Source: a virus. Taken from it: 64,000 nt of DNA. The number at the start of each line of letters is the position of its first letter. Within the stretch, counting starts at the first letter, position 1. Positions 1 through 64,000 of this stretch are shown piece after piece. The stretch covers positions 32,001 to 96,000 of IMG/VR virus record IMGVR_UViG_3300022843_000001. The stretch is one strand, 5' to 3'. A program made the translations under genes and the position numbers. The notes beneath the pieces were generated by a model. That model saw only the letters and a list, made by a program, of their open reading frames with translations, did no database searches and was not told the origin of the DNA.

Positions 1-1707
1 CATAACAGAGAATCTTTAGAGTCCGTTAAAGAAGTAATTATGAAAAGCGCGGCCGCTACGTCTTTGGGCCCGTCCGCAAGTTCTCGCGCTATAAATGCAT
101 TTATTACGGGTATGAAGCAGGACAACCTTGCCAACATCGAAAGAGCAAATGAATCTGCCAGAAGAGCAGAAGCTGTAGAAGATGCAGTTAAGGAGAACAC
201 AAAAACATTATCTGAGGAAATTTCAAACATTGACACATCTTTTGATTTGGGGTTTGCCATTCCTACATTAATTGCAGGTATACTTGGTACACTAGTCGGC
301 GTGTTGTCTGGCGCTCTTATAGGTGGAATATTAGGTGCATTTAAGGAAGCAAAGCTTTGGGGCAAACTTATAGACAAATTAACGGGTGGTGTTATTTCAA
401 GAATGCTCGCTGCTTTTAAGATTCAAAACATTCGAATGGTGTTTATGGGTCAGATGGGCAAAATATCTACGGCACTTGGAAACGTTGGCGCTACTCTTAC
501 TTCCATTGTAGATAAATTTAAAACCTTTGGTGCTAGCATAAAAGCATCTATAGGTAATAGCAAAATTGCAAAGTTTATTATGGGTGTCGGTGATTTTATA
601 ACAAAACAAGCAACTGAAATTAAAAACACATTTGTAATAGCCAAGACTGCTATTACTGGATTATTTTCTGGCATTGGTGGCGGTGGTGGTGGCGGTATTT
701 TCTCCACGATAAGCAAAGGCTTTGGTGTAGTAACAAAATTTCTTGGTGGTTTTGCCTCTTTGTTCAGTGGCATAGGAACAGTTGCAGGAAAAGTTGCAGG
801 TTTTGTAGGCAAGATATTTTTACCTTTACGTGCTGTTATGGTATTATTTGATACAGTAATGGGTGCCTGGGATGGGTTTCAAAAAGAAGGTATACTTGGA
901 GGCATCAAAGGAGCAATAAAAGGTTTGTTTAAAGGTTTAATTGGAAGTGTATTAGACTTAGTAAAAGACGGCATTTCTTGGGTTGCTGAAAAGTTTGGAT
1001 TTGGTGAGATTTCCGCAAGCTTGGATAGTTTTAGTTTTAGCGAGGAATTCGATAAAATTATAGACGCGGTTTTTGCCGTTGTTGGAGATGCTTTTAAATG
1101 GATATCTGGTATATTTAGCGGAGTTAGTAAATCCTTTATGGGTGCCGTTGATTCCTTTGTTGCATTTGATACAACAAAATTTCTGGCAGATATGGGTGCC
1201 AGTATTATGTCTGTTGTTAATAAACTTGTGGATAATGTTATTGGATTATTTAAAGGGTCGGGTAGCGCAATAATGGATGCAGTTGGTAACATCGGTGATA
1301 TGTATAGAAATTTTTATGCATCTATACTTAGATTTATATTACCAACCCCTAACGCAAATGCAGAATGGTACGACATTGGCAATCTTATATCAAAGGTAAT
1401 ACCAGAAAGTGTTTATAAGTTTGCAGGTCTAGACAAAACTACGGGAGAAAGAGTACCGATGGAAAGTATTATGGATATGGTACTTCCTAATACAGACATG
1501 GTACCTTCTCAGATTGCTGGAGATACAGTATCAACATTGTCAAGAAGCATGGCAAGCCAACAAGCACCGATTGTTGTCATAGAAGGATCTAAGGGTGCTA
1601 AGGCAGGCGATAATAATAGTGATAACAGCATCAACTCTTTTTATGGTTCTAGTGCTGCTTCGACAGGTAAGAATTTTACAGGGCGATCTTTAAACAGAAA
1701 ATACTAA
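1..1707 (+). CDS. Tail tape-measure / baseplate hub (gp29-like) protein, 5' truncated by window edge
   Basis: Frame open from base 1; long Gly/Ala/Phe-rich amphipathic helical protein; only long plus-strand ORF, convergent with the replication block. Confidence 0.5.
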   Translation, partial: HNRESLESVKEVIMKSAAATSLGPSASSRAINAFITGMKQDNLANIERANESARRAEAVEDAVKENTKTLSEEISNIDTSFDLGFAIPTLIAGILGTLVGVLSGALIGGILGAFKEAKLWGKLIDKLTGGVISRMLAAFKIQNIRMVFMGQMGKISTALGNVGATLTSIVDKFKTFGASIKASIGNSKIAKFIMGVGDFITKQATEIKNTFVIAKTAITGLFSGIGGGGGGGIFSTISKGFGVVTKFLGGFASLFSGIGTVAGKVAGFVGKIFLPLRAVMVLFDTVMGAWDGFQKEGILGGIKGAIKGLFKGLIGSVLDLVKDGISWVAEKFGFGEISASLDSFSFSEEFDKIIDAVFAVVGDAFKWISGIFSGVSKSFMGAVDSFVAFDTTKFLADMGASIMSVVNKLVDNVIGLFKGSGSAIMDAVGNIGDMYRNFYASILRFILPTPNANAEWYDIGNLISKVIPESVYKFAGLDKTTGERVPMESIMDMVLPNTDMVPSQIAGDTVSTLSRSMASQQAPIVVIEGSKGAKAGDNNSDNSINSFYGSSAASTGKNFTGRSLNRKY

Positions 1708-2162
1708 GTAGATTTTGCTTTTTCAAAATGAGGGCCGTCTATAAATGGGCGGCGTCCTTGAGATACTCTTAATGAAATATACGCGAAGTGTTCATCTTCC
1801 ATCGAATTCGGAGATTTTGTGATATCGGGTAAATGCCAAGCACCGCCCCATCGTAATGGTTTCTTTGCCTTGATAGCCGCAGTTTTCATCGCTTCTGCTA
1901 TAGTCCAATAGGTGGACATCTCCCAAGAGACTTCTCCACCAATGTACCCGACAACATCAAATGCTTCGCCAACGATGTGTTTTGATTTCATGGTGGTTGA
2001 CGCACCACGCGCTACTAATTCCTTTTGACGTTGCTTCGTGCGAAGTCCTTCCGTGACCCCAAAATCTAATTCAGTAATCTTTATTGCATTCTTTACAACT
2101 TCTATTAGATCATCATCAACACCCTTAAGTTTGTCAAGTGATCGCTTCGATAGTTTAAACAT
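1704..2162 (-). CDS. Endolysin, peptidase M15 (L-Ala-D-Glu peptidase, T5-type)
   Basis: MFKLSKRSLDKLKGV..., EGLRT..RQ, SKH...AFD, WGG.W, DGPHFE motifs. Confidence 0.85.
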   Translation of the reverse strand: MFKLSKRSLDKLKGVDDDLIEVVKNAIKITELDFGVTEGLRTKQRQKELVARGASTTMKSKHIVGEAFDVVGYIGGEVSWEMSTYWTIAEAMKTAAIKAKKPLRWGGAWHLPDITKSPNSMEDEHFAYISLRVSQGRRPFIDGPHFEKAKST

Positions 2163-2175
2163 AATTGTCTCCTAT

Positions 2176-2201
2176 AAAAATGGGCCCCGTTTCCGAGGCC
2201 C
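2176..2201 (-). terminator. Intrinsic terminator after gp32
   Basis: GGGCC-TCGGAAACGG-GGCCC followed by ATTTTT on minus strand. Confidence 0.7.
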
Positions 2202-2207
2202 TAGCAT

Positions 2208-3116
2208 TTAACTATTTGCTAATTTTGCAAAATAGTCCATTGTATCGTCATCATCGGCAGGATCATTATTGCTTGCCTCTGGTTTCGATTTTTGCTCTGC
2301 AGCTTCCTTTGATTTAGGCTCTGGAGCATCCATTTGATCTTCCGTTGAAATCGCTTCTGCGGTAGACATTGGAGCTGTTGCACCAAGAACACGAGCCAGT
2401 TTTGCCTTCAACTCAGCATATGGCTTGAAATTCGATGGGTCGGTGTATTTTGCCAACGGTTCAAGTTTACCATAAAACTCTTCAAGTTTTGCATCATCAC
2501 CCTTTAGAAAAGGTGACGCAGCAGCAAATTCTGACTTATCATAATTTACCCAACCTTCGACCTTTCGGATTTTGACTTTAAAATCCGCACCACCCCAGAA
2601 ATCAAATGGGTTAACCGCTTCTTCGTCATCAAATTCTGGTTGCATAGAATCCATGATCTTATCAAAGATTTTCTTGCCGAACTTGTATTGCATAATTTTG
2701 CCTTCGTTGGCAGGATTAGCAGCATCAGCAACTACGAAGATGTTTGCAACATAATGCAACCTACGTTTTTGCTTACGAGCAAGTTCTTTGTCGTCGTCAG
2801 CACCAGTTGCCCACAATCTAGAGTTGTGTTCGGAGACAGGGTCGTCTTCACCTAGTGTTGTACGAGAGTTTTCGATATACCATTGACCTGTAGGTCCTTG
2901 AAATCCGTGGTCCCAAAAACGCACCCATGGCAATTCTTCGCCTTCGGCAGCAGGGAGGAAACGAATAACCGCGTAACCATTGCCCGACTTATCTCGAGTT
3001 GGTTTCCAAATGTTATCATCTCCATAAGACTTCTTTCCACCACCAACATTTTCAGCGGCGGCGGTCATGGCTTTAAGTGCATCAGCACGAGACTTTTTCA
3101 TATTACTAAACGACAT
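2208..3116 (-). CDS. gp32: Single-stranded DNA-binding protein
   Basis: GNGYAVIRFLP, W.HGFQG..G.WYIENS..T, FDFW.GA.FK.KIRKV.G..NYD.SEF; acidic tail ending FAKLA. Confidence 0.95.
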   Translation of the reverse strand: MSFSNMKKSRADALKAMTAAAENVGGGKKSYGDDNIWKPTRDKSGNGYAVIRFLPAAEGEELPWVRFWDHGFQGPTGQWYIENSRTTLGEDDPVSEHNSRLWATGADDDKELARKQKRRLHYVANIFVVADAANPANEGKIMQYKFGKKIFDKIMDSMQPEFDDEEAVNPFDFWGGADFKVKIRKVEGWVNYDKSEFAAASPFLKGDDAKLEEFYGKLEPLAKYTDPSNFKPYAELKAKLARVLGATAPMSTAEAISTEDQMDAPEPKSKEAAEQKSKPEASNNDPADDDDTMDYFAKLANS

Positions 3117-3254
3117 TTAATTTACCTTTATTTTATTATTGCAGTGTATTACAGTGTATTATTCAATGTATCATTATATAGTGTATTATATATACAAATT
3201 GAGTAACAGTACTATTATAACATAAACAGCACCGTTTGTCAACATATAGTTAAG

Positions 3255-3839
3255 TCAAAAAATTTGAATAATATCTTTTTTTATCTTTTCAGATAATGTT
3301 TTGCTCATAATGAATGGAGTATAGTTCTTTATCTTTGCAGACAATTCTGGCCAGAGTATAGTATCAACCACTTTTTTGTTTGCGTGATCGACAAAGCCAG
3401 TCAGACTGTTTAAAACAACTACCGTCTCTAACAGCACTTCTTTCGACAAATATTCATGTATAATAGAAGGATAAGTTTTACCTTCCATACTTAAAACCGT
3501 GTCGAAGTTGGTGTATTTAGATTCCATCTTATATAAGTCTTGCTTGATATTATAACTCAATGACTCATTAACTTTTAACCAATTTTGATATTCCTCCTCG
3601 TTATTTAACATATCACCAACCCACTTGCAATCATTTACAAAGTGGGCCACATAGTATTTGATTAACTCTTCCTTATCATCAAAGCGCTTCGCAACCTTTG
3701 CAAAGAAATATTTGTCTTTTCTTTTCCAAAAAGACTGTTGTGTTGCACTAGTTTTAAATCGATACTTGATAGCATCGTATTTAGATGTAAAATGCAACTT
3801 CAGCGCGTTATGATAAGAATAAGCATCAAATGATTCCAT
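3255..3839 (-). CDS. gp59: Helicase loader
   Basis: Y.ALKLHFT.KYD..KY, FWKRKDKYFF.K; T4 synteny 33-59-32. Confidence 0.85.
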   Translation of the reverse strand: MESFDAYSYHNALKLHFTSKYDAIKYRFKTSATQQSFWKRKDKYFFAKVAKRFDDKEELIKYYVAHFVNDCKWVGDMLNNEEEYQNWLKVNESLSYNIKQDLYKMESKYTNFDTVLSMEGKTYPSIIHEYLSKEVLLETVVVLNSLTGFVDHANKKVVDTILWPELSAKIKNYTPFIMSKTLSEKIKKDIIQIF

Positions 3840-4075
3840 TAGACAGGTAATGTGTTACCGCCCTTGATGTAATTTAAACGCACCGCCTCACCTTCAAGTT
3901 TATCTTTAACAATATCAGATAAGAACTTGTTAGCATCCTCGGGATACAGTTCATGCTTTTCACATAACATTAGGATAGCATCCATATATCCCATTTTGTT
4001 TTTTGTGACCTCGTGTTCGACCATAGAAGAAAATTTCTTCTTGGTGATCATTTTTTCCTCTACGGCGGCTATCAT
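3839..4075 (-). CDS. gp33: Late-transcription coactivator
   Basis: FS..VE..V.....YMDAIL..CEK, KLEGEA..LNYIKG..TLP. Confidence 0.85.
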   Translation of the reverse strand: MIAAVEEKMITKKKFSSMVEHEVTKNKMGYMDAILMLCEKHELYPEDANKFLSDIVKDKLEGEAVRLNYIKGGNTLPV

Positions 4076-4341
4076 TCAGGTAACATCGTAGAAAATTCAG
4101 TTACATTGTCAACCCTAAAGGATCTCCAATCTTCCGCTACAACGTCATAGACTGCAAGAACTTTATCGGTGCGCGCCGCCTTTTCCTTTTGTGGAGCTAT
4201 ATTGGGAGTTGGCGCAGGTGGAATTGAATCCGAGTTTAAGGTACATTCCATAACCCGAAGATCCCCATTAACTTTGGTGAATGTTACTTTGCAGTTTGAA
4301 CTTCTCAGTTCAGACACCATTTCTTCTCTTGTCATTATCAT
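4072..4341 (-). CDS. Conserved T4-like SH3/WYL-like beta-barrel protein
   Basis: VTFTKVNG..R.M.CTL...V.V.DV...WRSFR pattern. Confidence 0.6.
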   Translation of the reverse strand: MIMTREEMVSELRSSNCKVTFTKVNGDLRVMECTLNSDSIPPAPTPNIAPQKEKAARTDKVLAVYDVVAEDWRSFRVDNVTEFSTMLPE

Positions 4342-4532
4342 TATATTGCCTATTTGTTTGTAGTGTAACTATTATAACACAGATAGCATCAATTGTCAAT
4401 CTTTATTTGAAATGTCTATTCAGATACGGCACTTTGCCATCTATTGTTATTATTTTTGTCACTTCGTTTGTGTGATTGTTGGGATGTTCTCTCAATGCAG
4501 GTATTCGGTCTTTGGATAATCGAATCTTTACA

Positions 4533-4763
4533 TTACCCATTATGTTTAACTCCTGTATTGAATTCTTGAGGGCCTTCGGTGGTGAATTCCATACCAGCAA
4601 TATTGCCGACATAAGTTTTACCATTCCACCGCATATGAATTTTGTTATGTGCAATGAATGCATTTAATGATTCACCCACCTTTACATTATCCACCTCTGC
4701 CTCAACCGCTTTATCATTGCGAGTGTTTATGATTATTGCTGTCTTTGCAAAATATGTGCTCAT
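4533..4763 (-). CDS. Hypothetical protein (start at MSTYFAK)
   Basis: ORF with GAG-type RBS before Met18; phage-like composition. Confidence 0.55.
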   Translation of the reverse strand: MSTYFAKTAIIINTRNDKAVEAEVDNVKVGESLNAFIAHNKIHMRWNGKTYVGNIAGMEFTTEGPQEFNTGVKHNG

Positions 4764-4954
4764 AGAGAATTCATCGCTGTGTAACATAATGCAGTTGCAA
4801 ATGCACCTAACCAATGATAAATGTTAAGTTTATACCCACGGTCGTGAATAATCGATCTGATCAAAGTGGCGATAATTACAGGCACCAGTGAAAAGAAAAC
4901 CAACAGAACAACAATGTTGATAATATACGGAAGCAAAATTTCTAATAAACTCAT
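4760..4954 (-). CDS. Small membrane protein
   Basis: Two hydrophobic segments; stop/start overlaps with neighbours. Confidence 0.5.
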   Translation of the reverse strand: MSLLEILLPYIINIVVLLVFFSLVPVIIATLIRSIIHDRGYKLNIYHWLGAFATALCYTAMNSL

Positions 4955-5187
4955 AATTTAATCTCTTTAGTGGATATATCTTTTATTCGTCGAATTCTAA
5001 GATTGATATAATGATTATATTCAAGACCGATCATGTCTCCAATCTCAAGATGCGTCATAAATTTTCTAACACCTTCAGATGTTGTCATAACAAAATCGTC
5101 GGGATACATATCAAAGAACTCTTGGAGAGTTAGTATTTCATAATCTCCTTGATAATCAATGTCATATTTACGGACCTTGAATAACAT
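4951..5187 (-). CDS. Hypothetical protein
   Basis: ORF track; tight packing. Confidence 0.55.
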   Translation of the reverse strand: MLFKVRKYDIDYQGDYEILTLQEFFDMYPDDFVMTTSEGVRKFMTHLEIGDMIGLEYNHYINLRIRRIKDISTKEIKL

Positions 5188-5188
5188 A

Positions 5189-5500
5189 TTATACGACTAC
5201 GATAGCGTTTTTCTTTTCGCGATATTCAACACCGCGAGCACGAATACATTTAAAACCATCGGCACCGCCAAATTCGATTTCTTCATTCGGATCAAGATCT
5301 AGATCATTCATCATCTCGTTTGTTACAAGAGAGTAACGACCCTTAAGCAAGGTATGAACCTTTGCAAATTTATATTCAACAGTGATTTCTTTAGAGTGTG
5401 ATATCAATGAACCTAGTCCACCTGACTTCAGGTTGTCCATACAGAATTCAGAGTAACGGCCGCCGTTTGAGTCAGTAGTTTGGAAAGCAGGATTGTACAT
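5189..5500 (-). CDS. Early hypothetical protein (true start MYNPAF)
   Basis: Start follows the cassette leader GAAGAGACTAAAAAT. Confidence 0.6.
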   Translation of the reverse strand: MYNPAFQTTDSNGGRYSEFCMDNLKSGGLGSLISHSKEITVEYKFAKVHTLLKGRYSLVTNEMMNDLDLDPNEEIEFGGADGFKCIRARGVEYREKKNAIVVV

Positions 5501-5620
5501 ATTTTTAGTCTCTTCAATTAATTTATACATATATTATACCATGGTTGGGGTATAATGTCAACAACTAATTTCAGTTTAGTTATAATTAGTTGTTATATCG
5601 TTAGAATTAGTTGTTATACG
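5501..5620 (-). repeat. Early promoter cassette copy (leader + TTGACA-17-TATAAT + upstream GTTATA motifs)
   Basis: -35 at 5556-5561, -10 at 5533-5538; spacer is an inverted repeat ATTATACC..GGTATAAT. Confidence 0.85.
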
Positions 5621-5928
5621 ATTGCATAATCAGCAGGAGAATTGTCTACTAATTGTCTCGCGGCTTCTTTCATGATACAAACCAAACCAGACAATGTCGG
5701 GCCGTCACCAGCTAATCTTAACAAGGCTACAGTAGAAGAAGAAGGATAGGCTATCGCATCCCAATGTTTGACCGATGTTATATCATTAAAATATTGGTCA
5801 TCACTTTTAAGCAACAATTCGATGGAAAATCGTTGCAGCACACGATTTCGAGTTTCCTCTGTGACAAATTGAGCATAATATTCGCGGTGATTGCATTTTC
5901 TGTTTAGATAATCATTTCTTGATAACAT
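5614..5928 (-). CDS. Early hypothetical protein
   Basis: ORF directly behind cassette leader. Confidence 0.65.
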   Translation of the reverse strand: MLSRNDYLNRKCNHREYYAQFVTEETRNRVLQRFSIELLLKSDDQYFNDITSVKHWDAIAYPSSSTVALLRLAGDGPTLSGLVCIMKEAARQLVDNSPADYAIV

Positions 5929-6030
5929 AATTTAGTCTCTTCAATTAATTTATAGATGTATTATATCATAGACTTATTATAATGTCAACAACTTTGTTAT
6001 AATTAGTTGTTATATCGATATAAGAAGTTC
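5929..6030 (-). repeat. Early promoter cassette copy
   Basis: -35 5983-5988, -10 5960-5965, near-palindrome GTTATATCGATATAAG 6009-6024. Confidence 0.85.
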
Positions 6031-6075
6031 GTCAAGTGCAGTTATATAACTTTTTGCCTCGTTTCTTCGTTCTGC

Positions 6076-6633
6076 TTATGACACACCTTCTTTAAAGTCT
6101 ATGGCCATTTGTTTGGCATCTTCCATAGTTTTTGCTACCCATTCACCTCGCCCTAGATCTGATATACGATGCAAACAACCGCCAATAGTGTTATGAAGAC
6201 TTAAGTTTGGAGTAGTGTTCGTATACTCCCACTTGATATCGTAACATTTTTCGCCTTGCTCTTCAACGATGCCATCGCATCTGACGTTAATGTGGTATTC
6301 ATCCTTCCAAAAATCAATAGCGGCTTGTTTGTCGTCCTCTGGATTATTTGCTATATAATGACAATCACCTTTTACGCAAGTAGACCCAACTTTAAAGCCG
6401 TTCAGTGCACGATGACTCCAACCAAACCATTCTTTTTGTAGAGGACTATACCCAACACCATGTGTCAATTGTTCTGTGATTTCAAGCTTTGCAAGAATCT
6501 CAACCTGATCTTCCATACCAACGTGAGTAATATAAGACTCGTCAAAATTGCTAAAGTAGCAATCCATGTCTTCATCGCAAATATTATAGGGTTTGATATA
6601 CGCTACTTGTGCTAACCATTCTTTTGTATTCAT
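6076..6633 (-). CDS. Conserved phage hypothetical protein
   Basis: 185 aa ORF with AGGA RBS; W.GWSHRA..GF..G and A..MA..F...VS segments. Confidence 0.65.
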   Translation of the reverse strand: MNTKEWLAQVAYIKPYNICDEDMDCYFSNFDESYITHVGMEDQVEILAKLEITEQLTHGVGYSPLQKEWFGWSHRALNGFKVGSTCVKGDCHYIANNPEDDKQAAIDFWKDEYHINVRCDGIVEEQGEKCYDIKWEYTNTTPNLSLHNTIGGCLHRISDLGRGEWVAKTMEDAKQMAIDFKEGVS

Positions 6634-6649
6634 AATTTAATCCTGTGTA

Positions 6650-6817
6650 TTATCCACCAAGAACCAGAGTGTTTTCTTCTGAGTTGTCGGCAATTAATAT
6701 ATGTTTTGGTTCAAAGTCTACATAACAACAAGCATCGGCGTCGAATGTTGACGCCTTTAAATCTCCATATAAAAGCAAGTCGGTTTCTAATTTGGCAATA
6801 ATTTCTGAAATCATCAT
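6650..6817 (-). CDS. Small early protein, 55 aa (MMISEIIAKLETDLLLYGDL...)
   Basis: Translated by hand; sits directly behind a cassette leader. Confidence 0.55.
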   Translation of the reverse strand: MMISEIIAKLETDLLLYGDLKASTFDADACCYVDFEPKHILIADNSEENTLVLGG

Positions 6818-6925
6818 AATTTAGTCTCTTCAATTAATTTATAGATGTATTATACCACAACTATGATGTAATGTCAACAACATATTTAGAACTTGTAGTT
6901 ATATTGTTATAATTTTTAATTATAT
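6818..6925 (-). repeat. Early promoter cassette copy
   Basis: -35 6872-6877, -10 6849-6854, leader AATTAATTGAAGAGACTAAATT. Confidence 0.85.
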
Positions 6926-7183
6926 CGCAAAATGCGCGCCGACACCCTCAGACCACACAAGCAATTTGTTTAACGCTTCTTTTGGTGTACCGCACGAATC
7001 AGCCGTACCTAGATGAGATATAACTAACGCCTCGTCAACCACATATTTCCATTCTTCAAGCTCTGCAACCTTTGCCCGTAGAATGTAAATTTCAGGATCT
7101 GTCCAATCAACGTTGCAACAACACTCACTGCTACTATATGCAAAGCATTTACATCCTTTTCCTGCGTAATAATCTTCATTCAT
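6920..7183 (-). CDS. Hypothetical Cys-rich protein
   Basis: ORF track. Confidence 0.55.
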   Translation of the reverse strand: MNEDYYAGKGCKCFAYSSSECCCNVDWTDPEIYILRAKVAELEEWKYVVDEALVISHLGTADSCGTPKEALNKLLVWSEGVGAHFAI

Positions 7184-7343
7184 AATAAAATACCAAACTT
7201 GATTTAATAAAAACTTTTAAAAATTGGGTCTGCACCTCGACTAGGTAACTCAGAATCCACGGTTCTTTTTGTCTCGCCACAAAACGTTGTTGGATGTCGC
7301 ACCAGAGTGAATTTTCATCACATAGGATATTTCTATTAGTTCA

Positions 7344-7691
7344 TCATCCATTATTTTTCTCTATATGTTTGCATTTGCGCCGAAATTTAAATCCAGGGCA
7401 AGTGCATGATAATTTTCCTTCAACATCAGACACAACATAATTAGTGCCTTTGCTGCCTTGGACAACCCAAGTGATACCTTCTGGTACAGCAGGGGCAGAA
7501 GCATCATTTCGACTACACAAAGTTCTGAACTTACGGCGGGACTTGCTGAATCTCTTCATCGGATTGATGAACTCTTTATATTCACCATTTGGCGGCTGGT
7601 ACCCTACAAGAGCACCGCTATCATTGACATGATACATACCGCCTGGGTATTCCCAATCAGTGATTTCTTCTAATACCGTAATTGATGCCAT
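7344..7691 (-). CDS. SWIM zinc-finger protein
   Basis: V.GSKG..Y.V......SCTCPGFKFRRKCKHI. Confidence 0.75.
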   Translation of the reverse strand: MASITVLEEITDWEYPGGMYHVNDSGALVGYQPPNGEYKEFINPMKRFSKSRRKFRTLCSRNDASAPAVPEGITWVVQGSKGTNYVVSDVEGKLSCTCPGFKFRRKCKHIEKNNG

Positions 7692-7747
7692 AATATAGTC
7701 AACCTTAATTTCTTATATAACTATTGTATCATAATCTTTGTGTAATG

Positions 7748-8017
7748 TCAACCAATAACTTCAAATAAATGAAGTACTAGGCCGCTATCGATATATGCTG
7801 TGGTCATGTATTTGTGTTCAACACCCATAATGTAGGGTATTTCCTCTCCTGTAAATATCACATCAAAATGTCTTATCTCTGTATATGCACTGGTATCGAT
7901 CTTGGCCCATAACACAAAACGATCATTTTCTATAGAAGCTGTCAATATCTCAGCACCGATGGGCAATTTTAATTCAGTTTTGCGATTTGTTAACTCATAT
8001 TTAAAAATTTTAATCAT
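7748..8017 (-). CDS. Conserved phage hypothetical protein
   Basis: IFKYEL....LP.GA.IL.......LWA..D pattern. Confidence 0.6.
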   Translation of the reverse strand: MIKIFKYELTNRKTELKLPIGAEILTASIENDRFVLWAKIDTSAYTEIRHFDVIFTGEEIPYIMGVEHKYMTTAYIDSGLVLHLFEVIG

Positions 8018-8031
8018 CTAATTTGTCTCTT

Positions 8032-8220
8032 TTAATTGAAAACGTCTAATATAATATCTGTTATTACGATAGAACAAATGTCCTCGTAATCTTCTCCACA
8101 CAAGTCTTCTGCTAAATCCAACATATCCTCGATGGATGCATCCCCACTTGCTCTGGTTCCGTATTGTCGACCCGTTCCGTCTAATTTACGGGTTCTGAAT
8201 GTTATTTCATACGTTCCCAT
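8032..8220 (-). CDS. Hypothetical protein
   Basis: ORF track, follows rtcB. Confidence 0.5.
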   Translation of the reverse strand: MGTYEITFRTRKLDGTGRQYGTRASGDASIEDMLDLAEDLCGEDYEDICSIVITDIILDVFN

Positions 8221-8224
8221 AGTA

Positions 8225-9412
8225 TTAACCCTTTACACAAAGCACTTGTTTAATTTCATGTACAATCTCTACCAAATCGGCCTGAGCTGCCATTACATCA
8301 TCGATAGGTTTATACGCACTTGGAGTCTCGTCTATAATACCTTCGTCTATTCTACACTCCACACCACGAACTGCTTCTTCGTGTTGCTGCATAGTTACTA
8401 ATTTCTTCGCTTGGGTTCTGGACATAACCCGACCGGCGCCATGACTACAACTGTGGAAAGATTCCTTGTTTCCCAAGCCTTTAACTATGAATGATCTCTG
8501 TCCCATGCTACTTGGAATGATACCATATTGCCCTTTCTTAGCAGAAACCGCACCCTTTCGAGTAACCCACACATTTTCGTTGTAATGGTTTTCTTTCTGT
8601 ACATAGTTATGATGACAGTCAACAGTCAACTCATCTACCGTAAAAGGTTGTGTATGTTTTTCAAGCACTTCTAAAACATTTTTCATCATCAAAGCACGAT
8701 TCATCTTCGCGAATTCTTGTGCCCAGTCAACGGCTTCGATATATTGATCGAAGTAGGTCGAGTTTTCTGGTAAATATGCCAAGTCCTCGTCTGGCAAAGA
8801 AATAAAATACTTCTCCATTTCCAACTTTGCTTTCTCAATAAAGTATCTGCCAATAGCATTACCCACACCACGACTACCTGAATGTAGCATTACCCACACC
8901 GAATTGTCTGCTTTCTCGATACACACTTCGATGAAATGATTTCCACCACCCAAGGTGCCTAGATGAGCAATATTGTTTGTCTTCTCGACAGGGGCAAATT
9001 CACGCAAATTATCAAAGCCTGAACTTAAATGTTTATTCCAAGTATCGATAACTTCCTTGGGTAATTTCTGGACGTTATGTTTCCCTTGTCCTACAGGAAT
9101 CACCGCTTCAATGTCTAATCTCATCGATTTTAGGTTAAAAGGCAAGTCAGACGCAGTTAAAGACGTTTTAACGGCTTGCATGCCGCAGCCAAGGTCAACG
9201 CCAACTGCAGACGGGATAATCGCTTTTTTGGTGGCCAGAACTGTTCCTATAGCGCAACCTTTACCTAAGTGGGCATCAGGCATAGACGCAATCCATTTGT
9301 GTATGAATGGCATATCAGCAAGGTTCATTAATTGTTCTTTTGTGTTTTCCGCAAAATCAACACCATCACACCAAGCCTTTACTACATGGCCGCGGCCAGT
9401 TAAAACTTTCAT
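8225..9412 (-). CDS. rtcB: RNA 3'-phosphate/5'-OH ligase RtcB
   Basis: PDAH.GKGC.IG, GVD.GCG, GTLGGGNHFIE, HSGSRG.G, HHNY, RKGA, SCSHGAGR, DE.P.AYK. Confidence 0.95.
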   Translation of the reverse strand: MKVLTGRGHVVKAWCDGVDFAENTKEQLMNLADMPFIHKWIASMPDAHLGKGCAIGTVLATKKAIIPSAVGVDLGCGMQAVKTSLTASDLPFNLKSMRLDIEAVIPVGQGKHNVQKLPKEVIDTWNKHLSSGFDNLREFAPVEKTNNIAHLGTLGGGNHFIEVCIEKADNSVWVMLHSGSRGVGNAIGRYFIEKAKLEMEKYFISLPDEDLAYLPENSTYFDQYIEAVDWAQEFAKMNRALMMKNVLEVLEKHTQPFTVDELTVDCHHNYVQKENHYNENVWVTRKGAVSAKKGQYGIIPSSMGQRSFIVKGLGNKESFHSCSHGAGRVMSRTQAKKLVTMQQHEEAVRGVECRIDEGIIDETPSAYKPIDDVMAAQADLVEIVHEIKQVLCVKG

Positions 9413-9930
9413 TATTGTAACTCCTTTCCTATATTATTTTTGTTGAGACCTGCCGTATACCAAACAGGCACTGTATTAAATTTCCATGCAGCGAAGTAAC
9501 TTTTTTCTTCGACATAATACTTACGGTATGCATCGACAGCAGAAGTACCTTTGCAGTAATCTGGCATACACTGTGGCGGTTCGCGCCAACCTGCATCTGG
9601 AATACCTTTCGGTAATTTTCCAAGCAAGGTACCTAATTTTCTCCAAGACAAATGTACCTTGCCGTAACGTGCCGTGTATTGCTCCGAAAGGGATTGAAAC
9701 AAGTTATACATGTACATATATTGTTGCTTGTTTTCTCGCACCCATATAGTTGATGGGTGGTTTTTATGAGCGATTTTATATAGATCAGTTGATAATTCTG
9801 TACCTTCGTCGAGTATACGATGGGCAGTTGATAACATCTGTGCATATTCAAGAATCATTTTAACACAATGTTTGTCACAATGCATTGCTGCAGCAATCTC
9901 GTAATCATTGCTAAGATAAAATATATTCAT
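9412..9930 (-). CDS. Pyrimidine-dimer DNA glycosylase (endonuclease V-like) family protein
   Basis: MNIF.L.......A..HCDKH.VKMILE.AQMLSTAH, H.NHP.T.W, PQCMPD, AYR.YY. Confidence 0.8.
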   Translation of the reverse strand: MNIFYLSNDYEIAAAMHCDKHCVKMILEYAQMLSTAHRILDEGTELSTDLYKIAHKNHPSTIWVRENKQQYMYMYNLFQSLSEQYTARYGKVHLSWRKLGTLLGKLPKGIPDAGWREPPQCMPDYCKGTSAVDAYRKYYVEEKSYFAAWKFNTVPVWYTAGLNKNNIGKELQ

Positions 9931-10025
9931 AATTTAATTTGTTTCTCAATTTCAATACGTGTATTATATCATAAGGTGGGGGTTGTGTCAACAACTTAGT
10001 TGTTATATCGATATAACTGATAGTT
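9931..10025 (-). repeat. Early promoter cassette copy driving glycosylase-rtcB
   Basis: -35 9986-9991, -10 9963-9968, perfect palindrome GTTATATCGATATAAC 10002-10017. Confidence 0.85.
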
Positions 10026-10037
10026 ATATGGGGGAAT

Positions 10038-10112
10038 TGGTGGGCATGCTAGGGTTCGAACCTAGGATAGCAGATTCAAAATCTGCCGTGTTTCCTACTA
10101 CACTACACGCCT
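10038..10112 (-). tRNA. tRNA-Gln(TTG)
   Basis: GCAGA-TTTTGAA-TCTGC anticodon arm, TTCGAA T-loop, CCA. Confidence 0.9.
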
Positions 10113-10131
10113 ATAATTAGAATATACAATT

Positions 10132-10204
10132 TGGCGCTCCCGATAGGACTCGAACCTATAAATTCCCAGCTTCGTAGGCCGAGTTGCATCCAGTTGCCGA
10201 GAGC
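10132..10204 (-). tRNA. tRNA-Arg(ACG), shortened D-arm
   Basis: CTACGAA loop, GTTCGAGTC, acceptor GCTCTCG/CGGGAGC, CCA. Confidence 0.75.
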
Positions 10205-10209
10205 ATAAT

Positions 10210-10374
10210 TTAATAATTTTCGAATTTGCATTTATTGCAGTGGACGTGATGCCTATGGTCTTCTTTGTTTTTCTGGTCACAATTGGTTAGATTACCGGAC
10301 AAGCAATGAGGGCATATTTTACCTGCCTTCAATTTGTCTCGGAACTTTCTATGTTTACCGCTTCTATTAGACAT
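10210..10374 (-). CDS. Small zinc-ribbon protein, 54 aa
   Basis: Hand translation MSNRSGKHRKFRDKLKAGKICPHCLSGNLTNCDQKNKEDHRHHVHCNKCKFENY; GGA RBS; CxxC...CxxC. Confidence 0.6.
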   Translation of the reverse strand: MSNRSGKHRKFRDKLKAGKICPHCLSGNLTNCDQKNKEDHRHHVHCNKCKFENY

Positions 10375-10390
10375 TTCGTTTCCTATAAAT

Positions 10391-10480
10391 TGGCGGAAAG
10401 ATGAGGAGTCGAACCCCTAACGCTACTAACGTCACCACGGTATTCAACACCGTTTGCCGGCCTACCCAGCGGATCAATCC
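10391..10480 (-). tRNA. tRNA-Ser(TGA)
   Basis: ACGGT-GTTGAAT-ACCGT, long variable arm, G73, CCA. Confidence 0.85.
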
Positions 10481-10490
10481 ATAATTTAAA

Positions 10491-10588
10491 ACTGTCTCAG
10501 GATCGTGCCTGATTAACTGGGTTAAGGACCCATTGCATTATTGCTGTGTCATAGTGCACTAATCACAGAAATTATTATGCTAAACAGT
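10491..10588 (-). ncRNA. tRNA-like four-way RNA with enlarged D-position arm
   Basis: Closing stem ACTGTT/GACAGT, long arm with CTGTG/CACAG, TGGG-TCCTTAA-CCCA, TCAGG-CACGAT-CCTGA; no CCA. Confidence 0.4.
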
Positions 10589-10630
10589 GTGTTATAACAA
10601 GATTTTCTACTATATTCAGTAGATGTAATT

Positions 10631-10717
10631 TGGAAGAAGGTAGAGGTAACGATCCCCGAACGCTATAAACGATCCCTTGGGGTTCAAACCCAATTTGTGC
10701 CCAGCACGGTACCTTCC
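10631..10717 (-). tRNA. tRNA-Ser(TGA) second copy, ATCGTTA T-loop
   Basis: TTGGG-TTTGAAC-CCCAA, long variable arm, CCA. Confidence 0.8.
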
Positions 10718-10722
10718 ATTTT

Positions 10723-10796
10723 TGGTAGTCAATGTTGGAATTGAACCAACGTCTCAGGCATGTAAAACCTGTGCTAATCCCCTCAGCTAATCGACT
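10723..10796 (-). tRNA. tRNA-Val(TAC)
   Basis: CAGGT-TTTACAT-GCCTG, acceptor AGTCGAT/ATTGACT, CCA. Confidence 0.85.
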
Positions 10797-10801
10797 TTAA
10801 T

Positions 10802-10870
10802 TGGTGGGCCGAGAGGGTCACGATCCCTCTCTCTCCAAATTATGAGTTTGTTGCTTTCCCAGTTAAGCTG
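10802..10870 (-). pseudogene. tRNA(CAT) lacking a matching 5' acceptor strand, fused to upstream tRNA-like element
   Basis: D, anticodon (CTCATAA) and T arms and CCA present; the 5' strand expected to pair with TCGGCCC is replaced by the 3' end of the next element. Confidence 0.55.
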
Positions 10871-10950
10871 TACCAGCCGAGGGATTGAACCTCGTATTGG
10901 ATATCAAAGTGACGCCTTGACAATAATATCCTAGCAAACCATGCGCTGGC
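10871..10950 (-). ncRNA. tRNA-like element with extended anticodon-position hairpin
   Basis: GCCAGC/GCTGGT acceptor, GCA-TGGTT-TGC, GGATAT/ATATCC hairpin, CGAGG-TTCAATC-CCTCG. Confidence 0.45.
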
Positions 10951-10955
10951 ATTGA

Positions 10956-11026
10956 TGGTGGTGAGCCTAGGTATCGAACCTAACTGATCTGAGATATGAA
11001 CTCTGATTGGTCCCTGACCGCCCACC
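10956..11026 (-). tRNA. tRNA-Met or Ile2 (CAT), shortened D-arm
   Basis: TTCATAT loop, acceptor GGTGGGC/GCTCACC, CCA. Confidence 0.7.
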
Positions 11027-11033
11027 ATAAAAG

Positions 11034-11123
11034 TGGAGGAAGACGCTGAAATTGAATCAGACACACATTTCTGGTGCGATTTGTTTAGCAAACAATCCTA
11101 GTCACCAGACTAGATCATCTTCC
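11034..11123 (-). tRNA. tRNA-Ser(GCT)
   Basis: TTGCTAA loop, long variable arm, acceptor GGAAGAT/GTCTTCC, CCA. Confidence 0.8.
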
Positions 11124-11128
11124 GAAAA

Positions 11129-11199
11129 TGGCGACCCGATAAGGAATTGAACCTTACAAGACAACGTTTGGAGTGTCGTCACCGCCCAGCGGCCGAGCC
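11129..11199 (-). tRNA. tRNA-Trp(CCA), shortened D-arm
   Basis: CTCCAAA loop, G73, CCA; D-arm CCGC-TGG-GCGG. Confidence 0.75.
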
Positions 11200-11204
11200 A
11201 ATAT

Positions 11205-11280
11205 TGGAGGCAAATAAGAGAATCAAACTCTTCAATAACGAATTTGCAATTCGCACCCGTCATCAGCTGGGTCATCTGCC
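11205..11280 (-). tRNA. tRNA-Cys(GCA)
   Basis: GCGAA-TTGCAAA-TTCGT, U73, CCA. Confidence 0.85.
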
Positions 11281-11287
11281 GTAAAAT

Positions 11288-11359
11288 TGGTGGAGAATAT
11301 CGGTAACGATCCGATCCATCGACATTGCAAATGTCAAGTCTATCCCATACAGATTCCCC
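11288..11359 (-). tRNA. tRNA-Ala(TGC), ATCGTTA T-loop
   Basis: TTTGCAA loop and G3:U70 identity pair, CCA. Confidence 0.85.
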
Positions 11360-11457
11360 AAATTTGGTGGACCTTTTAAGAAGGTAGCCGAACCTTTATT
11401 CTATCGCGTGTTCCATATTACACCACATGCCGGACTCGAACCGGATCTCTAAGAATT

Positions 11458-11543
11458 TGGTGGTAGTGGAAGGATTCGAACCCTCAATGACTAGCATACC
11501 TGCGGGTTACAGCCGCGTACCCTTCCTAATGGGTGTCACTACC
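11458..11543 (-). tRNA. tRNA-Tyr(GTA)
   Basis: GCGG-CTGTAAC-CCGC, long variable arm, CCA. Confidence 0.9.
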
Positions 11544-12077
11544 TTTGTTTCTTTTCAATGTTCTAGTTGCATTGGTCACCGTTGCGGCACAACTAGAACT
11601 ACAATATTTGTTCTTTCGTTTTTTATAAGATATAGCATCATGACAATATTCACATATCTTAGGAGATTCTTTATATATAGCTTGAGTCTTATAATGTCGG
11701 GCATTAGCTTTTTCTGATGCCCCATTTTCATTAGCTATGCGCATTGCCTTTTGATTTTTAAGTTTTCTCAATTTCTCATTAGAGTTGATATAGTCCCATC
11801 CACCAGAACCACCTAATTTTAGGTTATAGGTATTAGATTCAGCAATGAAATCAAGATTAACAATTTCAGATTCCTTGTTAAACATTTCCTCTGGGTTGTC
11901 ATAAACGAATAAGATTTCTTTTGTGAATTTGTCTAATCCATGTTTGTCCTGAGCGTATTTTAAGTATTTTCCAGAACCCATATAATTGTCGTTCAAATTT
12001 TTGGTCTTATGTGTTCCAATATAGAACTTGCCATTGATTTGATTTGAAATCTTATAAACAGTGTATTTTATTTCCAT
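11526..12077 (-). mobile_element. GIY-YIG (Seg-like) homing endonuclease inside tRNA array
   Basis: [21 protein letters not shown]...YMGSG, YNLKLGG, C-terminal CEYC...YCSSSC; late promoter TATAAATA at 12083-12090; 3' end overlaps tRNA-Tyr. Confidence 0.85.
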
Positions 12078-12117
12078 ACATCTATTTATAATATTTCGAG
12101 TCTTGACTTCGACTCAA

Positions 12118-12191
12118 GGGAGCAGGTAGGGATAATCGAAATCCACTCAGCACGGCTTGGAAGGCCGGCGACTCACCTCGAGCTTACCTGC
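12118..12191 (-). tRNA. tRNA-Gly(TCC)
   Basis: CGGC-CTTCCAA-GCCG, acceptor GCAGGTA/TACCTGC, U73, ends CCC rather than CCA. Confidence 0.8.
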
Positions 12192-12203
12192 AAAAATAAA
12201 ACA

Positions 12204-12299
12204 CACGACAGACAGAGGGCGATAACAAATGGGCTTTAACGATATATCAGCATCATCCCTGCCGCACCTCGACGGCTTTTCTCTACTTCATCTGTCGTG
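12204..12299 (-). ncRNA. Structured non-tRNA element in tRNA array
   Basis: 9-bp closing stem CACGACAGA/TCTGTCGTG enclosing GCCG-TCGAGGTG-CGGC hairpin. Confidence 0.4.
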
Positions 12300-12305
12300 C
12301 ATATT

Positions 12306-12377
12306 TGGTAGCGGAAAGAGGACTTGAACCTCTGCTTCACAGGTTATGAGCCTGGAATGCAACCGTTGCGTTCCGCG
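12306..12377 (-). tRNA. tRNA-Met(CAT), initiator-like
   Basis: CTCATAA loop, unpaired C1:U72, CGCGG start, short D-arm, CCA. Confidence 0.75.
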
Positions 12378-12384
12378 TTAAAAA

Positions 12385-12449
12385 GGTCGAGAGCGCAGGA
12401 CTTGAACCTGACTATGATTCCCGTATAGGGACTTAACATTGTACTCTCT
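12385..12449 (-). pseudogene. Degenerate tRNA
   Basis: CAGG-TTCAAGT-CCTG T-arm and acceptor-like stem; D and anticodon arms collapsed. Confidence 0.45.
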
Positions 12450-12517
12450 ATAAATTGGCGGCAAACTTTCCATTCGCCTTGCTGATCACCTTGTACAAAG
12501 TGGTAGCATCTACATGT

Positions 12518-12593
12518 TGGCGACCCTTACGAGTTTTGATCTCGTTGCCTCCACCTTGACAGGGTGGCGCTCTCCCGATTGAGCTAAAGGGTC
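12518..12593 (-). tRNA. tRNA-Asp(GTC)
   Basis: CCACC-CTGTCAA-GGTGG, G73, CCA; T-loop ATCAAAA. Confidence 0.9.
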
Positions 12594-12602
12594 TTAATTT
12601 AA

Positions 12603-12781
12603 AATATTCTGTCAGGATGGTTGGACTCGAACCATCCATCTAAAGCATTTAGTCAGGACGGCTGGATTCGAACCAGCGTCTCCGCGTTCCAAACGCGGTA
12701 CTAAACCAAGCTCAGCTACGCCCGGACTAAATGCTCTATAAACGTGACTTACCAAGCTAACCTACACCCTGACACAATATT
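12603..12781 (-). ncRNA. Nested tRNA: tRNA-Pro(TGG) (12653-12725) inserted in the anticodon arm of an outer tRNA-Pro-like shell
   Basis: Inner cloverleaf CCGCG-TTTGGAA-CGCGG; 14-bp connector; outer acceptor TGTCAGGGTG/CATCCTGACA, own D-loop AGCTTGGT and T-loop TTCGAGT. Confidence 0.8.
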
Positions 12782-12788
12782 CTAAATT

Positions 12789-12864
12789 TGGTGCGTCCTC
12801 GAGGAATCGAACCTCGTTATCTGGTTCTTCAAACCAGCGCATTGACCACAACTGCCTAAGACGC
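12789..12864 (-). tRNA. tRNA-Phe(GAA)
   Basis: CTGGT-TTGAAGA-ACCAG, CCA. Confidence 0.9.
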
Positions 12865-12869
12865 GTAAT

Positions 12870-12944
12870 TGGAGCCCCTAGTCGGAATCGAACCAACTTA
12901 TCCGGATTACAAAACCGGTGCATCACCTTTTATGCTTTAGGGGC
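12870..12944 (-). tRNA. tRNA-Thr(TGT)
   Basis: CCGGT-TTTGTAA-TCCGG, CCA. Confidence 0.9.
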
Positions 12945-12948
12945 GTTT

Positions 12949-13103
12949 TGGCATTCCCGATAGGACTCGAACCCTGAACTTGACTTTAGAAGAATCGTGT
13001 GATTTCCAGTTTTACCATACACGCATTATTTGTTATCATGTAATATACACGTTACCTTATATCGACTTATTGCAACGTGCCTATCCAATTAGACTACGGG
13101 AAC
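12949..13103 (-). tRNA. tRNA-Arg(TCT) with ~80-nt insertion containing a second D-arm
   Basis: Acceptor GTTCCCG/CGGGAAT 155 nt apart; D-arm GTCT-AATTGGAT-AGGC; anticodon GATT-CTTCTAA-AGTC; T-loop TTCGAGT; CCA. Confidence 0.6.
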
Positions 13104-13147
13104 ATTAAATTGCACAGTAACATTGCTGTTGTTACTGTTTTAAAAAT

Positions 13148-13224
13148 TGGCTCCAAACCTAGGCTACGATCCTAGCACGCTTGCATTAACAGTGCAATGC
13201 CCCCACCTAGAGGGCCCGTTTGGA
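13148..13224 (-). tRNA. tRNA-Asn(GTT), ATCGTAG T-loop
   Basis: TTGCA-CTGTTAA-TGCAA, G73, CCA. Confidence 0.9.
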
Positions 13225-13300
13225 ATAAATTGGCTCAACCGTATTTTTTTATAAGGCAGCTGAGTTCCTCCTTAGATGATTTACAATTTTTTTTCTACGA

Positions 13301-13546
13301 TCAAGAGTTCGAACTCAAAGAAAGTTTATAAAAATTGTTGCTGCAGCACTGACATCTCAGTTGAATCGTAAGAATACTTTTTGATGGTGATCTGCAAACC
13401 ATATGCAGCGTTATTACCATTAAAAAGTAATCTTTGATTGTTTTCTTAAAATTTGACTTACCCTTTCGAGTATAATCTTTTTTCTTGTCACGCATTACAA
13501 CAGACTTGTTATAAGTACGAGCATGTTTTGCCACTGGATTTTTCAT
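13301..13546 (-). CDS. Small basic protein (MKNPVAKHARTYNK...)
   Basis: Strong GGAGGA RBS before Met24 of the ORF-track entry. Confidence 0.55.
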   Translation of the reverse strand: MKNPVAKHARTYNKSVVMRDKKKDYTRKGKSNFKKTIKDYFLMVITLHMVCRSPSKSILTIQLRCQCCSNNFYKLSLSSNS

Positions 13547-13737
13547 CCCGTTCCTCCTATGAAAGATTAATAAAGGCATCTGATTGGCTGCCCAGCAACT
13601 GAGCACTCGCACCAATCATATCCTCGCGGTGATTCTATCATCAAATAGTTAGCGAATCACCGCTTTGTATATTCTAATTTATTGAAGATCATTCATCAGA
13701 GGAACACCCCGATGTATTTCTTATTTCTTATACATGT

Positions 13738-13766
13738 ATTATAACATGGTTTTTCGAACTTGTCAA
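13738..13766 (-). promoter_or_regulatory. Sigma70-type early promoter (one of ~30 in window)
   Basis: TTGACA-17-TATAAT. Others at 3214-3242, 4371-4399, 7723-7751, 13958-13986, 14392-14420, 16396-16424, 18090-18118, 20747-20775, 28986-29014, 29857-29885, 39197-39225, 43906-43934, 56064-56092, 59893-59921, 61191-61219, 63757-63785. Confidence 0.85.
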
Positions 13767-14023
13767 TCTTTTTTCTTAATTTTCTTTATAATTAATTGTT
13801 ATATCGTTATAATTATAAAGAAAATTAAGGCCTGATTTGCAGGCCTTAACCATATCTTATGTCGTCTTCTTCTATATTTTTCTATTTTTCAACTAAAGGA
13901 ATTCTTAATTCTTGATTCTTGATCAGCATTTACAAATTCCCAATTTCCTATACATTCATTATAACAGGATTTAGTACCTGTGTCAACAACTAATTGCAAT
14001 ATTCTTATAATTAGATTCAGTAC

Positions 14024-14191
14024 TTATCGTAGTGAACTAATGATATCAGCGATGGAAGCGGGTTTAGCTTGACTGTACGTCTTTACAGCATATTCATAAT
14101 TATTATCAAGCATTTTTGCTACATCATTCTCATTGTTTCCCCATTTTAATAACAATTTAGTTACCTTGGATTTGAATTTATTCTGTATCAT
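14024..14191 (-). CDS. Small early protein, 55 aa (MIQNKFKSKVTKLLLKWGNNE...)
   Basis: Hand translation; directly behind cassette. Confidence 0.55.
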   Translation of the reverse strand: MIQNKFKSKVTKLLLKWGNNENDVAKMLDNNYEYAVKTYSQAKPASIADIISSLR

Positions 14192-14291
14192 AATATTTCT
14201 CAATTTCTATACATGTATTATACCATAGTCCCGGCAATATGTCAACAACTAATTTCAGTTTAGTTAGAACTTATGGTTATATCGATATAAT
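14192..14291 (-). repeat. Early promoter cassette copy
   Basis: -35 14240-14245, -10 14217-14222, near-palindrome 14276-14291. Confidence 0.85.
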
Positions 14292-14292
14292 T

Positions 14293-14366
14293 TGGTTCTC
14301 AATGATGGTAACGATCCACCGTCGTTCGGTTATCAGCCGAATGCTCTACCTTTGAGCTAATCGAGA
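14293..14366 (-). tRNA. tRNA-Ile(GAT), ATCGTTA T-loop
   Basis: TTCGG-CTGATAA-CCGAA, CCA. Confidence 0.9.
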
Positions 14367-14445
14367 ATAATTTCTCATTTCCTATACATTTATTATAACA
14401 GGATTTTGTGCCTATGTCAACCTTTATTTTTAATTTATTCAGTCC

Positions 14446-14479
14446 AAAAAAAACCCCAATCTGTGAAGAGTTGGGGTTT
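14446..14479 (-). terminator. Intrinsic terminator of putative attenuator 2
   Basis: AAACCCCAA-11 nt-TTGGGGTTT then TTTTT. Confidence 0.85.
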
Positions 14480-14509
14480 GGTATTCTTGAATATGGTTTT
14501 TATATCAAG

Positions 14510-14620
14510 TTATACTTTCCCCAAGCCAATATCGGCCATGCTCGCCCAATTGCCGCGATCATTGATCGTCGGATATTGAATCGATATAAACTGTTGTCTT
14601 AGGGAAGTCATTTTGCTCAT
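14510..14620 (-). CDS. Putative leader peptide 2, 36 aa
   Basis: MSKMTSLRQQFISIQYPTINDRGNWASMADIGLGKV; ends within the 5' strand of an antiterminator hairpin. Confidence 0.6.
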   Translation of the reverse strand: MSKMTSLRQQFISIQYPTINDRGNWASMADIGLGKV

Positions 14621-14668
14621 TAATTTTGGTTATGTATTATATATACAAGTTTTGTGCTTAATCTAAAT

Positions 14669-15112
14669 TTATTTTAAACTAAATGATTCACCACATCCAC
14701 ATGCCTGTCCTGCCAGTGGATTGTTAAATGTCAAGCCAGACTCGAATAGTTTCTTAACGTAGTCAACTTCCATTCCATCGATAAACAATATAGATTTCTT
14801 ATCAACAAATATAGACACGCCGTCATGAGCATCCGTGAACTTGTAATCATATTCATCAGGCGTCTCCACGAATTCAACCAGATATTGATAACCACCACAA
14901 CCAGCACCTTCTACACCAAATCGAACTCCTATAGTCTCGATTCCACGGTTATCAATCTCCCATTTGATAAATTGTGATGCATCTTTGGTTAATGTCAAAC
15001 CCACAACCTCAAGTTTTTGTGCAGGTATATTGAAATTTATGTCTGGCTCGATATTCACGATATCTCTGCTTGCTTTGCGGACTGCAGCATAGTAATGTGC
15101 TTTCTGATCCAC
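14669..15112 (-). CDS. iscA: Fe-S cluster assembly A-type carrier (IscA/HesB family)
   Basis: GVRFGVEGAGCGGYQY, VDKKS...IDGMEVDY, NNP....CGCGESFS. Confidence 0.9.
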   Translation of the reverse strand: MDQKAHYYAAVRKASRDIVNIEPDINFNIPAQKLEVVGLTLTKDASQFIKWEIDNRGIETIGVRFGVEGAGCGGYQYLVEFVETPDEYDYKFTDAHDGVSIFVDKKSILFIDGMEVDYVKKLFESGLTFNNPLAGQACGCGESFSLK

Positions 15113-15276
15113 CTCATAAACATAATGGCCCGATCTGAGGCCATTAATGAAGCGCCGCCCACATCAGCAATAGGTACTGGGAAATTAAAACCACAAGCAG
15201 TAGAGTACCACAATTCCCCTTCTCTGTAATATTGGAAGGTTACTTGCTTGTTCTTGACCATGTCTTTGATATTCAT
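15055..15276 (-). CDS. Conserved phage hypothetical protein (MNIKDMVKNKQVTFQYYREGELWY)
   Basis: AGGA RBS; the longer ORF-track start is just read-through of tRNA-Leu. Confidence 0.6.
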   Translation of the reverse strand: MNIKDMVKNKQVTFQYYREGELWYSTACGFNFPVPIADVGGASLMASDRAIMFMRWIRKHITMLQSAKQAEIS

Positions 15277-15301
15277 AATATTTCCTGTTTCCTGTTTAAA
15301 A

Positions 15302-15378
15302 TGGTACGTCGAGCGGGAGTCGAACCCGCAACATCTGGATTTTAAGTCCAGCGCCTCTGCCAATTGGACCACCGACGC
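15302..15378 (-). tRNA. tRNA-Leu(TAA)
   Basis: CTGGA-CTTAAAA-TCCAG, short variable arm, CCA. Confidence 0.9.
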
Positions 15379-15384
15379 ATAATT

Positions 15385-15462
15385 TGGTACCACCACTCGG
15401 ATTCGAACCGAGACATTAACTACTTTTGAAACAGTCCCCTCTGCCAATTGGGGTATGGTGGT
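15385..15462 (-). tRNA. tRNA-Leu(CAA)
   Basis: ACTGT-TTCAAAA-GTAGT, CCA. Confidence 0.85.
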
Positions 15463-15489
15463 ATTATTCTAACCTAAGTCAGATTAATT

Positions 15490-15564
15490 TGGTGTCTCTA
15501 GGGGGAATCGAACCCCCTACTCTTGGGTGAAAGCCAAGTGATCTAACCGGTAATCCATAGAGAC
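15490..15564 (-). tRNA. tRNA-Glu(TTC)
   Basis: CTTGG-CTTTCAC-CCAAG, CCA. Confidence 0.9.
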
Positions 15565-15570
15565 GTAAAA

Positions 15571-15646
15571 TGGTGGGTCCACAGAGATTCGAACTCTGAT
15601 AACCGGATTAAAAGTCCGGGATAATTGCCCTTTATATTATGGACCC
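15571..15646 (-). tRNA. tRNA-Lys(TTT)
   Basis: CCGGA-CTTTTAA-TCCGG, CCA. Confidence 0.9.
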
Positions 15647-15682
15647 AGGTCCGCTTTGTTATCGTGTAGCGTTCACGCATTT

Positions 15683-15765
15683 TGGTACGAGGAGAGGGAC
15701 TCGAACCCTCAAAGGCCTGGTTTCTAAAACCAGTAGATCTGCCAATTCTCATTAGCCACCCTCGC
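15683..15765 (-). tRNA. tRNA-Leu(TAG)
   Basis: CTGGT-TTTAGAA-ACCAG, enlarged D-loop, CCA. Confidence 0.85.
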
Positions 15766-15782
15766 ATTAAATCCTCAACTTA

Positions 15783-16010
15783 TTAAGTTGTTTTTCTTTT
15801 TCTATATCGTAGACGGTTGCGGCAAGCGTAAGCAGTCCCGCGGTTATTATCAACTCCCATCATCAAATTAGTGATCTCATTAAATACAGCAACTGGCACC
15901 TCGCCATTATCCATAATATGACTATTGGCAAGTTTACCTTTACCCATCTTACGAAGATGTTGCATTTTGACCTTAATCATAACGGGCATTGTTTTCCATA
16001 TAACCATCAT
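15783..16010 (-). CDS. Small hypothetical protein in tRNA block 1
   Basis: GAGA RBS, fills inter-tRNA gap. Confidence 0.45.
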   Translation of the reverse strand: MMVIWKTMPVMIKVKMQHLRKMGKGKLANSHIMDNGEVPVAVFNEITNLMMGVDNNRGTAYACRNRLRYRKRKTT

Positions 16011-16024
16011 ACTATTCTCTTATT

Positions 16025-16102
16025 TGGTACATCTGACGGGGATCGAACCCGCATTTCCCTGATTGAAAGTCAAGTTGCCTATTCCAGTTAGCAGACAGAT
16101 GT
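16025..16102 (-). tRNA. tRNA-Glu(TTC) second copy
   Basis: CTTGA-CTTTCAA-TCAGG, CCA. Confidence 0.85.
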
Positions 16103-16122
16103 ATAATTCTTTTAATATATTT

Positions 16123-16200
16123 TGGGGTGTAATCTGGGTTTCGAACCCAACCCTCATGAGTCACAGTCATGCATGCTTCCAATTACACCTATCACACCCC
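16123..16200 (-). tRNA. tRNA-His(GTG)
   Basis: CATGA-CTGTGAC-TCATG, G-1, CCA. Confidence 0.9.
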
Positions 16201-16218
16201 AAAATATATTCTACCCAT

Positions 16219-16249
16219 AAAAAAACCCGCGATATTTCTATGGCGGGTT
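16219..16249 (-). terminator. Intrinsic terminator of putative attenuator 1, immediately upstream of first tRNA
   Basis: AACCCGC-12 nt-GCGGGTT then TTTTT. Confidence 0.85.
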
Positions 16250-16283
16250 AACGTTGTCTCTTATTATAAGTTTGTTACTTTCT

Positions 16284-16358
16284 TTAAGACAATGCATCCC
16301 CGCTACACAATTTCTCGTGTTTTAAGAGTTGTTCTAGTTTTAAAATTAATGTTTTCAT
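16284..16358 (-). CDS. Putative leader peptide 1, 24 aa
   Basis: MKTLILKLEQLLKHEKLCSGDALS; preceded by late promoter TATAAATA (16364-16371) and sigma70 promoter (16396-16424). Confidence 0.6.
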   Translation of the reverse strand: MKTLILKLEQLLKHEKLCSGDALS

Positions 16359-16427
16359 ATGTTTATTTATACGTTTTATTATTTAATATATAGTTATTAT
16401 AACAGGTTTTTACACCTTTGTCAACCT

Positions 16428-16664
16428 TTATTTTGGTGCTTCGTGAGACCAACCCATATCTTTCATTTTTAGATGATCTGCTTTAACCTTTGCCATTTTG
16501 CTTTTTCCTGTCTTAGGGTCATACATCATGTGCGGCTCAAAATCATCTTCTTTGACACATTTATTAACCATCTTACCTTTGTTCTTTCCAGTACCGTCCT
16601 GCTTACCGTCTTTCTTATAGCCGTCCCAGCAATCTTGTTCTCTAAAAAATTTAAATGTTTTCAT
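16428..16664 (-). CDS. Putative head internal protein (CWDGY motif)
   Basis: N-terminus MKTFKFFRE resembles T4 capsid-targeting sequence. Confidence 0.6.
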   Translation of the reverse strand: MKTFKFFREQDCWDGYKKDGKQDGTGKNKGKMVNKCVKEDDFEPHMMYDPKTGKSKMAKVKADHLKMKDMGWSHEAPK

Positions 16665-16665
16665 A

Positions 16666-17046
16666 TCATACCTTAATTTTAGGGTCGTTAGACTTAAAGT
16701 CTTTCTTTCTCATGATAGTCTTTGTGACCATCTCTTTATCTTTTGGACGTGCGTTTATGACAAACGGTATGTTTACATCGTTTGCAACATCATTAATAAC
16801 TGCCTCGAAATTGTCTGGAAAGTCTGCCATAGATTTTCCCATTTTTTTCCAAGCTTTTCTGAACAGACTTATTAACTCTGCAGCAGTAATGGGTTTTCCA
16901 TTTCTCTCATCATTCATTCTGTCGGCGAAATGTCGTGTAAAAGATACATCGATGTTTGCCTTTTTAAACAACTTGTCGGCAAACTTCTCTACCTGATTAA
17001 GTTGATCTTGAGTTATTTCTTCGTTAAAGTTTTTAAAGGATTTCAT
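16666..17046 (-). CDS. Putative head internal protein
   Basis: MKSFKNFNEE N-terminus; late promoter TATAAATA 17052-17059. Confidence 0.65.
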   Translation of the reverse strand: MKSFKNFNEEITQDQLNQVEKFADKLFKKANIDVSFTRHFADRMNDERNGKPITAAELISLFRKAWKKMGKSMADFPDNFEAVINDVANDVNIPFVINARPKDKEMVTKTIMRKKDFKSNDPKIKV

Positions 17047-17063
17047 TTAGCTATTTATAACTT

Positions 17064-17333
17064 TTAAGATTCCCAATAACTAAAGAATTGTATCTTGTAG
17101 TATTCCAACCTTGTTGCCACGTAGTTTAAATGATTATTGAACCATCGTCTAACAATATAACCACGAGCAATACTGATTACAGTAAAAAATGTAACAATGG
17201 CCCAATGTTGATTAGATGTAAAGTTCATGCCTGTTATTGACGCAATCACAGGCCATGAGATAAACCCTATTACAAATCCAATGATCGTATTTAGACAAGT
17301 TTCCACCAACGATACAAATTTGCTCTGTATCAA
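17064..17333 (-). CDS. Membrane protein
   Basis: Two TM segments; S..E...N...GF pattern. Confidence 0.6.
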   Translation of the reverse strand: MIQSKFVSLVETCLNTIIGFVIGFISWPVIASITGMNFTSNQHWAIVTFFTVISIARGYIVRRWFNNHLNYVATRLEYYKIQFFSYWES

Positions 17334-17587
17334 GATTTATTTCTCATTTTTTGGTATTCATGGTGCAATACGGATATCCACACACCAGACAAAATGAATG
17401 CAGCCAGAAAAACATAGTCCCAACTGTGTTGAAATGGCGCACCCCATATTAGGATTTCGATCATTCCCTCTATTGCATTAAAGATCATAAACATCATAAA
17501 GATGCCATACCAAATAGAACAATAAGGATGCTTATGAAACTTGACTGTATCCACCACACAAAATGCATATCTGTTTAATATATTCAT
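17330..17587 (-). CDS. Membrane protein
   Basis: Two TM segments. Confidence 0.55.
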   Translation of the reverse strand: MNILNRYAFCVVDTVKFHKHPYCSIWYGIFMMFMIFNAIEGMIEILIWGAPFQHSWDYVFLAAFILSGVWISVLHHEYQKMRNKS

Positions 17588-17802
17588 CTATAATCCTCGC
17601 TGTCATAATGACCTCTAGACAGTATTTCATAAATGTCTTCGGGTTCAGGCTCGGGGTTGTTTACAAGATCCATCTTGGACATTTCCTCTTGGTGCCAGTA
17701 GTCCCATTCCATGGCGCTTTCGTACATATGTTCTGAATACCACGAATCATTTTCTTCTTCCATAATAAGATATTGTTCGTCTGTATAATTTTCTGTTGAC
17801 AT
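17584..17802 (-). CDS. Acidic hypothetical protein (MSTENY...)
   Basis: ORF track, internal start. Confidence 0.5.
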   Translation of the reverse strand: MSTENYTDEQYLIMEEENDSWYSEHMYESAMEWDYWHQEEMSKMDLVNNPEPEPEDIYEILSRGHYDSEDYR

Positions 17803-18055
17803 AAATTTTTTTCTCAATCTTCTTATAATTAGCACCAATAAACTCACGCAGGTTCGCACTTTCTATTTCTGATTCAGTTTTCCAGATATCGAAGTAACGT
17901 ATATATGAAATATCTACATGACAGCGCAAACATCTACTGTACCGTTCACTGTGGTAATTTGATTTTATGTCAAAGAAAGTGTAAGTGCCTCGTACCCGAC
18001 GATGAACGTTTTTTCGATCAACTTTATGGCCAAACCACGAACACATCATACCCAT
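17747..18055 (-). CDS. Hypothetical protein (C.WFGHK...C.RC)
   Basis: Behind early promoter 18090-18118. Confidence 0.55.
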   Translation of the reverse strand: MGMMCSWFGHKVDRKNVHRRVRGTYTFFDIKSNYHSERYSRCLRCHVDISYIRYFDIWKTESEIESANLREFIGANYKKIEKKIYVNRKLYRRTISYYGRRK

Positions 18056-18101
18056 TTAATGACTTCCTACTTAATTATTTAGTACGTGTATTATACCACA
18101 A

Positions 18102-18539
18102 CTATGGTGTAATGTCAACAACATCGCCAATATATCGTTCAACTACGCGTTCTCTCAAATTAGTAGTGCTAAAAGAGTGCTTTCGTTGGTTGTACACGAT
18201 TTCGATGTCTCTCTTACCACAAATCGACTTACCTGTGAAATTTGTCATTTTATACTCTTCGCCAATAAATCTCTTGTGTATATCATATGTGAGCATTATA
18301 TCTTCAAGATCGGTCTCACGTGTGTACGGCACGATCTCATCAACGTACCGACACCCTTTTAATTGCACATATCTTTCAAACAAAGACTGAATAGGTGCAT
18401 TCTTTTGAGGCCTGTCGATAGTCGGGTCTGACTGTAATCCTACAATTAGATAATCACATTTTTGTTTTGCTTCGTGTAACATGGAAACGTGACCTGCATG
18501 AAAAAGATCAAAGGTGCTAAAAGTTATGCCTATGATCAT
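18102..18539 (-). CDS. Glycerol-3-phosphate cytidylyltransferase (TagD)-like
   Basis: FSTFDLFHAGHV (HxGH), LIVGL.SDP, VDEIV, FSTT. Confidence 0.85.
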   Translation of the reverse strand: MIIGITFSTFDLFHAGHVSMLHEAKQKCDYLIVGLQSDPTIDRPQKNAPIQSLFERYVQLKGCRYVDEIVPYTRETDLEDIMLTYDIHKRFIGEEYKMTNFTGKSICGKRDIEIVYNQRKHSFSTTNLRERVVERYIGDVVDITP

Positions 18540-18808
18540 TGCGATACACCACCTTGTCTTTCTTCGCCATGTTTGATTTCCCACATATTCAAGTTTCTTG
18601 TCAGATAATCAAAAAACAAGTCGCTTTTAGTAACACTCCAAGCTACACATTCGTCTTTCATCACAAAGATAGTATCTTCCTTAGGACTATCATCATCATC
18701 ATCATCCTGGGCTACATATATAGCGTTGATACCCCTTGACATTTTTCCATGTACAACCTCGAACATATGTAGCATTTTTTCTTCAATTGTTAAATCTTGT
18801 TTATTCAT
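18536..18808 (-). CDS. Hypothetical protein
   Basis: ORF track, coupled to ligase stop. Confidence 0.55.
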   Translation of the reverse strand: MNKQDLTIEEKMLHMFEVVHGKMSRGINAIYVAQDDDDDDSPKEDTIFVMKDECVAWSVTKSDLFFDYLTRNLNMWEIKHGEERQGGVSQ

Positions 18809-20127
18809 TACATTTTCTCCTGTTCATCAAAGCCGCGGAATCGGACGAATCGCGGAAATCTTAAACTATAAGTGTCTTTATCTCTAGACTGAGTGATGGC
18901 GTCTGCTTTTATCTCTACGACACCAACAGGGTTATCGCTATTCCATATAAGATCGCGAGTCTCGTCAGTCAACCCTGACCCAACACTAACCAAGATCTCT
19001 TTACCATCTTCAACACCACTGCATACAAGTGCACCAAGGGTGCCTTTATATTTTCCTTCGCCTTCTTCTAGCTTTATCACCTTCAAGTCAAGCGTTATGA
19101 ATGGTTTTAATTTCAACCAACTTGAAGACCGTTTACATTCATAAAATGATTCTGGGTCTTTAAGCATGATTCCTTCATATCCACCCTCGATTGCTTGTTT
19201 ATTAATTTCTTTATATCTTGCCCGACCTGCGTCAGTATCAAGATCAACCACTTCACTAGATAAAAATCTAATGTGTTTGAATAGATATGATTTGTTATAT
19301 GATTCTACAACAACGGAGCGTTCGGCTTGTTTTAATAGACTTTTTCCAGCAAGAAATTCATCCAAGGGCAATATATCAAATACGTGAAGCACAGCATCAC
19401 CAGCATCCACATCACTTTGTCTATTGACTTGAGTCATCAGGTCTTGAAAGTTGCTCGACATAATTTCACCGTCAAGTACCATATCAACAGGAAAATCTAG
19501 TGCCGACAATTCCGTCTTCGTGTGGCCAAAATTAAGCAATTCACGGCCATTGCGAGTGGTTTGGATGATACCACCTTTGTTGGCCTTGATTACAGTCAGA
19601 ACTCTAACTCCATCGAGCTTGATTTCTATTTGCTTTTTACCTACAACTTTCTTTTCGTGTTTTGCACTATCATGAGCAAGCATACAAGCAAAAACAGGAA
19701 TACCATATTCTGTTAGCATACCCGCCTCTTTTACTGCCTTGTTGACTGTGGATTCAGTAAATCCTGATCTCATATCCTGAATAAGAATATGGCGATACCA
19801 GAAGTCCCATTGATCTTTGCCAGACTTTTGCATAACTTCGATTATCGCATCTCTTGCTGCATGTCCCGTCAACCTTCTAGATTCGAGGTCATCTGTTAAA
19901 TTAGTAAAGTCATCCCATGGTAACGTAGGTGAATCAAATGATTGTGTAGACCAAGGAATTTTTTTAACTCCAAACGTGATAAGAGGATTCATTGCTAAAT
20001 TAAACCCTGCAAACAATTCGTCATTTCCTGCTTCAGCTTCGACGCGGATGGCATTCTGTTTAAAAGTTTTACCATTGTCGCTCTGAAGATGTACTATGAA
20101 ATCCCAAGGATTTGTTTTAAATGTCAT
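18808..20127 (-). CDS. gp30: ATP-dependent DNA ligase
   Basis: KLDGVR (motif I), LDGE, FDIL, EGIMLK, WLKLK, OB domain with VGSG and SLRFPRF. Confidence 0.92.
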   Translation of the reverse strand: MTFKTNPWDFIVHLQSDNGKTFKQNAIRVEAEAGNDELFAGFNLAMNPLITFGVKKIPWSTQSFDSPTLPWDDFTNLTDDLESRRLTGHAARDAIIEVMQKSGKDQWDFWYRHILIQDMRSGFTESTVNKAVKEAGMLTEYGIPVFACMLAHDSAKHEKKVVGKKQIEIKLDGVRVLTVIKANKGGIIQTTRNGRELLNFGHTKTELSALDFPVDMVLDGEIMSSNFQDLMTQVNRQSDVDAGDAVLHVFDILPLDEFLAGKSLLKQAERSVVVESYNKSYLFKHIRFLSSEVVDLDTDAGRARYKEINKQAIEGGYEGIMLKDPESFYECKRSSSWLKLKPFITLDLKVIKLEEGEGKYKGTLGALVCSGVEDGKEILVSVGSGLTDETRDLIWNSDNPVGVVEIKADAITQSRDKDTYSLRFPRFVRFRGFDEQEKM

Positions 20128-20247
20128 TATTAATTTCTCATTTCAATTTTATACAGTAGTGCAAAATGCCGATTAACACCAAGAAGGTCACAACCAACAC
20201 CAGCTTAAACTTTAATACAGTTATCTTGTGTTTGTTCATATCATAAA

Positions 20248-20715
20248 TTACGCAAAAGTTAAAGTTGCCAAATAAGCAAAGGCATGATGATATTTTTCAA
20301 TCCGAGCAAAGTCTTTTCCACGCAAACCTTTCATACGAGTTGGGTCCATGTTATGTTTCAGATCAATTAATTTTACCATTACCGCGTCCTCATTTACGGC
20401 GATTCTATTAATGTATTGATCATAATCTTCGTCTGGTAAATGAGTCATCGACTCAATTCCAGCAATAACTCTGTCACTAAAACCCGTGCGCTGCAATCTA
20501 TCAAATGTCCATTCGGGTTTGTCTTCGATCAAGTCATGCATGATGGCGATTTGCATCATTTCAGGGTCGTTTTTTGTTTTCTTTCCAATGTTGTTCATTA
20601 CATGAATACAGTGAAGAATATATGGTCGACCGCCTTTATCTAGATCATAAGAGAAAGCAGCAGCAGTAATTTCGATTGCAATTGAAAGCATTCGGTTTTC
20701 GTGATCTGTTTTCAT
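20248..20715 (-). CDS. SpoT/Mesh1-type HD hydrolase, paralog 1
   Basis: DKGGRPYILH, AIMHDLIED, VKLIDL.HNMD..R. Confidence 0.8.
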   Translation of the reverse strand: MKTDHENRMLSIAIEITAAAFSYDLDKGGRPYILHCIHVMNNIGKKTKNDPEMMQIAIMHDLIEDKPEWTFDRLQRTGFSDRVIAGIESMTHLPDEDYDQYINRIAVNEDAVMVKLIDLKHNMDPTRMKGLRGKDFARIEKYHHAFAYLATLTFA

Positions 20716-20799
20716 AATATACACTCTTCAATTAATTTATACAACCATTATATCATTAATAATGGTACTTGTCAACACTTATTTTTAATTAATTAGGTG

Positions 20800-20857
20800 T
20801 TGACAAGTGAATAGAAGTGTGTTATAATAACTAAGTCGTGCCGGGGCAGGTTGGTAT
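20800..20857 (+). promoter_or_regulatory. Plus-strand sigma70 promoter followed by conserved 29-nt G-rich element, copy 1
   Basis: TTGACA 20800-20805, TATAAT 20823-20828, AACTAAGTCGTGCCGGGGCAGGTTGGTAT; no plus-strand ORF follows. Confidence 0.7.
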
Positions 20858-20860
20858 GTA

Positions 20861-21793
20861 CTAATCGAACTTCCTTGCCATAAGGGTATCAATTGGTATA
20901 TTTGCAGATATCCAACCCCACAATTGAGTTTTAATATCAATCATTTTGTTTACGGGTTTGGATGGCATTTTGAGGGTCAGGTATTTAAAATCTTTTATTG
21001 TACCAAATATATCACCTTTCTGCTTCTTGCCACCGAAAGGTTTATCTAATCCTGTACGACCACGCGCTTGGGTACCACGAATAGAGTCTGTAGGTTTATC
21101 ACCATTTGATCTATAATCTTTTCCATCAGAAGTCTTGAAGAATATAGTATTCTTTTGGTTGTTTAATACAACGTGAATGCCGCCATTCAGACCAACGGGT
21201 ATCTTATTTTTATCTACAATATCCCACATAGTCTTGGCCGCGCCTTCATGAGTTTCGAACATAATATCTGAAGGTACTACTCTTTCTCTGGATGCATTCT
21301 GTTTAATCGCTATCTTATAATCTGTTAATATCCAAACCAAATGTACATTGTTAGGATTATATCCCGCATCATACATTCTAGGTAAAGTTTTATCAATTTG
21401 CTTTAGATCTTTTAGAGTAACGTCAAACATGATGTTTGGCAATATTTCTTTATTCTGCATGGCGCCAATCATATTAGACAGAGTTTTATCTTTGATTCCT
21501 TTTTCGTCTACAAACTTGTGTAGTTTAAAAACGTCTTCAGGTTTCTTTAAATTGAGGCCACGTATCTCTGGATATTTCTTTTTTAACTTATCGATTTTAA
21601 GGAACGTCATTTTCCATTCATCAACATCACGAACTTTATAATCCTGAGAGTTAATAAAATTCTTTGCGGCAAACCCTTTACCAGAGTTATGAACTAACAT
21701 ATTTTGCTTTGTGACATGATAGTTGTGATTGCCCGATATGCTCAGATCGTGAACTACTTCCTTAGTTATTTCACTTCTTCTTATTAATTTCAT
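20861..21793 (-). CDS. Split intein C-fragment (36 aa) fused to C-extein of P-loop kinase/ATPase
   Basis: MKLIRRSEITKEVVHDLSISGNHNYHVTKQNMLVHN|SGKG: block F/G with HN/S junction. Confidence 0.9.
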   Translation of the reverse strand: MKLIRRSEITKEVVHDLSISGNHNYHVTKQNMLVHNSGKGFAAKNFINSQDYKVRDVDEWKMTFLKIDKLKKKYPEIRGLNLKKPEDVFKLHKFVDEKGIKDKTLSNMIGAMQNKEILPNIMFDVTLKDLKQIDKTLPRMYDAGYNPNNVHLVWILTDYKIAIKQNASRERVVPSDIMFETHEGAAKTMWDIVDKNKIPVGLNGGIHVVLNNQKNTIFFKTSDGKDYRSNGDKPTDSIRGTQARGRTGLDKPFGGKKQKGDIFGTIKDFKYLTLKMPSKPVNKMIDIKTQLWGWISANIPIDTLMARKFD

Positions 21794-22113
21794 CTGTTTT
21801 TTCCAATTTCTCGGTAAGTTCGGTAAGGGTCAATTCTGGAAAATGACCTCGGTCTTTTAAATATTCAGCCTTTTCTAAAAATCTTAACCATTTTTTGTGT
21901 CGTCATTCATACTCGATGGGCCTTGCCTGTGTCTATAACAACATTTCCCAATCGTATATCTTCCACCATCATTGCTTTATCTATATTTAGTTCCATTTCC
22001 GTCATATATTTATATTTATATTGCGGAAATTGTGATTCACATGCTAAACGTTTGTCTAAATTTATTCCAAAATCAACTAAACCTTTTGGCAGGTGGTGTT
22101 GGTATTGCGTTTA
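21794..22113 (-). pseudogene. Decayed ORF fragments between split-intein halves
   Basis: Start-less frame FGINLDKRL...KAMMVE (GIY-YIG-like) and frameshifted KWLRFLEKAEYLKDRGHF; late promoters at 22007-22020. Confidence 0.4.
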
Positions 22114-22494
22114 TTATGCTATTGGTATATCCTTTGCTTGTACCCATTCACCTTCAATAAAGAACTCGTGATTTGCAGTGCACTTAACTATTTCGCCATT
22201 ATCGAACTCTAATTCTAACATAGGCTCTGGATTAGCTTCGAAAGAGTGGGTGTCTTCAACTTCTTTAAGTTCTTCGTTTCCTGTATCTTCATTTGTAGTC
22301 CAAACCAAATCACCTTCTTTTATATCTGAAATTGGTGTATGGCCCGATTCAGTATGTACCAGAGTATCTGCCGAGAAACAACCGGCGCCACCGGCAAGTA
22401 TAACAATCTGACCGTATCGAGCGCCTTTGTTGATTAGCAGAAGTTTTTCTTGGAGTTCTTGTTGCTCCACTATATGATTTTTAAAGGATAACAT
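22114..22494 (-). CDS. N-extein of P-loop kinase/ATPase fused to split intein N-fragment (88 aa)
   Basis: IVILAGGAG|CFSADTLV (block A), VKCTANHEF (block B TxxH), ends W V.AKDI. Confidence 0.9.
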   Translation of the reverse strand: MLSFKNHIVEQQELQEKLLLINKGARYGQIVILAGGAGCFSADTLVHTESGHTPISDIKEGDLVWTTNEDTGNEELKEVEDTHSFEANPEPMLELEFDNGEIVKCTANHEFFIEGEWVQAKDIPIA

Positions 22495-22495
22495 A

Positions 22496-22978
22496 TTAAT
22501 TTACATACATGTTTAGTTCGAATGTTTTGCTTTTGCTTTCTCTGTTGTAGATTTGTATGTGTAGTTTTTTCTTTGATTCCTTGCCATTTTTATCAACAAG
22601 AGTTAAGGTGTATCTATTTGTCTTTCCACGGCCTGGCTTTGCAGGACCTGTTGCAACATCATTCCATCGAGATTCATCTTCGATAGCAAAGCCGGTTTTC
22701 TTTAATTCCTTTTCGACTTCTGTAAATGCATTGCTCATAGAGTCATGATATATCTCATAGGAAGTCTTGGCTTCTTTCAAAAGATCTTTTGCATCAACAC
22801 TCATAGAACCGTTTTTGACACTTACATTAATTGTGCCGTTAGGGTTAACCATATCTACAACACCTTTCAGTGTTTTTGGAGACAAAGAGTCGTATTTATT
22901 TGCATTTTTTACAGTTACAACATCACCCTTGCTAAATTTGGACTTTGTTGCTTCGTCAAACTCTTTAAATGATTTCAT
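22496..22978 (-). CDS. Putative head internal protein
   Basis: MKSFKEFDE N-terminus; late promoter 23013-23020. Confidence 0.65.
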   Translation of the reverse strand: MKSFKEFDEATKSKFSKGDVVTVKNANKYDSLSPKTLKGVVDMVNPNGTINVSVKNGSMSVDAKDLLKEAKTSYEIYHDSMSNAFTEVEKELKKTGFAIEDESRWNDVATGPAKPGRGKTNRYTLTLVDKNGKESKKKLHIQIYNRESKSKTFELNMYVN

Positions 22979-23047
22979 GATCTCTCTGATAATTTGTAAG
23001 TTAGGATAATATTATTTATAACAAAAAGGCGCCGCGCCCTTAATTTA

Positions 23048-23179
23048 TTATGTACCACAGCGACCAGCAGGCCACGACTTGAGACCTTTTTGGCCGTGGT
23101 TCCCGATATGATCAGGTCCTTTTTGACAATTTGACCGCCAGTGCGGTATAACTTTGCTTCTGCTTTTATAATTATTCAT
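23048..23179 (-). CDS. Small protein, 43 aa (MNNYKSRSKVIPHWRSNC...)
   Basis: Start coupled to upstream stop; followed by GGGCGCGGCGCC-TTTTT terminator. Confidence 0.4.
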   Translation of the reverse strand: MNNYKSRSKVIPHWRSNCQKGPDHIGNHGQKGLKSWPAGRCGT

Positions 23180-23800
23180 TTAATCCCAAAGTGATTGATA
23201 GTGTTTTCCAAACAAATCAAATCCTTCTTGCATCTGTTCATGATGTTTTTTCAGACCGACATGATCACAAACACTGGTATGATTCGGCCCTTTTACTAAT
23301 TCAGAAAGATCTTCATCTGATGTGTCCTCCCATCTATAATCAAATTCTCCTGTATAATATTGACTCTCCCAGCCATCATCAATGGTCTGTTCGAATGCCC
23401 AGATCATTTTGTCCAGGACTTTATCCCATTCCTTTGCGCCAGAATTTTCTTCTAGTTGAAATCCTTCCCCCACAAATGAGTGCTGTGGTGAGTACTCTTG
23501 TTCGTCGCAAAATTCGGAAGGATAACCATGCTGCTCTTTTTTAAGTTGCTTAAGTAATGGAACTATGATATAAGAGAGAGTTGAATAGACAGACCAAGTA
23601 TCGTATTGATCAAGCTTTACTATCACTTTTCGCTTTCGTTTATCATATACCCATTGACATACATCACTAACGCATTCAGGCAGCTTTCCACCAAGTTCAA
23701 AACACTTGTCCTCACTTACACCTATATGCTGAAGTAAATCTGTAAACTGATACGGTCCCCAATAGGTTAAGTATGGCCCTATCTCAACTTTCATCGTCAT
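23180..23800 (-). CDS. Conserved T4-like hypothetical protein
   Basis: VKLDQYDTWS...L..II.P.LKQLK...HG, W..VLDKMIWAF, GF.LFGK.Y..LWD. Confidence 0.7.
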   Translation of the reverse strand: MTMKVEIGPYLTYWGPYQFTDLLQHIGVSEDKCFELGGKLPECVSDVCQWVYDKRKRKVIVKLDQYDTWSVYSTLSYIIVPLLKQLKKEQHGYPSEFCDEQEYSPQHSFVGEGFQLEENSGAKEWDKVLDKMIWAFEQTIDDGWESQYYTGEFDYRWEDTSDEDLSELVKGPNHTSVCDHVGLKKHHEQMQEGFDLFGKHYQSLWD

Positions 23801-23901
23801 TATCCTTATTGTGTATTATATTGCTTAGTTCACACATTACAGAAAACATCAACAAACCAAGAATTATAATAGAAGCGGTGACTATGATCAACGAAAAAAG
23901 A

Positions 23902-24126
23902 TCATTCATCATAGTCACCGCTTATTAATTCCTGTGATAGATAATGTGGATTTAATGCCCAGATACCGCATAGATCGACGTATTCGTTTTCAGGTTGAAC
24001 AAGACCTATTATTTCTGCCCATTCTTCCAATTCGTCTTTGGTCAATTCAACTGTCTGTTGTCTTTTATTCATCACCAAAAAATCTTCCAGCTTTAGGATA
24101 ATTACTTTTCGTTTGTCCATAATCAT
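23902..24126 (-). CDS. Hypothetical protein
   Basis: ORF track. Confidence 0.45.
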   Translation of the reverse strand: MIMDKRKVIILKLEDFLVMNKRQQTVELTKDELEEWAEIIGLVQPENEYVDLCGIWALNPHYLSQELISGDYDE

Positions 24127-24247
24127 TAGAAAATGATATGTATATCACATCATGATTGATACCGACGTTTATAATATTTCCTAATATAACTATTACAACA
24201 ACAAGAATTAGTTTTGGCATGGGGTATTTATAATCATTCAGGATCAA
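24065..24247 (-). CDS. Small membrane protein
   Basis: Hydrophobic N-half. Confidence 0.4.
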   Translation of the reverse strand: MILNDYKYPMPKLILVVVIVILGNIINVGINHDVIYISFSNDYGQTKSNYPKAGRFFGDE

Positions 24248-24710
24248 TGGAACTTAACTCCTCTTTAAGCACTTCGATCCAAAATTCATATTTTGCTTGA
24301 CGCGTCAAGTCAGCATTTTCAATTCTTTTCATTCGCCTTAAATCCATATTATGAGTCATATCACAAATCTTGACTCGCATTGCGATAGGATTTAACATAA
24401 CTCGATCCATGTAGACATTATAATCTTCATAGATAGGTGATTTAATTTTGGTTAGTGCTACAACAGCATCAACAACTTTTCTGTTGAATCCTAACTGACC
24501 TAGTCGAACAGCCGTCATATCGGTATCTTCAACAATGTCGTGCAATAATGCAGCCATAATGTCATTGTCTGTGATTAGTAAAGGATAAGTTTTTTGAAGT
24601 ATCTTTGCAACTTCTCTTGGGTGATTGATGTATATCTCACCGCCTTTATCAAATTGGCCTTCGTGCATTATTGCTGCAATTTGATCTGCATATTCTATAG
24701 TATTAATCAT
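24234..24710 (-). CDS. SpoT/Mesh1-type HD hydrolase, paralog 2
   Basis: HEGQFDKGGEIYINHP, AALLHDIVEDT, VKICD..HNMD..R. Confidence 0.85.
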   Translation of the reverse strand: MINTIEYADQIAAIMHEGQFDKGGEIYINHPREVAKILQKTYPLLITDNDIMAALLHDIVEDTDMTAVRLGQLGFNRKVVDAVVALTKIKSPIYEDYNVYMDRVMLNPIAMRVKICDMTHNMDLRRMKRIENADLTRQAKYEFWIEVLKEELSSIDPE

Positions 24711-24820
24711 ATAATTTTTTTTTCTCAATTTCCATACATGTATTATACCATGGTTGGGGTATAATGTCAATAACTAATTTTAGTTTAGTTATAATTAGTT
24801 GTTATATCGATATAACTAAT
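24711..24820 (-). repeat. Early promoter cassette copy
   Basis: -35 24765-24770, -10 24742-24747, perfect palindrome 24801-24816. Confidence 0.85.
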
Positions 24821-24834
24821 AGATAGGTCAATAT

Positions 24835-25272
24835 TCATCGCAAATGTAATAGGTTGAAATCAGGGCCGCAGAATTTATAGTCTAATGCCATCTGATCATC
24901 ACTCGTTCTTTTGTAGCGTTCGGCATAGTATAATATTTGTATACCTGCCTGACTTAAATGTTTCAGGCATTGTCTGCAAGGAGATAGAGTTGTATACATA
25001 GTGCCGCCTTCAATTGATAAGCCAGCCCGTGCGGCAAATATGATAGCATTCATTTCTGCATGAATTTCGTGATCTGCACTCCATGCAGAATGTGCCTCCC
25101 CTGATTCAGTCCATACATCACAACAGTTGGTATACCCTTTTGGTGTGCCGTTATAACCGGTTGATATAATGCGATCATCTTTGACTATAATCGCACCAAC
25201 TTGAACAGAGACGCACTTAGAACTGCGTGCAACTTCCCTTGCTATATTCATGTATTGGTGATTGCCTATCAC
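24835..25272 (-). CDS. cd: dCMP deaminase
   Basis: VGA.IVKD.RIISTGYNG, HAEMNAI, LSPC..C. Confidence 0.92.
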   Translation of the reverse strand: MIGNHQYMNIAREVARSSKCVSVQVGAIIVKDDRIISTGYNGTPKGYTNCCDVWTESGEAHSAWSADHEIHAEMNAIIFAARAGLSIEGGTMYTTLSPCRQCLKHLSQAGIQILYYAERYKRTSDDQMALDYKFCGPDFNLLHLR

Positions 25273-25496
25273 CAGAAGCCTCCTTCAAAATTATCAATGT
25301 CATCATTATTGTCATCAAAATTGTCTGAGGATAGATAATTGATCTCTGACTCTTTAACTACAACAGTTCGTTTAGATAACGCCCTGACCTTTGCTTTTAT
25401 GGCAAGCCGTTTCATTGTCAATTTAAATTCATCGCTTTTTTGTGTCTTGGCGACTGCGTCTGCAATGAGATCAATTCTAGTCATCAAAAACTCCAT
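25269..25496 (-). CDS. Hypothetical protein
   Basis: ORF track. Confidence 0.5.
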   Translation of the reverse strand: MEFLMTRIDLIADAVAKTQKSDEFKLTMKRLAIKAKVRALSKRTVVVKESEINYLSSDNFDDNNDDIDNFEGGFW

Positions 25497-25633
25497 CTTT
25501 CTTTAACTTCAATGTTCCAAAAATTACAGACACAACACCGACAATGGCAAAAGCCAAGATATACGCCAAATTTAGTTCTGGGTTATCAAGCATGGCAGAC
25601 GCCAATAATAAGGTAATTATTCCAAACACGAAT

Positions 25634-25801
25634 CTAATCATTTTCTTCATACCCTGGTTCGATTGACAATAACCCTTGTTTAGATTTAGGCACCTTAAGT
25701 TCTTTGATAGCGAAGATTTTGGCGGCGTATAGATCGCCGACGGATAAAGGTATCTCTATTTTCTTAGAGTTATAATATGCAATGTATCCAGTTTGTTTCA
25801 T
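25634..25801 (-). CDS. Small early protein, 55 aa (MKQTGYIAYYNSKKIEI...)
   Basis: Hand translation; directly behind cassette leader. Confidence 0.55.
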   Translation of the reverse strand: MKQTGYIAYYNSKKIEIPLSVGDLYAAKIFAIKELKVPKSKQGLLSIEPGYEEND

Positions 25802-25890
25802 AATTTAGTCTCTTTAATTAATTTATACATGTATTATACCATGGTTCGGGTATAATGTCAACAACTTTCTTATAACTTGTAGTTATAACC
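25802..25890 (-). repeat. Early promoter cassette copy
   Basis: -35 25856-25861, -10 25833-25838, IR spacer. Confidence 0.85.
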
Positions 25891-26409
25891 TTATAACATT
25901 TCTCTAGCTTGAGCGAGCAAAACAGAATCTGCCTTGGTCAATACATCCAGAAGCAATGCTTTTTCTTTCAAATAAACCTTTGCAAACTTGGGATCGTGTT
26001 CGATAATAGAAACACTGTTGTCTATCAAATCTGCGACCTTGATGTTATGTACATCAGCACTTGCGGCACCTAATCTTTCTCGGTCCATCTTCTTTCTAGC
26101 CGCCCTGTTAGGACTCACACCTTCGATAAATGGGTCATCAGACAATGCTTTGATCATATCATGTACCCTAGTACCAAATTCTTCTTGAATCATATCCAAG
26201 GTGACCTCAGTATCTTCAACTGTGTCGTGCAAGAAAGCAGCAGCGATTACATGTTCATCCGTGATACCTACCGAACGTAATGTCAGCGCTACATTAACCG
26301 GATGAAAGATATAAGGCTCTCCTGTGTATTTTCTTTTATGATATATGTCGCCGTGATATTTCCACGCGAACCAATATGCTTTTTCTGTTAGTGCAGTAGT
26401 AGTTGTCAT
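25891..26409 (-). CDS. SpoT/Mesh1-type HD hydrolase, paralog 3
   Basis: HKRKYTGEPYIFHP..VA, AAAFLHDTVEDT, IKVADLIDN. Confidence 0.88.
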   Translation of the reverse strand: MTTTTALTEKAYWFAWKYHGDIYHKRKYTGEPYIFHPVNVALTLRSVGITDEHVIAAAFLHDTVEDTEVTLDMIQEEFGTRVHDMIKALSDDPFIEGVSPNRAARKKMDRERLGAASADVHNIKVADLIDNSVSIIEHDPKFAKVYLKEKALLLDVLTKADSVLLAQAREML

Positions 26410-26495
26410 AATTTAAACTCTTTAATTTATATATGTATTATATCATAACCACGGGCTATGTCAACAACTTATTAGTTATATCGATATAATTAATA
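26410..26495 (-). repeat. Early promoter cassette copy
   Basis: -35 26459-26464, -10 26437-26442 (16-nt spacer), near-palindrome 26475-26490. Confidence 0.8.
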
Positions 26496-26496
26496 G

Positions 26497-26685
26497 TTAT
26501 AAAAATATATAACCATTGTAGTAACCCCAACCTAACCACAAAATGGCGCCAGTTACAATATATATTAAGATGTTGGGCATCATATATAAAAGTCTGACTA
26601 TCAAGACACAAATAAATATAATAAAAGCAATTTCGATAAATGGCGCAGCAATCTCTGGCCAAGTTAGATAACCATGTCTATTCAT
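26497..26685 (-). CDS. Small membrane protein
   Basis: Two TM segments. Confidence 0.5.
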   Translation of the reverse strand: MNRHGYLTWPEIAAPFIEIAFIIFICVLIVRLLYMMPNILIYIVTGAILWLGWGYYNGYIFL

Positions 26686-27046
26686 TGTTCATTCTCTGCC
26701 AACGGTTGGCTCTTTCAAAAAATTCTTTAGCGAACTTTTGTGGGTTTTTCAAATGTTCATCCGTGCCCATTTCGTCATCATATATTGTAGCAGTGCCGCT
26801 GTCGTTATAATATTCAACGTCAACTTTGAATGCAAAATGCATTTTGCCTTCTTCATCGGTAATTCTGGTAACAGGATGAATTCCAAGATATCCCACCTTC
26901 AAACTGCTTCGAGCATCGACAAGTGCCTCCACGATTGGTTGCAAGACAATCTCACCGACAGTATCTATCTCGAATGTTGTGTCTTCATATTTGCCTTCAT
27001 ATTTGCCTTCGTATTCGACAAGCAACGTTTTTGGATCTTTAATCAT
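26678..27046 (-). CDS. Hypothetical protein
   Basis: ORF track. Confidence 0.55.
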   Translation of the reverse strand: MIKDPKTLLVEYEGKYEGKYEDTTFEIDTVGEIVLQPIVEALVDARSSLKVGYLGIHPVTRITDEEGKMHFAFKVDVEYYNDSGTATIYDDEMGTDEHLKNPQKFAKEFFERANRWQRMNNE

Positions 27047-27363
27047 AAGTATCTAGCTCCATATACGTCCCAAGCAGTAACACAACCTTCATTTTCGTCA
27101 AAGACGTTTCCACGAACACCTTTAGCAGGGGCTTTCCAAGACGCGGCTTTAAGTATATCTCCATTCTCCAAATTCACAAAAGAGTGCACAGATTCGGGAT
27201 TAAATGTGTTGGGTTTACATTTGATAATCTTCGCGTATTTTTTGCCGTAAGATACATCAATATTAAAAACACCTATATCATATTTCATATTCACATAATG
27301 TTCAGCGGTGTGTTTTTCTAAAGTAATTCGCATTTTCTCGATCTGTTCTTTGACTGTATTCAT
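27043..27363 (-). CDS. Conserved phage early protein
   Basis: GKKY.KI....SVH.FV....GDI.KAASWKAPAKGVRGN. Confidence 0.7.
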   Translation of the reverse strand: MNTVKEQIEKMRITLEKHTAEHYVNMKYDIGVFNIDVSYGKKYAKIIKCKPNTFNPESVHSFVNLENGDILKAASWKAPAKGVRGNVFDENEGCVTAWDVYGARYL

Positions 27364-27450
27364 AATTTAGTCTCTTCAATTAATTTATACAACTATTATA
27401 CCATAGGTGTAATACAATGTCAACAACTTATTAGTTATAACGATATAATT
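27364..27450 (-). repeat. Early promoter cassette copy
   Basis: -35 27418-27423, -10 27395-27400, full leader. Confidence 0.85.
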
Positions 27451-27733
27451 AGTAGTAATAACGGCGAGAATCATCGGTGTTTTCGAAATTCCACCGACTT
27501 GTCTCAGGTTGCCACTCGCGAACGCCAACACTCTTCTCGGTGCCAGCAGTAGAATCTTTCATTGATTGTTTGTCAAGATAATTATATCCTGCGTAGTTTC
27601 CTGTAGCGTGTAATATTGTTTCTAGCAAAGCATATTGCCCTATGCGAAAGTCTTTATAGTCGTCACAGCTATTAAGCAACGCATCATTAACTATGTTTTT
27701 AATTTCATCAACACTAAAAGTTTTTCTGGACAT
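27449..27733 (-). CDS. Early hypothetical protein (true start MSRKTF)
   Basis: Behind cassette leader. Confidence 0.6.
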   Translation of the reverse strand: MSRKTFSVDEIKNIVNDALLNSCDDYKDFRIGQYALLETILHATGNYAGYNYLDKQSMKDSTAGTEKSVGVREWQPETSRWNFENTDDSRRYYY

Positions 27734-27850
27734 AATATGGGACTCTTCAATTAATTTATACATGTATTATACCATGGTTGGGGTATAATGTCAACAACTA
27801 ACTTGGAAATTTTTAGAACTTGGAAATATATCGATATAACTTAGAGTTAT
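27734..27850 (-). repeat. Early promoter cassette copy
   Basis: -35 27789-27794, -10 27766-27771; core identical to 24742-24770. Confidence 0.85.
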
Positions 27851-27919
27851 ATGGTGGAACTTGAAAAAACTTGTATAGAGTAGGGTTATCCTACACAAGT
27901 TATATTACATGCAGCGTAC

Positions 27920-28228
27920 TCAGTTGTCAACTTTCGCGCCAGCACGCCATTGATAACAGCTCCAATACTTTGCTTTCCACTTTGGTCCTGGGTCCTTATC
28001 ACAGCCGTGTCTTGCTCGGAAAGATTTACGTCTAGCAGGGTCGTCTCTTTTGATTTCCATGTTTGGGTCACCAAAAGTAACCTTAACTACGTTATCTTTA
28101 TCATTTTTAACGTAAACGCCAAATTTTTTGGTAGACCCTGAAGGCAACCTAAAAGGGTCATTTAACTTTACTTTCTTTCCTTGATACTCATTATCTTCGA
28201 GCATTGTGTAATCAAGAAACGATTTCAT
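27920..28228 (-). CDS. Putative head internal protein (RRKSFRARH.C...A.YWSC family)
   Basis: MKSFLDYTMLE start; basic conserved motif. Confidence 0.65.
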   Translation of the reverse strand: MKSFLDYTMLEDNEYQGKKVKLNDPFRLPSGSTKKFGVYVKNDKDNVVKVTFGDPNMEIKRDDPARRKSFRARHGCDKDPGPKWKAKYWSCYQWRAGAKVDN

Positions 28229-28331
28229 CAACCTACCCAGACACAGTATTGAGAAGCAGTAGCAACTGCTTGGCATGCCTGCAAAGTTGCGTATTCCGCG
28301 ATTGCTATTCCTTCGTGCATTAAATTATACA

Positions 28332-28577
28332 TTATATTTTATCCTTTGCGTCACAAGATGCGCCAGACAACATATTGGCGACTTGTACTTTTAGTACGAT
28401 TATTTCATTCATCTTAGTTTGTTCTGCTCGAAGACCACCTATTTCGAGGTTCATAGTCTGTAGTTCTTGATTCTGTTCGTAGTATCCATACCCAAACAAG
28501 GCAGAGAGTATAATAAATACAGATAGTGGTTTTTTAACCAGTAATTCTATTATAGCATTGTAATTCATAGAGAACAT
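28332..28577 (-). CDS. Membrane-anchored coiled-coil protein
   Basis: N-terminal TM, AGGA RBS, late promoter upstream. Confidence 0.55.
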   Translation of the reverse strand: MFSMNYNAIIELLVKKPLSVFIILSALFGYGYYEQNQELQTMNLEIGGLRAEQTKMNEIIVLKVQVANMLSGASCDAKDKI

Positions 28578-28599
28578 CCTTCGTTTTCTATATTTATAG

Positions 28600-28626
28600 A
28601 AAAAGGACCTTTAGTAGGTCCTTTTT
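28600..28626. terminator. Bidirectional intrinsic terminator
   Basis: AAAAAGGACCT-TTAGT-AGGTCCTTTTT. Confidence 0.8.
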
Positions 28627-28631
28627 CGATA

Positions 28632-28705
28632 TGGCGAAGAGCTAAGGAATCGAACCCCAAATTTCAGCGTTGGAAACTGATGTGTTACCATTACACCAAC
28701 TCAAC
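28632..28705 (-). tRNA. Solo tRNA-Trp(CCA), two acceptor mismatches
   Basis: TCAGT-TTCCAAC-GCTGA, G73, CCA. Confidence 0.7.
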
Positions 28706-28709
28706 TTAA

Positions 28710-28955
28710 TTATGCAGAGACTATATAATTATCCGGAGAGAACACCTTATCGGCATCGGCTGCATTAACTTGAAATTTATGCGTTCGATTTGATTCACTA
28801 AAACCATGAGCGGCACTTACACGTCCACGAATTTTTGTATAACCATTGAATGAATGAACTCGAGCTACTCGATAGCCGGCGTTAGTTTTAGGTGCAACGT
28901 CTGCGCGACGAAGTTCGCCGTTAGGCATACGGACTGTTATTAATGTTGTAATCAT
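28710..28955 (-). CDS. Hypothetical protein
   Basis: Behind promoter 28986-29014. Confidence 0.55.
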   Translation of the reverse strand: MITTLITVRMPNGELRRADVAPKTNAGYRVARVHSFNGYTKIRGRVSAAHGFSESNRTHKFQVNAADADKVFSPDNYIVSA

Positions 28956-29015
28956 ACTATTTTTTCCTTTCATTATTAAGATACCATTATATCACAAACG
29001 AATGTGTTTGTCAAT

Positions 29016-29819
29016 CTATTTGTCACGAATCTTGTTATTCTTTTCTACCGCGGAAGTAAGTACACCGAGCTCGGAACCCATGAGCTTTGCATAAGATAAC
29101 AAAGCGGAGGTGTCCTTGGGGAAGCAATGTCCACCAAATCCACGATCACCATCAGGTCCAGGGACTTTCATATGAGAAGCACCGACTCTAGAGTCTCGTG
29201 TCAGCATATCGGTAAACTGGGGCCAAGTGGTTTTAGTGTTAGTCTTTTTATGAAGTTCGTGAAGTTCATTCATGAAGGTCACCTTGGTAGACAACCAACT
29301 ATTAATTGTATACTTCAGAAGACTTGCGGAAGCAATATCTACCTTAAATGTAGGAACGACCTTTACCCTACTATGGTTAAGATATGCTCTTTCGACAACT
29401 TCGCAGAGCTCGAAATATCCACCTAGTACTTGCATTGGTGGATTACAGAAGTCCCAATGGGCATTGGCTTCGGTGAGAAATTCTGGATTGTATACAATTT
29501 TTAAATTGTAGTTTGAGACCATCAGTCGAAGATGGTCTGGAGTGATCGTACTCTTGATAACAACGATGCCTCGATATTCCAATTGTTCGAGCTGGAATAA
29601 TGTCTCATAAGTTATAGATGCATCCACTTCGCCGTCTTCTCTTTGTGGTGTTGGAAGGCATAAAAATATGATTTGGGGTTGTGCAAGAGCACAGTCTTCT
29701 AAGCTGAGAGTGGTGTGTCTAGGGTCAACTATTAGTTGATCGACATTGACATTAAATCCATGGGACACACTACCACCGACAAATCCTTTGCCGACAATAC
29801 CTAAAGTTAGTTGTTTCAT
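29016..29819 (-). CDS. UDP-glucose 6-dehydrogenase-like (short form, no C-terminal domain)
   Basis: GIVGKGFVG, CLPTP, VIKSTI.P, YNPEFL.E, FGGHCFPKD. Confidence 0.85.
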   Translation of the reverse strand: MKQLTLGIVGKGFVGGSVSHGFNVNVDQLIVDPRHTTLSLEDCALAQPQIIFLCLPTPQREDGEVDASITYETLFQLEQLEYRGIVVIKSTITPDHLRLMVSNYNLKIVYNPEFLTEANAHWDFCNPPMQVLGGYFELCEVVERAYLNHSRVKVVPTFKVDIASASLLKYTINSWLSTKVTFMNELHELHKKTNTKTTWPQFTDMLTRDSRVGASHMKVPGPDGDRGFGGHCFPKDTSALLSYAKLMGSELGVLTSAVEKNNKIRDK

Positions 29820-30019
29820 AATCTAATCACCTTTGATCTATTAATAATATAAGTTCATTATAACACGGATGGTTCTATTTGTCAATCTTTATTTAATAAT
29901 TTTTCTATGTACATTTGTCTTGTTGTGTGATATAATAGTTATATCACCTAATTTTAATATTGCGTATGAAGCTTTTAGAAATACAACGACAATTACAATT
30001 ATCACTAATTCTATCATTA

Positions 30020-30310
30020 TTATACACCTTTGATGCCGAAAAGATAAGATATCGACAAAATAATTGCCGTACCCGCGATTGATACCCCTAACCATTTTAT
30101 AGCAGAGCCAATTAAAACTTGACTTACCATTTCTAACTCAAGCTTTCTAATTCTATCTAGCACATCTTCTTCTTTAAAGTGTGCTAGATGTATAGATAGT
30201 TTGTCTACTGCTCTTTCTAATTTACTAGCTATGTCAGATGCTCGTTCCTCTTGAATTTCTAGCTGACGAAGTCTATGCAATACATCATTATTATTATTAT
30301 CATCCGACAT
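30020..30310 (-). CDS. Coiled-coil protein with C-terminal TM
   Basis: GGAG RBS; ORF track. Confidence 0.55.
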   Translation of the reverse strand: MSDDNNNNDVLHRLRQLEIQEERASDIASKLERAVDKLSIHLAHFKEEDVLDRIRKLELEMVSQVLIGSAIKWLGVSIAGTAIILSISYLFGIKGV

Positions 30311-30359
30311 AAAGTGCTCCTTGTCTTATGTAAATGATTATATTTATAAGACTTAAATT

Positions 30360-31676
30360 CTATTTAAAATTTAAGTCCCAAAGGAATTCATCTTTGGTCG
30401 TGGTGGATTTCCAATATTCACCTTCAGCTTTTATGTTTTCTATCTGGGTTTTCAATTCATCTACCATCTCTTTGGTTAAAGTCATGATATTAAGACGCAG
30501 CAATTTGTCGCAGTCGTCGTCGGATGCCTTCATGAATGATTGAATTTGTTTGACAACCTTTGCTTTAGTGCTACCTTTAAACTTAACCTCGTCGGCAAGC
30601 ACAGCATTTATAAAAGCGCGTTTAATAAGCAACCATCGCATTTGTTCCTGCAATTTTTCAATCTTAGTTTTGATACGCAGATCAAGCACACCCATCTTGA
30701 ATTCAATAAAATCCTTTATTAAATCCCGCTCGTCAGTATATTCTTTAAGATTCCCTTCTGCATCAATCACAGTAATATTCTCTGCATATGATTTTTCAAG
30801 TTTAAACATCTTCTGAATCTTTGCATCAGTGTCTAAAGTTTTGGCAACCTTGTTGCTTAGGTGAATTTCAAACTGAAAACCATGTGTAGAACACTGATCT
30901 GAATATCTAACTATATTGCCATCATCTTCGATCTTATCAAGTATTTTGATATATGTCTCACGATCATAGCCGTATGGAATTTCAGTGATAATAAGTTTGG
31001 TAGAAGATGGGCGTTTGAATATCCCGTAAGATAAGAACCGGTCAGAAATAGGGTCGTATGATGTAGCACCTTCAAAGTCTGGAAATGTAATAGGCAAACG
31101 ATTAGTTATCTTTCCTTTGGAGATATATTCTTTACATGCTTTTATTATGTCTTTCTCGCTGCGCGGTAGTATATTGGTCGCAAATCCTGTCGCAATACCC
31201 TTTATGCCATTGGTCAAGACCAGTGGTATAACTGGAAGGTAATATTGAGGAGGAAGATGCTCTGGGTCTTCATGCTCTGGAGACAAGTCAATATCCTTGA
31301 TGTATTTGTTGAAGTTTGCGTGTAGTCGTGTGTAGACATAGCGAGCTGCGCCTGCCGCCTGTATCTGACGAGTACCAAACGAACCTCTACCTTCGATCAA
31401 ACAAATATTGTTGTTCCAATTGGCAGCCATCAACTGCCCTGCGCCTGCAGCAGAAGTTTCGCCGTGATTATAACCATAATCAGATATGATGCCCGATATA
31501 GCAGAGACCTTTTTGAACTCTTTGGATGAGTTCACAATCGACGAATAGAGATAGAAGCGCTGCACTGGTTTTAAACCATCCACAGCACTTGGAATTGCTC
31601 GATTCTCGATTGTGTACTTTGCAAAGTCTTTCATTTCATTATTTGCAATGTCTGTCAGAGAGTATATATTAATCAT
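30360..31676 (-). CDS. gp52: Type II topoisomerase medium (GyrA-like) subunit
   Basis: RAIP..VDGLKPVQR, Y.HGE.S, G.FG....AAARY. Confidence 0.95.
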   Translation of the reverse strand: MINIYSLTDIANNEMKDFAKYTIENRAIPSAVDGLKPVQRFYLYSSIVNSSKEFKKVSAISGIISDYGYNHGETSAAGAGQLMAANWNNNICLIEGRGSFGTRQIQAAGAARYVYTRLHANFNKYIKDIDLSPEHEDPEHLPPQYYLPVIPLVLTNGIKGIATGFATNILPRSEKDIIKACKEYISKGKITNRLPITFPDFEGATSYDPISDRFLSYGIFKRPSSTKLIITEIPYGYDRETYIKILDKIEDDGNIVRYSDQCSTHGFQFEIHLSNKVAKTLDTDAKIQKMFKLEKSYAENITVIDAEGNLKEYTDERDLIKDFIEFKMGVLDLRIKTKIEKLQEQMRWLLIKRAFINAVLADEVKFKGSTKAKVVKQIQSFMKASDDDCDKLLRLNIMTLTKEMVDELKTQIENIKAEGEYWKSTTTKDEFLWDLNFK

Positions 31677-32477
31677 TTATAGTTCCACCGTAAAAGATGC
31701 ATCAAAATCTGGATTTAAATCAGTAGGATAATATCCTCGAGGATTACATATCACCCGAGTATTTCCAATTTGATAGTCGCTTGTGTTGTGTAAATGCCCA
31801 TGAACCCAGAGCTCTGGTTGTGCTTCTCCCAAATCTATTACATGTTCGAATAGCTCAGTGCAATAGGCACCATTCAAAGAACTATTTTTGTAGTTATCAG
31901 ATACAGATTGAAACGATGGCGCCATATGTGTTACTACCACCACCTTGTTTCCTTTTTCTTTTTCAATCTTTATTAGTTCCATAATATAGATTTTAGAAGA
32001 CATATGATCTTGTATTGTATCTATTGGTGTCAACTTACGCTTCCAAGGTTCGTCCAAGGTGCCTGTCCTTATAGTGCTATAATCATTCATACCGCACTGT
32101 GCATCATGCATAGTCATTACATTGTGGCCATCCATATCAGACCACAAAGTTGCACCAATAAATGCAACATCTTCTAGCCGCGTGACGCCCTTTTCTAAAA
32201 CACTCACATTATCAAATTCTATTAGTTCGTTTGATATGCGATTATGTGTAGTTGGAAAGTTTGTCCCGTAATGCTCATGATTTCCAAGCACAAATATAAC
32301 TTCTTTGAAGCGATAAGACATTTCTTCGATGAAATATCTATAGGACGATTTACGTTTAGCAAGGCCAATATCTCCTGCAAGAACAAGAACCGTATCTTTG
32401 TCTTGAGGTAGATCGGGGATTTCCATATCGCCTTGACTAAACTCAAGATGTAAATCTGACATTATTCTAATTTTCAT
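31677..32477 (-). CDS. Calcineurin-like metallophosphoesterase
   Basis: SDLHLEF, LAGDI, GNHEHY, THMAP, HGHLH. Confidence 0.85.
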   Translation of the reverse strand: MKIRIMSDLHLEFSQGDMEIPDLPQDKDTVLVLAGDIGLAKRKSSYRYFIEEMSYRFKEVIFVLGNHEHYGTNFPTTHNRISNELIEFDNVSVLEKGVTRLEDVAFIGATLWSDMDGHNVMTMHDAQCGMNDYSTIRTGTLDEPWKRKLTPIDTIQDHMSSKIYIMELIKIEKEKGNKVVVVTHMAPSFQSVSDNYKNSSLNGAYCTELFEHVIDLGEAQPELWVHGHLHNTSDYQIGNTRVICNPRGYYPTDLNPDFDASFTVEL

Positions 32478-32781
32478 TTTTTACAGTCCCATCATCTTGT
32501 AACAAAACTAAGAAAGGAGCAAGGTCACCTGTCCATTTGCTTTCATGACCGCATTGGCCGCACGAACAAACATAATAAGATAATTCATTCATGTTTACAG
32601 GATCATAAAATCTTTTTTTGTGTTTATATTTAACTCCTGAAACACTGAACCACTCGTTACAGCTAGGACATTTAATGTCTGTCCCTGTTCTTTTTAAATG
32701 CCGTTTGGTTACTTGATCATAGAAATAGGAATATAAGCGCGTATGCAGCTTGTCTATTATATTTTGAGGCTTCACATTCAT
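32467..32781 (-). CDS. Early zinc-binding hypothetical protein
   Basis: CPSC...CGQCGH; behind cassette. Confidence 0.55.
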   Translation of the reverse strand: MNVKPQNIIDKLHTRLYSYFYDQVTKRHLKRTGTDIKCPSCNEWFSVSGVKYKHKKRFYDPVNMNELSYYVCSCGQCGHESKWTGDLAPFLVLLQDDGTVKNEN

Positions 32782-32890
32782 ATCGTCACAATCCTTAATT
32801 TCTATACATGTATTATACCATAGTCGCGGCACAATGTCAATAACTAATTTCAGTTTAGTTAGAATTAGTTGTTATATCGATATAACTATT
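32782..32890 (-). repeat. Early promoter cassette copy
   Basis: -35 32835-32840, -10 32812-32817, perfect palindrome 32871-32886. Confidence 0.85.
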
Positions 32891-34718
32891 GTGTTAACCA
32901 AACCTTTCTTAATGCAGGGTCAGCGCCAAACATTATTTCAAATTGATTTTCGTCATCAATAGATATAGTTGAAAATTCTGGTTTGTTGATTATATCGTAA
33001 TATTCCTCCTCGGTTAATGAAGCAAGACCTTTTATATATCTGTGATGATACCCAGCACTAGACTTGTTTGATTTGAATTCTTTGGCATCCTTATAAGAAT
33101 AGAACCAAGAAGCGGTCTTCTTATTAGAAGAAATCATAATAGGTGTTCGAGTAAGATGCACTCGCTTTTCGTCGTATAACCGCGGCCAGAATTTGTAGAA
33201 GAATGCAATTAGCAATCCACCGATATGGTTGCCGTCATGGTCTGCGTCTGCAAGTATGGCAATATTCCGGTAGGTCATATCATCAATGCTGTCTGGGTCG
33301 TTGATATTTAAACCAAGAACCGCGACCAATTCGCCTAACTCTTTATTCTTTAGAACATCGGCAGGTTTCATGTTCCAAGTATTCATTACAACACCGCGCA
33401 ATGGAAAACCACCTACAGTCTTGGGATTACGAACCTTTAACAAATAACCAATCGCGGAGTCACCTTCACATAGAAATAAGGTACCTGTAGTACCTGAAGC
33501 TGCAATGTGTTTCGGCACCTTAATCTTTCTAAGTTTCTTTTGTGCAAGTGTTGCCGCTCTATTATCAGCCGCCAGCTTCTTGGCCAACTGCGCTTCAACG
33601 ATAGGTCCAATAATATCATCTGAACCCATTATTTTCTTAGCAATCTTTTCGAAATCAATAACACCTGTTTTGTTGTAGTGTTCCTTAACTCCGGTTATAT
33701 TCGACGTTAGACGTTCCTTTGTCTGTGAATCGTAGTTAGGGTCGGTAAAATTGCGGGCAAACATGACAAAGGTAAGACCATTCTTGATCGTAGATTTGGT
33801 CACATCAATTTTAAATTTGCGTTTCACCAACTTGGCCAATATCTCCACAATCTCATTTATGATGTAATCAACATAAGTACCACCCATGCGAGTATTAACA
33901 CCATTGATATATGACGTAGTCTTGAACCCGTCTTCAGACGAAGTGATGAAATAGGTCAAATCGGTTGTCACGTTGAAAACTGTGCTTGCATCAGGGTCAG
34001 TCTGAAACAACTGAGCATATTTCTTTATATTAGATTCTTTAATACGAGTCTTGTTGAATTTGAATTTGATTTCAGGGAATGCAATCTGTAGGCTCGTTAA
34101 TCGATCTTGAATCAACTCCTCAGTATTAACGTCTGATATGTTATCAATACCGAACAATGCAAAGTCAGGGGTAAATGTAACTCTAGTACCGCTACCTTCC
34201 TTAGTTGAGTTAGAAACATCAATACTATTTGCACCATCCTTGCATTGCACTTTAACAAGATTTTTCTTCTGCCATGTTTCACCAATGAATTTCGAAGACA
34301 TAAAATTGGTACATGCAGAACCTACACCGTTGGCGCCAATCGTGGTACGTTCATCATCAAACGATGTACCCGCGTTAGTTTTTGTCCATGCAGCAACAGG
34401 CCTGACTACTTTATCACCAGTATGGTCTGTTACCATCTCTTGAGGTATACCGCGACCATTATCTTCGATAGTGATTGCATTACCTTTAACTGACACTGAA
34501 ATTTGGTTGGCGTGTTTGAATTTGGTCCGGATGGATTCATCAATTGCATTATCAATGATCTCGTCTACCATCTTGTTTAAGGCAGGAACATAATTAATAG
34601 ACTTCCATTTGCCCACGACAAAGCGCTCAAGACTTTCAGATGCAGTAGAACCAAGATACATCCCAGGCCTAGTGCGTACATGTTCGCGAGGGGATAATAT
34701 TTTAAACTCTTCTTTCAT
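32886..34718 (-). CDS. gp39: Type II topoisomerase large subunit (gp39+gp60 fused)
   Basis: EHV..RP.MY.GS, DEIIDNAID, DNGRGIP, G.NGVG, EGDSA, PLRG, DADHDG, YIKGL. Confidence 0.95.
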   Translation of the reverse strand: MKEEFKILSPREHVRTRPGMYLGSTASESLERFVVGKWKSINYVPALNKMVDEIIDNAIDESIRTKFKHANQISVSVKGNAITIEDNGRGIPQEMVTDHTGDKVVRPVAAWTKTNAGTSFDDERTTIGANGVGSACTNFMSSKFIGETWQKKNLVKVQCKDGANSIDVSNSTKEGSGTRVTFTPDFALFGIDNISDVNTEELIQDRLTSLQIAFPEIKFKFNKTRIKESNIKKYAQLFQTDPDASTVFNVTTDLTYFITSSEDGFKTTSYINGVNTRMGGTYVDYIINEIVEILAKLVKRKFKIDVTKSTIKNGLTFVMFARNFTDPNYDSQTKERLTSNITGVKEHYNKTGVIDFEKIAKKIMGSDDIIGPIVEAQLAKKLAADNRAATLAQKKLRKIKVPKHIAASGTTGTLFLCEGDSAIGYLLKVRNPKTVGGFPLRGVVMNTWNMKPADVLKNKELGELVAVLGLNINDPDSIDDMTYRNIAILADADHDGNHIGGLLIAFFYKFWPRLYDEKRVHLTRTPIMISSNKKTASWFYSYKDAKEFKSNKSSAGYHHRYIKGLASLTEEEYYDIINKPEFSTISIDDENQFEIMFGADPALRKVWLTQ

Positions 34719-35011
34719 AGAGAAACAACCGGCAGTTTTGAAAACATAACAAAAGCAGTATCGTTTATAGTAGGGGTTGTGGAATTATACATTTCAGCAT
34801 CCCATAGTGATTGGGGTCGATCAATCGAACCTTCTGCGATACGGGTCATGTTGAGGGTGTCTTGTTCGTATCGCAATGCTGCGCGTTCTGCGGTTATACG
34901 AGAAGGATAAACACCAACTATTGAATCTTCTGTTGTTTTAACTGTAAACATAGTTTCAAAATCTAGCATTGTGTCTTTCATTTCTTGTTTTGTCATATTA
35001 AATCGGTTCAT
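34715..35011 (-). CDS. Early hypothetical protein
   Basis: Behind cassette-like promoter 35045-35072. Confidence 0.55.
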   Translation of the reverse strand: MNRFNMTKQEMKDTMLDFETMFTVKTTEDSIVGVYPSRITAERAALRYEQDTLNMTRIAEGSIDRPQSLWDAEMYNSTTPTINDTAFVMFSKLPVVSL

Positions 35012-35137
35012 TATATTTCACCTTGTTTATTAATTTATATATGTATTATATCATAACCCATGAGTATGTCAACAACTAATTGAACTAATTGTCACAAATA
35101 TTTTTATATGGGTATAAACTTAGTTAATAACGTTTTA

Positions 35138-35413
35138 TTATGCAGTTTTCGTATACGAATTCATCATATTAATAATAATGGCGTCACATTGTATCGTACT
35201 ATCGATAATGTCTGCCAATATACAGTCGACTGGGTAGTATGCATTTTCTATCTGTTTAGAAATGGCATAGTCTATATATTCATTCAAGTGGGTCACCGGC
35301 TTGTCTGATGAAAAATTCCAATGGCCTGCATGATCGCGAAAAAGTGGGTCACCGTCGACCCAGTGATTAGGTTTGTATCTTGCAGGAAATTTGTCTATTT
35401 TTGGGTTTTTCAT
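35138..35413 (-). CDS. Hypothetical protein
   Basis: ORF track. Confidence 0.55.
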   Translation of the reverse strand: MKNPKIDKFPARYKPNHWVDGDPLFRDHAGHWNFSSDKPVTHLNEYIDYAISKQIENAYYPVDCILADIIDSTIQCDAIIINMMNSYTKTA

Positions 35414-36024
35414 GTCAATTCTTCATTCTCGATATCTGCTTCTGAATCACCATCCCATTCGTCTTCCACCACATCTTCAACCTCTTTTTCTTTAAGCATA
35501 TTTTGTAATCTTTCGATCACTTCTTCGCTAGTCATCCAAAGATCTTTGTTGTCTAACATTGACTGAATCTCTCTTTCCGTCAAAAAACTTCTATAAATAT
35601 CATACAAAAAGTTTTCAGACCATCGCCGCTCATATATGATATTATCATACATTTCACCACCTTTACCCGAAGTGCCGCCACTGTAATTATGAAACATAAA
35701 CATAGAGTGCTCTGCAACTTCATAAGAGTCAGCACATAACATTATAATGGTAGCGGCCGACATACAAGAACCTTCAATAGAAACCATAACATATGCCTTG
35801 GTCTCTTTAAGTGATCGAGCAAATTGAATAGCAGTATATAAATTGCCTCCATCGGAATTTATATAGATCTTTATAACGTCTTGTTCTGATGCTTTTCGTA
35901 TCACATCAAACCAATTTATATATTGTTCTGGTGCTTCTATGTTACCGGACAAATAAAACTCATATAGATGTCCTATCGGAGTTTTTACAAAGGTGTCAGT
36001 TTCTATTAAATCGCTTATATTCAT
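35410..36024 (-). CDS. ClpP-like serine protease
   Basis: YINS.GG, G.CMSAAT, MFH. Confidence 0.8.
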   Translation of the reverse strand: MNISDLIETDTFVKTPIGHLYEFYLSGNIEAPEQYINWFDVIRKASEQDVIKIYINSDGGNLYTAIQFARSLKETKAYVMVSIEGSCMSAATIIMLCADSYEVAEHSMFMFHNYSGGTSGKGGEMYDNIIYERRWSENFLYDIYRSFLTEREIQSMLDNKDLWMTSEEVIERLQNMLKEKEVEDVVEDEWDGDSEADIENEELT

Positions 36025-36670
36025 TTCGTACCTTAATTAATTTAGGGATCCATTTATAAATCGGCTCTATAAAAATCTGGGGTTTTTGGTAATCAACCCC
36101 GATTGCTATAACAGACTGTTCGGGTACTAATCCAGTTTGTTCATATAAAGCCGCACCGTAAAATGCACATTGCATAAAATAACTTTCTATCCATTCTATT
36201 TTCTTAGGTTTTGCCGACGTTTTAAAATCAATAATCGATAACTTACCATTCCAGTTTGCTATACAATCAACGCGTCCTGCTATTTGTAACTTGTCGGAAT
36301 ATAACGCAACTTCCTGAGCATATATATCACCCACAGCAAGATCAAGCACAGGTTTTAGTGATGAAAATAAACTCGTCACAATTGGCATATAACCAGCAGA
36401 ATAATGCTCCTTGTTTGCCAAATAGTCTTCTGCTATTTGATGAAGTGCAGTTCCTCTAGTTGCCGCATGTCTTGATGTTCTATCTGCTTCGTCTTGACCA
36501 ACGTTTTTCTTCCATTGGTCAATAGCATCTTTGGACAACATAGACAAAATTGTGGTGATAGAAGGATATCTATCACCAGCGGGGGTAGTATACAAACGCT
36601 CGCCATCCACCATCTCTGCGAGCAGATCTTTATAGATTAATGGCAAGCCGACGTGGTTAAACATTACCAA
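35996..36670 (-). CDS. PD-(D/E)xK exonuclease
   Basis: YPS.TT.L, RGT..H, AGRVDC, IIDFKTS.K.K, Y..Q...Y. Confidence 0.85.
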   Translation of the reverse strand: MVMFNHVGLPLIYKDLLAEMVDGERLYTTPAGDRYPSITTILSMLSKDAIDQWKKNVGQDEADRTSRHAATRGTALHQIAEDYLANKEHYSAGYMPIVTSLFSSLKPVLDLAVGDIYAQEVALYSDKLQIAGRVDCIANWNGKLSIIDFKTSAKPKKIEWIESYFMQCAFYGAALYEQTGLVPEQSVIAIGVDYQKPQIFIEPIYKWIPKLIKVRNEYKRFNRN

Positions 36671-37356
36671 TCAACACCTAGTTTCATGTGTTCCTTGGTC
36701 ATGATGTACTCACGAACTAGATCACTTCTCACAATGTCTTCCCAACCAAATTCCACGCTTTTAAACATCTTCATATTCGAAAGTATTTCGAGAAATGTAT
36801 TAATGTCTTCTTTGTCTTTTCTGGTTGTAAAATCAGATTGATGATAGTCACCACAAGCAATAAACTTGCAGTTATTACCTAATCGGGTGATAGTTGTATT
36901 CAGTTCTCTACCAGAAAGATTTTGCATTTCGTCAACAACTACAATTGCATTGTCTATAGTGATGCCTCGAAGGTATGAAGTTGAAACAAATTGTACATCA
37001 CCTGCCGCTTTTAAACTCTCCCATGCATTGCTCTTATTGAACAGATCGTTGCAGATACAAACATACGGTGCTTCATAAACTAATTTCTTTTCGTCTTCGT
37101 CGCCTGGGAGAAAACCTATATCTCTCGATGGAACAATTGATCTTACAATAATAAGTTGCTTATATTTAGTCTCCTTGTCTAATACATCAACCAACGCATT
37201 AGCTATGGCTATATAAGTTTTTCCTGTACCGGCAGAACCAGAAAGGATTAAATGATAATTATCATTGTATGCCTTAAAAACCTTTTCTTGATTTTTAGTT
37301 ATAGGCCCGAAATTTTTAAGGTCTTCTAAACGTAACTTTGTTGCTCTTGGCTTCAT
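36664..37356 (-). CDS. phoH: PhoH-like protein
   Basis: GSAGTGKT, IGFLPG...EK, LRG.T, DEMQN, GD..QSD, RS.LV. Confidence 0.92.
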   Translation of the reverse strand: MKPRATKLRLEDLKNFGPITKNQEKVFKAYNDNYHLILSGSAGTGKTYIAIANALVDVLDKETKYKQLIIVRSIVPSRDIGFLPGDEDEKKLVYEAPYVCICNDLFNKSNAWESLKAAGDVQFVSTSYLRGITIDNAIVVVDEMQNLSGRELNTTITRLGNNCKFIACGDYHQSDFTTRKDKEDINTFLEILSNMKMFKSVEFGWEDIVRSDLVREYIMTKEHMKLGVDW

Positions 37357-37358
37357 AT

Positions 37359-37589
37359 TTAATAGTCTGGTATGTTGTTAACTTTACACGTTTCCTTGAC
37401 TTTAGATATCATTTCTCGGAATCCGTCATCTACTTTTATATTGGTGCCAACACCACTAACGATTTTGGGTGAACCGACGATCTGCTTTATATGTGGGTTG
37501 TCTGTTAAGAAGACTCCCATAGAGGCATAACTCATTAGTTGCTCAAATCGTTCTTCAGTTTTAGTGTTTTCAAAATCGTATAATGGCAT
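37359..37589 (-). CDS. FmdB-like small protein (MPLYDF...)
   Basis: MP.Y.F.N..T.E..E..M pattern next to phoH. Confidence 0.6.
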   Translation of the reverse strand: MPLYDFENTKTEERFEQLMSYASMGVFLTDNPHIKQIVGSPKIVSGVGTNIKVDDGFREMISKVKETCKVNNIPDY

Positions 37590-37602
37590 TTGCTTCTCTT
37601 GG

Positions 37603-37764
37603 TTAGTATTTCGATTCTTGTATGTCAACGATCTTCGAGTTAAGAAACTCTAACTTCGTCTGTATTTTGTGCGCCTGTTTGTGGTTGCCCTCCTTTTCTA
37701 ATCGATAAAGATAATGCTTCAATTCCTTTGAATCCTTTTTAAGACGTTCTATTTGTGGAGACAT
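37603..37764 (-). CDS. Small protein, 53 aa (MSPQIERLKKDSKELKHYL...)
   Basis: Hand translation; GAGG RBS. Confidence 0.55.
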   Translation of the reverse strand: MSPQIERLKKDSKELKHYLYRLEKEGNHKQAHKIQTKLEFLNSKIVDIQESKY

Positions 37765-37850
37765 ACTTACCTCTTTTATAAAAAAAGGCTGGTGTCGACT
37801 TTACTTCAACACCAGCCGCTAGTGTACGTGATCAACAATCACAAAACTAT

Positions 37851-38297
37851 TTATAAAAGGTCTTTGCTCGCAATAAGATGCGGAAACTCTGCAGTGATAA
37901 CCTTTACGGTCAGCCCTTTAACCACACCAGCCATCTTTTTGTCTTTCATCAATACTAAATATTCGGCATCAAGTGGGTGTATTTTTTCCAACATACTGAT
38001 AAATGCCGCCTCTTTCATAATGGGAGTCATTGAAGTTCTTTCTCCTACAACAAAATTGGCAAGTTGTGAAGATAATTTATCTAGGTTGATAGGCACCATC
38101 TTTTCTTCATTTTCAAGATAAAACGGAGTATAAGGAACTTCGCCCTTAGGTATAGACCACTGAATGGTGTCATCAAATGACCCTTTGAGAAAATCTCGCA
38201 GACCTAATGAGTTATGTAGTCTTAGTAGTTTAGATTTGTTAGCTGCACCTGTTGTTTCATGTACTTCTGCAAGCACTTCATGTAAATATTTCTTCAT
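37851..38297 (-). CDS. Conserved T4-like protein downstream of RNase H
   Basis: FD..I.W..P.GEVPY, E..FI.MLE..HP.DA..L...KDK. Confidence 0.7.
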   Translation of the reverse strand: MKKYLHEVLAEVHETTGAANKSKLLRLHNSLGLRDFLKGSFDDTIQWSIPKGEVPYTPFYLENEEKMVPINLDKLSSQLANFVVGERTSMTPIMKEAAFISMLEKIHPLDAEYLVLMKDKKMAGVVKGLTVKVITAEFPHLIASKDLL

Positions 38298-39166
38298 AAA
38301 AATTCTCCCACACACTCAATTAAGAGGCGCATTCTGTTAGTTATTAAATAATTGAGCACTTTGTTGTTGCCCTTCGCAATCTTCGCCATCTCGTCATCGT
38401 GAGTTTTATATATATTTTCCATAATGTCTTCTGGTGTATAAGATAAGTCTACAAGAGTTCGGTTTCTGATATAGTTGCGCCATTGGTCTTTGGTTAAATG
38501 CTTCTCTAATTCATCCTCGGTCATATTGGTAAGAGGTTCAATAAAAGATTTAAGAATTGGTTTCTGTCTACCACCTTCAACAAAGATCTTATCGTGACTG
38601 TGCATACTAGGAACACCATCCCCTTTGTCTCCACGTATAATATGTTCCCGCAGATATTTTACAGGGTCTGCATCCTTAACCTGCTTCTTTTGTACAGGGG
38701 CAAATTGTTTAACATTTGAATGGCGGTGCAACTGAATAAAGTCGTGATCACCAGAAACAATCATTACCTTTTCGCCTTGGCCAAATTCCTGAGTACGTTC
38801 GACAAGACCGCCAATTATATCGTCTGCCTCAGCACCTTCCACATAAACAACACTATATGGAAAATTGTTCTGTAGATCTTCGCGAACACCATTAATGATT
38901 TCGAATAGTTGTTCCCAATCAATTCCTTTTGCTACTGCCTTATCTCTGTCTTCTTTTCGTTTAAATTTGTATTCAGGAAAATAAGATCTGCGCCACGAGG
39001 TTGCGTCACAGCAGATTACCATGGTACCATATTCTTTGCGAAATTTAAGATTATACATTCTAATCGAATTTAAAATCTGGTGCTTGATGATATCGGCGCG
39101 GGTGTGATCGAGATTGTTTACCATAATATTTGCAATGGCGATTGCATTATAATCTATAAGTATCAC
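38294..39166 (-). CDS. rnh: RNase H / 5'-3' exonuclease
   Basis: IDYN.I, WRR..FP.YK..R, EADDII, S.D.DF.QL, I.GD..DG.P. Confidence 0.92.
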   Translation of the reverse strand: MILIDYNAIAIANIMVNNLDHTRADIIKHQILNSIRMYNLKFRKEYGTMVICCDATSWRRSYFPEYKFKRKEDRDKAVAKGIDWEQLFEIINGVREDLQNNFPYSVVYVEGAEADDIIGGLVERTQEFGQGEKVMIVSGDHDFIQLHRHSNVKQFAPVQKKQVKDADPVKYLREHIIRGDKGDGVPSMHSHDKIFVEGGRQKPILKSFIEPLTNMTEDELEKHLTKDQWRNYIRNRTLVDLSYTPEDIMENIYKTHDDEMAKIAKGNNKVLNYLITNRMRLLIECVGEFL

Positions 39167-39226
39167 TTGTTTTCCTATTTGTTAATCATTTCATGTATTA
39201 TATCATGGCTAGATGCTGTTGTCAAC

Positions 39227-39643
39227 CTATTTAAAAAGAGTTTTAACATGTTTTCGGTGAATTCGGCACCCAATGAAGGCATTATAATAATCTTCTGGCC
39301 TAAGCAACACCTCAAGATCAAATTGCAGCTTTGCCTCCATATAGTTCATTTCGCCTTTAGTCATGCAGAGCTCGAGTATCTCTCGTTGGAATCTGTCTTG
39401 TCCAAATTCCTCAACAAGAGACTTTACTAACTCACTGCTTCCATAATACTTTTGCCAGTCAGTTTCGACAATCTTTTTTCGTTTGCGGGTTTTGCCTTTG
39501 AGGGGTGGCAATTTACGGATAGACATAAGAGTCTTCTTGCCGACATATTTCATACCATTTGTGGTATCTGTTATGCAGTATATAAAACCTTTCCATTCAC
39601 CAATATCAGCAGAGGTAAACTCTTTACCTTTATAAATCCACAT
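39227..39643 (-). CDS. GIY-YIG (Seg-like) endonuclease
   Basis: GFIYCIT...GMKYVGKK, W..YYGSS, F.REIL, Y.E.K.QF. Confidence 0.75.
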   Translation of the reverse strand: MWIYKGKEFTSADIGEWKGFIYCITDTTNGMKYVGKKTLMSIRKLPPLKGKTRKRKKIVETDWQKYYGSSELVKSLVEEFGQDRFQREILELCMTKGEMNYMEAKLQFDLEVLLRPEDYYNAFIGCRIHRKHVKTLFK

Positions 39644-39806
39644 TTTGAGGAATCCCTTTTTTGTGGTTATCCAGAATGCTGCAAGTCTGCATCTCACATT
39701 CCATGCCATCAATATGGGTACATCCATTTTCAAGATAGTAATCACAGGCCCATACTGGGTCGTTCGGGTGCAAAATTCTGCCTATGAACCCTTCATAATC
39801 AAACAT
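39630..39806 (-). CDS. Small Cys-containing protein, 58 aa
   Basis: Hand translation MFDYEGFIGRILHPNDPVWACDYY...; GGA RBS. Confidence 0.45.
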   Translation of the reverse strand: MFDYEGFIGRILHPNDPVWACDYYLENGCTHIDGMECEMQTCSILDNHKKGIPQNVDL

Positions 39807-39873
39807 AAAAATATTTCCTAATCAAACAATTATTTATATGTGTGGCCAAGGAAGACCACACATATAAATTATA

Positions 39874-40899
39874 TCAGCCCTCGCATGCTTCACAAGAGCC
39901 ACTTGATGCTTTTACCCCCGATTCAGATCGTATATAATACAAAGATTTTATGAAAGGATCTTTGAATGCCATTTCATGTATTTTTGAAATTACTTCTTCT
40001 TTCTCGTCAGCACTAAAAAATAAGTTAATAGATTGTGCCTGATCGATATGTCTTTGACGCGCCGATGCCAATCGAATAATCGATTCTTGGTTGATTTCAA
40101 ACGCCGTCTTGAAAACTTCTTTCTGGTGATCATCAAGCCATTCAACATCCTGAACTGAACCGTTATCATCTATAATAGCATTTATAGTCTTCGGATTAAA
40201 AACACCTTTCTCTTTCATAACTGCTATGAGTACCGGATTGATTCTGTCAACTTCGCCAGCACTAGTTCTTTGCACGTATGCATTTTTGTATATAGGTTCA
40301 ATTCCTTGAGATACAGAGCCACATAAAATTGCCGAGGACAAATTAGGGGCAATTGCCATGCGGTGAGTGTTACGCAAACCGTAACCAACGCACCATTCCG
40401 GTTCACCTAGGGTTTCTGCTAACCAACGGCTAGCACGCTCTGAAGCTGTTGCCAGTTGTTTAAAAATTGAGTTGTTGATCATATGCGCTTCCATACTTTC
40501 AAAAGCAATGTTTTTCTGTTGTAAATAAGTATGAAAACCTAATGTACCTAAACCTAACGCTCTACTCTTTTCTGTGAAGCGAACTGCCTTTTCTAATCCA
40601 CGAATCTTTTTGCCTTCTTGGATAAATTCTTCGGCCACGCAGTCAAGAAAAACGGTTGCGTCAAATATAACTTCGTCTGGGTCTTTCATATTATCATATT
40701 GAGATAGGTTGATTGACGAAAGAACACAAGTAAAAGTAACATCATCAAAGCCTTCTCCTGTATCACTAGAAGTTGCATTCAATGTAATTTCAGTACAATT
40801 GTGTACTAATATATCATTTGCAAAGAAGTTATGATTATTCTCTACTGTAAGATCAAACACCGCTTCTTTATTATCTAAATATTCTATTGTTAAACTCAT
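39874..40899 (-). CDS. nrdA: Split intein C-fragment (34 aa) + ribonucleotide reductase alpha C-terminal part
   Basis: ...FDLTVENNHNFFANDILVHN|CTEI restores NLCxEI; AIAPN.SS, SLYY.R, C-terminal CEACEG. Confidence 0.93.
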   Translation of the reverse strand: MSLTIEYLDNKEAVFDLTVENNHNFFANDILVHNCTEITLNATSSDTGEGFDDVTFTCVLSSINLSQYDNMKDPDEVIFDATVFLDCVAEEFIQEGKKIRGLEKAVRFTEKSRALGLGTLGFHTYLQQKNIAFESMEAHMINNSIFKQLATASERASRWLAETLGEPEWCVGYGLRNTHRMAIAPNLSSAILCGSVSQGIEPIYKNAYVQRTSAGEVDRINPVLIAVMKEKGVFNPKTINAIIDDNGSVQDVEWLDDHQKEVFKTAFEINQESIIRLASARQRHIDQAQSINLFFSADEKEEVISKIHEMAFKDPFIKSLYYIRSESGVKASSGSCEACEG

Positions 40900-41654
40900 A
40901 TTTTCTTATTCCTATGATTATTGCCGTCAAGCAAGGTTAAATCTGTTATTTTAAATGTTTCTATTAGCAACGTTTGTATATTTTCGTTCCATACCGGTTC
41001 TCTATATTTTCCTTTCAAACTCTTAGGTAGCGGTTGACCATAGACTTCGACAAAGTATCTTTTAGTCATGGCCATACTCCATCTTCCATATTTTTTAAAT
41101 ATTATTTTACAGGCCTCGAGTATATCTTCATTTGATATACCAGTAAATCTTGGGTTTTTTTCACCAGTGACAGAAGCACCAGTTTTTAATTTCCATTCAT
41201 CCGATCTTTTCATTCCTACATGAAAAAACACCCATTTACCAGATAGTACATGTGGATGATCTTTTTTAACTCGACCAATTCGAACTCCAGTAATAGAATC
41301 TTTTACAATTAAAGTTCCGGTGTGTCGTTTCGAAACTTCTGCTGCAATGATCTTGCGAGCTGCAGAATACGCTCTAGATGATAATCTTTTTCCCTTTGAC
41401 ACAACTCTACCCATATTGATCAAAGCCTGGTTTGCTTTATATCTGCCCTGCCCTGTTGCTAATTTAGCGAGCAATACATGAGCAATCCAATGTTCTTTTT
41501 GTGTCAGAAGTATCATATTAAAACTTTCATCTGTACCGCCAAATGATCTTGGTAGTATGTGATGATTTTCGTATTTAAAATCGCGATCTTTTTTAGATCG
41601 ACCTAGGTTTCGTCTGCTTTCTATTAAATTATTGTACAAGTTCAGATAGTTCAT
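40896..41654 (-). mobile_element. HNH homing endonuclease between nrdA halves
   Basis: YENHHILPRSFGGTD...N...LT..EH..AH. Confidence 0.85.
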
Positions 41655-41658
41655 TTTT

Positions 41659-41693
41659 AATCCTGTTTAGTACTATTTATACTAAACAGGATT
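41659..41693 (-). promoter_or_regulatory. RBS-sequestering hairpin containing a late promoter
   Basis: 14-bp perfect IR AATCCTGTTTAGTA/TACTAAACAGGATT; TATAAATA at 41674-41681; AGGA RBS in 3' strand. Confidence 0.8.
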
Positions 41694-41723
41694 TCCAAAC
41701 ATAAAGATGTTAATGAATAGAGA

Positions 41724-42878
41724 TTACCCTATTACAAGTTCGTCATCTTCAAGCAATTCTTTCGCCATAACATATCCACGATTTTTTGTAAATATTTTAT
41801 GATCTGGAGTACATTTAATAGATTTTCCAGTTTCATCATCCGTGATTTTCATAATAGTAGCGTTAGGGTTTGTTTCCGCACCATCAGTAATTGTTTCCCA
41901 ATTGCCCAATTTATTCTCAACATCATACGACCAGATTTTCCAATCATCGAGATTATTGTTATAATGATTTTCAATGAAATGTTGCAAGGTACAAGATTTA
42001 ACACCAGAAACATCTCCTTTAACTGTTATAATAGTATCTCCAGTCATACATAAATTTGATGCATATACTTGCAGACCGCGATCCTTGTACATTGCTGGGC
42101 TTTGTCTGTTTACTTTATCAACAAAGAAGAAATATCCCTTACCTGTCAACATTTTAATCTTCAATGCTTTCTGATATCGGGCAACTGCATCTTCCTCACC
42201 TTTGTCTAAACGTTCGATAAAATCGTCACTTATATTCCAACCAACATTCACATCGTCAGGCATTGTTTCTACGTGCTGACACATCTCCCAAAAATCACCG
42301 CTTTCGATAGGAATATATCCTGCCCATGAACCCCGTCTAGTACTTCCTTGAGAAACGTCTCGAGACATCTGCACAAAGTCCTTGAATACAGGTACAACAC
42401 CACTTGCGGCGCCACCACCTTTGATATGCGTACCTCGTTCACGAATAGCGCCAAGATACGAACTTGTACCAAAACCGTTCTTTGAAAGGAGAGCACCTTC
42501 TTTCTGGGCTTCATAGAAATTATACACCGAATCACCAACGTAACTTCCAGAACACGATACAGGCATACCACGAGTCGTTCCCATATTTGCCATTACTGGT
42601 GTACTTGGAGCAAGAAAACCATTCCACATCAAATCGAAGAATTTAGTATTCCATTCTTCGCTCGATTCGCCCATGTGCTTCGAGGCGGTTTTTGCGATAC
42701 GTTCAAACGTCGACCGAACATCCGGTTCAGATTCCGTTTGATATTTTTCCTTAAACATTTGCCACCCAGGAGTGGTGTAGTAATCGGGAATTCTGCCAGA
42801 CGCCTGTAACTTCTTACGTTCCCTGCCCAGCTCTTTATAAATTGATACGTGTTCTTCTACCATTATACTTGTCCCCAT
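41724..42878 (-). CDS. nrdA: Ribonucleotide reductase alpha N-terminal part + split intein N-fragment
   Basis: PSTPVMANMG, VSCS, Q.STRRGS.A.Y, ...YASNL|CMTGDT, CTPDHKIFTKNRGYV.AK.L. Confidence 0.93.
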   Translation of the reverse strand: MGTSIMVEEHVSIYKELGRERKKLQASGRIPDYYTTPGWQMFKEKYQTESEPDVRSTFERIAKTASKHMGESSEEWNTKFFDLMWNGFLAPSTPVMANMGTTRGMPVSCSGSYVGDSVYNFYEAQKEGALLSKNGFGTSSYLGAIRERGTHIKGGGAASGVVPVFKDFVQMSRDVSQGSTRRGSWAGYIPIESGDFWEMCQHVETMPDDVNVGWNISDDFIERLDKGEEDAVARYQKALKIKMLTGKGYFFFVDKVNRQSPAMYKDRGLQVYASNLCMTGDTIITVKGDVSGVKSCTLQHFIENHYNNNLDDWKIWSYDVENKLGNWETITDGAETNPNATIMKITDDETGKSIKCTPDHKIFTKNRGYVMAKELLEDDELVIG

Positions 42879-43864
42879 ATGAAGTTAGTTTCTTTCCAGT
42901 CTCTGTTATATTCTGATCCAGTTGATATAAAGAAGTCATGAAGCTTTGATGAATTGATATTACGATAAAACCATTTCTCTATAGGATTGTATGTAGGTTT
43001 ATATAGCTTTTGATAACCAAGTTGTTCAAGACACAAATCAATTCTTGACTGTACGAACATGTCTAGCTGATGTTCTGTAATGCCACGAATGTTTCCTTTC
43101 TCAAAAATCATCTTGATAATTTCTTTTTCATGCTCGTAAGTTTTTGTAGCTACCTTAATAATATCCTTCTCTAAAGTTTCAAGTTCTTTCTTGGTTAAAT
43201 TGGCTTCTCTCATTAAGGTCTTGAACAACCAAGCATCTGCCATTGCGTGTAGATTTTCATCCTTAACTGAGAAGTTAATACCAGCAATTAGGTTTGTCAG
43301 TTTGTTTTTGCCTTCGGCTTGAAAGTGTTTTAGAAAGGCGAAGTTTGCATATAACACAGCACCTTCAACAAAGGAAAACGCGCCAAGACTTCTTAACAAA
43401 TCCATGTTGTTGTCACTTGGTGACAACAACACATCTCCAATCCACGATATACGATCACTCAATACTTTGTTTTCTTTGTAAGAGTTGTAAAATTCGTTGG
43501 TTGCAAGACCAAGAATTTCGTTTATCTTTGAATAGAAAGGTGCATGAACATTTATTTCCACATAGGCGAACATATTTGCCATTCGCTGAATGTCTGGCCG
43601 AGGAAATGATTTTGCAACACGAGCTGACCAATATTCATTGCCAACATTTAGTTCATATTCTGTGAACAGTTGTAGTACAGTTGTAACGCCGTGTAGTTCT
43701 GCTTCGTCGAGGTTGTTCTTGAGATCATGAAGATCTTTCTCCATCGATATCTCGCGTTCTGTCCATAATATATCTTGTTGTTCTTCCGAAAATGCTATTG
43801 CTTCAGGATAGTCAAACGTATATTCGGATTTTTTGGTTCTTATTCTTGGTAATTCCTCGCTCAT
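42863..43864 (-). CDS. nrdB: Ribonucleotide reductase beta subunit
   Basis: W...EI.ME.D, E..VH...Y, EG..LY..F, DE..H. Confidence 0.93.
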   Translation of the reverse strand: MSEELPRIRTKKSEYTFDYPEAIAFSEEQQDILWTEREISMEKDLHDLKNNLDEAELHGVTTVLQLFTEYELNVGNEYWSARVAKSFPRPDIQRMANMFAYVEINVHAPFYSKINEILGLATNEFYNSYKENKVLSDRISWIGDVLLSPSDNNMDLLRSLGAFSFVEGAVLYANFAFLKHFQAEGKNKLTNLIAGINFSVKDENLHAMADAWLFKTLMREANLTKKELETLEKDIIKVATKTYEHEKEIIKMIFEKGNIRGITEHQLDMFVQSRIDLCLEQLGYQKLYKPTYNPIEKWFYRNINSSKLHDFFISTGSEYNRDWKETNFIWGQV

Positions 43865-43957
43865 TCGTTGTATTCCTATAGTTCAATGTTTAATTTCGTA
43901 AGACTATTATACATCATTCAGGTGCACTTGTCAACCCAAAGCTAGAATTATTTGGTA

Positions 43958-44015
43958 TTGACAAATAGTTGGTTATGTGTTATAATAACTAAGTTGTGCC
44001 GGGGCAGGTTGGTAT
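43958..44015 (+). promoter_or_regulatory. Plus-strand sigma70 promoter followed by conserved 29-nt G-rich element, copy 2
   Basis: TTGACA 43958-43963, TATAAT 43981-43986, AACTAAGTTGTGCCGGGGCAGGTTGGTAT. Confidence 0.7.
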
Positions 44016-44055
44016 ACACAATATACTAATTTATGCTGGCAGAGTTATTTATAAG

Positions 44056-44096
44056 ACTGGATTACCGAGATAGGGGGGAATCAACGGTAATCCAGT
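44056..44096. terminator. Strong hairpin (terminator or RNA structure)
   Basis: ACTGGATTACCG-17 nt-CGGTAATCCAGT. Confidence 0.55.
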
Positions 44097-44102
44097 ATTT
44101 AT

Positions 44103-44627
44103 TTAACGATTCTTTGCTTCTGGCATAGCCATGGCTCTTTCACCAAACCACCACATAGTAGCTGTTGATGCGGCAAACACAGTTGAATATAAAACGTATC
44201 TTACCAATTCCACAACTTCTGTTGCATTAAAAATAACTTGTTTGTCCATTGCAATGGATGCATAATCTGTTAATGTTCCATCTAATATCATTTTCAGTTG
44301 CACGATAACAAGTCCCCATAAAGTTAAAGTCAATATAGGACGGAATAATGTCTTCGCGGCAACAACCCATTTGTAATTTGGTTGACCGTTAAGTGCCACC
44401 TCACTCTGGTGGGTAACATTCATTGCTTCCCATGATGCTAAATTTGAGTCGCTGTTCATCTTAAGTACAAGAAGATCTTTCTGAAATTCTCGTTCAGCGG
44501 CTTGTTCTATTGCCTTTGCGGCCCGTTCTTTGTTTTTTACAAAAGCGCCTAATGCAGAACCAAGTATTCCCACAATACCGCCAGAACCTACCGACAGTGC
44601 TCCTCCTATTAATGTCATCCAATCCAT
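44103..44627 (-). CDS. Holin-like multi-TM membrane protein
   Basis: Three hydrophobic segments; RP..T and WWFGER motifs typical of 3TM holin-like proteins. Confidence 0.5.
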   Translation of the reverse strand: MDWMTLIGGALSVGSGGIVGILGSALGAFVKNKERAAKAIEQAAEREFQKDLLVLKMNSDSNLASWEAMNVTHQSEVALNGQPNYKWVVAAKTLFRPILTLTLWGLVIVQLKMILDGTLTDYASIAMDKQVIFNATEVVELVRYVLYSTVFAASTATMWWFGERAMAMPEAKNR

Positions 44628-44785
44628 TACACAGACCACCTTTTTATAAATTCTTTAAAAGACTTCATGCGCTTTCGACGCATTATGTTCTTAGGGTTGT
44701 CAGAATACAGTCTCTGCTTCTTGGTAGGAGGCATTGATACATTGCCATCCCCTGCGTTATTAGTCGGAGCGTCTTCGGTTAACAT
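44627..44785 (-). CDS. Small protein, 52 aa (MLTEDAPTNNAGDG...)
   Basis: Hand translation; AGGA RBS; stop/start coupling. Confidence 0.5.
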   Translation of the reverse strand: MLTEDAPTNNAGDGNVSMPPTKKQRLYSDNPKNIMRRKRMKSFKEFIKRWSV

Positions 44786-45363
44786 TTCTTTATATCCTTT
44801 CGTGTTATATAGAGCGCTTGTTTTGACATAAGATGCTTAATTTTATACACATCCATACCAAATATATTACCTACAGAATTACAATTAGATTCTATGATAA
44901 TTTTATTTCCTGTATGGCCTGTAACTATGCCTGTAATTGGAGATACAATGTCTCTATTGAGTTGATAGGTGCCTTCCATTAGACAACCGTCCTTTAAAAC
45001 AAACCATTCAAGATCTTCATTTATAGAAGAACCCTCGAATTGTAATTTTTCAACAATTTGATCGTGTTCGAAGTCGACTTCATGCTCTTTTAGCAAATAT
45101 AGTGCTGCAGCATAAGAAACTAATGCTGAACGGCCGAATGGTACTTTATTCATTATACGCTTAACATTAAACACAAGACGATTAAACACTGAATACGCTG
45201 CCTTTTCTTCTGTTGTATTCAGATCAGCAACTTTCTTTAGTGCTTTGCCTTCAGTGTCCACTATGCCCAACTTGAATGCATCAGTTGTGTTCCATTTTTG
45301 CGTTAGAAGACGCAAAAACTTAAAGGTATAGTATGTATTAATTGCTCCTGATATTAAACCCAT
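44779..45363 (-). CDS. Conserved T4-like virion-region protein
   Basis: Y.F.FLRLL...W...DA.KLGI.D..G, F.RLVFN.KR. Confidence 0.7.
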   Translation of the reverse strand: MGLISGAINTYYTFKFLRLLTQKWNTTDAFKLGIVDTEGKALKKVADLNTTEEKAAYSVFNRLVFNVKRIMNKVPFGRSALVSYAAALYLLKEHEVDFEHDQIVEKLQFEGSSINEDLEWFVLKDGCLMEGTYQLNRDIVSPITGIVTGHTGNKIIIESNCNSVGNIFGMDVYKIKHLMSKQALYITRKDIKKC

Positions 45364-45370
45364 GGTGCCT

Positions 45371-45742
45371 CTATATTGATCTAAGTTTTTTTACGATAGT
45401 GGCATCAATCTTATATGTCACCAGCGCATCCTCTGTCAAATAATTCAAGTATATAAGAAACGTTTTTAATGTGTTCCAATACTCTCGTTTTATTTTAAAG
45501 AATGTAAGTTTATGTCCACCTTCGATACCAAACACATTATAGATTATAATCAAGTGATTAAGTATCAAGCGTTCCTGCAGATCTTCATTGTCGTCTGAAT
45601 ATCTTTTTAATAATCTGTTCAAATATTTAAATCTGTTCAAATCGTCACAAAACTCCTCAACATTGGAACATTGAGGGTTGTTGTATACATGAGACGCATA
45701 CATCACAAAATTGTCGCCATTCACGGTATCAAATATATGCAT
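45371..45742 (-). CDS. Conserved T4-like hypothetical protein
   Basis: Y.NPQC...EEF..DL.RFKY, ERLILNH.I...NVF. Confidence 0.7.
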   Translation of the reverse strand: MHIFDTVNGDNFVMYASHVYNNPQCSNVEEFCDDLNRFKYLNRLLKRYSDDNEDLQERLILNHLIIIYNVFGIEGGHKLTFFKIKREYWNTLKTFLIYLNYLTEDALVTYKIDATIVKKLRSI

Positions 45743-45756
45743 AATATTTTTTGATC

Positions 45757-46101
45757 TTATCTTAAATTAAATGGGGTTTTAACACCACCAATCGCTGATT
45801 TGCCTTTTTTAGACCCTTTGCTTTTCTTAGTTGTAGTAGGTGATTCTTTTTCTACTTCAATACTAACAACATCGTCAACTATCACATCGTCAACTATCAC
45901 ATCGTCAACTATCACATCGTCAACTATCACATCGTCAACTATCACACAGGTTTCTTCATGGCCGCCTATCTTGGCAACACCATTCCATGCTGCACACTGT
46001 TCTTCAGTTAACTTTGCGCCTTTTAACTTCTCGCCACGTTTGGTGTAATAACCACTGACCTTGGCAATAGCGTTTTTGAATTGTCCTCTTTTTCTTTCCA
46101 T
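45757..46101 (-). CDS. Hypothetical protein with (VIVDD)5 repeat
   Basis: ORF track. Confidence 0.55.
   Translation of the reverse strand: MERKRGQFKNAIAKVSGYYTKRGEKLKGAKLTEEQCAAWNGVAKIGGHEETCVIVDDVIVDDVIVDDVIVDDVIVDDVVSIEVEKESPTTTKKSKGSKKGKSAIGGVKTPFNLR
45871..45945. repeat. 15-bp tandem repeat x5
   Basis: ATCGTCAACTATCAC five perfect copies. Confidence 0.95.
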
Positions 46102-46126
46102 TACATTTCTCGTTTTGTTTATATGT

Positions 46127-46573
46127 TTATTTATCAGACTTAGAAAGAAGTCCTAAAAATTTAGATTCTTTCATTTCTGATTTTTCGTCGTCCCCTTTCC
46201 AGTTAGCATCAACGTAGTCGTAAAATTTCTTTTCGTCGTCTCCAGATAATTCACCTTGGCTTTTGACACCAAACTTCTTTAATGCAGCAGCGAAGAATTT
46301 TTTATATGCAGGGCCATCGTTTTTTGTGTCTTTATCTGCCCCTTCATTTTTTGTGTCGTCTTCGTCTTCGTCTTCTTCGTCGTCCTTTTTGGTAGCAGGA
46401 CCATTTGCGGCAGGGTCAGCTGTAACCTTTTCTTTGGGTTTTGGCTCGTCTCCATCAGTGTCAACGGGTGTGTCTTCTTCGTCTTCGACTTCAACTTTAA
46501 CTTCTGTCTTTGCTTTCGATGCTTCAATCATTGCACGATATACATTGACTAGATCTGATAGTTCTTCTTTCAT
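46127..46573 (-). CDS. Acidic/basic low-complexity protein (core/scaffold-like)
   Basis: Y.KFF..ALKKFGV...F..YVD.NW domain. Confidence 0.6.
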   Translation of the reverse strand: MKEELSDLVNVYRAMIEASKAKTEVKVEVEDEEDTPVDTDGDEPKPKEKVTADPAANGPATKKDDEEDEDEDDTKNEGADKDTKNDGPAYKKFFAAALKKFGVKSQGELSGDDEKKFYDYVDANWKGDDEKSEMKESKFLGLLSKSDK

Positions 46574-46578
46574 TGTTA

Positions 46579-46857
46579 TTATCCTAATAATGGTAATGCT
46601 ATGTGAATTGCCGTACCGATGTATATAAAGCCGAGAGCGATGTATATAACGACAAGAGATTTTGTATGTTTTTGATTTGAATTAGACACAATGTTATTTT
46701 CTATGGACTTAATTCTATTATCATGATCATGCACTATATCATTTATAGATGCAATGGTGGTGTTCTGGGATATAATAATATCCAAGGATTTTAATAATAT
46801 TGTCGTATTATTCTCGATTCGATCCAATCGGCCGTCTAAAGACGTTTCTTCTTCCAT
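46579..46857 (-). CDS. Coiled-coil protein with C-terminal TM
   Basis: ORF track. Confidence 0.55.
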   Translation of the reverse strand: MEEETSLDGRLDRIENNTTILLKSLDIIISQNTTIASINDIVHDHDNRIKSIENNIVSNSNQKHTKSLVVIYIALGFIYIGTAIHIALPLLG

Positions 46858-46859
46858 TA

Positions 46860-47075
46860 TTATCCAACCTTTACGATTTCTTTTGCTTGTTTTTCAGCGT
46901 TTCTTTTAGATTCGCCATACTTCACCAACAAAGCTGTCATTGTTTTAATGTCTTTCTTATCAGCAGCATCGTTAAATGCATCGGCATCCTTTCCGCTATA
47001 TATCTTAACTAGTGCGTCTTCTTCCAATGTGCCTTCTGTGTGCAAGTCTTCTTTGAATTGAAAATATGATTTCAT
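46860..47075 (-). CDS. Putative head internal protein
   Basis: MKSYFQFKE N-terminus. Confidence 0.55.
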   Translation of the reverse strand: MKSYFQFKEDLHTEGTLEEDALVKIYSGKDADAFNDAADKKDIKTMTALLVKYGESKRNAEKQAKEIVKVG

Positions 47076-47104
47076 GATAGTCCTTAATGTATATTAGTCT
47101 AAAG

Positions 47105-47923
47105 TTATTTGTTTATAATTGCAACGTCTGTTAACCATTTTCGGATTTTCTTGCCATTACTTTCTACGATCACGTAGTTAGAACCGGTCACGATTATCAG
47201 GCCGACTTGATCCGTATTATCAAGAAGCACGTAGTCTCCTTTCTCAAACAAGTTGCCTTCTATGTAGCTTTCTCTTGTTTCAGAAACTGATCTTAATTGA
47301 ATATGCTTTCGGAAAGTATAGGATTCTTTAAGTCCCATGCCTGAACGAACAGCATTGAATAATAATTTACCGTCTTTGAACGCCTTTGGCAGTCCTTTTT
47401 GAAACATTTCAAAATCGTTTGCTTCAGCGGCAGCACGCATCTTAGAGGCGGACATTCCACTTACTTCGTCGCTGTCAGGATCTCTATCACCAGCAGAAAC
47501 AACATTCAGTGTCTCGAAGTTATAAAATCCGTGCCGACCTTTTACGCCATTGTACTTATTTATGATTTTATCGAACTCTGCTACTCTGTCAGAACCAACA
47601 ACCATGGTTGCCTTAATGTATCCTTTATCAAACAAGAACACCATAACATCGAAGACATTTCGTATTTTCTTATCTAAAATGATGTTTCGTGCATGTTTTG
47701 GAAACATCTTCCTCATGAACTTTACTTTGGACACGTAGTCCAAAGGATTCTTCTTGGGATCATTAGAAGAAGACGCAAATACGAAATAATCCGCTTTACT
47801 ATTTACAGTTGACAACTTTTTAATAAGTTTTTCGTGCCCAGTTGTAGGTGGGTTAAACCTGCCAAAAGTAAAGACTGCTTCGTTCGTCTCTTCTGTGATG
47901 TATTGACTAAATGATTTAATCAT
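47105..47923 (-). CDS. Cytidylyltransferase-like (HIGH superfamily) protein, putatively packaged
   Basis: FTFGRFNPPT.GH, VVGSDR..EF, SAG.RDPD, GMSASKMR. Confidence 0.8.
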   Translation of the reverse strand: MIKSFSQYITEETNEAVFTFGRFNPPTTGHEKLIKKLSTVNSKADYFVFASSSNDPKKNPLDYVSKVKFMRKMFPKHARNIILDKKIRNVFDVMVFLFDKGYIKATMVVGSDRVAEFDKIINKYNGVKGRHGFYNFETLNVVSAGDRDPDSDEVSGMSASKMRAAAEANDFEMFQKGLPKAFKDGKLLFNAVRSGMGLKESYTFRKHIQLRSVSETRESYIEGNLFEKGDYVLLDNTDQVGLIIVTGSNYVIVESNGKKIRKWLTDVAIINK

Positions 47924-48320
47924 CTGACAAATCTTCCTTTTTTGTACTACGTTTGCCGCGTTCGGCTTGTTTTATTTTCGGCAATAGTTTTTTAGACAAT
48001 CTACTTATAGCAGCGCTCTTCTTGGCAACCTTCTTTTCTAAGGCACCTCGTGCAGCAAAGGAAAGATCACCCTTCGACTTATCTTTTAAAATCTTTTTCT
48101 CTATTTCTTTTCGAGCATGTTTATTAGCTCGACTTTTCAGTTTTTCAGGAGACGCTATACGATTTGCGGCACGTTTCTTACCCGCTTTAATTTTGGACTT
48201 ATTCTTTCTCATTGCGGCCCGCATCTTCATCCGCCCTCGAGCATCTAATGCTTCGTCGAAGTCATCTTCATCTTCGTCGAAGTCATCTTCATTGTTTACA
48301 TATTCCTTGAAGGATAACAT
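47916..48320 (-). CDS. Basic protein, putatively packaged
   Basis: MLSFKEYV start, Lys/Arg rich. Confidence 0.6.
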   Translation of the reverse strand: MLSFKEYVNNEDDFDEDEDDFDEALDARGRMKMRAAMRKNKSKIKAGKKRAANRIASPEKLKSRANKHARKEIEKKILKDKSKGDLSFAARGALEKKVAKKSAAISRLSKKLLPKIKQAERGKRSTKKEDLSDD

Positions 48321-48406
48321 ATTTGTACCTGTTAGTTATTTGCGCGCTGCAGCGCTTTGTGCCATTGTTGGCATATCCATGTTCTTTCTCCGAGCACGCC
48401 AGCCTT

Positions 48407-48802
48407 TTATTTATTTGATTCTTCTACAGTGCCTATTTTATCTTGCACCCAAGCAGAGGTGCCGAATTCAGCACCTCTCTTTTTTGCCAACGCGATTGCC
48501 GCTACTTTAGTCATGTTAGGTTGTATAACTTTATTGTCTTTGTATACAGTGTATTTGTCACCCACTTTGCGAGCTTCGTCAAGATCAAAAGCAGCATCAA
48601 CCGCTTTATTACCATGTCTATCACGAAGAATTTGTGAAATTGCACCTCCCTTATCAAAGCCTTGTACGTTTATAACTTTATTAGTAGATTGTATAATACC
48701 CCGAAGCTCCTTGACAGATTTCTTTTTCAGATCGGCATATTCTTTTTTTACTTTCTCAATACGCCCTTTGTTTTCAAGAATAAATTCTTTATATGTTTTC
48801 AT
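48407..48802 (-). CDS. Putative head internal protein
   Basis: MKTYKEFILE, near-identical to T4 IPII/IPIII MKTYQEFIAE. Confidence 0.7.
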   Translation of the reverse strand: MKTYKEFILENKGRIEKVKKEYADLKKKSVKELRGIIQSTNKVINVQGFDKGGAISQILRDRHGNKAVDAAFDLDEARKVGDKYTVYKDNKVIQPNMTKVAAIALAKKRGAEFGTSAWVQDKIGTVEESNK

Positions 48803-48813
48803 TTCTGTACCTA

Positions 48814-50064
48814 TTATCTTGTGGGAGAATCCCATCCTTTGAGTATTTCGTCGCTAAAATTTGCGTAGGAGAAACTTAACTGATCGACCAACTTAAAAGC
48901 ATTACCTTTTGCGTGATCAATCGCTACAAAACCTTCATGACCAGTAACTTCAAATCCATTCTTCGTTCTTAGGAACGTGGACATATTGTCAATCTTATTC
49001 AACTTTCCAACTATGATCAATTTTACATCACCTAATAGATTTTGCAATTCAAAAAGATCGATAAGTTGTTTTTTGTTACTATCAGAGAAAAACTTCATAA
49101 AGTCGTCACGGGCAATGATCTTTCGTTCTTTACCTGCATCCGATTTTAATTTATCTATCTCTTTCTGATATTTATTATTTATATATGCAATTAGACCAGT
49201 AACATGCTTTTTAGGGTCGGAAGACATTGTTCCGCCGCGGATAAAACTGTTTGCATATGTCTCAATGGTCTGTGCAAGATTAGGGGTAGTTTCTATTTGT
49301 TTTAAAGTTTTGGATGATACTTTCTGAAACAACTTGCCGGCCTGACTCAACTTCTTGTCAATCGAATTAGTTTCTTTCTTGGTTAACGATACACTGCCAC
49401 TCAGATTCTTAACGTTAGCATCATCGAACCAAACGTTTTTCGTTTGAGTGAATTGTTTTGCATCAAGTTTAAAGGATGCATTAAGGTCAGCAAATGTACT
49501 ACCTTTGTATTCCGTATGAAGCACGATGCCCATCTTGGACCCTTGAATTTTCTTTGCAAGTTTAGAATCTGTTGGTACTGCATATAAAATTGTGTTTGGG
49601 TGAAATGTCAGATAATTCTCGCCATCTATCTTTTGTGTTTTCAAGTCGCTAGCGCTATACATCATATCGCCCTGAAAGATTCCTTTTGGATTTAACTTTG
49701 GAAGTTCTTTGAGCGCAATTTTCATTTTTACATTTAAGTCAGCACTTGATATGTCGGCATCAATGTCAGCGTCAGTCATATAAAACTTAGGAGTTTTTGC
49801 AAATATACCTTTCTTTGCCACGAAGAATTTTCCAGCATCAGGTTCGCCGCTTGGTACTTGACCAAAGAATATGGCAGGGGCGCCGTCCCATTTCATCGTC
49901 ACATCTATTTTAGATGTAGATGTTCCAGCCAAGGTGTTTCTTAAATCTCGCAGAGATTCTATTGCTTGTCTTGTACCTTTAACACCTTTATACAGAACTA
50001 GATTCTGTATGTGCTGCATGTGAGCATTAACTTCTTCGGTTACATAAGATTTGAAGGATATCAT
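48814..50064 (-). CDS. Conserved T4-like protein (DUF6267-like) with ligase-type nucleotidyltransferase motifs
   Basis: TMKWDG, IFQGD, HEGFV, AFKLV; CTS-like N-terminus. Confidence 0.6.
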   Translation of the reverse strand: MISFKSYVTEEVNAHMQHIQNLVLYKGVKGTRQAIESLRDLRNTLAGTSTSKIDVTMKWDGAPAIFFGQVPSGEPDAGKFFVAKKGIFAKTPKFYMTDADIDADISSADLNVKMKIALKELPKLNPKGIFQGDMMYSASDLKTQKIDGENYLTFHPNTILYAVPTDSKLAKKIQGSKMGIVLHTEYKGSTFADLNASFKLDAKQFTQTKNVWFDDANVKNLSGSVSLTKKETNSIDKKLSQAGKLFQKVSSKTLKQIETTPNLAQTIETYANSFIRGGTMSSDPKKHVTGLIAYINNKYQKEIDKLKSDAGKERKIIARDDFMKFFSDSNKKQLIDLFELQNLLGDVKLIIVGKLNKIDNMSTFLRTKNGFEVTGHEGFVAIDHAKGNAFKLVDQLSFSYANFSDEILKGWDSPTR

Positions 50065-51341
50065 GAGGCCTTCACATAAGCAGCAGACATTTCGGATTCA
50101 GAGGCAGCGTAACCAATCATAGCCGTTATAACTTTTGTTTTCATTGTTTTTGATAATTTATTAAATTGAAAAAGAAGTTGAGCTCCCATTATCTTGGACA
50201 TAAAAAATGTTGCGTCCTTTTCGTCTACCTTCTTTTTAAAGTCGGAATACTTGATAGAAGGTTCCCCCAATGTTGTGTAATAATCGTAAAACTTGCGAAG
50301 ATTATCTTCTGTTTTTATGCCCAAGGTTTTTTGTGGCATAAATAATGATCGGCCGATATTTTTCATCAAAACGGCAACAGGTCCGCCTGAAATCTTTCCT
50401 TGATTGGCAAACTTACCTTTTATCTCACCTTGCCATGTTGACCCAAATGTTCGGAATTGAATTTCACCACCGTCATATTGAATGTATACATCGTTAGATT
50501 GAAAAAATGATCTCTTTCCTGTCGTGAACTTGGTAAATTGGTATTCTTTTCGTTTCTCCGTAAAGTTCTTCTTTTCTAAAGAAACCTTACCTTGTGCCTG
50601 CTTCAAAGAAACACCAACAAGAATGCCTTCATTTCCTGCATTCAAAATTAAGTTGTTTAATTCTAATATACTTTGAGTACCTTCAATATCGAGCGCTTCT
50701 GCTTTACTTGTTGCCATCCAAATATCAGCAGGGGTCCATTTGTTTAAGTTAGTAAAGAGTTTTTCAATTTTGTTCAGCTTTTTGAATTGATTGTCTATTC
50801 GTGCAATAAAAGCAGAACCTCTATGAAATATATATTTCTTACCTTTATATAAACTTTCTTTGTGAAGTTTCTCCGCGGTAAGTATACATGAATCTCTCCA
50901 AACATCGTCAAGATTATCTACGATATTATTAATTGGCTCGTCAACGTTGACACTATTAGCTGCACCATGTAGGGATTCGGCACTATATTTGCCGCCTTTA
51001 TACCATCTGTCTGCTAAATACAGACATTGCGCGGATTCTGTTAATTTTGTAACAGCTGCACCTGCGCCACTACCACCGCCTGCTGTTTTTGCGACAATAG
51101 TTATCTTGTCGGATAGTTGAGTTTCGCCTACTGAAGATTTGTTCGATATGGGTTGAAAATTGCCGCCAAGTTGTGTTGCAATGTCTTTCAGTGCTTTAAC
51201 TCGTTCGGAGTTACTGTCTACCATTATTGCAATAATTCGGCCCTGTACTTTCTTAATTTTAGAATAACCTATATCGTTTAATAGTGTTATTACTGAGTCG
51301 GTTACAGCATACTCAATTAAGAAGCTTTTAAAACTTTGCAT
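50061..51341 (-). CDS. Restriction endonuclease-like (PD-(D/E)xK) protein, putatively packaged
   Basis: TESAQC, KWTPADIW, GVSLKQ; MQSFKSFLIE N-terminus. Confidence 0.55.
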   Translation of the reverse strand: MQSFKSFLIEYAVTDSVITLLNDIGYSKIKKVQGRIIAIMVDSNSERVKALKDIATQLGGNFQPISNKSSVGETQLSDKITIVAKTAGGGSGAGAAVTKLTESAQCLYLADRWYKGGKYSAESLHGAANSVNVDEPINNIVDNLDDVWRDSCILTAEKLHKESLYKGKKYIFHRGSAFIARIDNQFKKLNKIEKLFTNLNKWTPADIWMATSKAEALDIEGTQSILELNNLILNAGNEGILVGVSLKQAQGKVSLEKKNFTEKRKEYQFTKFTTGKRSFFQSNDVYIQYDGGEIQFRTFGSTWQGEIKGKFANQGKISGGPVAVLMKNIGRSLFMPQKTLGIKTEDNLRKFYDYYTTLGEPSIKYSDFKKKVDEKDATFFMSKIMGAQLLFQFNKLSKTMKTKVITAMIGYAASESEMSAAYVKAS

Positions 51342-51366
51342 TATTCGACATTCCCATACAATATAG

Positions 51367-51879
51367 TTAGTTATTAATGTTATTTATAACATCTTTTACC
51401 TCGCGACCCGTAGAAACTATAAACTTATTATACAATATTTCTTCCCATTCGTCAGCTTCTATCTCCCAAGGAAAATTCCAAGGACAGTCGATATAGTCTT
51501 GATCGTCGTATACATTAACTTCTTTCCATATACGATAATGTTTATCATTATATCTTTCCTTCAACTCTCCAGAGGCCATTTGTTTAACATGGACCATTTC
51601 ATGAAAAAGAGTTAACATCATTGTCTTTTTATCTATATTAGTAACAAGAAGTTGAAATTCTCGAGGCCTGATATTAGAATCCATCCATTCAGCACTCCCA
51701 AAGTCACCATTTTTGAGCCGACCGATCTCTACATTTATAAAAAGACTACGGTATCTTGGCATCAATACGCGTTTGGCAAATGAGATACATTCCTGTATTA
51801 GCAATCTTTGTTCTTTGTTGCCGCCTTTCACATAAATATGTGTGTTATCTACTCTGGTTAATATATCGTTCTGACTCAT
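51367..51879 (-). CDS. HExxH zinc metallopeptidase-like protein
   Basis: TLFHEMVHVKQ, Y...PW..PWEIEA. Confidence 0.75.
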   Translation of the reverse strand: MSQNDILTRVDNTHIYVKGGNKEQRLLIQECISFAKRVLMPRYRSLFINVEIGRLKNGDFGSAEWMDSNIRPREFQLLVTNIDKKTMMLTLFHEMVHVKQMASGELKERYNDKHYRIWKEVNVYDDQDYIDCPWNFPWEIEADEWEEILYNKFIVSTGREVKDVINNINN

Positions 51880-52085
51880 AGATCTTTTTTAGAGTGCTTA
51901 ACAAGATCACCAGATTTCGATATTTTGAGATAACCTTCTGCTTCAAGATATTCCATTGTAGTTGAAATGATAGTATTAGTATGTTTTTCCTGCTGCTTAG
52001 CGCTAATGTTTGCGTTTTGCATCAAAAGTGAGAATGCCCAACATCCTAATAGTACTAATATTTCCCAAGATTCAAATGTATACAT
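51876..52085 (-). CDS. Small membrane-anchored protein
   Basis: ORF track. Confidence 0.5.
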   Translation of the reverse strand: MYTFESWEILVLLGCWAFSLLMQNANISAKQQEKHTNTIISTTMEYLEAEGYLKISKSGDLVKHSKKDL

Positions 52086-52873
52086 TATACATCCATGTCA
52101 ATATATTTGCTCATTGGGAATAATCTGCTAATCGCAAGAGCAATAGCTTTAGCAAGTTCCATATGTTCTTTTTGAGTACCGTTGCTCATTCTCAATTCGC
52201 AATAATGAATCCAACTTCGTATAGTACCATTTACATATAAACGAGATTTAGTTAAACCTTCAGGCAAAACAACTCTTGCTTGTTCCTTTGCAATTCCATG
52301 TTCAATCGCCCATTCATAAACATTTTTAGTGTAAGTCATTAGTTCGGCCTGAGCTTTATACCAATATGCGGCAACTTCCATGGCGTCAGAGTCTTCAGGA
52401 TCAAGATTTACAGAGTTCTGCCTATTTTTATTGTCTTGAAAACGACACTCTCGCGGTTCTACAAACATACCTTCCATGTCAGTAGGATCGGCATATCGTT
52501 GACTAAATTCCTGAAAGGAGAATGATCGGTGGCGCAGCAGTTGTCGAGCAATGTCTCTCGTTGTATCGACCTCAATTGTTGCAGACACCATCTCGAAAGG
52601 CGAGAAGTGTTTATGCTTTATAAGATAACGAAGCAATTTATCATTAGTTTCTACGTTCATTTGTCCAGCAGGGTTTGATACCCGGGCACAATAAGCAATC
52701 AATTCTTCAAGGCCTGTTCTTACTTCTTCATCACCGTGGAAGTTAACTTGAGGGGTTACACCTAGGTTTGATACCCGGGCACAATAAGCAATCAATTCTT
52801 CAAGGCCTGTTCTTACTTCTTCATCACCGTGGAAGTTAACTTGAGTGGTTACACCTACTAATCTTGCGTTCAT
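52085..52873 (-). CDS. thyX: Flavin-dependent thymidylate synthase with 31-aa tandem duplication
   Basis: CARVS, H.SPFEM, RHRSFSFQEFSQRY, KEQAR..LP, TQKEH. Confidence 0.93.
   Translation of the reverse strand: MNARLVGVTTQVNFHGDEEVRTGLEELIAYCARVSNLGVTPQVNFHGDEEVRTGLEELIAYCARVSNPAGQMNVETNDKLLRYLIKHKHFSPFEMVSATIEVDTTRDIARQLLRHRSFSFQEFSQRYADPTDMEGMFVEPRECRFQDNKNRQNSVNLDPEDSDAMEVAAYWYKAQAELMTYTKNVYEWAIEHGIAKEQARVVLPEGLTKSRLYVNGTIRSWIHYCELRMSNGTQKEHMELAKAIALAISRLFPMSKYIDMDV
52672..52857. repeat. 93-bp tandem duplication in thyX
   Basis: 52672-52764 and 52765-52857 identical except one base. Confidence 0.95.
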
Positions 52874-52878
52874 ATTTT

Positions 52879-53112
52879 TCACCATTTTAAAGAGTTAATG
52901 AGATCGTGAGTTAATGCACGAGCTGTTTGAAAACCTACTTTTCCAAAGAGCAGCCGATCTTTGTGTGTAGAATTATTGAATCCAAATTCCATAATTGATA
53001 TAAAAATCTCTCCAATACAAAGCAAAATTGCTAGGACTAATACTACGGGAACTAACACAATCATTATCAAGACTCGAATCAACCATTTTACAGTTCTAAT
53101 TATTTGTTTCAT
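52879..53112 (-). CDS. Membrane protein
   Basis: Long TM segment. Confidence 0.5.
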   Translation of the reverse strand: MKQIIRTVKWLIRVLIMIVLVPVVLVLAILLCIGEIFISIMEFGFNNSTHKDRLLFGKVGFQTARALTHDLINSLKW

Positions 53113-53197
53113 TATTTAATCTTTCCTTATTTTCTTCGTTTAGTAAATCTTGACCATTCTTCGTTAATCCAACAAAGGTCTTGATTCATAATATATT

Positions 53198-54586
53198 CTA
53201 CATCTTAAAGTTTGTAAATTCAGGTTTGTCTCTATTACCAAAACTATTTATGGGTGCGTCAGTTGTCCCTGGACTAGTTTCTATCAGACTTTGAGCACCT
53301 TCTTCAACATCATACAACTTCATTTTAGGTCTGTCAACACCTATAACAAATCGTTTATAAGTACTCAAATCTGCATAACGATTCTTAAGTTGTTTAACCA
53401 TAATCTGATTAAGTTTTTCTAGTTCGTCATTAGTTATTAGTGCGAACATAAAATCAGCCGTGGCGGGTAAACCCCATGATTCACTTGTGTTTGTAAGATC
53501 AACATCTGAATTGTTAGCGCCATCACGATTTGACTGTGTTGCCGTAACGACAGGTAGATTATTTTCCACCGCAAGTCCTCGCAATTCTTCAGCAATAGAT
53601 TTTACCAAGGTATAGCTATTAATACTTCCGCCAATTCCTTTCATTCTTGAGGATGAACATATGTTTAGATAATCAATAAAGATAATCGTCGGCACGAAGT
53701 TCTTCTTCAACTTAAGTTCATCCAACAATGCTCGGAAATGGCCGGCGTGTGCTGCCCCTGTTGGATATTCCTTGATGATTAACTTACCATTAGTTTTTGC
53801 CTGTATTTTGTCAACCTTCGACATATACATATCTGAACTTAGATTAGTAATTTGATCTAGTGGCACATTAAAAAGATTTGCGTCTATACGCTCCGCAATT
53901 CTTTCTTCTGCCATTTCCATAGTAATATATAGTACATTTTTCTGTTGAGCAAGAGATGCCGCGGCCATGTGACACATAAACAAACTCTTACCAACACCTG
54001 TGCTTGCAAGTATTACATTCAGAGTTTTGTTTGGAAGACCTCCTTTAGTAATTCTGTTGAAGTAATCTAGATCAAAAGGAGTTCGAACCTCTTTTTGGTG
54101 ATAAAAATCATAGCGATCTGAAGCATTTTCGAAATAGTCATGACCTACACTGGCATCAAATGTAACCGCAAGTGCTCGTTGTAACAAGTCAGGTAATGAG
54201 TTTTTGCTAAGATTGTCATGAGTGCCATCAATGATAGTAATTGATTCCATGATTGCAAGATAAATAGCTCGATCTTGGCACCACTTTTCTGTATTTTCAT
54301 ATAACCACTCAGGGTTAACATCTTCAACCTTGTCCAACTCATTCAACACAATAAGTGCATCTGAATATTGGTGTTCAGTTATATCACTATTCTGTAATTC
54401 AATAGATATCGCTTCAATATTTGGCAGATTATTATATTTACTAACAAAGGAAACTATTGTTTCGAACACCGACCGATGGATTCCTTCAAAGTAATCTTTT
54501 TTAAGAAAAGGTATTACTTTTCGAGTAAACGAGTCATTTGCTAATAGATTTCGCAAAATAGTAGTTTGTATAGACGCTGTACCCAT
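53198..54586 (-). CDS. gp41: Replicative DNA helicase
   Basis: ILASTGVGKSLFMCH, EMAEERIAERID, IFIDYLNI, ATQ.NR, SES.GLP.TAD, QLKNRY. Confidence 0.95.
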   Translation of the reverse strand: MGTASIQTTILRNLLANDSFTRKVIPFLKKDYFEGIHRSVFETIVSFVSKYNNLPNIEAISIELQNSDITEHQYSDALIVLNELDKVEDVNPEWLYENTEKWCQDRAIYLAIMESITIIDGTHDNLSKNSLPDLLQRALAVTFDASVGHDYFENASDRYDFYHQKEVRTPFDLDYFNRITKGGLPNKTLNVILASTGVGKSLFMCHMAAASLAQQKNVLYITMEMAEERIAERIDANLFNVPLDQITNLSSDMYMSKVDKIQAKTNGKLIIKEYPTGAAHAGHFRALLDELKLKKNFVPTIIFIDYLNICSSSRMKGIGGSINSYTLVKSIAEELRGLAVENNLPVVTATQSNRDGANNSDVDLTNTSESWGLPATADFMFALITNDELEKLNQIMVKQLKNRYADLSTYKRFVIGVDRPKMKLYDVEEGAQSLIETSPGTTDAPINSFGNRDKPEFTNFKM

Positions 54587-54912
54587 TATTCAGAAGGCTC
54601 GTCTTTGGTTTTCTCGGCTGGCATTTCACCTATCTTTGCTTCTAATGAATCTGTTATAACATGAGTCAACAAATCGCCGATGTAATTCTGAAAATAAGAA
54701 TCATGTTCTAATGAGGGGTCACCTTCGATCAACTTCCAGTCAAAAGAAACTTTAAGTCCCTCAACATCATTCGAATCTTCTTCATGAACCTGAACTTGGC
54801 CAAACTGAAATTTTGTATCTGTCCACTGGCCGGTAGTCAAATGAATTGTATAATGGTCGTCTTCAGGTCTTTCGACAAATTTGAAATCGTCGTTTGATAT
54901 AATATGAGGCAT
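54586..54912 (-). CDS. Conserved protein between uvsX and gp41 (gp40 position)
   Basis: Synteny; F..YIGDLL motif. Confidence 0.55.
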   Translation of the reverse strand: MPHIISNDDFKFVERPEDDHYTIHLTTGQWTDTKFQFGQVQVHEEDSNDVEGLKVSFDWKLIEGDPSLEHDSYFQNYIGDLLTHVITDSLEAKIGEMPAEKTKDEPSE

Positions 54913-54980
54913 ATAGTTTCCATAATTAAGTTTATAATACATTGTATCATAAAAGGGGTTGTTTGTCAACCCCCATCAGA

Positions 54981-56030
54981 TTATTCTTCCATTTCAGCAA
55001 TGAACTCGTCGGACCACACCGCAGCTGCGCCGATGGTATATTGTCCTTCCACAAATTTCTGAAACTTCACGTCTTCGAGAATAGGGTTCCAGAATTCAGA
55101 ATTCATGATTTCTTTCAGACGTTTGTTGCCACCAATTTCACCTGTCTCCTGATTTACAGGAGCATACCAACCATTCTTAGGTTTGACAACATGACCAGAT
55201 TCCATAGCGACTTCAAGTAAACCACTGTACTTTTCGATGCCACCTTCCCAAGAGACACTAACAGGTATTTTAGACTTCTCTTTAACGAATCGAGATTTTT
55301 CCACATTAATCACAAAATCATAACCAGTAACTTCTGTTCCAGTTTTTGTTTGACGACGGCCGATAATCCAAATGGTGTTCGCACTATAATAGATACCCGT
55401 ACCACCAGATACAATCGCTCTACTAAACATTTCCATAGATTGGTAGGTATGATTAATCGCTAGCATAGGAATGGCTTTCATAGCAAGATAAGGTGTACAC
55501 ATTCGAAATAAACCTTTTAATGCTTTTGCTCGAGTCATATCAGCAACCGACTTTTCGTTAATCGCATCATCCACTTCTTTCTTGCTAGCAAGGTTGCCGA
55601 TAGAGTCAATTACTATAATAACTTTATCCTGTACTTCGATTTCTTCGAGTTGACTAACGATATCAAACTTTAGTTCTTCTACGTTGGTGATCGGTGTATG
55701 TAATACCCTACTAGTATCAATTCCGAAAGTTTCAAAATATGCCTGAGGCGAGCCAAATTCACTATCATAAAATAGTATAACTGCATCGGCATGCTTTTTT
55801 AAATACGCGGCCGCCATTAGCAATGCGAAAGATGTTTTGAAGTGCTTCGAAGGTCCGGCCAACACCGTAAGTCCAGCGGTAAGACCGCCTTCTAATTTTC
55901 CTGATAATGCCACATTGATCATCGGCACATCAGTCTTTATTGTCTCGATGTTGCTAAACAACTTTGACTCAGAAAGAACCGCGGCCTGTTTCACCTTGGA
56001 GTTCTTCTTTAATTTATCCATCACGCTCAT
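54981..56030 (-). CDS. uvsX: RecA-like recombinase
   Basis: AGPSKHFKT, FYDSEFG, DS.GNLAS.KE, ADM.RAK, SGG.G..YSA. Confidence 0.95.
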   Translation of the reverse strand: MSVMDKLKKNSKVKQAAVLSESKLFSNIETIKTDVPMINVALSGKLEGGLTAGLTVLAGPSKHFKTSFALLMAAAYLKKHADAVILFYDSEFGSPQAYFETFGIDTSRVLHTPITNVEELKFDIVSQLEEIEVQDKVIIVIDSIGNLASKKEVDDAINEKSVADMTRAKALKGLFRMCTPYLAMKAIPMLAINHTYQSMEMFSRAIVSGGTGIYYSANTIWIIGRRQTKTGTEVTGYDFVINVEKSRFVKEKSKIPVSVSWEGGIEKYSGLLEVAMESGHVVKPKNGWYAPVNQETGEIGGNKRLKEIMNSEFWNPILEDVKFQKFVEGQYTIGAAAVWSDEFIAEMEE

Positions 56031-56096
56031 ATATTTTTACCTGTAAATTGTTTGTTAAATGATATTATAACACAAACTGACAGGGTTGTCAACCTA

Positions 56097-57572
56097 TTAA
56101 TATCCATTAATTTCTTTATAAAGCGCAAAAGACATACTACCCATAGCGATGTTGTGTTTAGCCGAGATCATTACAAGATTCGAAAATTCTGTCTTTCCAC
56201 CCCTAGAGTGAGCAACAAGGTGACCGCCGTGAGCATCTTCCATTTTTAATGGTTTTCCATCTACTGCACATTTATAACCTTGTTCCGCCAGTTTGGATTC
56301 TCGCATTGTCTTCGAAAAGAATCGTCTTGTGTCTTTGATTGTAATCAATTGGGTAAAATCAAGATATTGTGTAAACCAACCCAAACATGTTTTCATTCTT
56401 TCGGCATCATCATATTCACCCAATGTATCTTTGAACTGAAGACCTATTGTCTTGTTTTGATTGTAAGGAGATACCTGATTCTCAGGCTCTTCCATATCAG
56501 CAACAGGTTTGAAGAATTTTTCATCCATTACTTTTTTCAATGCATCAAAATACGCCGCATCATCGATTATTTTGAATGAGCCGAACTCCTTTTCCATGTA
56601 CATCCAAACCCTCTTAAACAACTCAAATTCTCTTTTACCAAGACCGCTATTCAATTTCATCTTTTTGACTTCAGCCATTCTTTTGACATGATCCAAGGTC
56701 TTATGTACCTTTTTCTTTAAATTATCAACCTTTTTAAAGTCCAAATCTTCATCAGAATACATCTCTAAAAGTTGTTTCTCAGCGGCTAAACCAATACCTC
56801 CTTTATCATCACTGTGATATCTATAGTATATTCTAGCAACAATTTCATCTATTTTGAGTCGGCTTGGGTCGAATGTCAACCAAGCCAGATTCTTAACACT
56901 ATAATCGAAAAGTGGGTGACACGTTGAGTTAATGCCCGCAACCAATCGCGCAGTTTCTCTAACCGCGTTGGCGATTGCAATGTCTCCATAAGAGTTAAGA
57001 GTTTCTTGTCTGTTAACTGGAGTCGTCTTATTCAATGTTCTGAATATATCACCAATTTCACTTGGGGTTAAGTTAACATATACGGCAAAAAGCAAAGGAT
57101 ACTTCAAGAAATCATCTCTTTCTTCGTCTGAATAATCCACCCAAAGTTTTCCATCAACATGAAACTGGTTATTCACAAAAGCATAAATATATCTTTTTCT
57201 GTTGCCGCCATCAATACTTGCGAATGTGTAAGAATCAGCCGGAACTAGACCAGTACCCTTCTGAGAGATTCTCTTTCCATCGAACTGATAAGGTTTAAGC
57301 GCGGATTTTTTTGGAATTTTGTGAATAGTGATCTGACCGATATCATAACCTTTCATCATCGTAGAGATAATACCTTGCGCCTTCGAAGGTGTTTTTTCGG
57401 TACCTTCCAATTTCGGAGCAACGTCTAAACGCTGACCAACAGGTTGAGTATCGATAATGTTATACAGTAATAAGTATTCTTTAACCGTGATGGTTTCACG
57501 AAAGAACTTAAGTCCTCTTTTTACATAAGGTTTGTTTTTACCCATTCCTAATAATTTATTCACATCAGACAT
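56097..57572 (-). CDS. DUF262 (ParB/Srx-like) + HNH protein, GmrSD-like nuclease
   Basis: IDGGNRKR, IF..LN, C-terminal C..DG...H.VAHSRGG.T...NL...H.N. Confidence 0.7.
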   Translation of the reverse strand: MSDVNKLLGMGKNKPYVKRGLKFFRETITVKEYLLLYNIIDTQPVGQRLDVAPKLEGTEKTPSKAQGIISTMMKGYDIGQITIHKIPKKSALKPYQFDGKRISQKGTGLVPADSYTFASIDGGNRKRYIYAFVNNQFHVDGKLWVDYSDEERDDFLKYPLLFAVYVNLTPSEIGDIFRTLNKTTPVNRQETLNSYGDIAIANAVRETARLVAGINSTCHPLFDYSVKNLAWLTFDPSRLKIDEIVARIYYRYHSDDKGGIGLAAEKQLLEMYSDEDLDFKKVDNLKKKVHKTLDHVKRMAEVKKMKLNSGLGKREFELFKRVWMYMEKEFGSFKIIDDAAYFDALKKVMDEKFFKPVADMEEPENQVSPYNQNKTIGLQFKDTLGEYDDAERMKTCLGWFTQYLDFTQLITIKDTRRFFSKTMRESKLAEQGYKCAVDGKPLKMEDAHGGHLVAHSRGGKTEFSNLVMISAKHNIAMGSMSFALYKEINGY

Positions 57573-57680
57573 AATATAGACTCTTCAATTAATTTATACA
57601 TGTATTATACCATAGGTGTGGTATAATGTCAACAACTGATTTCAGTTTTCTTATAACTTGTGGTTGTATCGATATAACTA
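57573..57680 (-). repeat. Early promoter cassette copy driving DUF262-HNH gene
   Basis: -35 57627-57632, -10 57604-57609, full leader, near-palindrome 57663-57678. Confidence 0.85.
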
Positions 57681-58619
57681 ATAGTTATTACGGTAAATGT
57701 ATTCTATTGCTCTTTCTGCTTCCAATTCAAAAGGTCTTTGGCCGTACCAGTTTCCAGTCTCTAGATCGATTTGACGGCATAATTGTGCAATTTCATGTGA
57801 TGTTATAGGGTACTCCATTCGTACAGCATTCGCGGCTATCTGAACCATTAAGGAATACATTTTGTGATACCAGCCAGTCCCTGATATTTCCTTGTATTGA
57901 TCAATCATGTACTTCTTGACGAACTTGCAGTCATGAAAAGACGTCCAAGACACTTTAGTTTGTTCCTGATTGTCCTTTCGTTGTTGTATAATCATTTCCT
58001 GCATAGCAGCAGGTAAGCGCTCGAAGAAGTTGCCACCGACTTTTCGTTCTGTAGGCGGCATAGGGTGTTTCTTTATAAGTTCGTCAACATCGAGTACAGC
58101 GCCAGTGTTTGTAAAGATAAAATTATTAGCACCATCATAACACGCAGGAATATAGTACATACGACTAAAATCTTTAACTTGTTGATCTCCCATTGAACCG
58201 AAAGTGGTGTTGAGAGCATACCAAAAGTCTCTAATGTTTTCCGTCTTGATGATATTTTTAACAGGAAACACCAACCTGAATTTAGGTTTGTCTTTAGTAC
58301 TTGAAGCTGTGCTATAACAAATATAGTAATAAGCACCAAATCTATTATGAAGTTCATCTTTTAAGTCTCCTTTACATTCATGATCATCTATGTCGAGCGC
58401 GGCCCATGCGCCCCATCCGGTAACATTTTTGTTCGCTCTTGTTGTTCCTTCAATATAAGTAGCAGGAGATATCAAACAAGCATTTTTCTTTCCAGCACAC
58501 GGTACCTTACTTAAACCATACAACAGCGACTCAAATTCAGCAAAGGTTTTAAACTCTGCCAATTTGTGAGTCTTGTTGTCATATAAATCATTAAATATGG
58601 TGAATGCAGTATCAGACAT
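57678..58619 (-). CDS. Primase-polymerase (AEP/VirE-N)-like protein
   Basis: ALDIDD, Y.T.S.....PKFRLVFP, D...D.SR.YY.P. Confidence 0.55.
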
Positions 58620-59568
58620 ATAGCTTGAAATATTCTATAGTTTTCTCAAGGCCCTGATGTAAACTTACTTTTGGTTCCCAATCTAATTCTTTCTTAGCTT
58701 TAGTTATATCTGGGCAGCGTTGCTTAGGATCATCGAGAGGAAGGGGTTTATTTACGATTTTAGATTTAGTGTCAGTCATCGCAATTACCACCTCGGCCAG
58801 TTCACGTATTGTAAATTCTACAGGATTGCCAAGATTAAAACAAGGGTTGTTTAAATTTACATTTGTATTCATTAAACTAACAAGACCGTCAACCAAATCA
58901 TCAACATATTGGAATGATCTTGTTTGAGTACCATCTCCATATATTGTAATGTCTTCACCACGAAGTGCCTGCATTATAAAGTTTGACACCACTCGCCCAT
59001 CAAGTGGGTCCATTTGTGGCCCGTAGGTGTTGAATATTCTAGCAATCTTCACCTCAGTCCCGTATGATCTGTTATAATCCAAACATAAAGATTCTGCGGC
59101 ACGTTTACCTTCGTCATAACAACTACGAATACCATTTGGATTTACATTACCAAAATATGATTCTGGTTGCGGAGTGATGCTTGGGTCTCCATAAACTTCA
59201 CTGGTAGATGCCTGAATTATAGGACATTTATTTGACCGAGCTATTTCTAGGACATTTATCATGCCGTAGACATTCGTTTTCATTGTGTGTACAGGATCGT
59301 TTTGATATGCTGGAGGTGAAGCAGCACAGGCTAAGTTGAATATCATATCAACAGACATCATAGAATAAGGGTTTATAATATCGTGTTCAACCACAGTGAA
59401 GGGCATACCTTTCGCTGTATCCGAGTTTGGATTCAAATGCTTGATATTAACCATTCTGCCGGTTTGAAAATTGTCTAGACAAATGACCTCATGACCGGCG
59501 CCCAACAATCTTTTACAAAGATGGCCGCCTATAAATCCTGCGCCGCCTGTTACCAGTATTTTACTCAT
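58612..59568 (-). CDS. UDP-glucuronate decarboxylase (UDP-xylose synthase)
   Basis: [74 protein letters not shown]. Confidence 0.9.
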
Positions 59569-59857
59569 CTTCTACATCCACGTAGCGTAGCAGAGTATCT
59601 TCAAATCGATCAAGTTGTGGAAACCAAATAGACTTAGTTTTATGTGTCATAGGTTGTTCCATTCTTTCTGCAAATAATTGATAGTCTTCTTCACATCTAA
59701 AACGTACCCTTACTATACGATGCACTCCGGCCTCGTCTCGTTTACCACTAGAATCATGAACATACTCAGGCATGCCATCCCAATCTAATGGCATGGATTC
59801 TTCTTCTTGTCCAGTATTGACAAATAAACTGTTTACTACAGGTCTTTTAACGGCCAT
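59561..59857 (-). CDS. Conserved partner of GREB1-like glycosyltransferases
   Basis: W.GMPE, V.F..EED...F, TKSIWFP. Confidence 0.55.
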
Positions 59858-59923
59858 GGCCTGATATTCCTCATTTAATTAGATTATAATCTATTATAAC
59901 ACAAAGAGATGGTGTTGTCAACC

Positions 59924-60775
59924 TTAATCAACCTTCGGTTCTTCTAGTCTGGTTAATTCCATTCCGTAGTTATCAACACCTTTTTTAATGTTAAGGCCTT
60001 CTTTCTTGATTAATCGGTTATTCTCGAAAGATCGATAGTCCACATGATGATGCCACCGGCCGTATTTTTCCACAATCTCTACAACATCTGGGTGTTGATC
60101 ATACAAAGACTTGGCAAACTTGAATCGATTGTCTTTGTCAGCGCCATAGACTTCATCGGTATTACCACCTTTCATGCTCAGAGTACCTGTTTTACCGCAA
60201 AGAAAAGCATTGAACAATATAGTACAATCCCCGTCTTTCAACACTCTAAGACTTAGATCAGTGTCCTCATTATATTTGCCGCGCCACCGGTGAACAGTAT
60301 CGTTGGCAATTAACAAACAACTGTAGACGCGAGTGTTTGCCAGATATGCTGGACGAGTAGTAGATCGCTTTGGTATAAAATAGAAATATTGCATTCCCGC
60401 AATCTTGACATTTTCATATCGATCTGTAAAATCCTCTGCGGCACGAAAAGTTGTGCCAGAAGTTACACGGACTCGTTTGTTCTTGTTGAATCGATAAAAA
60501 CATTTAATGTTGTCGTCAAGAATCCAGTGGCGTTCATGGCCTTCAGATATACTGTGATCCCAAACCCAATTTCTAGCAGGTATACTTCCTTGCCCTAGAT
60601 TGCTGAACGGCAACACCAATATTTTAGCAGGGTCAATAACCGCAGCATATTCATCATACTCCTGAGGCTCGATTACAATCCTGTAGGGAACCTTCATCAG
60701 TTCCAAAGCATCTGAAGTCTGGCGAGATTCCCACCGACCCTTCGATATAATATAGACAGGATATTTCGGGTTCAT
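59924..60775 (-). CDS. GT-A fold glycosyltransferase (GREB1/TET-associated-like)
   Basis: YP.YI.SKGR, EPQE...Y, G..PARN..W, W.LDDNI, YSCLL, RG.YNED.D, GGN. Confidence 0.75.
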   Translation of the reverse strand: MNPKYPVYIISKGRWESRQTSDALELMKVPYRIVIEPQEYDEYAAVIDPAKILVLPFSNLGQGSIPARNWVWDHSISEGHERHWILDDNIKCFYRFNKNKRVRVTSGTTFRAAEDFTDRYENVKIAGMQYFYFIPKRSTTRPAYLANTRVYSCLLIANDTVHRWRGKYNEDTDLSLRVLKDGDCTILFNAFLCGKTGTLSMKGGNTDEVYGADKDNRFKFAKSLYDQHPDVVEIVEKYGRWHHHVDYRSFENNRLIKKEGLNIKKGVDNYGMELTRLEEPKVD

Positions 60776-61164
60776 TTATAATCGCCCAATAAAGGTAACA
60801 GATTTGGTTCAGAATAATCCTCTCCTTTCAAAATCTTACCATCACTTCGATATATAGGATTGCCGAATTGATCCAATTTTGACATATTAGAACGTTGAAC
60901 TTCATTAAAGGTTAAGTCTAGAGGTATACCGTAGGTATGGCCTGCACCGTATGTCACATACAGAATATCAGTTAAGGCATCCGCTATCTCAACCATATCG
61001 TCATCGAGCACCGCCGCCTCTAATTCTAAGAGTTCTTCCCGTATCAATTCGATGCGAAGCAAGGCCTCGGCTTTAGTTGGAAAAGCCGGAAATGTTCGTA
61101 CAGGTTGCCCAAAGGTTTCCATGAAACGCCCTACTTTTGCAAAGTTACTTTCAGAATTACTCAT
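60772..61164 (-). CDS. MazG-like / all-alpha dNTP pyrophosphohydrolase
   Basis: LI.EEL.EL..A, E.ADAL.DILYV.YG, V..SNMSK. Confidence 0.85.
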   Translation of the reverse strand: MSNSESNFAKVGRFMETFGQPVRTFPAFPTKAEALLRIELIREELLELEAAVLDDDMVEIADALTDILYVTYGAGHTYGIPLDLTFNEVQRSNMSKLDQFGNPIYRSDGKILKGEDYSEPNLLPLLGDYK

Positions 61165-61226
61165 AATTATCTTTTCCTGTTTATACATGTATTATACACT
61201 AATTATTAGTGTTTGTCAACAACTAT

Positions 61227-63728
61227 TTACATAAAGTCAAGAAGACTCGTGGTTGGTTCGATTTCCCAACCTATGGCTGTCAATATAGGCAATATGGCGT
61301 TTGTAAATGATTTTTCAAACTGCGTATTATAATCTATGTGTCTATTCAACTGAAGTTCTGGTGGCAAATAATCAGGATATGATATCACATTTTCTCTGAT
61401 AGGATTAGGCACCTTTAGATAACAGAACTTTATCTTTTCACCATTCTTGGCCAGATCGTATTCTTTTAATCCGCGGTCATTAATATGGTGATTATAAAGC
61501 AAAGCACCTCTGACATGGATAGGAGTTCTTTTTCCGTATATCGTAAGATTGTTCTGAAACTTGCCGATATCACTTAATCCACGAGGAAAAGAAATGTCTT
61601 CAATAGGCAGGGTGAAGAATTTCGTCTTGAACTCCGCAATTGATTTTTGTGTTTTTTCTTCTGATCCAGATATAATGACCTTGAACATAGATTTTAGCGC
61701 TTCACGACAAACCGCAGGAGTGCTTGATTTAATTGCCTCGATACCCATAATTTTCATCTTAGGTTCTGCATATTGAACACCTTCGCTGTTGTGTACATTC
61801 AGTATATAGCGTTTCTTCGCAGTCCATATACCAATATCGGCAATAACTTCTCTTTCCATAACCATACGATTTTCATAAGCATCAGCATTGGTTGCCATTC
61901 TAGCATATGATTGTGCTATCATAGGTTCAAATTGATCTTTGCACATTTTATCAATCAACTCAACAGTCTTTGCTTTATCTTCACCTAAACCAAGTTTCTT
62001 AACTAAAGGCCCGAAGTTTAAATAATTAGAATCTGTATCAGCGGCCACAACATAGTCAACATCAACAGAATCTACAATCCGATTCATAAACTTATTGAAT
62101 GCTTTATCGGCCCAACGAACTGCAAGTTGACCAGACAAAGTAATTGCTTCTGCTATACGAACATCGTAATGTCTGAAATGTCGATTACCCATAGCACCAT
62201 ACAAACTGTTCATAAGTATCTTGATTGACATTTGCTGATTGTCTAAAATAGAGATAGCTTTTTCTAATCTAAACACTTCCTGTTTATCCGCTTTATCTAC
62301 ATTCTGCAATAATTGCTGATTGGCCAACATCGCCTTCTTGATTTCTTTTCGCTGTGCATAATAATCTACGATGATCTCTGGGATTATACCTCTTGAATCC
62401 TTGGTAAAATGAGCACCGTTAACTGCCATAGAAGTGTTTGGGTGTACATTAATAGGTTGTTGTTCGTCCAAAAATAGATCAACATCACAACCTCTGGTCG
62501 TTGGGTCAAGAATAGTCTCGGGAGACATATTAAACTGTGTGATAATAAGAGGATAAAGTGAAGCCAAATCGAATGAAACAATCCAATTGTGAAGTCCAAC
62601 TTGCACAGGTTTGACATAACCACCAACAAAGGGAATCTTCGCTTTGCTTGTCTTGGGTTGCAGTACAATGTTTCTATCATGGAGCTTTCTGTATATAATA
62701 GCATCCCAAATTGCTGTTGTACCCATTGTGTCCTGATAATTCACACCGCCTCGATAGGCCATGGTCATTGCAAGCGAGATCAATCCTAATTTATCTTCAA
62801 TGCGGTTAACAAGTTCAACGTCTTTGATGTTGTAGTCAATAAACAACTGAAAGTTTTCCGTATAAAGACCATGCAAACCTTTGTATTCCTCATAAGAGAT
62901 CTTTCGTTCACCAAGAACAACCGACGCAATATGATCTAACTTATAAGATTCCTGAGCGCCAAGAGTATTCAATGTGAACTTTTTAAATAGCTCTAGATAA
63001 TCTAAGGATGCTACACCTGTAATCTCCCAAGTTTGTTGCTTCTTGCCAAATATATTTACATCTCTTGGAGATATAAGACCCCAAGGAGATAATTTCTTGG
63101 CAAATTCTTCACCAAGTACTCGCGTTATCCTGTTAACCAAATATGGTATATCATAAAACCGAGTGTTCCAACCAGTAATAACATCCGGTGTATTAATTGG
63201 AGACGACCAATGTGAAACGAATCTCATTAGCATATTTGCTTCGTCTGAGCATTGGTGATACTCTACGTCTTTACGTCTATTATCATATGCTTTCATGCCC
63301 CAGACATAATATCTATCTTTTTGCCATAATGCAATAGATATAATTCGATTCGCCGCTGTGTCTGGCGCTGACCACCCATCATCATATTCAGTTTCAATGT
63401 CGATATTAGCAACATTTATCTCGTCCCGATTGAATGATGTTTTGCCTGGGTATTGTTCCTGAATGTGTTGAACAATATAGTTTTGATTGCCGTATACTTC
63501 GAAGTTAGGGACGTCCTTGTATTGATCAACAAAATCCTTTGCTTCTCGCATGGAGTCGAATTTAATAGGGGAAACGTCGATCCCATGAAGTGATTTGTGA
63601 GAACCGTCACTGTCAGGGATATACAGTGTAGGTTTAAACTTTACTCGTTTCTGATCGCGGTGACCGTCTTTATAACCACGATAAAGCAGAGAATTGCCGT
63701 ATCTGGCTACGTTGGTGTAATATCTCAT
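61227..63728 (-). CDS. gp43: Family B DNA polymerase
   Basis: DIET, GWN...YD.PY, YKLD, YN..D, SFDLASLYP, K..MNS.YG, DTDS, KKRY, G.E..KSSTP. Confidence 0.97.
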   Translation of the reverse strand: MRYYTNVARYGNSLLYRGYKDGHRDQKRVKFKPTLYIPDSDGSHKSLHGIDVSPIKFDSMREAKDFVDQYKDVPNFEVYGNQNYIVQHIQEQYPGKTSFNRDEINVANIDIETEYDDGWSAPDTAANRIISIALWQKDRYYVWGMKAYDNRRKDVEYHQCSDEANMLMRFVSHWSSPINTPDVITGWNTRFYDIPYLVNRITRVLGEEFAKKLSPWGLISPRDVNIFGKKQQTWEITGVASLDYLELFKKFTLNTLGAQESYKLDHIASVVLGERKISYEEYKGLHGLYTENFQLFIDYNIKDVELVNRIEDKLGLISLAMTMAYRGGVNYQDTMGTTAIWDAIIYRKLHDRNIVLQPKTSKAKIPFVGGYVKPVQVGLHNWIVSFDLASLYPLIITQFNMSPETILDPTTRGCDVDLFLDEQQPINVHPNTSMAVNGAHFTKDSRGIIPEIIVDYYAQRKEIKKAMLANQQLLQNVDKADKQEVFRLEKAISILDNQQMSIKILMNSLYGAMGNRHFRHYDVRIAEAITLSGQLAVRWADKAFNKFMNRIVDSVDVDYVVAADTDSNYLNFGPLVKKLGLGEDKAKTVELIDKMCKDQFEPMIAQSYARMATNADAYENRMVMEREVIADIGIWTAKKRYILNVHNSEGVQYAEPKMKIMGIEAIKSSTPAVCREALKSMFKVIISGSEEKTQKSIAEFKTKFFTLPIEDISFPRGLSDIGKFQNNLTIYGKRTPIHVRGALLYNHHINDRGLKEYDLAKNGEKIKFCYLKVPNPIRENVISYPDYLPPELQLNRHIDYNTQFEKSFTNAILPILTAIGWEIEPTTSLLDFM

Positions 63729-63788
63729 ATGAATCCATAATTAAGTGGGTAAACCCATTATATCATAATAATGGGTACTTGTCAATGT

Positions 63789-64000
63789 TTAATAAACTAT
63801 TTTGGATTCTGGCGTAATGATTTGTTGAGTTTCGGGAAAAATGCTTCTATAATGGGCCAACAATTCCGCATTAGGTTCAGTCATGAACAATATTGCCTCT
63901 ACGTTCAGATCTAGACCTTCGTCCAAATCTGCGTAAGGCATAAATCTGCCGACAGCAAGACCTTCATCAGTCGGTATGATTATGGAAATGTCGTTTATAG
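63789..64000 (-). CDS. Hypothetical protein upstream of gp43, partial (start outside window)
   Basis: Open frame ...FMPYA...P..EL..HY..IF....IITP..KIVY*. Confidence 0.6.
   Translation of the reverse strand, partial: INDISIIIPTDEGLAVGRFMPYADLDEGLDLNVEAILFMTEPNAELLAHYRSIFPETQQIITPESKIVY

Follow-up and report, generated by a model that had tools for sequence, protein, structure and literature searches.

Group I introns occur in the anticodon loops of bacterial and phage tRNA genes; they contain a ribozyme core (P3-P8) and are usually longer than 200 nt. In Nanoarchaeum equitans, the two halves of split tRNAs are held together by a 12- to 14-bp helix at the anticodon position. Archaeal splicing of this kind involves a bulge-helix-bulge motif, in which two 3-nt bulges with a 4-bp helix between them mark the exon-intron junctions. 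Long helices that enclose a structured RNA are also familiar from bacterial 16S and 23S rRNA, whose leader-trailer processing stems are cut by RNase III, and tRNA genes without an encoded CCA are known from phage T4, in which the precursor of tRNA-Pro and tRNA-Ser is matured by RNase BN/Z, the CCA-adding enzyme, and RNase P. The closest paper that we found is that of Devoto and coworkers on the Lak megaphages, which describes "enigmatic" tRNA introns, one of which "itself may encode a tRNA" (Devoto et al., 2019; PMC6784885). In our literature search, nested tRNAs were not found beyond that paper, and no report was found of leader-trailer stalks on bacterial or phage tRNAs.

We analyzed a 64,000-nt window of viral DNA that corresponds to bases 32001 to 96000 of a viral record that is 198,785 bp long and has direct repeats at its termini; its source is a large T4-like phage. 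On the minus strand, at positions 12596 to 12788 of the window, a complete tRNA-Pro(UGG) gene lies within a second, tRNA-Pro-like shell, and the inner gene occupies the place expected for the anticodon arm of the outer gene. This is the insertion place of the group I introns, but the insert is 99 nt long and has no ribozyme core. The N. equitans halves come from separate genes, and their splicing involves a bulge-helix-bulge, an endonuclease of the archaeal type, and an anticodon loop that is restored; the locus described here has none of these features. In common with the rRNA processing stems, the flanks of a structured RNA pair into a long enclosing helix; unlike those stems, the helix at this locus is flush with the acceptor stem and is only a putative substrate of RNase III. 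The likeness to T4 is that of a T4-like phage tRNA-Pro that has no encoded CCA and needs 3' trimming and a CCA-adding enzyme from the host, whereas the T4 transcript is a tandem dimeric precursor that is not known to have a leader-trailer stalk or nesting. Like the Lak introns (PMC6784885), the insert does not belong to group I, but the Lak outer genes are predicted to be normal tRNAs once the intron is removed, whereas the outer gene described here has no anticodon arm, and the two partners are the same isoacceptor, belong to one stalked, CCA-less family, and are joined by a 13-bp helix.

Architecture of the nested tRNA-Pro genes

The inner tRNA was called by ARAGORN as tRNA-Pro(tgg) at 12652-12725 (-) and, taken from C1 to A73 (12653-12725), scored 54.6 bits with Rfam RF00005 against a cut-off of 29. 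It has the attributes of a canonical tRNA, with a cloverleaf above the gathering threshold, a 7-nt anticodon loop, and U33, and contains one mismatch, C2xU71. Its acceptor stem is prolonged by a stalk of 13 bp (12 Watson-Crick and 1 G-U) formed by a 13-nt 5' arm (12726-12738) and a 3' arm (12641-12653), the first base of which is the inner A73, followed by C74; the first pair of the stalk consequently joins U-1 to the discriminator base A73, and the second joins G-2 to C74. The 5' part of the outer shell (12739-12771), as read from the sequence and from the ARAGORN drawing of the excised construct, comprises the acceptor 5' strand beginning with C1 at 12771, U8-A9, the D arm, A26, and a 6-nt linker, and the 3' part (12612-12640), placed by sequence, ARAGORN drawing, and alignment, comprises a 4-nt variable region, the T arm, the acceptor 3' strand, and A73 at 12612. 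All seven pairs of the outer acceptor stem are formed (one of them G-U; C1-G72, followed by A73), as are all four of the D stem (two G-U), and the AGCTTGG D loop is identical to that of the inner tRNA; the T stem is paired at four of five positions, with AxA at 50-64, and closes a TTCGAGT loop. Both elements that form an elbow, the D-loop GG and the T-loop motif, are present. The shell has neither an anticodon nor the 3' strand of the anticodon stem and, measured against a canonical tRNA, it possesses acceptor, D, and T arms and no anticodon stem-loop, even after removal of the insert. ARAGORN in intron mode returned only a spurious chimera from the nest.

The flanks of the outer gene also pair. 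A leader strand at 12772-12788 (positions -1 to -17) faces a trailer strand at 12596-12612 (A73 to position 89), and 16 of the 17 positions are paired (15 Watson-Crick, 1 G-U, and 1 GxG) in a layout of 3 bp, one mismatch, and 13 bp. The leader strand occupies the entire spacer behind the CCA of tRNA-Phe, the trailer strand stops 2 nt short of tRNA-Asp, and with the outer flanks paired the whole unit becomes a rod. The predicted minimum free energy was -81 kcal/mol for a 179-nt stretch (z = -8.3; none of 200 shuffles was as good) and -89.2 kcal/mol for a 211-nt stretch. Neither a sigma-70-like promoter nor a terminator was found at the nest. CCA is absent from both Pro units and is encoded by all 16 of the other tRNAs that ARAGORN called in the window, and the inner gene is the only tRNA-Pro called in the whole 198,785-bp genome. 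An earlier note, made from the letters of the window, had proposed a complete tRNA-Pro inside a Pro-like shell, the lack of CCA in both units, and the solitary status of the Pro gene in the window, and on all of these points ARAGORN, Rfam, pairing, and folding bear it out; it had also described a 14-bp helix as the continuation of the inner acceptor stem, and the continuation is real, but the helix has 13 bp, the count of 14 having included C1:G72.

An assembly artefact that fused two tRNA-Pro paralogues would produce a similar picture, and repeats carry a general risk of such errors; nothing beyond that risk speaks for it. A GIY-YIG-like protein encoded 0.5 kb downstream of the nest, present with identical sequence on 19 contigs, was used to fetch further loci, and the nest proved to be covered by five independent assemblies from ENA and Logan, derived from different samples and assemblers, which were 100% identical to the window over 3 to 5.7 kb around the nest. 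In addition, the inner and outer genes have no long exact stretch in common. Misassembly is refuted for practical purposes, and we attach a negligible probability to it.

A family of stalked tRNA units without encoded CCA

The more general result of the analysis is that the two genes fall within a small and apparently undescribed family, the members of which we term stalked units: they have no encoded CCA, they have the pairs U-1:A73 and G-2:C74, and a leader-trailer helix of 11 to 15 bp is flush with the acceptor stem. Judged by these features, the inner and outer genes are both members. A73-C74 followed by something other than the remainder of a CCA end is found in the inner and outer genes, in the contigs L198 and L200/L201, and in two genes of the locus L072, one a tRNA-Met and the other designated X. 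A flush helix of at least 11 bp that starts with U-1:A73 and G-2:C74 is likewise present, with 13 uninterrupted bp in the inner gene and, in the outer gene, 3 bp followed by one mismatch and a further 13 bp. The earlier note had treated the helix as being peculiar to the nest; it is instead the hallmark of this family and also occurs in genes that are not nested.

When leader-trailer pairing was measured on 1093 tRNAs of other viral loci, it reached at least 8 bp in only two, both of which lie in L072 and proved to be relatives. L072 is an 11-kb tRNA cluster that has a GIY-YIG gene and several tRNA homologies in common with the window. The arms of its CCA-less tRNA-Met are homologous to those of the inner gene, with 15 of 17 positions identical in the 5' arm (4 upstream bases included) and 11 of 13 in the 3' arm, where there is one compensatory change from C-G to U-A. 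A scan of IMG/VR for the inner arms yielded 27 stretches, and only that of L072 has a tRNA between the arms; the other 26 contain no tRNA and fit the number expected by chance. L072 X (1141-1240) is a stalked, CCA-less RNA that is derived from tRNA-Pro and has a 6-nt anticodon loop and the acceptor end of the outer shell. When it is compared with the intact L200 gene, its acceptor stem, anticodon stem, and stalk all show double compensatory changes, which implies that a family member devoid of an anticodon can be kept; from its sequence, X looks like a selected, non-decoding tRNA mimic.

A search pattern built from the 3' ends common to L072 X and the outer gene, and therefore not chosen for the stalk, led to L198, L200, and L201. 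L198 is a 230-kb contig with an intact, un-nested tRNA-Pro(TGG) that lacks CCA, carries a 15-bp stalk, and has the same acceptor 5' strand and the same trailer start as the outer shell. L200 and L201, contigs of 234 kb and 331 kb, carry an intact, un-nested tRNA-Pro(TGG) without CCA on a 13-bp stalk. At 3701-3865 of L200 there are two tandem tRNA-Pro(TGG) genes, the first stalked and CCA-less and the second ordinary, and stalked and ordinary tRNA-Pro genes can thus coexist. In the clusters in which the family occurs, the stalked genes are exactly the CCA-less ones, and all others encode CCA and extend their acceptor stems by no more than 2 bp. Queries with the L198 and L200 units in blastn gave no stalked homologue from cultured phages.

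An alignment of six units over the 21-pair helix formed by stalk and acceptor stem was used to examine covariation. In this helix, 94.4% of the cells are paired, compared with 72% in shuffles (none of 500 reached the observed value) and 35 to 50% when the partner strand was slid, and 16 of the 21 pairs change on both sides. G-U pairs number 10 within the stalks and A-C pairs none. This count is biased, since G-U was accepted as pairing when the ends of the helices were set, and there is one A-C immediately outside the helix of L072 X. The covariation and the G-U/A-C pattern point to selection at the RNA level.

The relationship between the inner and outer genes is also evident from alignment. 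The L198 and L200/L201 relatives align end to end with the inner unit in MAFFT, stalk included. Of 32 positions compared in the 5' part of the outer shell (12739-12771), 26 agree with the inner tRNA and 25 with the intact L198 tRNA-Pro, and the 61 nt that the outer gene retains show 80% identity with the inner tRNA and 77% with L198. The inner and outer genes differ at 20% of the aligned positions, with three double compensatory changes in stems (6-67, 11-24, and 13-22), from which it follows that both were working tRNAs for most of their divergence. On this comparison, the outer gene was also a tRNA-Pro(UGG), one that cannot now decode.

Origin of the nest and maturation of the inner tRNA

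The nest could be read as a tRNA-shaped intron that RNase P and RNase Z excise, after which the outer halves would be religated to a functional tRNA by RtcB or an Rnl-type ligase. The insertion position, in the anticodon arm, is the appropriate one; the phage encodes RtcB at 8225-9412 (-), 3.2 kb downstream of the nest, as well as two PF09414 ligase-like genes elsewhere in the genome; and there is the precedent of the Lak tRNA introns that "may encode a tRNA" (PMC6784885). We applied ARAGORN to each of 432 combinations of deletion end points for the inner unit and obtained no canonical outer tRNA, only weak models with two anticodon-stem mismatches and A33, so the outer gene is not a spliced, intron-bearing tRNA. 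A tRNA-shaped intron would lie in the loop of an otherwise complete tRNA and its excision would restore a 7-nt loop; at this locus any excision leaves no 3' strand of the anticodon stem, no 7-nt loop, and no U33, and exact excision puts the ends at a helix terminus rather than at a nick. Other nested tRNAs in viral contigs, found by a pattern for two T loops too close together, served as controls. Among 57 matches to a complete tRNA closely trailed by an orphan T arm, the usual case was a tRNA followed by a 3' fragment only, and just three were convincing nests: an Ile tRNA in the anticodon loop of a CAT tRNA (L014, 4994-5145), a Phe tRNA in that of an Arg(CCT) tRNA (L041, 4971-5121), and an Arg(CCT) tRNA in a long-helix shell (L074, 6612-6777). 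The same excision restored a normal outer tRNA in L014 and L041, where the intron reading works, and a long one in L074. In contrast to nests of the intron type, the outer gene described here cannot be restored, its partner is the same isoacceptor of the same family, and stalks join the two. The ends produced by RNase P, RNase Z, and RNase III carry a 5'-phosphate and a 3'-OH, whereas the substrate of RtcB is a 3'-phosphate or cyclic phosphate, which it joins to a 5'-OH, and with the inner tRNA removed there is no nick or anticodon loop left to reseal; the suggestion in the earlier note that the RNA is a substrate for the nearby RtcB does not withstand these considerations. The other described routes fare no better, in that the 99-nt insert gave no group I hit in Rfam even at an E-value of 10 and no match other than tRNA, and the helix runs from stalk into acceptor stem without the bulges of a bulge-helix-bulge. 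Excision and religation of a tRNA-shaped intron are already largely refuted by the anatomy, and we regard this reading as highly improbable.

On balance, we favor an origin at the DNA level as the probable explanation: a stalked unit was inserted into the anticodon loop of a resident unit, which it broke and replaced, so that the inner gene is now the product and the shell is probably a relic. One stalked unit would have entered the anticodon-loop region of the resident, at a cost to the latter of about ten bases (about 9 to 10 nt) and of its function, and the newcomer would have taken over as the working tRNA-Pro of the phage. The setting would be a tRNA cluster that carries a homing-endonuclease-like gene, the candidate being a weak GIY-YIG (SegE-like) open reading frame at 11526-12077 with two homologues in L072. 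Against such a history stands the fact that neither an empty site nor a second nest emerged from the searches that were run. No homologous nest was found by blastn against INPHARED, in three pattern scans of IMG/VR, in one metagenome scan, or in the nearest relatives by RtcB (L125-L148 and L154-L164). The pattern scan of genome contigs gave one match, and the metagenome scan gave only an unrelated repeat and the L152/L153 lineage, in which a CCA-less tRNA-Pro is followed by only the 3' fragment of a second tRNA-Pro (further contigs of the lineage were identical), which shows that tRNA-Pro genes do persist as partial relics. The nearest relative by RtcB, L154 (84% identity), has two ordinary tandem tRNA-Pro(TGG) genes with CCA at 18595-18754. 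At the inner junctions there is no target-site duplication, and the loss of about 9 to 10 nt of the outer gene means that the resident was not cleanly split. Both the insertion and its direction are inferred, given the lack of an empty site or second nest, the ordinary tandem pair of L154, and the absence of a target-site duplication. The outer gene is remarkably intact for a relic, pairing being kept at 15 of 16 stem positions and 16 of 17 stalk positions. Given also that it differs from the inner gene at 20% of aligned positions with three double compensatory stem changes, either the nest is recent or the shell is still under selection.

The second of these alternatives leads to the proposal that the two-elbow RNA is itself selected, the shell being a non-decoding scaffold that recruits tRNA-processing enzymes to the inner tRNA or, after release, a mimic or decoy. 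The near-intact acceptor, D, and T arms and 17-position stalk of the outer gene, the retention of the D-loop GG and the T-loop motif that form an elbow, and the compensatory changes of L072 X, which suggest that non-decoding members can be maintained, are all compatible with it; the AxA mismatch in the outer T stem, the irregular junction to the inner stalk, and the failure of IMG/VR, the metagenome scan, INPHARED, and the nearest relatives to furnish a second nest are not what it would lead one to expect, and the five identical assemblies carry no evolutionary information. We consider selection of the two-elbow RNA possible, with perhaps half the weight of the insertion and relic explanation. 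Less probable still, and in our estimation doubtful, is the view that the stalked unit is a small mobile DNA element with a passenger tRNA, the 13-bp arms serving as terminal inverted repeats and tRNA anticodon loops as targets, and that the nest is a self-insertion within a mobile family and not a single accident of recombination. Homologous arms do flank different tRNAs (Pro in the window and Met in L072), the unit sits in a gene of its own family, the arms have the inverted-repeat arrangement of a MITE-like element, and an 8-nt direct repeat, accounting for 2 of the 18 genomic copies of that word, brackets the whole nest. That repeat, however, contains a palindrome and belongs to the outer stalk; the arm sequences have no other copy in the 199-kb genome and only one real match in IMG/VR, the others being chance matches without a tRNA; the duplication and the several copies that would complete a MITE-like signature are lacking; and the arms vary across the family with compensation and G-U pairs, which argues for constraint on the RNA.

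On the insertion and relic explanation, the transcript is predicted to fold to a rod with two tRNA elbows, from which host enzymes would release the inner tRNA-Pro by opening or cutting the stalk and trimming the 3' end, the host CCA-adding enzyme would add CCA, and the outer shell would probably be a by-product left as two paired pieces. Neither a CCA-adding enzyme nor RNase III was found in the phage genome, and maturation must therefore rely upon enzymes of the host. The functional readings of the earlier note are mostly unsupported; the exception is the proposed processing to release tRNA-Pro, which is consistent with the inner gene being intact and the only tRNA-Pro of the phage. Stalk and acceptor stem add up to a 20-bp helix, and A73-C74 is present in every stalked Pro or Met unit; on these grounds we put forward, by inference only, a staggered cut through both strands where the acceptor stem has its base, followed by completion of CCA. 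A bolder and, we believe, unlikely extension is that stalked, CCA-less tRNAs form a distinct maturation class, in which the 13-bp helix with its conserved U-1:A73 and G-2:C74 would direct a staggered, double-strand-specific cut of the RNase III type, so that the mature 5' end would arise with no need for RNase P and the host CCA-adding enzyme would complete a 3' end that stops at A73-C74; the units would also move as cassettes into the anticodon loops of their own family and replace the resident, and shells such as the outer gene and L072 X would be kept as tRNA mimics. Were the stalk a processing signal, these phages would mature some of their tRNAs by a route not described for bacteria, and gene flanks, rather than an encoded CCA, would define tRNA ends. 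The nest would indicate that stalked units can land inside one another, and as a naturally occurring RNA with a rigid helix between two complete tRNA elbows it provides a substrate with which to study site choice by RNase P, RNase Z, RNase III, and the CCA-adding enzyme.

Other tRNA-like genes in the cluster

Phage tRNA clusters also appear to hold tRNA-derived RNAs that no longer decode, and the locus carries a warning for annotation, as the outer shell and several tRNA-like genes of the cluster escape both ARAGORN and Rfam. A tRNA-like gene at 12949-13103 (-) of the window, called by neither, has an acceptor stem, a D arm, a weak T arm, and CCA, with about 78 extra nucleotides after the D arm. 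Five further CCA-ended, tRNA-like genes fall below the thresholds (12310-12376, 11038-11123, 10394-10481, 10813-10869, and 10134-10204, all on the minus strand); one has a CAT anticodon and scores 28.6 bits, and one scores 45 bits with a tRNA-Sec model. The cluster consequently holds more tRNA-like genes than the 17 called. An orphan T arm with an acceptor 3' strand lies at 11432-11457 (-), directly after tRNA-Tyr and beside the GIY-YIG-like open reading frame.

Two candidates were discarded in the course of the searches. A resemblance between the 5' half of the outer gene and sequence upstream of the L152 tRNA-Pro was dropped when that stretch was recognized as the end of an open reading frame, and an 18-bp inverted repeat at 107127-107275 of the genome, the arms of which are slightly similar to those of the inner stalk, has no tRNA inside. 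The tRNA-His gene of the window (16113-16211, -) has a perfect 13-bp leader-trailer helix that includes G-1:C73 and an encoded CCA, and no such helix accompanies tRNA-His in the related clusters L154 and L072. Finally, a conserved RNA of about 94 nt recurs in five viral contigs (L018, L021, L071, L079, and L097); its acceptor end is like that of a tRNA, and it has two T-loop-like hairpins.

Follow-up and report, generated by a model that had tools for sequence, protein, structure and literature searches.

Candidate ribosome-dependent attenuators with leader ORFs ahead of tRNA genes in a T4-like phage

In the attenuators of enterobacterial amino-acid operons (trpL, hisL, leuL and pheL, and the multivalent thrL and ilvL), a short ORF rich in the sensed codons is combined with an intrinsic terminator, and the 5' strand of the antiterminator is covered by the ribosome at the stop codon; the ilv and thr attenuators sense several amino acids together. 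T-box riboswitches, which sense uncharged tRNA directly, report tRNA status through a choice between a terminator and an antiterminator. In T4-type phages, terminators close to early promoters separate the immediate-early from the delayed-early genes, in an arrangement that opens with a strong early promoter and a short first ORF and continues, past the terminator, with genes that depend on read-through. Phage tRNA genes themselves are usually seen as constitutive helpers, which match codon usage or replace host tRNAs cut by defence nucleases. An earlier note on the window (the whole stretch of 64,000 nucleotides analysed here) described two leader-peptide attenuators in front of a phage tRNA array, and knew of no description of such a switch for these arrays; our literature search likewise found attenuation control of amino-acid genes and no description of it for tRNA genes.

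The window belongs to the 199 kb genome of a T4-like phage from a salt-lake metagenome. Close inspection reveals that the attenuator geometry noted at the two leaders is real and present in three copies in this genome, and that it is all but restricted to sites ahead of tRNA genes: two units lie inside the window, and a third is found elsewhere, before a second tRNA cluster (Table 1). All three follow one design of about 150 nt, in which the ORF (24, 36 and 22 codons in units 1, 2 and 3, respectively) is followed by the antiterminator base, a hairpin carrying the stop codon (P2), a shared strand and the terminator. The final codons of each ORF form the 5' strand of the antiterminator, which encloses P2 and competes with the intrinsic terminator by pairing with its 5' strand, as had been proposed for the first two leaders. 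In line with a common design, unit 3 is matched from end to end by a covariance model of unit 1 (25.8 bits, E about 0.003-0.04). On balance, we are inclined to regard the units as three related, ribosome-dependent transcription attenuators with leader ORFs, each placed ahead of tRNA genes.

Table 1. Features of the three units and their surroundings (window positions, except for unit 3).
Feature	Position	Strand	Conservation or basis
Unit 1 promoter, consensus sigma-70, 12/12, extended -10	16396..16424	-	Kept in L008, missing in L003
Unit 1 late-promoter motif of the T4 type, TATAAATA, 5 nt upstream of the ATG	16364..16371	-	Identical spacing in L008
Unit 1 leader ORF, 24 codons plus stop	16284..16358	-	24-25-codon ORF retained in L008 and L003
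Unit 1 hairpin P1 within the leader ORF, 6 bp, GAAA loop	16305..16320	-	2/6 pairs changed on both sides
Unit 1 antiterminator base 5' strand, GCGGG, codons 19-20	16299..16303	-	Invariant in window and L008; 3/5 pairs left in L003
Unit 1 hairpin P2, stop codon at the top of its 5' strand	16251..16295	-	6/9 pairs changed on both sides; stem swapped in L008
Unit 1 intrinsic terminator	16219..16249	-	5' strand 16249-16243 common to the antiterminator
Block 1: tRNA-His, Glu, Leu, Lys, Glu, Leu, Leu and a 75-aa ORF	15302..16197	-	ARAGORN/Rfam
Unit 2 leader ORF, 36 codons (33 from the second ATG)	14510..14620	-	Homologue at L116:10523-10627, in-frame indels
Unit 2 conserved hairpin within the ORF	14553..14572	-	One C-G to U-A compensatory change relative to L116
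Unit 2 antiterminator base 5' strand	14519..14524	-	Altered in L116 jointly with the shared strand and the 3' strand of the terminator
Unit 2 hairpin P2 with stop codon	14481..14515	-	Different sequence, same position in L116
Unit 2 intrinsic terminator, where the block-1 operon also ends	14446..14479	-	Among the 12 strong terminators of the genome
Perfect consensus sigma-70 promoter between terminator 2 and tRNA-Ile	14392..14420	-	Same order in L116
tRNA-Ile, the sole tRNA reachable by read-through of terminator 2	14293..14366	-	tRNA calls and promoter/terminator layout
Plain strong terminator, 12-bp stem, before the remainder of block 2	13815..13851	-	Would halt read-through
Unit 3, outside the window, before the second tRNA cluster	G000:C1:140195-140054	-	Proposed to gate the Asn and Gln tRNAs

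The anatomy is clearest in unit 1, where the leader ORF sits between a full-consensus sigma-70 promoter and the intrinsic terminator. Immediately upstream of the ATG is a late-promoter motif of the T4 type; TATAAATA is enriched on the coding strand (43 observed, 18 expected), and a late transcript of unit 1 may start at the leader ATG itself. Behind the terminator lie only tRNAs for His, Glu (two), Lys and Leu (three, with anticodons tag, caa and taa), in agreement with the earlier note, which had also placed this block directly behind a terminator preceded by a short ORF. No promoter was seen between terminator 1 and the block-1 tRNAs (a hexamer resembling a -10 element directly upstream of tRNA-His was not counted, as L008 does not conserve it), and the level of read-through therefore sets the expression of block 1. 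Unit 3 has the same layout, with no intervening promoter: the first two genes behind it encode tRNA-Asn and tRNA-Gln, after which the TATAAATA motif precedes tRNA-Met. Unit 2 differs in this respect, a promoter being present between its terminator and the first tRNA gene.

In the mechanism we propose, RNA polymerase would transcribe the short ORF, then P2 and then the terminator. With the RNA naked, or with a ribosome held in the first ~14 codons, the last codons of the ORF would pair with the 5' strand of the terminator; the resulting antiterminator, a long helix with interruptions that encloses P2, would let transcription continue into the tRNA genes. A fast ribosome that arrives at the stop codon (in or at the top of P2) would instead cover the 5' strand of the antiterminator, upon which the terminator would form and transcription would end. 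Because slow decoding of the leader would free the antiterminator and fast decoding would permit the terminator, tRNA output would go up in the first case and down in the second, and the phage probably makes more tRNA when the leader codons are read slowly. Unit 1, composed mostly of Lys, Leu, Glu and His codons, would gate the His-Glu-Leu-Lys block, and unit 3 would gate tRNA-Asn and tRNA-Gln, while unit 2 closes the block-1 operon and can at most add read-through into tRNA-Ile. Computed folds of the nascent RNA behave in this way: the antiterminator is the minimum-energy fold for naked RNA or with a ribosome masked at codon 6, 10 or 14, and the terminator forms when the ribosome is masked at the stop codon. 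This dependence of the fold on ribosome position was obtained for unit 1, for unit 2 (in both the window and L116) and for unit 3.

How specific the design is for tRNA genes was assessed by a scan of the whole 199 kb. The full design was found at all three tRNA-adjacent terminators and at 1 of 53 other candidates. Only 12 strong terminators were counted in the genome, and those of the three units have the longest upstream complements (8, 6 and 5 nt), a comparison whose reversed-strand control was not valid. The 8-nt complement, in unit 3, is perfect and exactly flanks P2. These figures bear on a more prosaic explanation, in which each ORF would be a small phage gene of the usual kind, with a terminator behind it that is either partial or marks the end of an operon. 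The tRNAs would then be expressed by constitutive leaky read-through in the manner of T4-type delayed-early genes, and the complements would be incidental or have a role in the stability or processing of the RNA. Terminator 2 clearly marks the end of the block-1 operon and has a promoter behind it, the peptide core of leader 2 is well conserved, one relative carries the element between two protein genes, and a general test of pairing probability between the terminator 5' strand and the upstream RNA did not distinguish the terminators of the units from others. Against this stand the near confinement of the full design to tRNA-adjacent terminators, the placement of the unit 3 complement, the joint change of three strands in unit 2 and the extreme composition of leader 1 (both described below), and the dependence of block 1 on read-through for its expression. 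We consider this explanation quite improbable.

Comparison with related phages was possible over three lineages for unit 1 (window, L008 and L003), two for unit 2 (window and L116) and one for unit 3, for whose neighbourhood no relatives were found. Across the three lineages of unit 1, 8 of 20 pairs have changed on both sides, a level reached by none of 500 shuffles and with slid controls low; the covariation that the earlier note had suggested looking for is thus present in the unit 1 hairpins of two related metagenomic phages, and the five-pair antiterminator base shows none of its own. In unit 2, comparison of the window with L116 shows three strands changing in concert: that of the antiterminator, the shared one and the 3' strand of the terminator. 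The leaders are also kept as ORFs in L008/L116 and in L003: a 1-nt deletion, the full exchange of a stem and in-frame indels have neither closed these frames of 22-36 codons nor moved the stop codon from the top of P2. In L003, the element is retained between two protein genes, with no tRNA genes behind it, and all copies of this type are identical.

The set of relatives is small. Pattern scans of viral contig DNA for close relatives returned only the L003 and L008 contigs and unrelated matches, searches of viral and metagenome contigs anchored on proteins yielded just one more, L116 (with a leader identical to that of L008), and contigs from four salt-lake runs had no variants within the leaders. 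Among public sequencing runs, none of RNA was listed as containing the locus. Three relatives with 62-69% identity (P0005, P0007 and P0009) have no tRNAs at the locus, and no such units were found in L109-L111 or in V09, a KVP40-like Vibrio phage, which also carry tRNA arrays. Weaker matches to the covariance model in L123, L028, L149 and L012 have no U-tract, look like coding sequence and were rejected. Separately, a DUF7230 ORF considered as ArfA-like gave no ArfA match in Pfam.

Strong covariation of P1 and P2 is also what would be expected if the units were structured RNAs without a coding function, whether small RNAs set free by termination or switches that respond to a protein or RNA factor; the ORFs would then be incidental. 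The T4 tRNA region encodes small stable RNAs, and attenuator RNAs can act in trans, as with rnTrpL. The hairpins moreover account in part for the nucleotide conservation of leaders 1 and 2, and no leader has a Shine-Dalgarno core, which is weak evidence, as only 28% of crudely called starts in the genome have one. However, no Rfam family, the T-box included, matches the two units of the window at the gathering score or at E values up to 1 (positions 9900-16500), the open frames and the position of the stop codon on P2 have survived the stem swap, the frameshifting deletion and the in-frame indels, and the amino-acid compositions are non-random relative to the tRNAs downstream. We judge a purely non-coding role very unlikely and take the leaders to be putatively translated ORFs.

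The composition of leader 1 provides the strongest link between an ORF and its tRNAs. Residues 2-17 contain Lys, Leu, Glu or His at 13 of 16 positions, the count given in the earlier note, and none of the 54,048 16-residue windows taken from the phage's own ORFs of at least 100 aa reaches 13. In L008, which has the same tRNA block, the leader also keeps 13/16, including a radical Leu-to-Glu change that stays within the set; in L003, which lacks the block, the leader has relaxed to 8/16, the antiterminator base is weaker and the element lacks its own promoter. The match of leader 1 to block 1 is thus far above chance and tracks the presence or absence of the tRNA block over three lineages. Several apparently synonymous changes in leader 1 double as compensatory changes in P1, so that the coding and structural signals are confounded there.

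The other two leaders are less extreme, and their composition is suggestive only. Leader 3 has five Asn or Gln among its 15 sensor residues (1% of windows); it also contains Lys, His and Phe codons, and a test with all four downstream amino acids was not significant. Leader 2 includes 15 of the 16 amino acids listed for block 2 in the earlier note and has no His or Glu, as that note had stated. Such coverage is not trivial, as only 0.4% of proteome windows combine it with four or fewer K/L/E/H residues, and coverage of 15 of the 16 with few K/L/E/H is seen in both lineages (window and L116).

The assignment of block 2 to unit 2 fared differently. ARAGORN and Rfam at default thresholds call only tRNAs for Ile, Asn, Thr, Phe, Pro, Asp, Tyr, Val and Gln in this block; to recover those for Arg, Met, Ala, Cys, Trp and Ser, the ARAGORN threshold had to be relaxed, and the tRNA-Gly of the original list was not found. 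Since no Lys, Leu, Glu or His tRNA is present in block 2, the partition of the array by amino acid holds. The block does not, however, lie directly behind terminator 2 as had been claimed, for a perfect sigma-70 promoter intervenes before tRNA-Ile. Three further perfect promoters at 14245, 13986 and 13766 precede the remainder of the block, and a strong terminator at 13851-13823 stands ~440 bases past tRNA-Ile, in the path of any read-through from unit 2. Because of the promoter after its terminator and the plain terminator after tRNA-Ile, unit 2 cannot gate block 2 as a whole, as the earlier note had supposed, and adds at most read-through into tRNA-Ile.

These observations raise the question of what the ribosome would report. 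The attenuators may depend on ribosomes and yet respond to general translation capacity (ribosomes, elongation factors or overall speed) rather than to particular tRNAs, the compositions being by-products of constraints on the peptide or the RNA. The geometry of the switch is indifferent to which codons are slow, leader 3 mixes Asn and Gln with other residues, leader 2 samples nearly all amino acids, and most of the tRNAs that match leader 2 are unreachable from unit 2. This reading, which we hold to be unlikely, is opposed by the composition of leader 1, by its retention in L008 and relaxation in the lineage without the tRNA block, and by the finding that each downstream amino-acid set is most enriched in the leader that precedes it. 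Sensing of specific tRNAs is most credible for unit 1. In its full form, which we put forward only tentatively, the system would be an amino-acid-resolved feedback on tRNA supply: three paralogous attenuators, each codon-tuned to its own downstream subset of tRNAs, would raise transcription only upon slow decoding (e.g., after cleavage of host tRNAs or under high late demand), with the late transcript of unit 1 starting at the ATG and being read as a leaderless mRNA.

Compared with the enterobacterial attenuators, the genes behind the terminator are phage tRNA genes instead of biosynthetic or synthetase genes, which makes the units a variant of the attenuator kind outside the classical set. 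Units 1 and 3 also have no evident 1:2 anti-antiterminator, so that untranslated RNA should read through, and the phage leaders differ further in their lack of Shine-Dalgarno sequences and in the late motif that may start the unit 1 transcript at its ATG. Unlike T-box riboswitches, the units have neither a specifier loop nor a T-box bulge, and their ORF overlaps the switch. From the early terminators of T4-type phages they are set apart by a conserved competing helix that couples the terminator to the end of the ORF, by the near restriction of the design to tRNA genes and by ORF compositions that mirror the tRNAs. If the proposal is correct, the phage would gauge decoding speed and adjust its tRNA supply accordingly, the logic of classical attenuation would extend to tRNA genes themselves, and the units would represent a compact natural sensor of specific tRNA shortage.

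The virus genome (198,785 bp with direct terminal repeats; the window corresponds to bases 32001-96000) occurs in public runs from salt-lake metagenomes and encodes a T4-like gene set that includes a family B DNA polymerase, topoisomerase II, DNA ligase and RtcB. The polymerase is ~50% identical to that of the nearest cultured phages, and no close cultured relative was found. All of the units, tRNA blocks and promoters discussed here lie on the minus strand. The RtcB RNA ligase gene (8225-9412, minus) is located directly downstream of the tRNA array, and a GIY-YIG (Seg-like) endonuclease gene (11526-12077, minus) sits within the tRNA region, as in T4.

The proposal that the tRNA array is split by amino acid was borne out. 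Block 1 (16197-15302) contains only His, Glu, Leu, Lys, Glu, Leu and Leu tRNAs, as ARAGORN and Rfam concur, and neither method found a Lys, Leu, Glu or His tRNA in block 2; the partition is therefore real. The content listed for block 2 in the earlier note held in part: Ile, Asn, Thr, Phe, Pro, Asp, Tyr, Val and Gln tRNAs were recovered by ARAGORN and Rfam, Arg, Met, Ala, Cys, Trp and Ser appeared only as low-scoring candidates at a relaxed ARAGORN threshold, and tRNA-Gly was not found even at that threshold. We call the ~10 tRNA-like genes at 10100-13030 (minus; Arg, three Met, Ala, Cys, Trp and three to four Ser) atypical tRNAs, since they were found only at the relaxed ARAGORN threshold or below Rfam's gathering score. 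The partition is repeated in L008 and L116, related metagenomic phage contigs that share an identical leader 1 and represent one lineage, where the first block comprises His, Glu, Lys, Lys, Glu, Leu, Leu and Lys tRNAs, plus one further Leu tRNA read by eye. The tRNA-Lys(ttt) gene (15571-15646, minus), ~92% identical over 47 nt to a tRNA-Lys of KVP40-like Vibrio phages, is the region's sole near match to any deposited phage.

Adjoining the tRNA genes are three units, each formed by a short leader ORF, an antiterminator and an intrinsic terminator. In unit 1, GCGGG can pair with CCCGC around hairpin P2, which excludes the terminator, and the two alternative folds are almost equal in energy (-30.3 and -29.4 kcal/mol). 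The parts of unit 2 (14620-14446) follow one another as in unit 1, and its base helix is 6 nt long. Unit 3 (G000:C1:140195-140054, minus, equivalent to L194:1554-1697, minus) lies outside the window, ahead of a second tRNA cluster (Asn, Gln, Met, Ser), and combines a 22-codon ORF, a terminator built like that of unit 1 and an 8-nt perfect complement to the terminator 5' strand, the two strands flanking a P2 hairpin. With a covariance model derived from unit 1, unit 3 scores 25.8 bits along its entire length and unit 2 gives a weak match (18 bits); the three units are probably paralogous.

Features of unit 1 and of the promoter and terminator context of block 2
Feature	Position	Strand	Remark
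Unit 1 TATAAATA motif	5 bases upstream of ATG	minus	between promoter and leader ORF
Unit 1 leader ORF, 24 codons	16358-16284	minus	
Unit 1 small hairpin P1	16320-16305	minus	inside ORF
Unit 1 GCGGG	16303-16299	minus	complementary to CCCGC
Unit 1 hairpin P2	16295-16251	minus	stop codon at top of 5' strand
Unit 1 terminator	16249-16219	minus	CCCGC within 5' strand
Sigma-70 promoter	16424-16396	minus	upstream of leader 1
Sigma-70 promoter	14420-14392	minus	between terminator 2 and tRNA-Ile
Three sigma-70 promoters	start 14245, 13986, 13766	minus	ahead of remaining block 2
Plain strong terminator	13851-13823	minus	ahead of remaining block 2

Folds of the nascent RNA ending at the terminator loop gave the antiterminator as the minimum-energy structure, both for naked RNA and for RNA masked by a ribosome at codon 6, 10 or 14. 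Masking at the stop codon allowed the terminator to form. This outcome holds in unit 1, unit 2 (both lineages) and unit 3. As in leader-peptide attenuation, slow decoding of the leader would lead to read-through and fast decoding to termination; read-through would also be expected from an untranslated leader in units 1 and 3.

Across three lineages (the window, L008/L116 and the type of L003, another related contig), 8 of the 20 pairs in unit 1 have changed on both sides, a level reached in none of 500 shuffles, with slid controls also low; in L008 the P2 stem is completely swapped. The five-pair base helix shows no covariation of its own, and three of its pairs are left in L003. In unit 2, the base strand, shared strand and terminator 3' strand change jointly between the window and L116, and P2 keeps its position with a different sequence. 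A whole-genome scan for the full design (a terminator, a flanking complement around a hairpin and an ORF stopping at that hairpin) found it at every terminator that adjoins tRNA genes (three of three) and at 1 of the 53 remaining candidates. A less specific test asked how probably the terminator 5' strand pairs with upstream RNA, and it did not set these terminators apart; the unusual feature is the specific geometry, not pairing as such.

As the earlier note had observed, leader 1 carries 13 Lys, Leu, Glu or His (K/L/E/H) within residues 2-17, a count found in 0 of 54,048 windows of the phage's own ORFs (four windows have 12). The count in the L008 leader is again 13 of 16, with one Leu replaced, through a three-base change, by Glu, which also belongs to the set. 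It is 8 of 16 in the L003 element, which is not followed by a tRNA block, lacks its own promoter and has a weaker base helix; an IscA/HesB-type gene lies directly 3' of this leader-1 homologue. Leader 2 does cover 15 of the 16 amino acids attributed to block 2, with four K/L/E/H (0.4% of windows), and its L116 counterpart also covers 15, with another one missing and a single K/L/E/H. In leader 3, 5 of 15 sensor residues are Asn or Gln (1% of windows), and unit 3 is followed by tRNA-Asn, tRNA-Gln, a TATAAATA motif and then tRNA-Met; the test with all four downstream amino acids was not significant. For each downstream set, the leader most enriched in its amino acids among the three is the one in front of it.

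The leaders remain open frames of 22-36 codons, and the stop keeps its position on P2 despite a 1-nt deletion and the stem swap in L008 and in-frame indels of 3 and 9 nt in L116. Several third-position changes in leader 1 double as compensatory changes in P1 and are thus not clean coding evidence. No Shine-Dalgarno core precedes any leader; such cores are present at only 28% of crudely called starts genome-wide. The TATAAATA motif, enriched on the coding strand (43 copies versus 18 expected), lies exactly five bases upstream of the leader-1 ATG in both the window and L008, from which we infer that late transcripts, if initiated at the position used in T4, would present leader 1 as a leaderless mRNA.

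Six perfect sigma-70 promoters (TTGACA-N17-TATAAT, extended -10, similar flanks), the sixth at 9991, resemble copies of one early-promoter cassette dispersed over the tRNA region. None lies between the unit 1 terminator (T1) and block 1, and block-1 expression therefore depends on read-through. The block-1 operon comprises block 1, a 73-aa ORF, an IscA-like gene (14669-15058, minus; IscA/HesB-type, Pfam Fe-S_biosyn) and leader 2, with unit 2 at its end. Block 2 had been placed directly behind terminator 2 (T2), which is wrong: one promoter intervenes before tRNA-Ile, and three more, together with a strong terminator, precede the remainder. A polymerase reading through unit 2 can transcribe tRNA-Ile and a 59-aa ORF until it meets the terminator at 13851, and the promoter at 13766 drives the rest of block 2; for this reason unit 2, a genuine switch by structure, is not the gate of block 2. 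In the same region, a perfect promoter, a 15-codon ORF and a terminator with a 12-bp stem (13986-13815, minus) form a ~130-nt transcription unit without an antiterminator, which may be a small RNA or mini-gene. Between promoter 13766 and a DUF7230 ORF (13546-13301) lies a ~200-nt 5' untranslated region (13735-13550, minus) that matches no Rfam family and is partly conserved in both relatives (L003:4510-4600 and L116:11520-11620). A ~42-nt element occurs twice in the L116 tRNA region (11417-11460 and 11707-11750), each copy behind an early promoter.

The units operate like leader-peptide attenuators, most similarly to the multivalent ilv and thr leaders, but their targets are phage tRNA genes, they have no Shine-Dalgarno sequence, and units 1 and 3 lack a clear anti-antiterminator. 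They do not belong to the T-box elements (no Rfam match). Our searches of the full-text literature turned up no account of tRNA genes or phage tRNA arrays being controlled by leader-peptide attenuation, and neither of two other kinds of array-carrying phage that we examined has such units. The original observation is largely correct and, given the third unit, the covariation and the exclusivity to tRNA genes, stronger than stated; the interpretation is supported in part: the attenuator geometry, its covariation and the match of leader 1 to block 1 stand, while unit 2 as the gate of block 2 falls to that block's own promoters. Any connection with host anticodon nucleases is speculative. The reading that fits best, favored here by a modest margin over even odds, is that tRNA transcription is attenuated in a ribosome-dependent manner; within this reading, tRNA-specific sensing is not workable for unit 2 and block 2 as originally put, suggestive for unit 3 and credible for unit 1.

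Follow-up and report, generated by a model that had tools for sequence, protein, structure and literature searches.

The trpL, hisL, leuL, thrL and ilv leaders of enterobacteria are leader-peptide attenuators of amino-acid operons. The element described here is one copy of a conserved phage device, which consists of a leader ORF and a terminator/antiterminator ahead of tRNA genes. It resembles the amino-acid operon attenuators in its short leader ORF, its overlapping 1:2, 2:3 and 3:4 helices, its U-run, a stop codon positioned such that a terminating ribosome would mask region 2, and the inferred principle that the position of the ribosome decides the outcome. Unlike them, it would regulate phage tRNA genes and not biosynthetic enzymes. 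Its leaders contain no run of a single codon, but sample nearly all amino acids or those of the tRNA block that follows; many members are leaderless, and a promoter is located past the terminator in the copy studied here and in nine other subfamilies. The leaders of pyrBI and of Tn916 tet(M) sense the pace of ribosome and RNA polymerase and not one amino acid, and in both a closely following ribosome prevents the terminator. The phage device would share the pace sensing, but its geometry predicts the opposite, trp-like outcome, in which a ribosome at the stop codon favors termination. T-box riboswitches (Rfam RF00230) are likewise terminator/antiterminator switches responding to tRNA charging. 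However, they bind uncharged tRNA directly via a long conserved leader that does not require an ORF, whereas the phage device uses one; their targets, mostly in Gram-positive bacteria, are synthetase and amino-acid genes, and the phage device has no Rfam match (up to E = 1 for the region studied, up to E = 0.1 for four loci of the family).

The PeSLs of T4-type phages consist of a near-consensus sigma-70 promoter, an AT-rich upstream region and an adjacent terminating stem-loop with a G/C tract. They are described as repeats in plastic early regions and at indel borders, some of them degraded, and as passive modules driving recombination (PMC2839356, PMC4122927). The locus meets this description: the phage is of the T4 type, and a terminating stem-loop adjoins such a promoter, whose upstream region is rich in AT. 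A repeated family (39 promoters), an indel border (891-nt indel) and a degraded copy (14665-14636) are also present. An alternative helix, a leader ORF and a link to tRNA genes, all present in the element described here, are absent from the description of PeSLs. No description of such a device was found in the full-text literature searched.

The window is the whole stretch of 64,000 nt that was analysed, positions 32,001 to 96,000 of IMG/VR record IMGVR_UViG_3300022843_000001. The source is a virus record of 198,785 bp with T4-type replication genes. Its DNA polymerase is 46-50% identical to the polymerases of T4-like cyanophages, with no cultured phage above 50%, and the best identity in IMG/VR, searched for close relatives, is 59%. 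All genes of the region, and all features named below for it, are located on the minus strand. The unit of tRNA block 1 is opened by a perfect sigma-70 promoter (16424-16396), which is followed by a 24-codon ORF (leader 1) and a terminator (16249-16224). After this terminator follow the seven genes of block 1 (His, Glu, Leu, Lys, Glu, Leu, Leu). Beyond them are an ORF of 73 codons and, at 14669-15112, an IscA-like Fe-S gene (Pfam PF01521). Next come the leader ORF studied here (leader 2, 14620-14510), its terminator (14446-14479) and a further perfect sigma-70 promoter, P14420 (14392-14420; 12/12 with TG), 26 nt past the U-run. The first two genes of tRNA block 2 are tRNA-Ile(GAT), located at 14293-14366 (79 nt past the U-run and 83 nt past the matched pattern), and tRNA-Asn. 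Block 2 extends to about 10038 and is interrupted by gaps, further promoters and small ORFs. With relaxed ARAGORN thresholds, its tRNAs serve 15 amino acids, whereas those of block 1 serve His, Glu, Leu and Lys only. The studied copy of the switch is thus located at the end of the block 1/IscA transcription unit, with P14420 after it. Other perfect TTGACA-17-TATAAT promoters are located at 14245-14217, 13986-13958 and 13766-13738. An earlier note, made without database searches, had reported the ORF, a hairpin based on TTGGGG, a terminator sharing its CCCCAA strand, and the four promoters downstream; all of these were confirmed on the minus strand.

The leader ORF has 36 codons for 36 amino acids, with the stop codon TAA at 14512-14510 and a second ATG at 14611. 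Its start signals are poor. A Shine-Dalgarno sequence is absent at the first ATG, a condition equally poor in only 2% of the genes of the phage, and only a weak GAG precedes the second. The 80 nt past the IscA stop codon align with the promoter repeat of the phage, with a decayed -35 box. This decayed early-promoter repeat (14636-14665; -35-like TAGATT, 18-nt spacer, TATAAT at 14641-14636) has a best promoter score of 9/12 and ends 15 nt short of the leader ATG. It can be aligned to the region's six perfect promoter cassettes, and the spacer word GCACAAAA is common to it and P14420. The window copy is not leaderless; some of the relatives described below have stronger start signals. The codon log-odds of the ORF is -0.78, compared with 10.7 ± 5.7 for 36-codon pieces of real genes, of which 1.8% score lower; this is the score of non-coding DNA. 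The 36 residues include 17 of the 20 amino-acid types, which is equalled in 18-28% of control peptides and not significant taken alone; Cys, Glu and His are missing. No codon occurs in a run. The peptide has no match in Pfam or PHROG, an exact peptide look-up returned nothing, and the only phmmer hits among 1.8 billion representatives were spurious, summed matches to repeat proteins. On nine contigs of the same phage from metagenomes, gene callers skipped the ORF; these contigs carry no usable information, eight being 100% identical here and one differing by a single 1-nt indel.

The RNA can form three overlapping helices. Region 1 (14598-14606) pairs over 9 bp with region 2, the G-run (14517-14525), whose core TTGGGG (14524-14519) is located within codons 33-34. 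The resulting 95-nt hairpin spans codons 5-35 and is part of the minimum-energy fold (z = -3.46; 1 of 200 shuffles folds as well). Region 2 can also pair with region 3 in an imperfect antiterminator hairpin (14471-14524; -13.8 to -14.4 kcal/mol), formed by TTGGGG/CCCCAA (CCCCAA at 14476-14471), GTAT/ATAC, CTTGA/TCAAG and TAT/ATA. This hairpin excludes the intrinsic terminator formed by regions 3 and 4 (14446-14479; -12.7 to -13.3 kcal/mol). The terminator has a stem of 9-12 bp, with arms AAACCCCAA (14479-14471) and TTGGGGTTT (14459-14451), and a U8 run ending at 14446, the longest U-run among the predicted terminators of the genome. Since region 1 pairs with region 2, the 1:2/2:3/3:4 layout of a trp-type attenuator is complete. 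The stop codon begins 10 nt past the start of the G-run, and 33 nt separate its end from CCCC. The core of the antiterminator has only 6 bp. When the upstream 150 nt are shuffled, an equally good partner for the 5' arm of the terminator is found in 7.6% of cases (p = 0.076), and the net energy gain of the antiterminator is matched in 35% (p = 0.35). Taken as a single sequence, the layout is thus not clearly beyond chance; the comparison with about 13 diverged relatives, given below, puts it beyond chance. By itself, with no Shine-Dalgarno sequence, a poor codon score, ordinary amino-acid diversity and absence of the element from the nearest relative, the window presents a weak case.

The folding raises the possibility of a non-coding structured RNA, that is, an IscA 3' UTR or a small stable RNA whose hairpin serves processing or stabilisation. 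In favor of this explanation, the whole 206-nt stretch folds better than shuffles (z = -4.25), as does the 95-nt hairpin, the codon score is low, a Shine-Dalgarno sequence is missing, and T4 has rnaC and rnaD beside its tRNA cluster. Against it, there is no Rfam match, and what is always conserved in the relatives is an ORF, not the structure of the upstream part. The analogy to T4 was rejected, because no similarity to rnaC or rnaD was found in sequence or fold and the tRNA-like T arm of rnaC is absent from 14446-14645. A structured RNA without a coding role is considered very unlikely.

The favored reading is a ribosome-mediated, trp-type attenuator that raises read-through into the tRNA genes when decoding is slow; it is preferred by a modest margin only (probability about 0.6). 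A ribosome moving at full speed would reach the stop codon and cover the G-run (region 2), region 3 would pair with region 4, and transcription would terminate at 14446. A ribosome delayed at any hungry codon would leave region 2 free to pair with region 3, so that no terminator forms and transcription continues into tRNA-Ile and block 2. Without a ribosome, region 1 would hold region 2 and termination would result. In this way the switch would feed back on the transcription of the tRNA genes. As nearly all amino acids, or those of the next block, are present in the leaders, such a switch would report a general shortage of charged tRNA. The analysis shows the anatomy and how it is conserved, as well as covariation and association with tRNA genes; translation of the ORF, stalling as the driver of the switch, and the activity of the window copy are inferred, as no expression data are available. 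Two features expected of an attenuator are met in the window: mutually exclusive 1:2, 2:3 and 3:4 helices with 3:4 as an intrinsic terminator, and a stop codon placed to mask region 2 but not region 3. A third, the absence of a promoter between the terminator and the regulated genes, is not met, due to P14420. With P14420 behind the terminator, the window switch could only add read-through to a constitutive early supply, and block 2 does not depend on read-through.

The comparison started from a control set of 36 IMG/VR loci (37 terminators) that share only the terminator stem with the window. TTGGGG was present within 120 nt upstream in 4 of the 37 same-stem terminators, and three of these four represent one family, with a promoter, a 28-codon ORF and a terminator located 9-11 nt before a 22-gene tRNA array. 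Genes for tRNAs were absent from all 33 same-stem loci that lack a G-run at that distance. A scan of IMG/VR for TTGGGG 30-58 nt before the terminator gave eight loci, seven of them ahead of tRNA genes; the terminator alone gave 161 sites, 16 ahead of tRNAs, and at these 16 a leader ORF is present except at a few ordinary gene ends. The family pattern was then defined as GGGGT 28-58 nt before a CCCCAA/TTGGGG terminator. It was found at 34 IMG/VR loci, 25 of which have tRNA genes within 600 nt downstream and represent about 13 diverged subfamilies. An ORF of 28-44 codons with its stop codon 9-24 nt past the start of the G-run is present in 24 of the 25, the exception (L260) being the end of an ordinary gene for 238 aa. 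The nine loci without tRNAs are ordinary gene ends or unrelated elements. In a metagenome control of 120 pattern matches, mostly at unrelated bacterial sites, only three have tRNAs downstream; two of these (L319, L391) are members with leaders of 35-36 codons and the third (L283) is doubtful. The phages of the family are diverse: the polymerase of a complete 168-kb genome is 46% identical to that of the window's phage, another is 39% identical, and no close polymerase of the T4 type is present on a 254-kb contig.

The family was fetched with the terminator motif of the window itself. This shared feature is therefore circular, and members with other stems were not sampled. The motif-based fetching and the kinship of the members also mean that the p-values overstate independence. 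The window meets the definition of the family with its 36 codons, its 6-bp core plus extended helix, and tRNAs within about 360 nt downstream. It also fits the family in the position of the stop codon, the spacing from stop codon to CCCC, the stability of the helices, the presence of an upstream partner for region 2, tRNA-Ile and tRNA-Asn as the next genes, and a promoter past the terminator. A stretch of about 20 nt before the C-run is nearly identical in the window and in locus L144. The window departs from the family in its decayed promoter, in lacking a leaderless start, and in a core helix of only 6 bp. No Pfam, PHROG or Rfam family was found for the leaders. The 22-gene array mentioned above opens with tRNA-Ile(GAT) and tRNA-Asn, as does block 2 of the window.

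Covariation was examined in an alignment of 13 sequences from which the window was left out, and in which the 2:3 helix extends beyond the letters fixed by the search patterns. Pair 7/58 is CG in six sequences and UA in six; pair 8/57 is UA in seven, GC in four and UG in one. Overall, 87% of the alignment cells pair. The covariation score of the helix is 0.232, compared with 0.098 ± 0.026 for shuffles (reached by 0 of 500) and at most 0.103 for slid partners. Column 58 can pair with the U-run of the terminator as either A-U or G-U, so the change in column 7 is explained by the antiterminator alone. In none of the 14 subfamilies compared is the antiterminator less stable than the terminator (-14.4 versus -13.0 kcal/mol for the window), and when region 3 is omitted the G-run is paired upstream in 12 of the 14. 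The G-run is read in three frames among the subfamilies (e.g., Gly-Val versus x-Gly-Phe) while an ORF of 28-41 codons is always kept, and the stop codon ends 25-33 nt before CCCC in all members. The conservation of the G-run therefore lies in the RNA, and the presence and end point of translation are conserved independently of it.

The arrangement of starts and promoters varies among the subfamilies. In five of them 6-7 nt separate the end of a 10-12/12 promoter from the ATG, so that the mRNA would be leaderless; in others the 5' UTR is short and contains a Shine-Dalgarno sequence (L144, L259). In five subfamilies the first tRNA is located 9-37 nt past the terminator, a gap into which no promoter fits, so that the array can be reached only through the terminator. 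Nine other subfamilies have a promoter of 10-12/12 in the gap between terminator and tRNA, like the window. The amino-acid diversity was tested with 13 leaders less than 60% identical to each other, for which about 15 ± 1.7 types are expected. The observed numbers of types were 15, 17 and 18 in one leader each, 19 in eight and 20 in two (mean z +2.0, combined p 7e-11, which is optimistic because the leaders are related). All 20 amino acids are held by three leaders of 34-37 residues, the third of which (L228/L229, 34 residues) clusters with the 18-type leader L170. This diversity is kept although the peptides can barely be aligned.

As the ORF is a constant feature of the family, it might alternatively have its own promoter and terminator and encode a functional micro-protein or an arrest peptide active while nascent. 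Such a product would accompany tRNA arrays because of an action on translation or on a tRNA-directed defence of the host, and the peptide would count, not any sensing of tRNA supply. This explanation is supported by the presence of the ORF in the family members, with strong promoters and start codons at the transcription start. The peptides also share loose features: a Trp is one, several members have an Arg-Pro pair, and Gly-Val or Gly-Phe is found close to the end. It is opposed by peptides that are barely alignable, by the reading of the G-run in three frames, which places the conservation at the level of the RNA, and by the conservation of both of the mutually exclusive helices, 2:3 and 3:4. 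A very high amino-acid diversity is atypical of small functional proteins, and no Pfam or PHROG family is known for the peptides. A profile of 17 leaders, with the window excluded, did not place the window ORF among the top 12 of the 613 small ORFs of the genome. The micro-protein explanation is regarded as unlikely.

The division of amino acids between the two leaders of the window parallels that between the two tRNA blocks. Leader 1 consists to 58% of Lys, Leu, Glu and His, compared with 23% in the proteome (p = 2e-4), and these are exactly the amino acids of the block-1 tRNAs. Of its 23 codons, 13 are read by block-1 tRNAs (background 0.21). Only four of the 36 residues of leader 2 belong to this set, and the content of these four amino acids differs between the leaders with p = 1.5e-4 (Fisher test). 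Of the 15 amino acids of block 2, 14 occur in leader 2 (P = 0.026; P = 0.009 jointly with the fraction of residues belonging to its own block). Block-2 tRNAs read 24 of its 35 codons (background 0.53, p = 0.048). Across the family, the match between leader codons and phage tRNA sets is weak, and the loci hold incomplete arrays.

The central claim of the earlier note, a leader-peptide attenuator before a large tRNA block, is thus supported, with the mechanism inferred. It is weak on the single sequence and backed by the family comparison, namely by the covariation, the ORF kept in different frames, the spacing from stop codon to switch, and the 15-20 amino-acid types per leader. The note had also described the leader as sampling almost every amino acid, which amounts to 17 of 20 and is ordinary when taken alone; the coverage of block 2 is nearly complete. 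For its claim that the codons match block-2 anticodons, the window gives only the significance stated above, and matching across the family is weak. Its caveat concerning the downstream promoters held, since the switch is made additive by P14420 and is not a sole gate; this arrangement recurs in nine other subfamilies.

The locus itself is of limited use for comparison. The nearest different relative, with an IscA 77% identical, lacks a whole block of 891 nt (window 14669-13779). One junction of this block is at the IscA stop codon; the other precedes the -35 box of promoter 13766 by 12 nt. As the closer copies are identical or nearly so and this relative lacks the block, no covariation can be read at the locus. 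Synteny via the IscA-like gene could not be used either, because relatives at 50-57% identity have different neighbors. A DNA search against cultured phages matched the window region only in the tRNA-Ile gene, and two leaders of the family gave no match.

These observations bear on the remaining explanation, in which the locus is an ordinary PeSL-type terminator/promoter cassette that ends the block 1/IscA unit and insulates P14420, with the ORF and TTGGGG as functionless leftovers. Several points speak for it. The genome contains 39 perfect TTGACA-17-TATAAT promoters, 36 of them on the strand of the leader, and the layout of a terminator followed by a promoter is found again at 68777-68745 with P68717. 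A decayed promoter repeat follows the IscA stop codon, the 891-nt block that is missing from the 77% relative is bounded by cassettes, and PeSLs have been described as such composites at indel borders of T4-like phages (PMC2839356, PMC4122927). The coding signals of the window ORF are also weak. This explanation leaves unexplained, however, the unit of ORF, G-run and terminator before tRNA arrays in about 13 subfamilies, the covariation and the constant stop spacing, as well as the match of the two window leaders to the amino-acid rosters of their blocks. As a full account of the locus the PeSL explanation is judged unlikely. The two readings are compatible, as the terminator may be both, and the PeSL reading remains true for the terminator/promoter pair and the modular indel. 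If the window copy has decayed, it might describe all that is left of it.

Why phages carry tRNA arrays is an open question, for which codon bias, supply late in infection and escape from tRNA-cutting host defences have been proposed. If the attenuator reading is true, phages regulate their tRNA supply on demand, with the transcription of the array tied to the speed of the ribosome. Leader-peptide attenuation, known for amino-acid genes and some resistance genes, would then extend to tRNA genes, and the leaders would be a natural example of a peptide selected for containing every amino acid. The compact sequence signature can be used for finding such switches in metagenomes. A bolder reading is that many large phages carry a general meter of decoding speed, usually a leaderless mini-gene with nearly all 20 amino acids, coupled to RNA polymerase. 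A slow codon would flip the antiterminator and turn on the tRNA array; slow codons might result from a mismatch in codon usage, or from the cutting or depletion of tRNAs by defences of the host. The two leaders of the window would split the sensing between His/Glu/Leu/Lys and the rest. This extension is tentative, and the balance is tipped slightly against it.

The possibility that the leader ORF is a decayed paralogue of the neighboring DUF7421 gene was rejected, as BLASTP gave no alignment and the DNA alignment was unconvincing. The leader ORF and the DUF7421 gene have a stretch of six residues near the C-terminus in common.

One relative (loci L001/L002/L049), with an IscA 77% identical to that of the window, has 75 unrelated nucleotides (3390-3464) in place of an 891-nt block of the window (13779-14669). 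The block contains the leader ORF and its terminator, followed by three perfect promoters (TTGACA-17-TATAAT, named by window position): P14420 with tRNA-Ile, P14245 with a DUF7421 ORF, and P13986 with a short unit and a terminator. The edges of the block coincide with promoter cassettes. tRNA block 1 is also absent from the relative.

The last of these units (13986-13823, minus strand) consists of a perfect promoter and, about 105 nt later, a strong hairpin terminator (13851-13823). No convincing ORF was found between the two, and the stretch might be a small RNA gene. An IscA/HesB-type Fe-S assembly gene (14669-15112, minus strand) is located between tRNA blocks 1 and 2. Its homologues in more distant phages adjoin radical-SAM, NifU or ferredoxin-reductase-like genes.

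A second unit with the same logic as the leader/terminator element at 14620-14446 was observed ahead of tRNA block 1 (16424-16219, minus strand). It comprises, in order, a perfect promoter, a leader ORF of 24 codons (16358-16287), a terminator (16249-16224) and the tRNA genes. Lys, Leu, Glu and His make up 58% of the residues of this leader, and these four amino acids are precisely the ones served by the tRNAs behind the terminator. Between the ORF and the terminator, the same strand carries another promoter-like site (16292-16263, 10/12).

The whole genome of the virus contains 39 perfect promoters (28-112 kb), 36 of them on one strand; examples in the window are those at 24770, 32840 and 14245. 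A common repeat of roughly 45 nt, which starts with a 16-nt AT-rich palindrome, precedes several of them. Together, promoters and repeat form a cassette family resembling the PeSL (promoter-early stem-loop) cassettes of T4-type phages.

ARAGORN identified nine tRNAs in block 2 (10024-13026, minus strand) at default thresholds and 11 more at relaxed thresholds (Arg, three Met, Ala, Cys, Trp and four Ser), so many tRNAs of this phage are atypical. Part of the additional tRNAs were also seen as weak Rfam tRNA matches. A weak GIY-YIG (SegE-like) homing-endonuclease ORF (11526-12077, minus strand) lies within the array, directly adjoining tRNA-Tyr; segB is similarly placed inside the T4 tRNA cluster.

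Among the other phage loci of the leader family, the 168-kb complete phage L146 carries one 34-nt terminator twice on the minus strand. One copy follows a leader ORF ahead of tRNA-Gln; the other lies behind an ordinary gene, with a promoter and tRNA-Glu next in line (7564-7647 and approximately 4560-4595). Given these different settings, the terminator is a reused module. Genes for tmRNA or tmRNA-like molecules were found near or within the tRNA arrays of family contigs (L145, 6305-6703; L267, 2644-2718). Trp and Cys are about 2.5-fold commoner in family leaders than in phage proteins. In the non-redundant set (13 leaders, <60% identical), the amino acid absent from leaders with 19 types is most often His (5 of 8).

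Follow-up and report, generated by a model that had tools for sequence, protein, structure and literature searches.

A probable leader-peptide attenuator ahead of the His-Glu-Leu-Lys tRNA operon of an uncultured phage

To our knowledge, the regulation of phage tRNA genes is essentially undescribed, and the locus analyzed here raises the question of why a very short open reading frame (ORF) and a transcription terminator should stand between a consensus promoter and a block of phage tRNA genes. The window, i.e. the whole stretch of 64,000 nucleotides that was analyzed, comprises bases 32001-96000 of a complete virus record of 198,785 bp with a G+C content of 36%. The record encodes T4-type replication proteins, namely a DNA polymerase, a two-part topoisomerase II and a DnaB-like helicase. 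The genome carries 21 tRNA genes, a gene for an RtcB tRNA ligase that adjoins the tRNA array, and 34 perfect promoters of the form TTGACA-N14-TGnTATAAT.

A preliminary description of the sequence had proposed that a sigma-70 promoter, a late promoter motif, a leader ORF and a terminator precede tRNA-His in this order on the minus strand, and all of these features were found on that strand at the positions assigned to them. Judged from its sequence, the element they form is probably a ribosome-mediated, codon-sensing attenuator of the leader-peptide (trp/his) type that controls the phage tRNA operon. The attenuator reading was supported by comparison with related phages, since the conserved ORF, the alternative between antiterminator and terminator, and a leader composition tied to the tRNAs hold across eight versions of the element from five lineages.

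The gated tRNA block (15302-16197, minus strand) contains His(GTG), Glu(TTC), a 75-aa ORF, Leu(TAG), Lys(TTT), Glu(TTC), Leu(CAA) and Leu(TAA), and is followed 3' of the tRNAs by a 73-aa ORF and an IscA/HesB-like Fe-S gene (PF01521) at 14669-15276. No promoter or terminator was called between the tRNAs and the latter two genes, which places them in one transcription unit. This unit is closed by a second ORF-embedded antiterminator and terminator (14446-14620, minus strand). The seven gated tRNAs are the only His, Glu, Leu and Lys tRNAs of the genome, and the other 14 tRNAs serve none of these amino acids. The same exclusive content was found in every tRNA-linked lineage, with seven such tRNAs in the window, eight in L007, and ten each in L355 and L352.

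The eight distinct versions, the window included, all derive from related uncultured phages and are therefore not independent samples. Further versions were found by using flanking proteins as anchors and by a pattern scan of metagenomes. L007 (also seen as L293 and L361, and identical to P0078) and L005 (also seen as L004) were found via a 126-aa neighbour, L283 (also seen as L355-357) by the pattern scan, and L352, L354, L358 and L359 via homologues of a 67-aa ORF located upstream in L283. Loose DNA patterns run against IMG/VR and the JGI metagenomes recovered generic terminators, L283 being the only new version among the matches listed, and specific DNA patterns yielded no further versions, their contig matches all being due to chance. 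Two nhmmer matches (L284 and L312) were rejected as ordinary bacterial terminators. GenBank phages matched the tRNAs and one unrelated short stretch, and none matched the leader. The element is absent from P0079 and from relatives of the 126-aa neighbour at ≤68% identity (L006 and L348-351). Sequences identical to the window were present in numerous JGI and ENA samples, the saline-lake JGI samples 3300007074 and 3300022867 among them, and no microdiversity was seen in the element region among the identical contigs L340-347.

The sole recognisable promoter for the His-Glu-Leu-Lys tRNA block is the sigma-70 promoter at 16424-16396 (minus strand; TTGACA-17-TATAAT), which matches the consensus at 12 of 12 positions and carries the TG extension. 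A perfect consensus promoter was found at the equivalent place in L007, L283, L352, L354, L358 and L359, and none before the leader of L005, in which the element is not linked to tRNAs.

Between promoter and leader, the motif TATAAATA (16371-16364, minus strand) stands five bases 5' of the leader ATG. The arrangement reads TATAAATA-AACAT-ATG in the window, TATAAATA-AACAC-ATG in L007 and GATAAATA-AAACT-ATG in the D and E lineages, so that the 8-mer NATAAATA and the exact 5-nt spacing to the ATG are common to all tRNA-linked lineages. In the genome, NATAAATA-N5-ATG occurs seven times, and four of these occurrences open ORFs of at least 126 aa. The geometry of T4 late promoters would place the RNA start at the A of the AUG, and it is plausible that TATAAATA is a T4-type late promoter giving rise to a leaderless mRNA; alternatively, it could be an A/U-rich translation-initiation region. 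Several roles are possible for the TATAAATA/GATAAATA motif, because many early 5' untranslated regions of the phage also start with GTATAAAT. The earlier designation as a late promoter thus stood as to motif and position, its function being plausible. The core Shine-Dalgarno motif is indeed missing before the leader ATG, which weighs little against the leader, because approximately 70% of the phage ORFs of at least 80 aa have no core Shine-Dalgarno motif.

The leader ORF (16358-16284, minus strand, with its ATG at 16358) was present as described. It encodes MKTLILKLEQLLKHEKLCSGDALS in 24 codons followed by UAA, and in the identical contig L342 it is annotated by JGI as a 24-aa gene. Each of the eight versions has an open ORF of 24-30 codons with a conserved ATG, whereas stops usually interrupt the other two frames; the eight peptides are MKTLILKLEQLLKHEKLCSGDALS, MKTLLLKLEQLEKHEKSCAGMVSFS, MTMLLVQLEHNMNHEKSCKGVALS, MNTLTRKLEQLHKHEKSCAGSVLIEGHRD, MNTLTLKLEQLHKHEKSCAGSVLNEGYVP, MNTLTLKLEQLHKHEKSCAGSVLTEGHRD, MNTTRKLHLEHLLLEEKSSAGSVLTKEWV and MNTTRKLHLEHLLLEEKSSAGSVLTVWWQA. 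Changes in leader length are all multiples of three, i.e. 3 nt added in the loop of the hairpin P1 and one net extra codon before the helix P2 in the E lineage (both structures are described below). In codons 2-13, which lie outside the helices, pS was 0.38-0.88 and pN 0.04-0.26 among the tRNA-linked versions; one example of a synonymous change is Leu-11, which is encoded by CTC in some versions and by TTA in others. We infer that the leader is translated. When L005 was compared with the other versions, pN was about equal to pS, which suggests, from this single case, a relaxed constraint on the leader. In L005 the leader ATG abuts the stop codon of a 142-aa gene (TAGATG), an arrangement that points to leader translation being needed even where the leader has no promoter of its own. 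No matches to the leader peptides were found in Pfam or PHROG.

When truncated immediately before the 3' arm of the terminator, the nascent RNA was predicted to fold into P1 and then P2 in all eight versions. P1 of the window (16320-16305, minus strand, within codons 13-18) is a 6-bp hairpin with a GAAA loop, ACACGA-GAAA-UUGUGU, located 1 nt 5' of P2. Among the versions its stem reads ACACGA/UUGUGU, GCAUGA/UCAUGC, GCAUGA/UCAUGU or ACUCGA/UCGAGU, with compensatory changes in two pairs (the third from A-U to U-A and the fourth from C-G to U-A), and its loop lengthens in frame from GAAA to GGAAAAA. P1 is a candidate RNA polymerase pause hairpin, which may synchronise polymerase and ribosome.

P2 (16303-16243, minus strand) is the putative antiterminator. 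Its proximal pairs join GCGGG (16303-16299) to CCCGC (16247-16243), its distal pairs join UUGUCUU (16292-16286) to GAGACAA (16260-16254), and a short GC/GU segment also contributes. The antiterminator pairing put forward in the preliminary description proved to be the minimum-free-energy fold of the nascent RNA, the 99-nt stretch folding at -25.0 kcal/mol (z = -2.65, 200 shuffles). The proximal helix, GCGGG(UU)/(AA)CCCGC, is nearly constant, extending to 9 bp in L359 and shifting register to GGGUUG/UAACCC in L005. The distal helix differs in sequence in almost every version and pairs in all of them, as UUGUCUU/GAGACAA, GGUAAGCUUC/GAAGCUUAUU, CAUUGUCU/AGACAAUG, UUGAAGGUC/GACUUUCAA, GGAAGGUC/GACCUUUU, GGAAUG/CAUUCU or GGUAUG/CAUACU. 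The leader stop codon, at 16286-16284 in the window and thus at the end of the P2 5' strand, lies within the apical part of P2 just beyond the last 5'-strand pairs in all eight versions.

The intrinsic terminator of the window (16249-16219, minus strand) consists of AACCCGC, a 12-nt loop and GCGGGUU, with 7 U in all, and folds at -11.9 kcal/mol; tRNA-His begins 22 nt after the U-run, at 16197. Across all versions the terminators have G+C-rich stems of 7-11 bp, 7-8 U and energies of -11.9 to -15.4 kcal/mol. In all eight, the terminator 5' arm and the P2 3' strand are the same bases (CCCGC), so that the two helices are mutually exclusive. This shared strand, together with the covariation of the P2 pairs, supports the proposal that P2 would sequester the 5' strand of the terminator. 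When the two states were forced on the full RNA, they differed by +0.1 to -5.4 kcal/mol, the terminator state lying at -0.1, -1.4, -3.6, -2.7, +0.1, -1.5, -5.4 and -5.0 kcal/mol relative to the antiterminator state in the eight versions. As the two states are nearly equal in energy, the order of folding should matter, with P2 formed first, and the switch would be bistable by design.

Covariation was evaluated on a model-based alignment, in which 83.6% of the cells were paired compared with 76.0% in shuffles, and the covariation score was 0.282 compared with 0.148 in shuffles and 0.03-0.14 with slid partners; none of 500 shuffles reached the observed value in either measure. Seven pairs were changed on both sides in this alignment. 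The RNAalifold consensus contained P1, the proximal part of P2 and the next helix, with double changes in 7 of 20 pairs. Both MAFFT and the covariance model mis-gapped P1 of L358 and L359; the covariation of P1 reported above was therefore taken from per-sequence folds, and the formal count understates P1.

In the proposed mechanism, a very strong early promoter, and probably also a late promoter starting the RNA at the AUG, would transcribe the 24-codon leader. The emerging RNA would fold into P1 and then P2, which would lock up CCCGC, the 5' arm of the terminator. If P2 were still intact when the polymerase reached the U-run, no terminator would form, and transcription would continue into the tRNA genes for His, Glu, Leu and Lys and into the three small protein genes. 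A fast ribosome would unwind the whole P2 5' strand and halt in the apical loop, freeing CCCGC to pair with GCGGGUU, and the terminator thus formed would end transcription 22 nt before tRNA-His. Under a shortage of any of the Lys, Leu, Glu or His tRNAs, the ribosome would stall before P2 and the tRNA genes would be turned on; once the phage tRNAs were made, faster decoding would switch the unit down, a negative feedback.

The geometry of the leader is consistent with this scheme. GCGGG occupies nt 56-60 of the leader, and, given the usual ribosome footprint, it should remain free as long as the ribosomal A site has not passed codon 15. Eleven of the 13 Lys, Leu, Glu and His (K/L/E/H) codons that the window leader has in residues 2-17 lie at or before codon 15, and because a stall at any of these would leave GCGGG uncovered, it would keep P2 intact and permit read-through. 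The fit is looser in the D and E lineages, where 27-30 nt separate GCGGGUU from the stop downstream of it; the GCGGGUU strand would not itself be covered by a ribosome waiting at that stop. A trp-like 1:2 anti-antiterminator, in which upstream codons would pair with the P2 5' strand, was looked for, and the predicted pairing was not significant (z of -0.2 to -1.95), so untranslated RNA would be expected to read through. It is from this geometry and from the codon content of the leader that we infer the direction of the switch and its codon-specific sensing.

The composition of the leader bears on codon-specific sensing. Residues 2-17 of the window leader include 13 K/L/E/H out of 16, compared with a fraction of 0.235 in the phage proteome (binomial P = 1.8e-6), and among 53,418 16-residue windows of the proteome none contained 13 and four contained 12. 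The corresponding counts were 13 in L007, 12 in L358 and L359, 11 in L352 and L354, and 10 in L283. L005, the sole version without downstream tRNAs, has the least biased leader (8 of 16). When the region's own bases were shuffled 20,000 times, the mean count was 4.3-5.2, with P ranging from 0.004 to below 5e-5 across the leaders; for the window a single shuffle in 20,000 attained the observed count, and for L007 and L359 none did. The match between leader codons and downstream tRNAs noted in the preliminary description was thereby upheld, the enrichment being far above both the proteome and the base-composition nulls and the block consisting of His, Glu, Leu and Lys tRNAs only. Substitutions keep membership in the K/L/E/H set and not the order or the hydrophobic pattern of the residues. 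Codon 12 is Leu, Glu or His among the tRNA-linked lineages, and KLEQLHKHEK of the D lineage corresponds to KLHLEHLLLEEK in the E lineage; such changes would be unexpected for a helical peptide and tolerable for a string of regulatory codons.

An alternative explanation of the same switch is that it senses translation in general, as during host shut-off, ribosome shortage or cold. Slow or absent ribosomes would then leave P2 intact and cause read-through into the tRNAs, and the abundance of K/L/E/H codons would be fortuitous or would have another purpose, for example to keep the 5' region unstructured. We consider this unlikely, although it accounts for several observations. The first 38 nt are unpaired in the nascent fold of the window, and L005, in which the switch precedes the Fe-S gene and no tRNAs, retains the switch with its less biased leader. 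The second element (14446-14620), of like layout and 1.7 kb downstream of the first, also bears on this alternative. Its 36-aa ORF ends just past UUGGGG, a copy of the terminator 3' arm, and its three strands, UUGGGG/CCCCAA/UUGGGG, correspond to CGGGG/CCCCG/CGGGG in the L293 homologue. Because these strands covary, the second element strengthens the case for a functional switch design. Its leader shows no K/L/E/H bias and is ordinary in composition, and its own promoter lies right behind the element; the unbiased leader of a second switch weakens the case for codon-specific sensing. Against an incidental richness stand the K/L/E/H excess, which is far above the expectation from base composition, and the near absence of Asn, Ile, Phe and Tyr, whose codons are equally A/U-rich. 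Furthermore, the bias is kept in the E lineage despite its rearranged peptide, and in four lineages it matches the exclusive content of the tRNA block. Codon specificity is less certain than the switch itself.

It is distinctly less probable that the locus is an ordinary mini-gene or small RNA, in which the strong promoter would yield an RNA of approximately 170 nt, coding for a helical peptide of 24 aa or acting as an sRNA, whose synthesis stops at a normal terminator, with P2 merely stabilising the 3' structure and the tRNAs arising from leak-through or from a weak promoter just 5' of tRNA-His. Lys, Leu and Glu are classic residues of amphipathic helices and other helical peptides, so that a functional micro-protein is possible on composition alone. 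The peptide is also conserved, with pN below pS, but what is kept is K/L/E/H membership and not the hydrophobic pattern, as codon 12 illustrates, and the peptide has no Pfam or PHROG match. In most lineages (A, D and E), tRNA-His is preceded at a distance of 7 nt by a weak hexamer resembling a -10 element (TAGAAT or TATAGT); however, this hexamer is accompanied by neither a -35 element nor a TG extension and is missing in L007, and the other tRNA units of the phage sit directly behind perfect promoters. Another unit of this phage, with a promoter at 13986, a 15-aa ORF and a terminator at 13851-13823, shows no evident switch, and an attenuator RNA set free by termination is able to work in trans, as in the case of rnTrpL (PMC6614838). 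As GCGGG is rare in the genome (51 copies on both strands), a copy within 80 nt upstream of the terminator is expected by chance in approximately 1% of cases, yet the upstream copy of the terminator arm is kept in eight of eight versions. Genome-wide, two of five strict terminators have an upstream copy of their own 3' arm, and both are in the tRNA region.

A permissive cmscan of positions 13000-17000 against Rfam returned only tRNAs and chance matches, and no leader family, T-box or riboswitch. That P1 and P2 act as a translation-independent RNA switch, binding a factor such as a small molecule, a protein or, as T-boxes do, an uncharged tRNA, or else sensing temperature, with the ORF as a by-product, is very improbable: P1 and P2 are conserved as RNA, the HEK codons coincide with P1, and the two states are close in energy, but the absence of any Rfam match extends to the T-box and riboswitch families, the distal part of P2 and the loops vary freely, unlike a pocket for a ligand, indels leave the ORF with its ATG and its frame intact, and TAGATG in L005 points to translation being needed.

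A leader-peptide attenuator at this place may have a wider role in infection. Phage tRNAs are regarded as a response to the depletion of host tRNAs as well as to tRNA-cleaving defences. They counter host tRNA cleavage, as by PrrC, which targets tRNA-Lys (PMC10264068), and PARIS likewise cleaves tRNA-Lys, with phage tRNAs as the answer (PMC11464382). We tentatively propose that the element is an amino-acid-resolved sensor of tRNA supply, whose leader would gauge the speed of reading of its Lys, Leu, Glu and His codons and turn on precisely the corresponding sub-array of phage tRNAs, with the second switch standing ahead of the remaining tRNAs, and that together with RtcB it may provide an inducible counter-measure to tRNA depletion and anticodon nucleases that is limited by negative feedback. 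Leader-peptide control of tRNA genes was not described in any publication found by full-text literature searches. If the attenuator reading is correct, a direct and self-correcting gauge of decoding speed would lie ahead of the tRNA genes, and textbook attenuation would extend from amino-acid supply to tRNA supply. With a length of approximately 200 nt and a consensus sigma-70 promoter, the element should be directly testable in Escherichia coli and in cell-free systems, and it could be used as a small reporter for the speed at which particular codons are translated.

The closest known systems are the enterobacterial leader-peptide attenuators, which include trpL, hisL, leuL, thrL and pheL and the multivalent leaders of ilvGMEDA and ilvBN. 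Like the trp, his, leu and ilv attenuators, the phage element combines a short ORF rich in regulatory codons with a terminator just before the regulated genes, its antiterminator shares a strand with the terminator, and its stop codon is placed so that a finishing ribosome would remove the antiterminator; like the ilv leaders, it would sense several amino acids together. It differs from the amino-acid attenuators in being phage-encoded and in regulating the tRNAs that read the regulatory codons rather than biosynthetic enzymes, and with targets of this kind it is probably the supply of tRNAs, not of amino acids, that would be sensed. It also has no clear 1:2 anti-antiterminator, so that the phage RNA, when untranslated, should read through and not terminate, and in sequence it matches none of the Trp, His, Leu and Thr leader families of Rfam. 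The pheST attenuator of E. coli, in which a leader with Phe codons precedes the genes for phenylalanyl-tRNA synthetase, likewise controls a translation component for the amino acid that it senses, but its target is a synthetase, it responds to one amino acid, and it is bacterial. T-box riboswitches likewise choose between terminator and antiterminator in a 5' leader that reports on specific tRNAs; unlike the phage element, which is much smaller, they contact the tRNA itself by way of a specifier codon and the T-box bulge, and they operate independently of translation.

A second switch-like element, consisting of an ORF-embedded antiterminator and a terminator, was found on the minus strand at window positions 14446-14620, with a counterpart at approximately 5025-5190 of the related uncultured-phage contig L293. 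The terminator has the form CCCCAA-loop-UUGGGGUUUUUUUU, and the 36-aa ORF stops just past UUGGGG, a copy of the terminator 3' arm. In L293, the corresponding strands are CGGGG/CCCCG/CGGGG, so that, compared with the window, all three are altered in concert. The element is followed on its 3' side by a perfect promoter (14420), i.e. TTGACA-N14-TGnTATAAT, and then by tRNA-Ile.

Such perfect promoters number 34 in the whole genome, including those at window positions 5561, 5988, 6877, 20775, 25861, 27423, 27794 and 57632 on the minus strand, and many of the 34 are followed by a near-identical 5' UTR, ACATGTATAAATTAATTGAAGAGnCTAAATTATG. Behind four perfect promoters on the plus strand (window 20800 and 43958; genome 28479 and 112477) lies a conserved G-rich leader, AAyTAAGTyyTGCCGrGGCAGGTTGGT; the genes of this region are on the minus strand. 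A compact unit of approximately 130 nt, at window 13823-13986 on the minus strand, combines a perfect promoter with a 15-aa ORF (MLIKNQELRIPLVEK) and a strong terminator of 12 bp, and no gene lies between it and the next promoter (13766). Its product may be a small RNA or a micro-peptide.

Lineages A, D and E of the probable leader-peptide attenuator have a -10-like hexamer, TAGAAT or TATAGT, 7 nt upstream of the tRNA-His 5' end (window 16206-16211, minus strand, with equivalents in L283, L352, L358 and L359), accompanied by neither a -35 element nor a TG extension; the hexamer is absent from L007. In lineage D, tRNA-His is immediately followed by another, divergent copy of itself (L352 4560-4640; L354 627-702); ARAGORN called this second copy in L354 and not in L352. 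The 5' boundary and structure of the predicted tRNA-Leu(TAG) (window 15683-15765, minus strand) are uncertain: ARAGORN gave a 70-nt gene with the anticodon at position 27, and Rfam, scoring low at 34 bits, an 80-nt tRNA spanning 15686-15765.

The tRNA array is adjoined by a gene for an RtcB-type tRNA-splicing or repair ligase (window 8225-9412, minus strand; phrog_1075, E 9e-146), which agrees with a phage exposed to host tRNA cleavage.

An ATG is found exactly 5 nt after NATAAATA at seven sites in the genome (window 12077, 16358 and 17046 and genome 24082 and 111037 on the minus strand; genome 29322 and 143212 on the plus strand), and ORFs of 126-239 aa begin at four of the seven. If the NATAAATA sites are late promoters of the T4 type, leaderless mRNAs would result.
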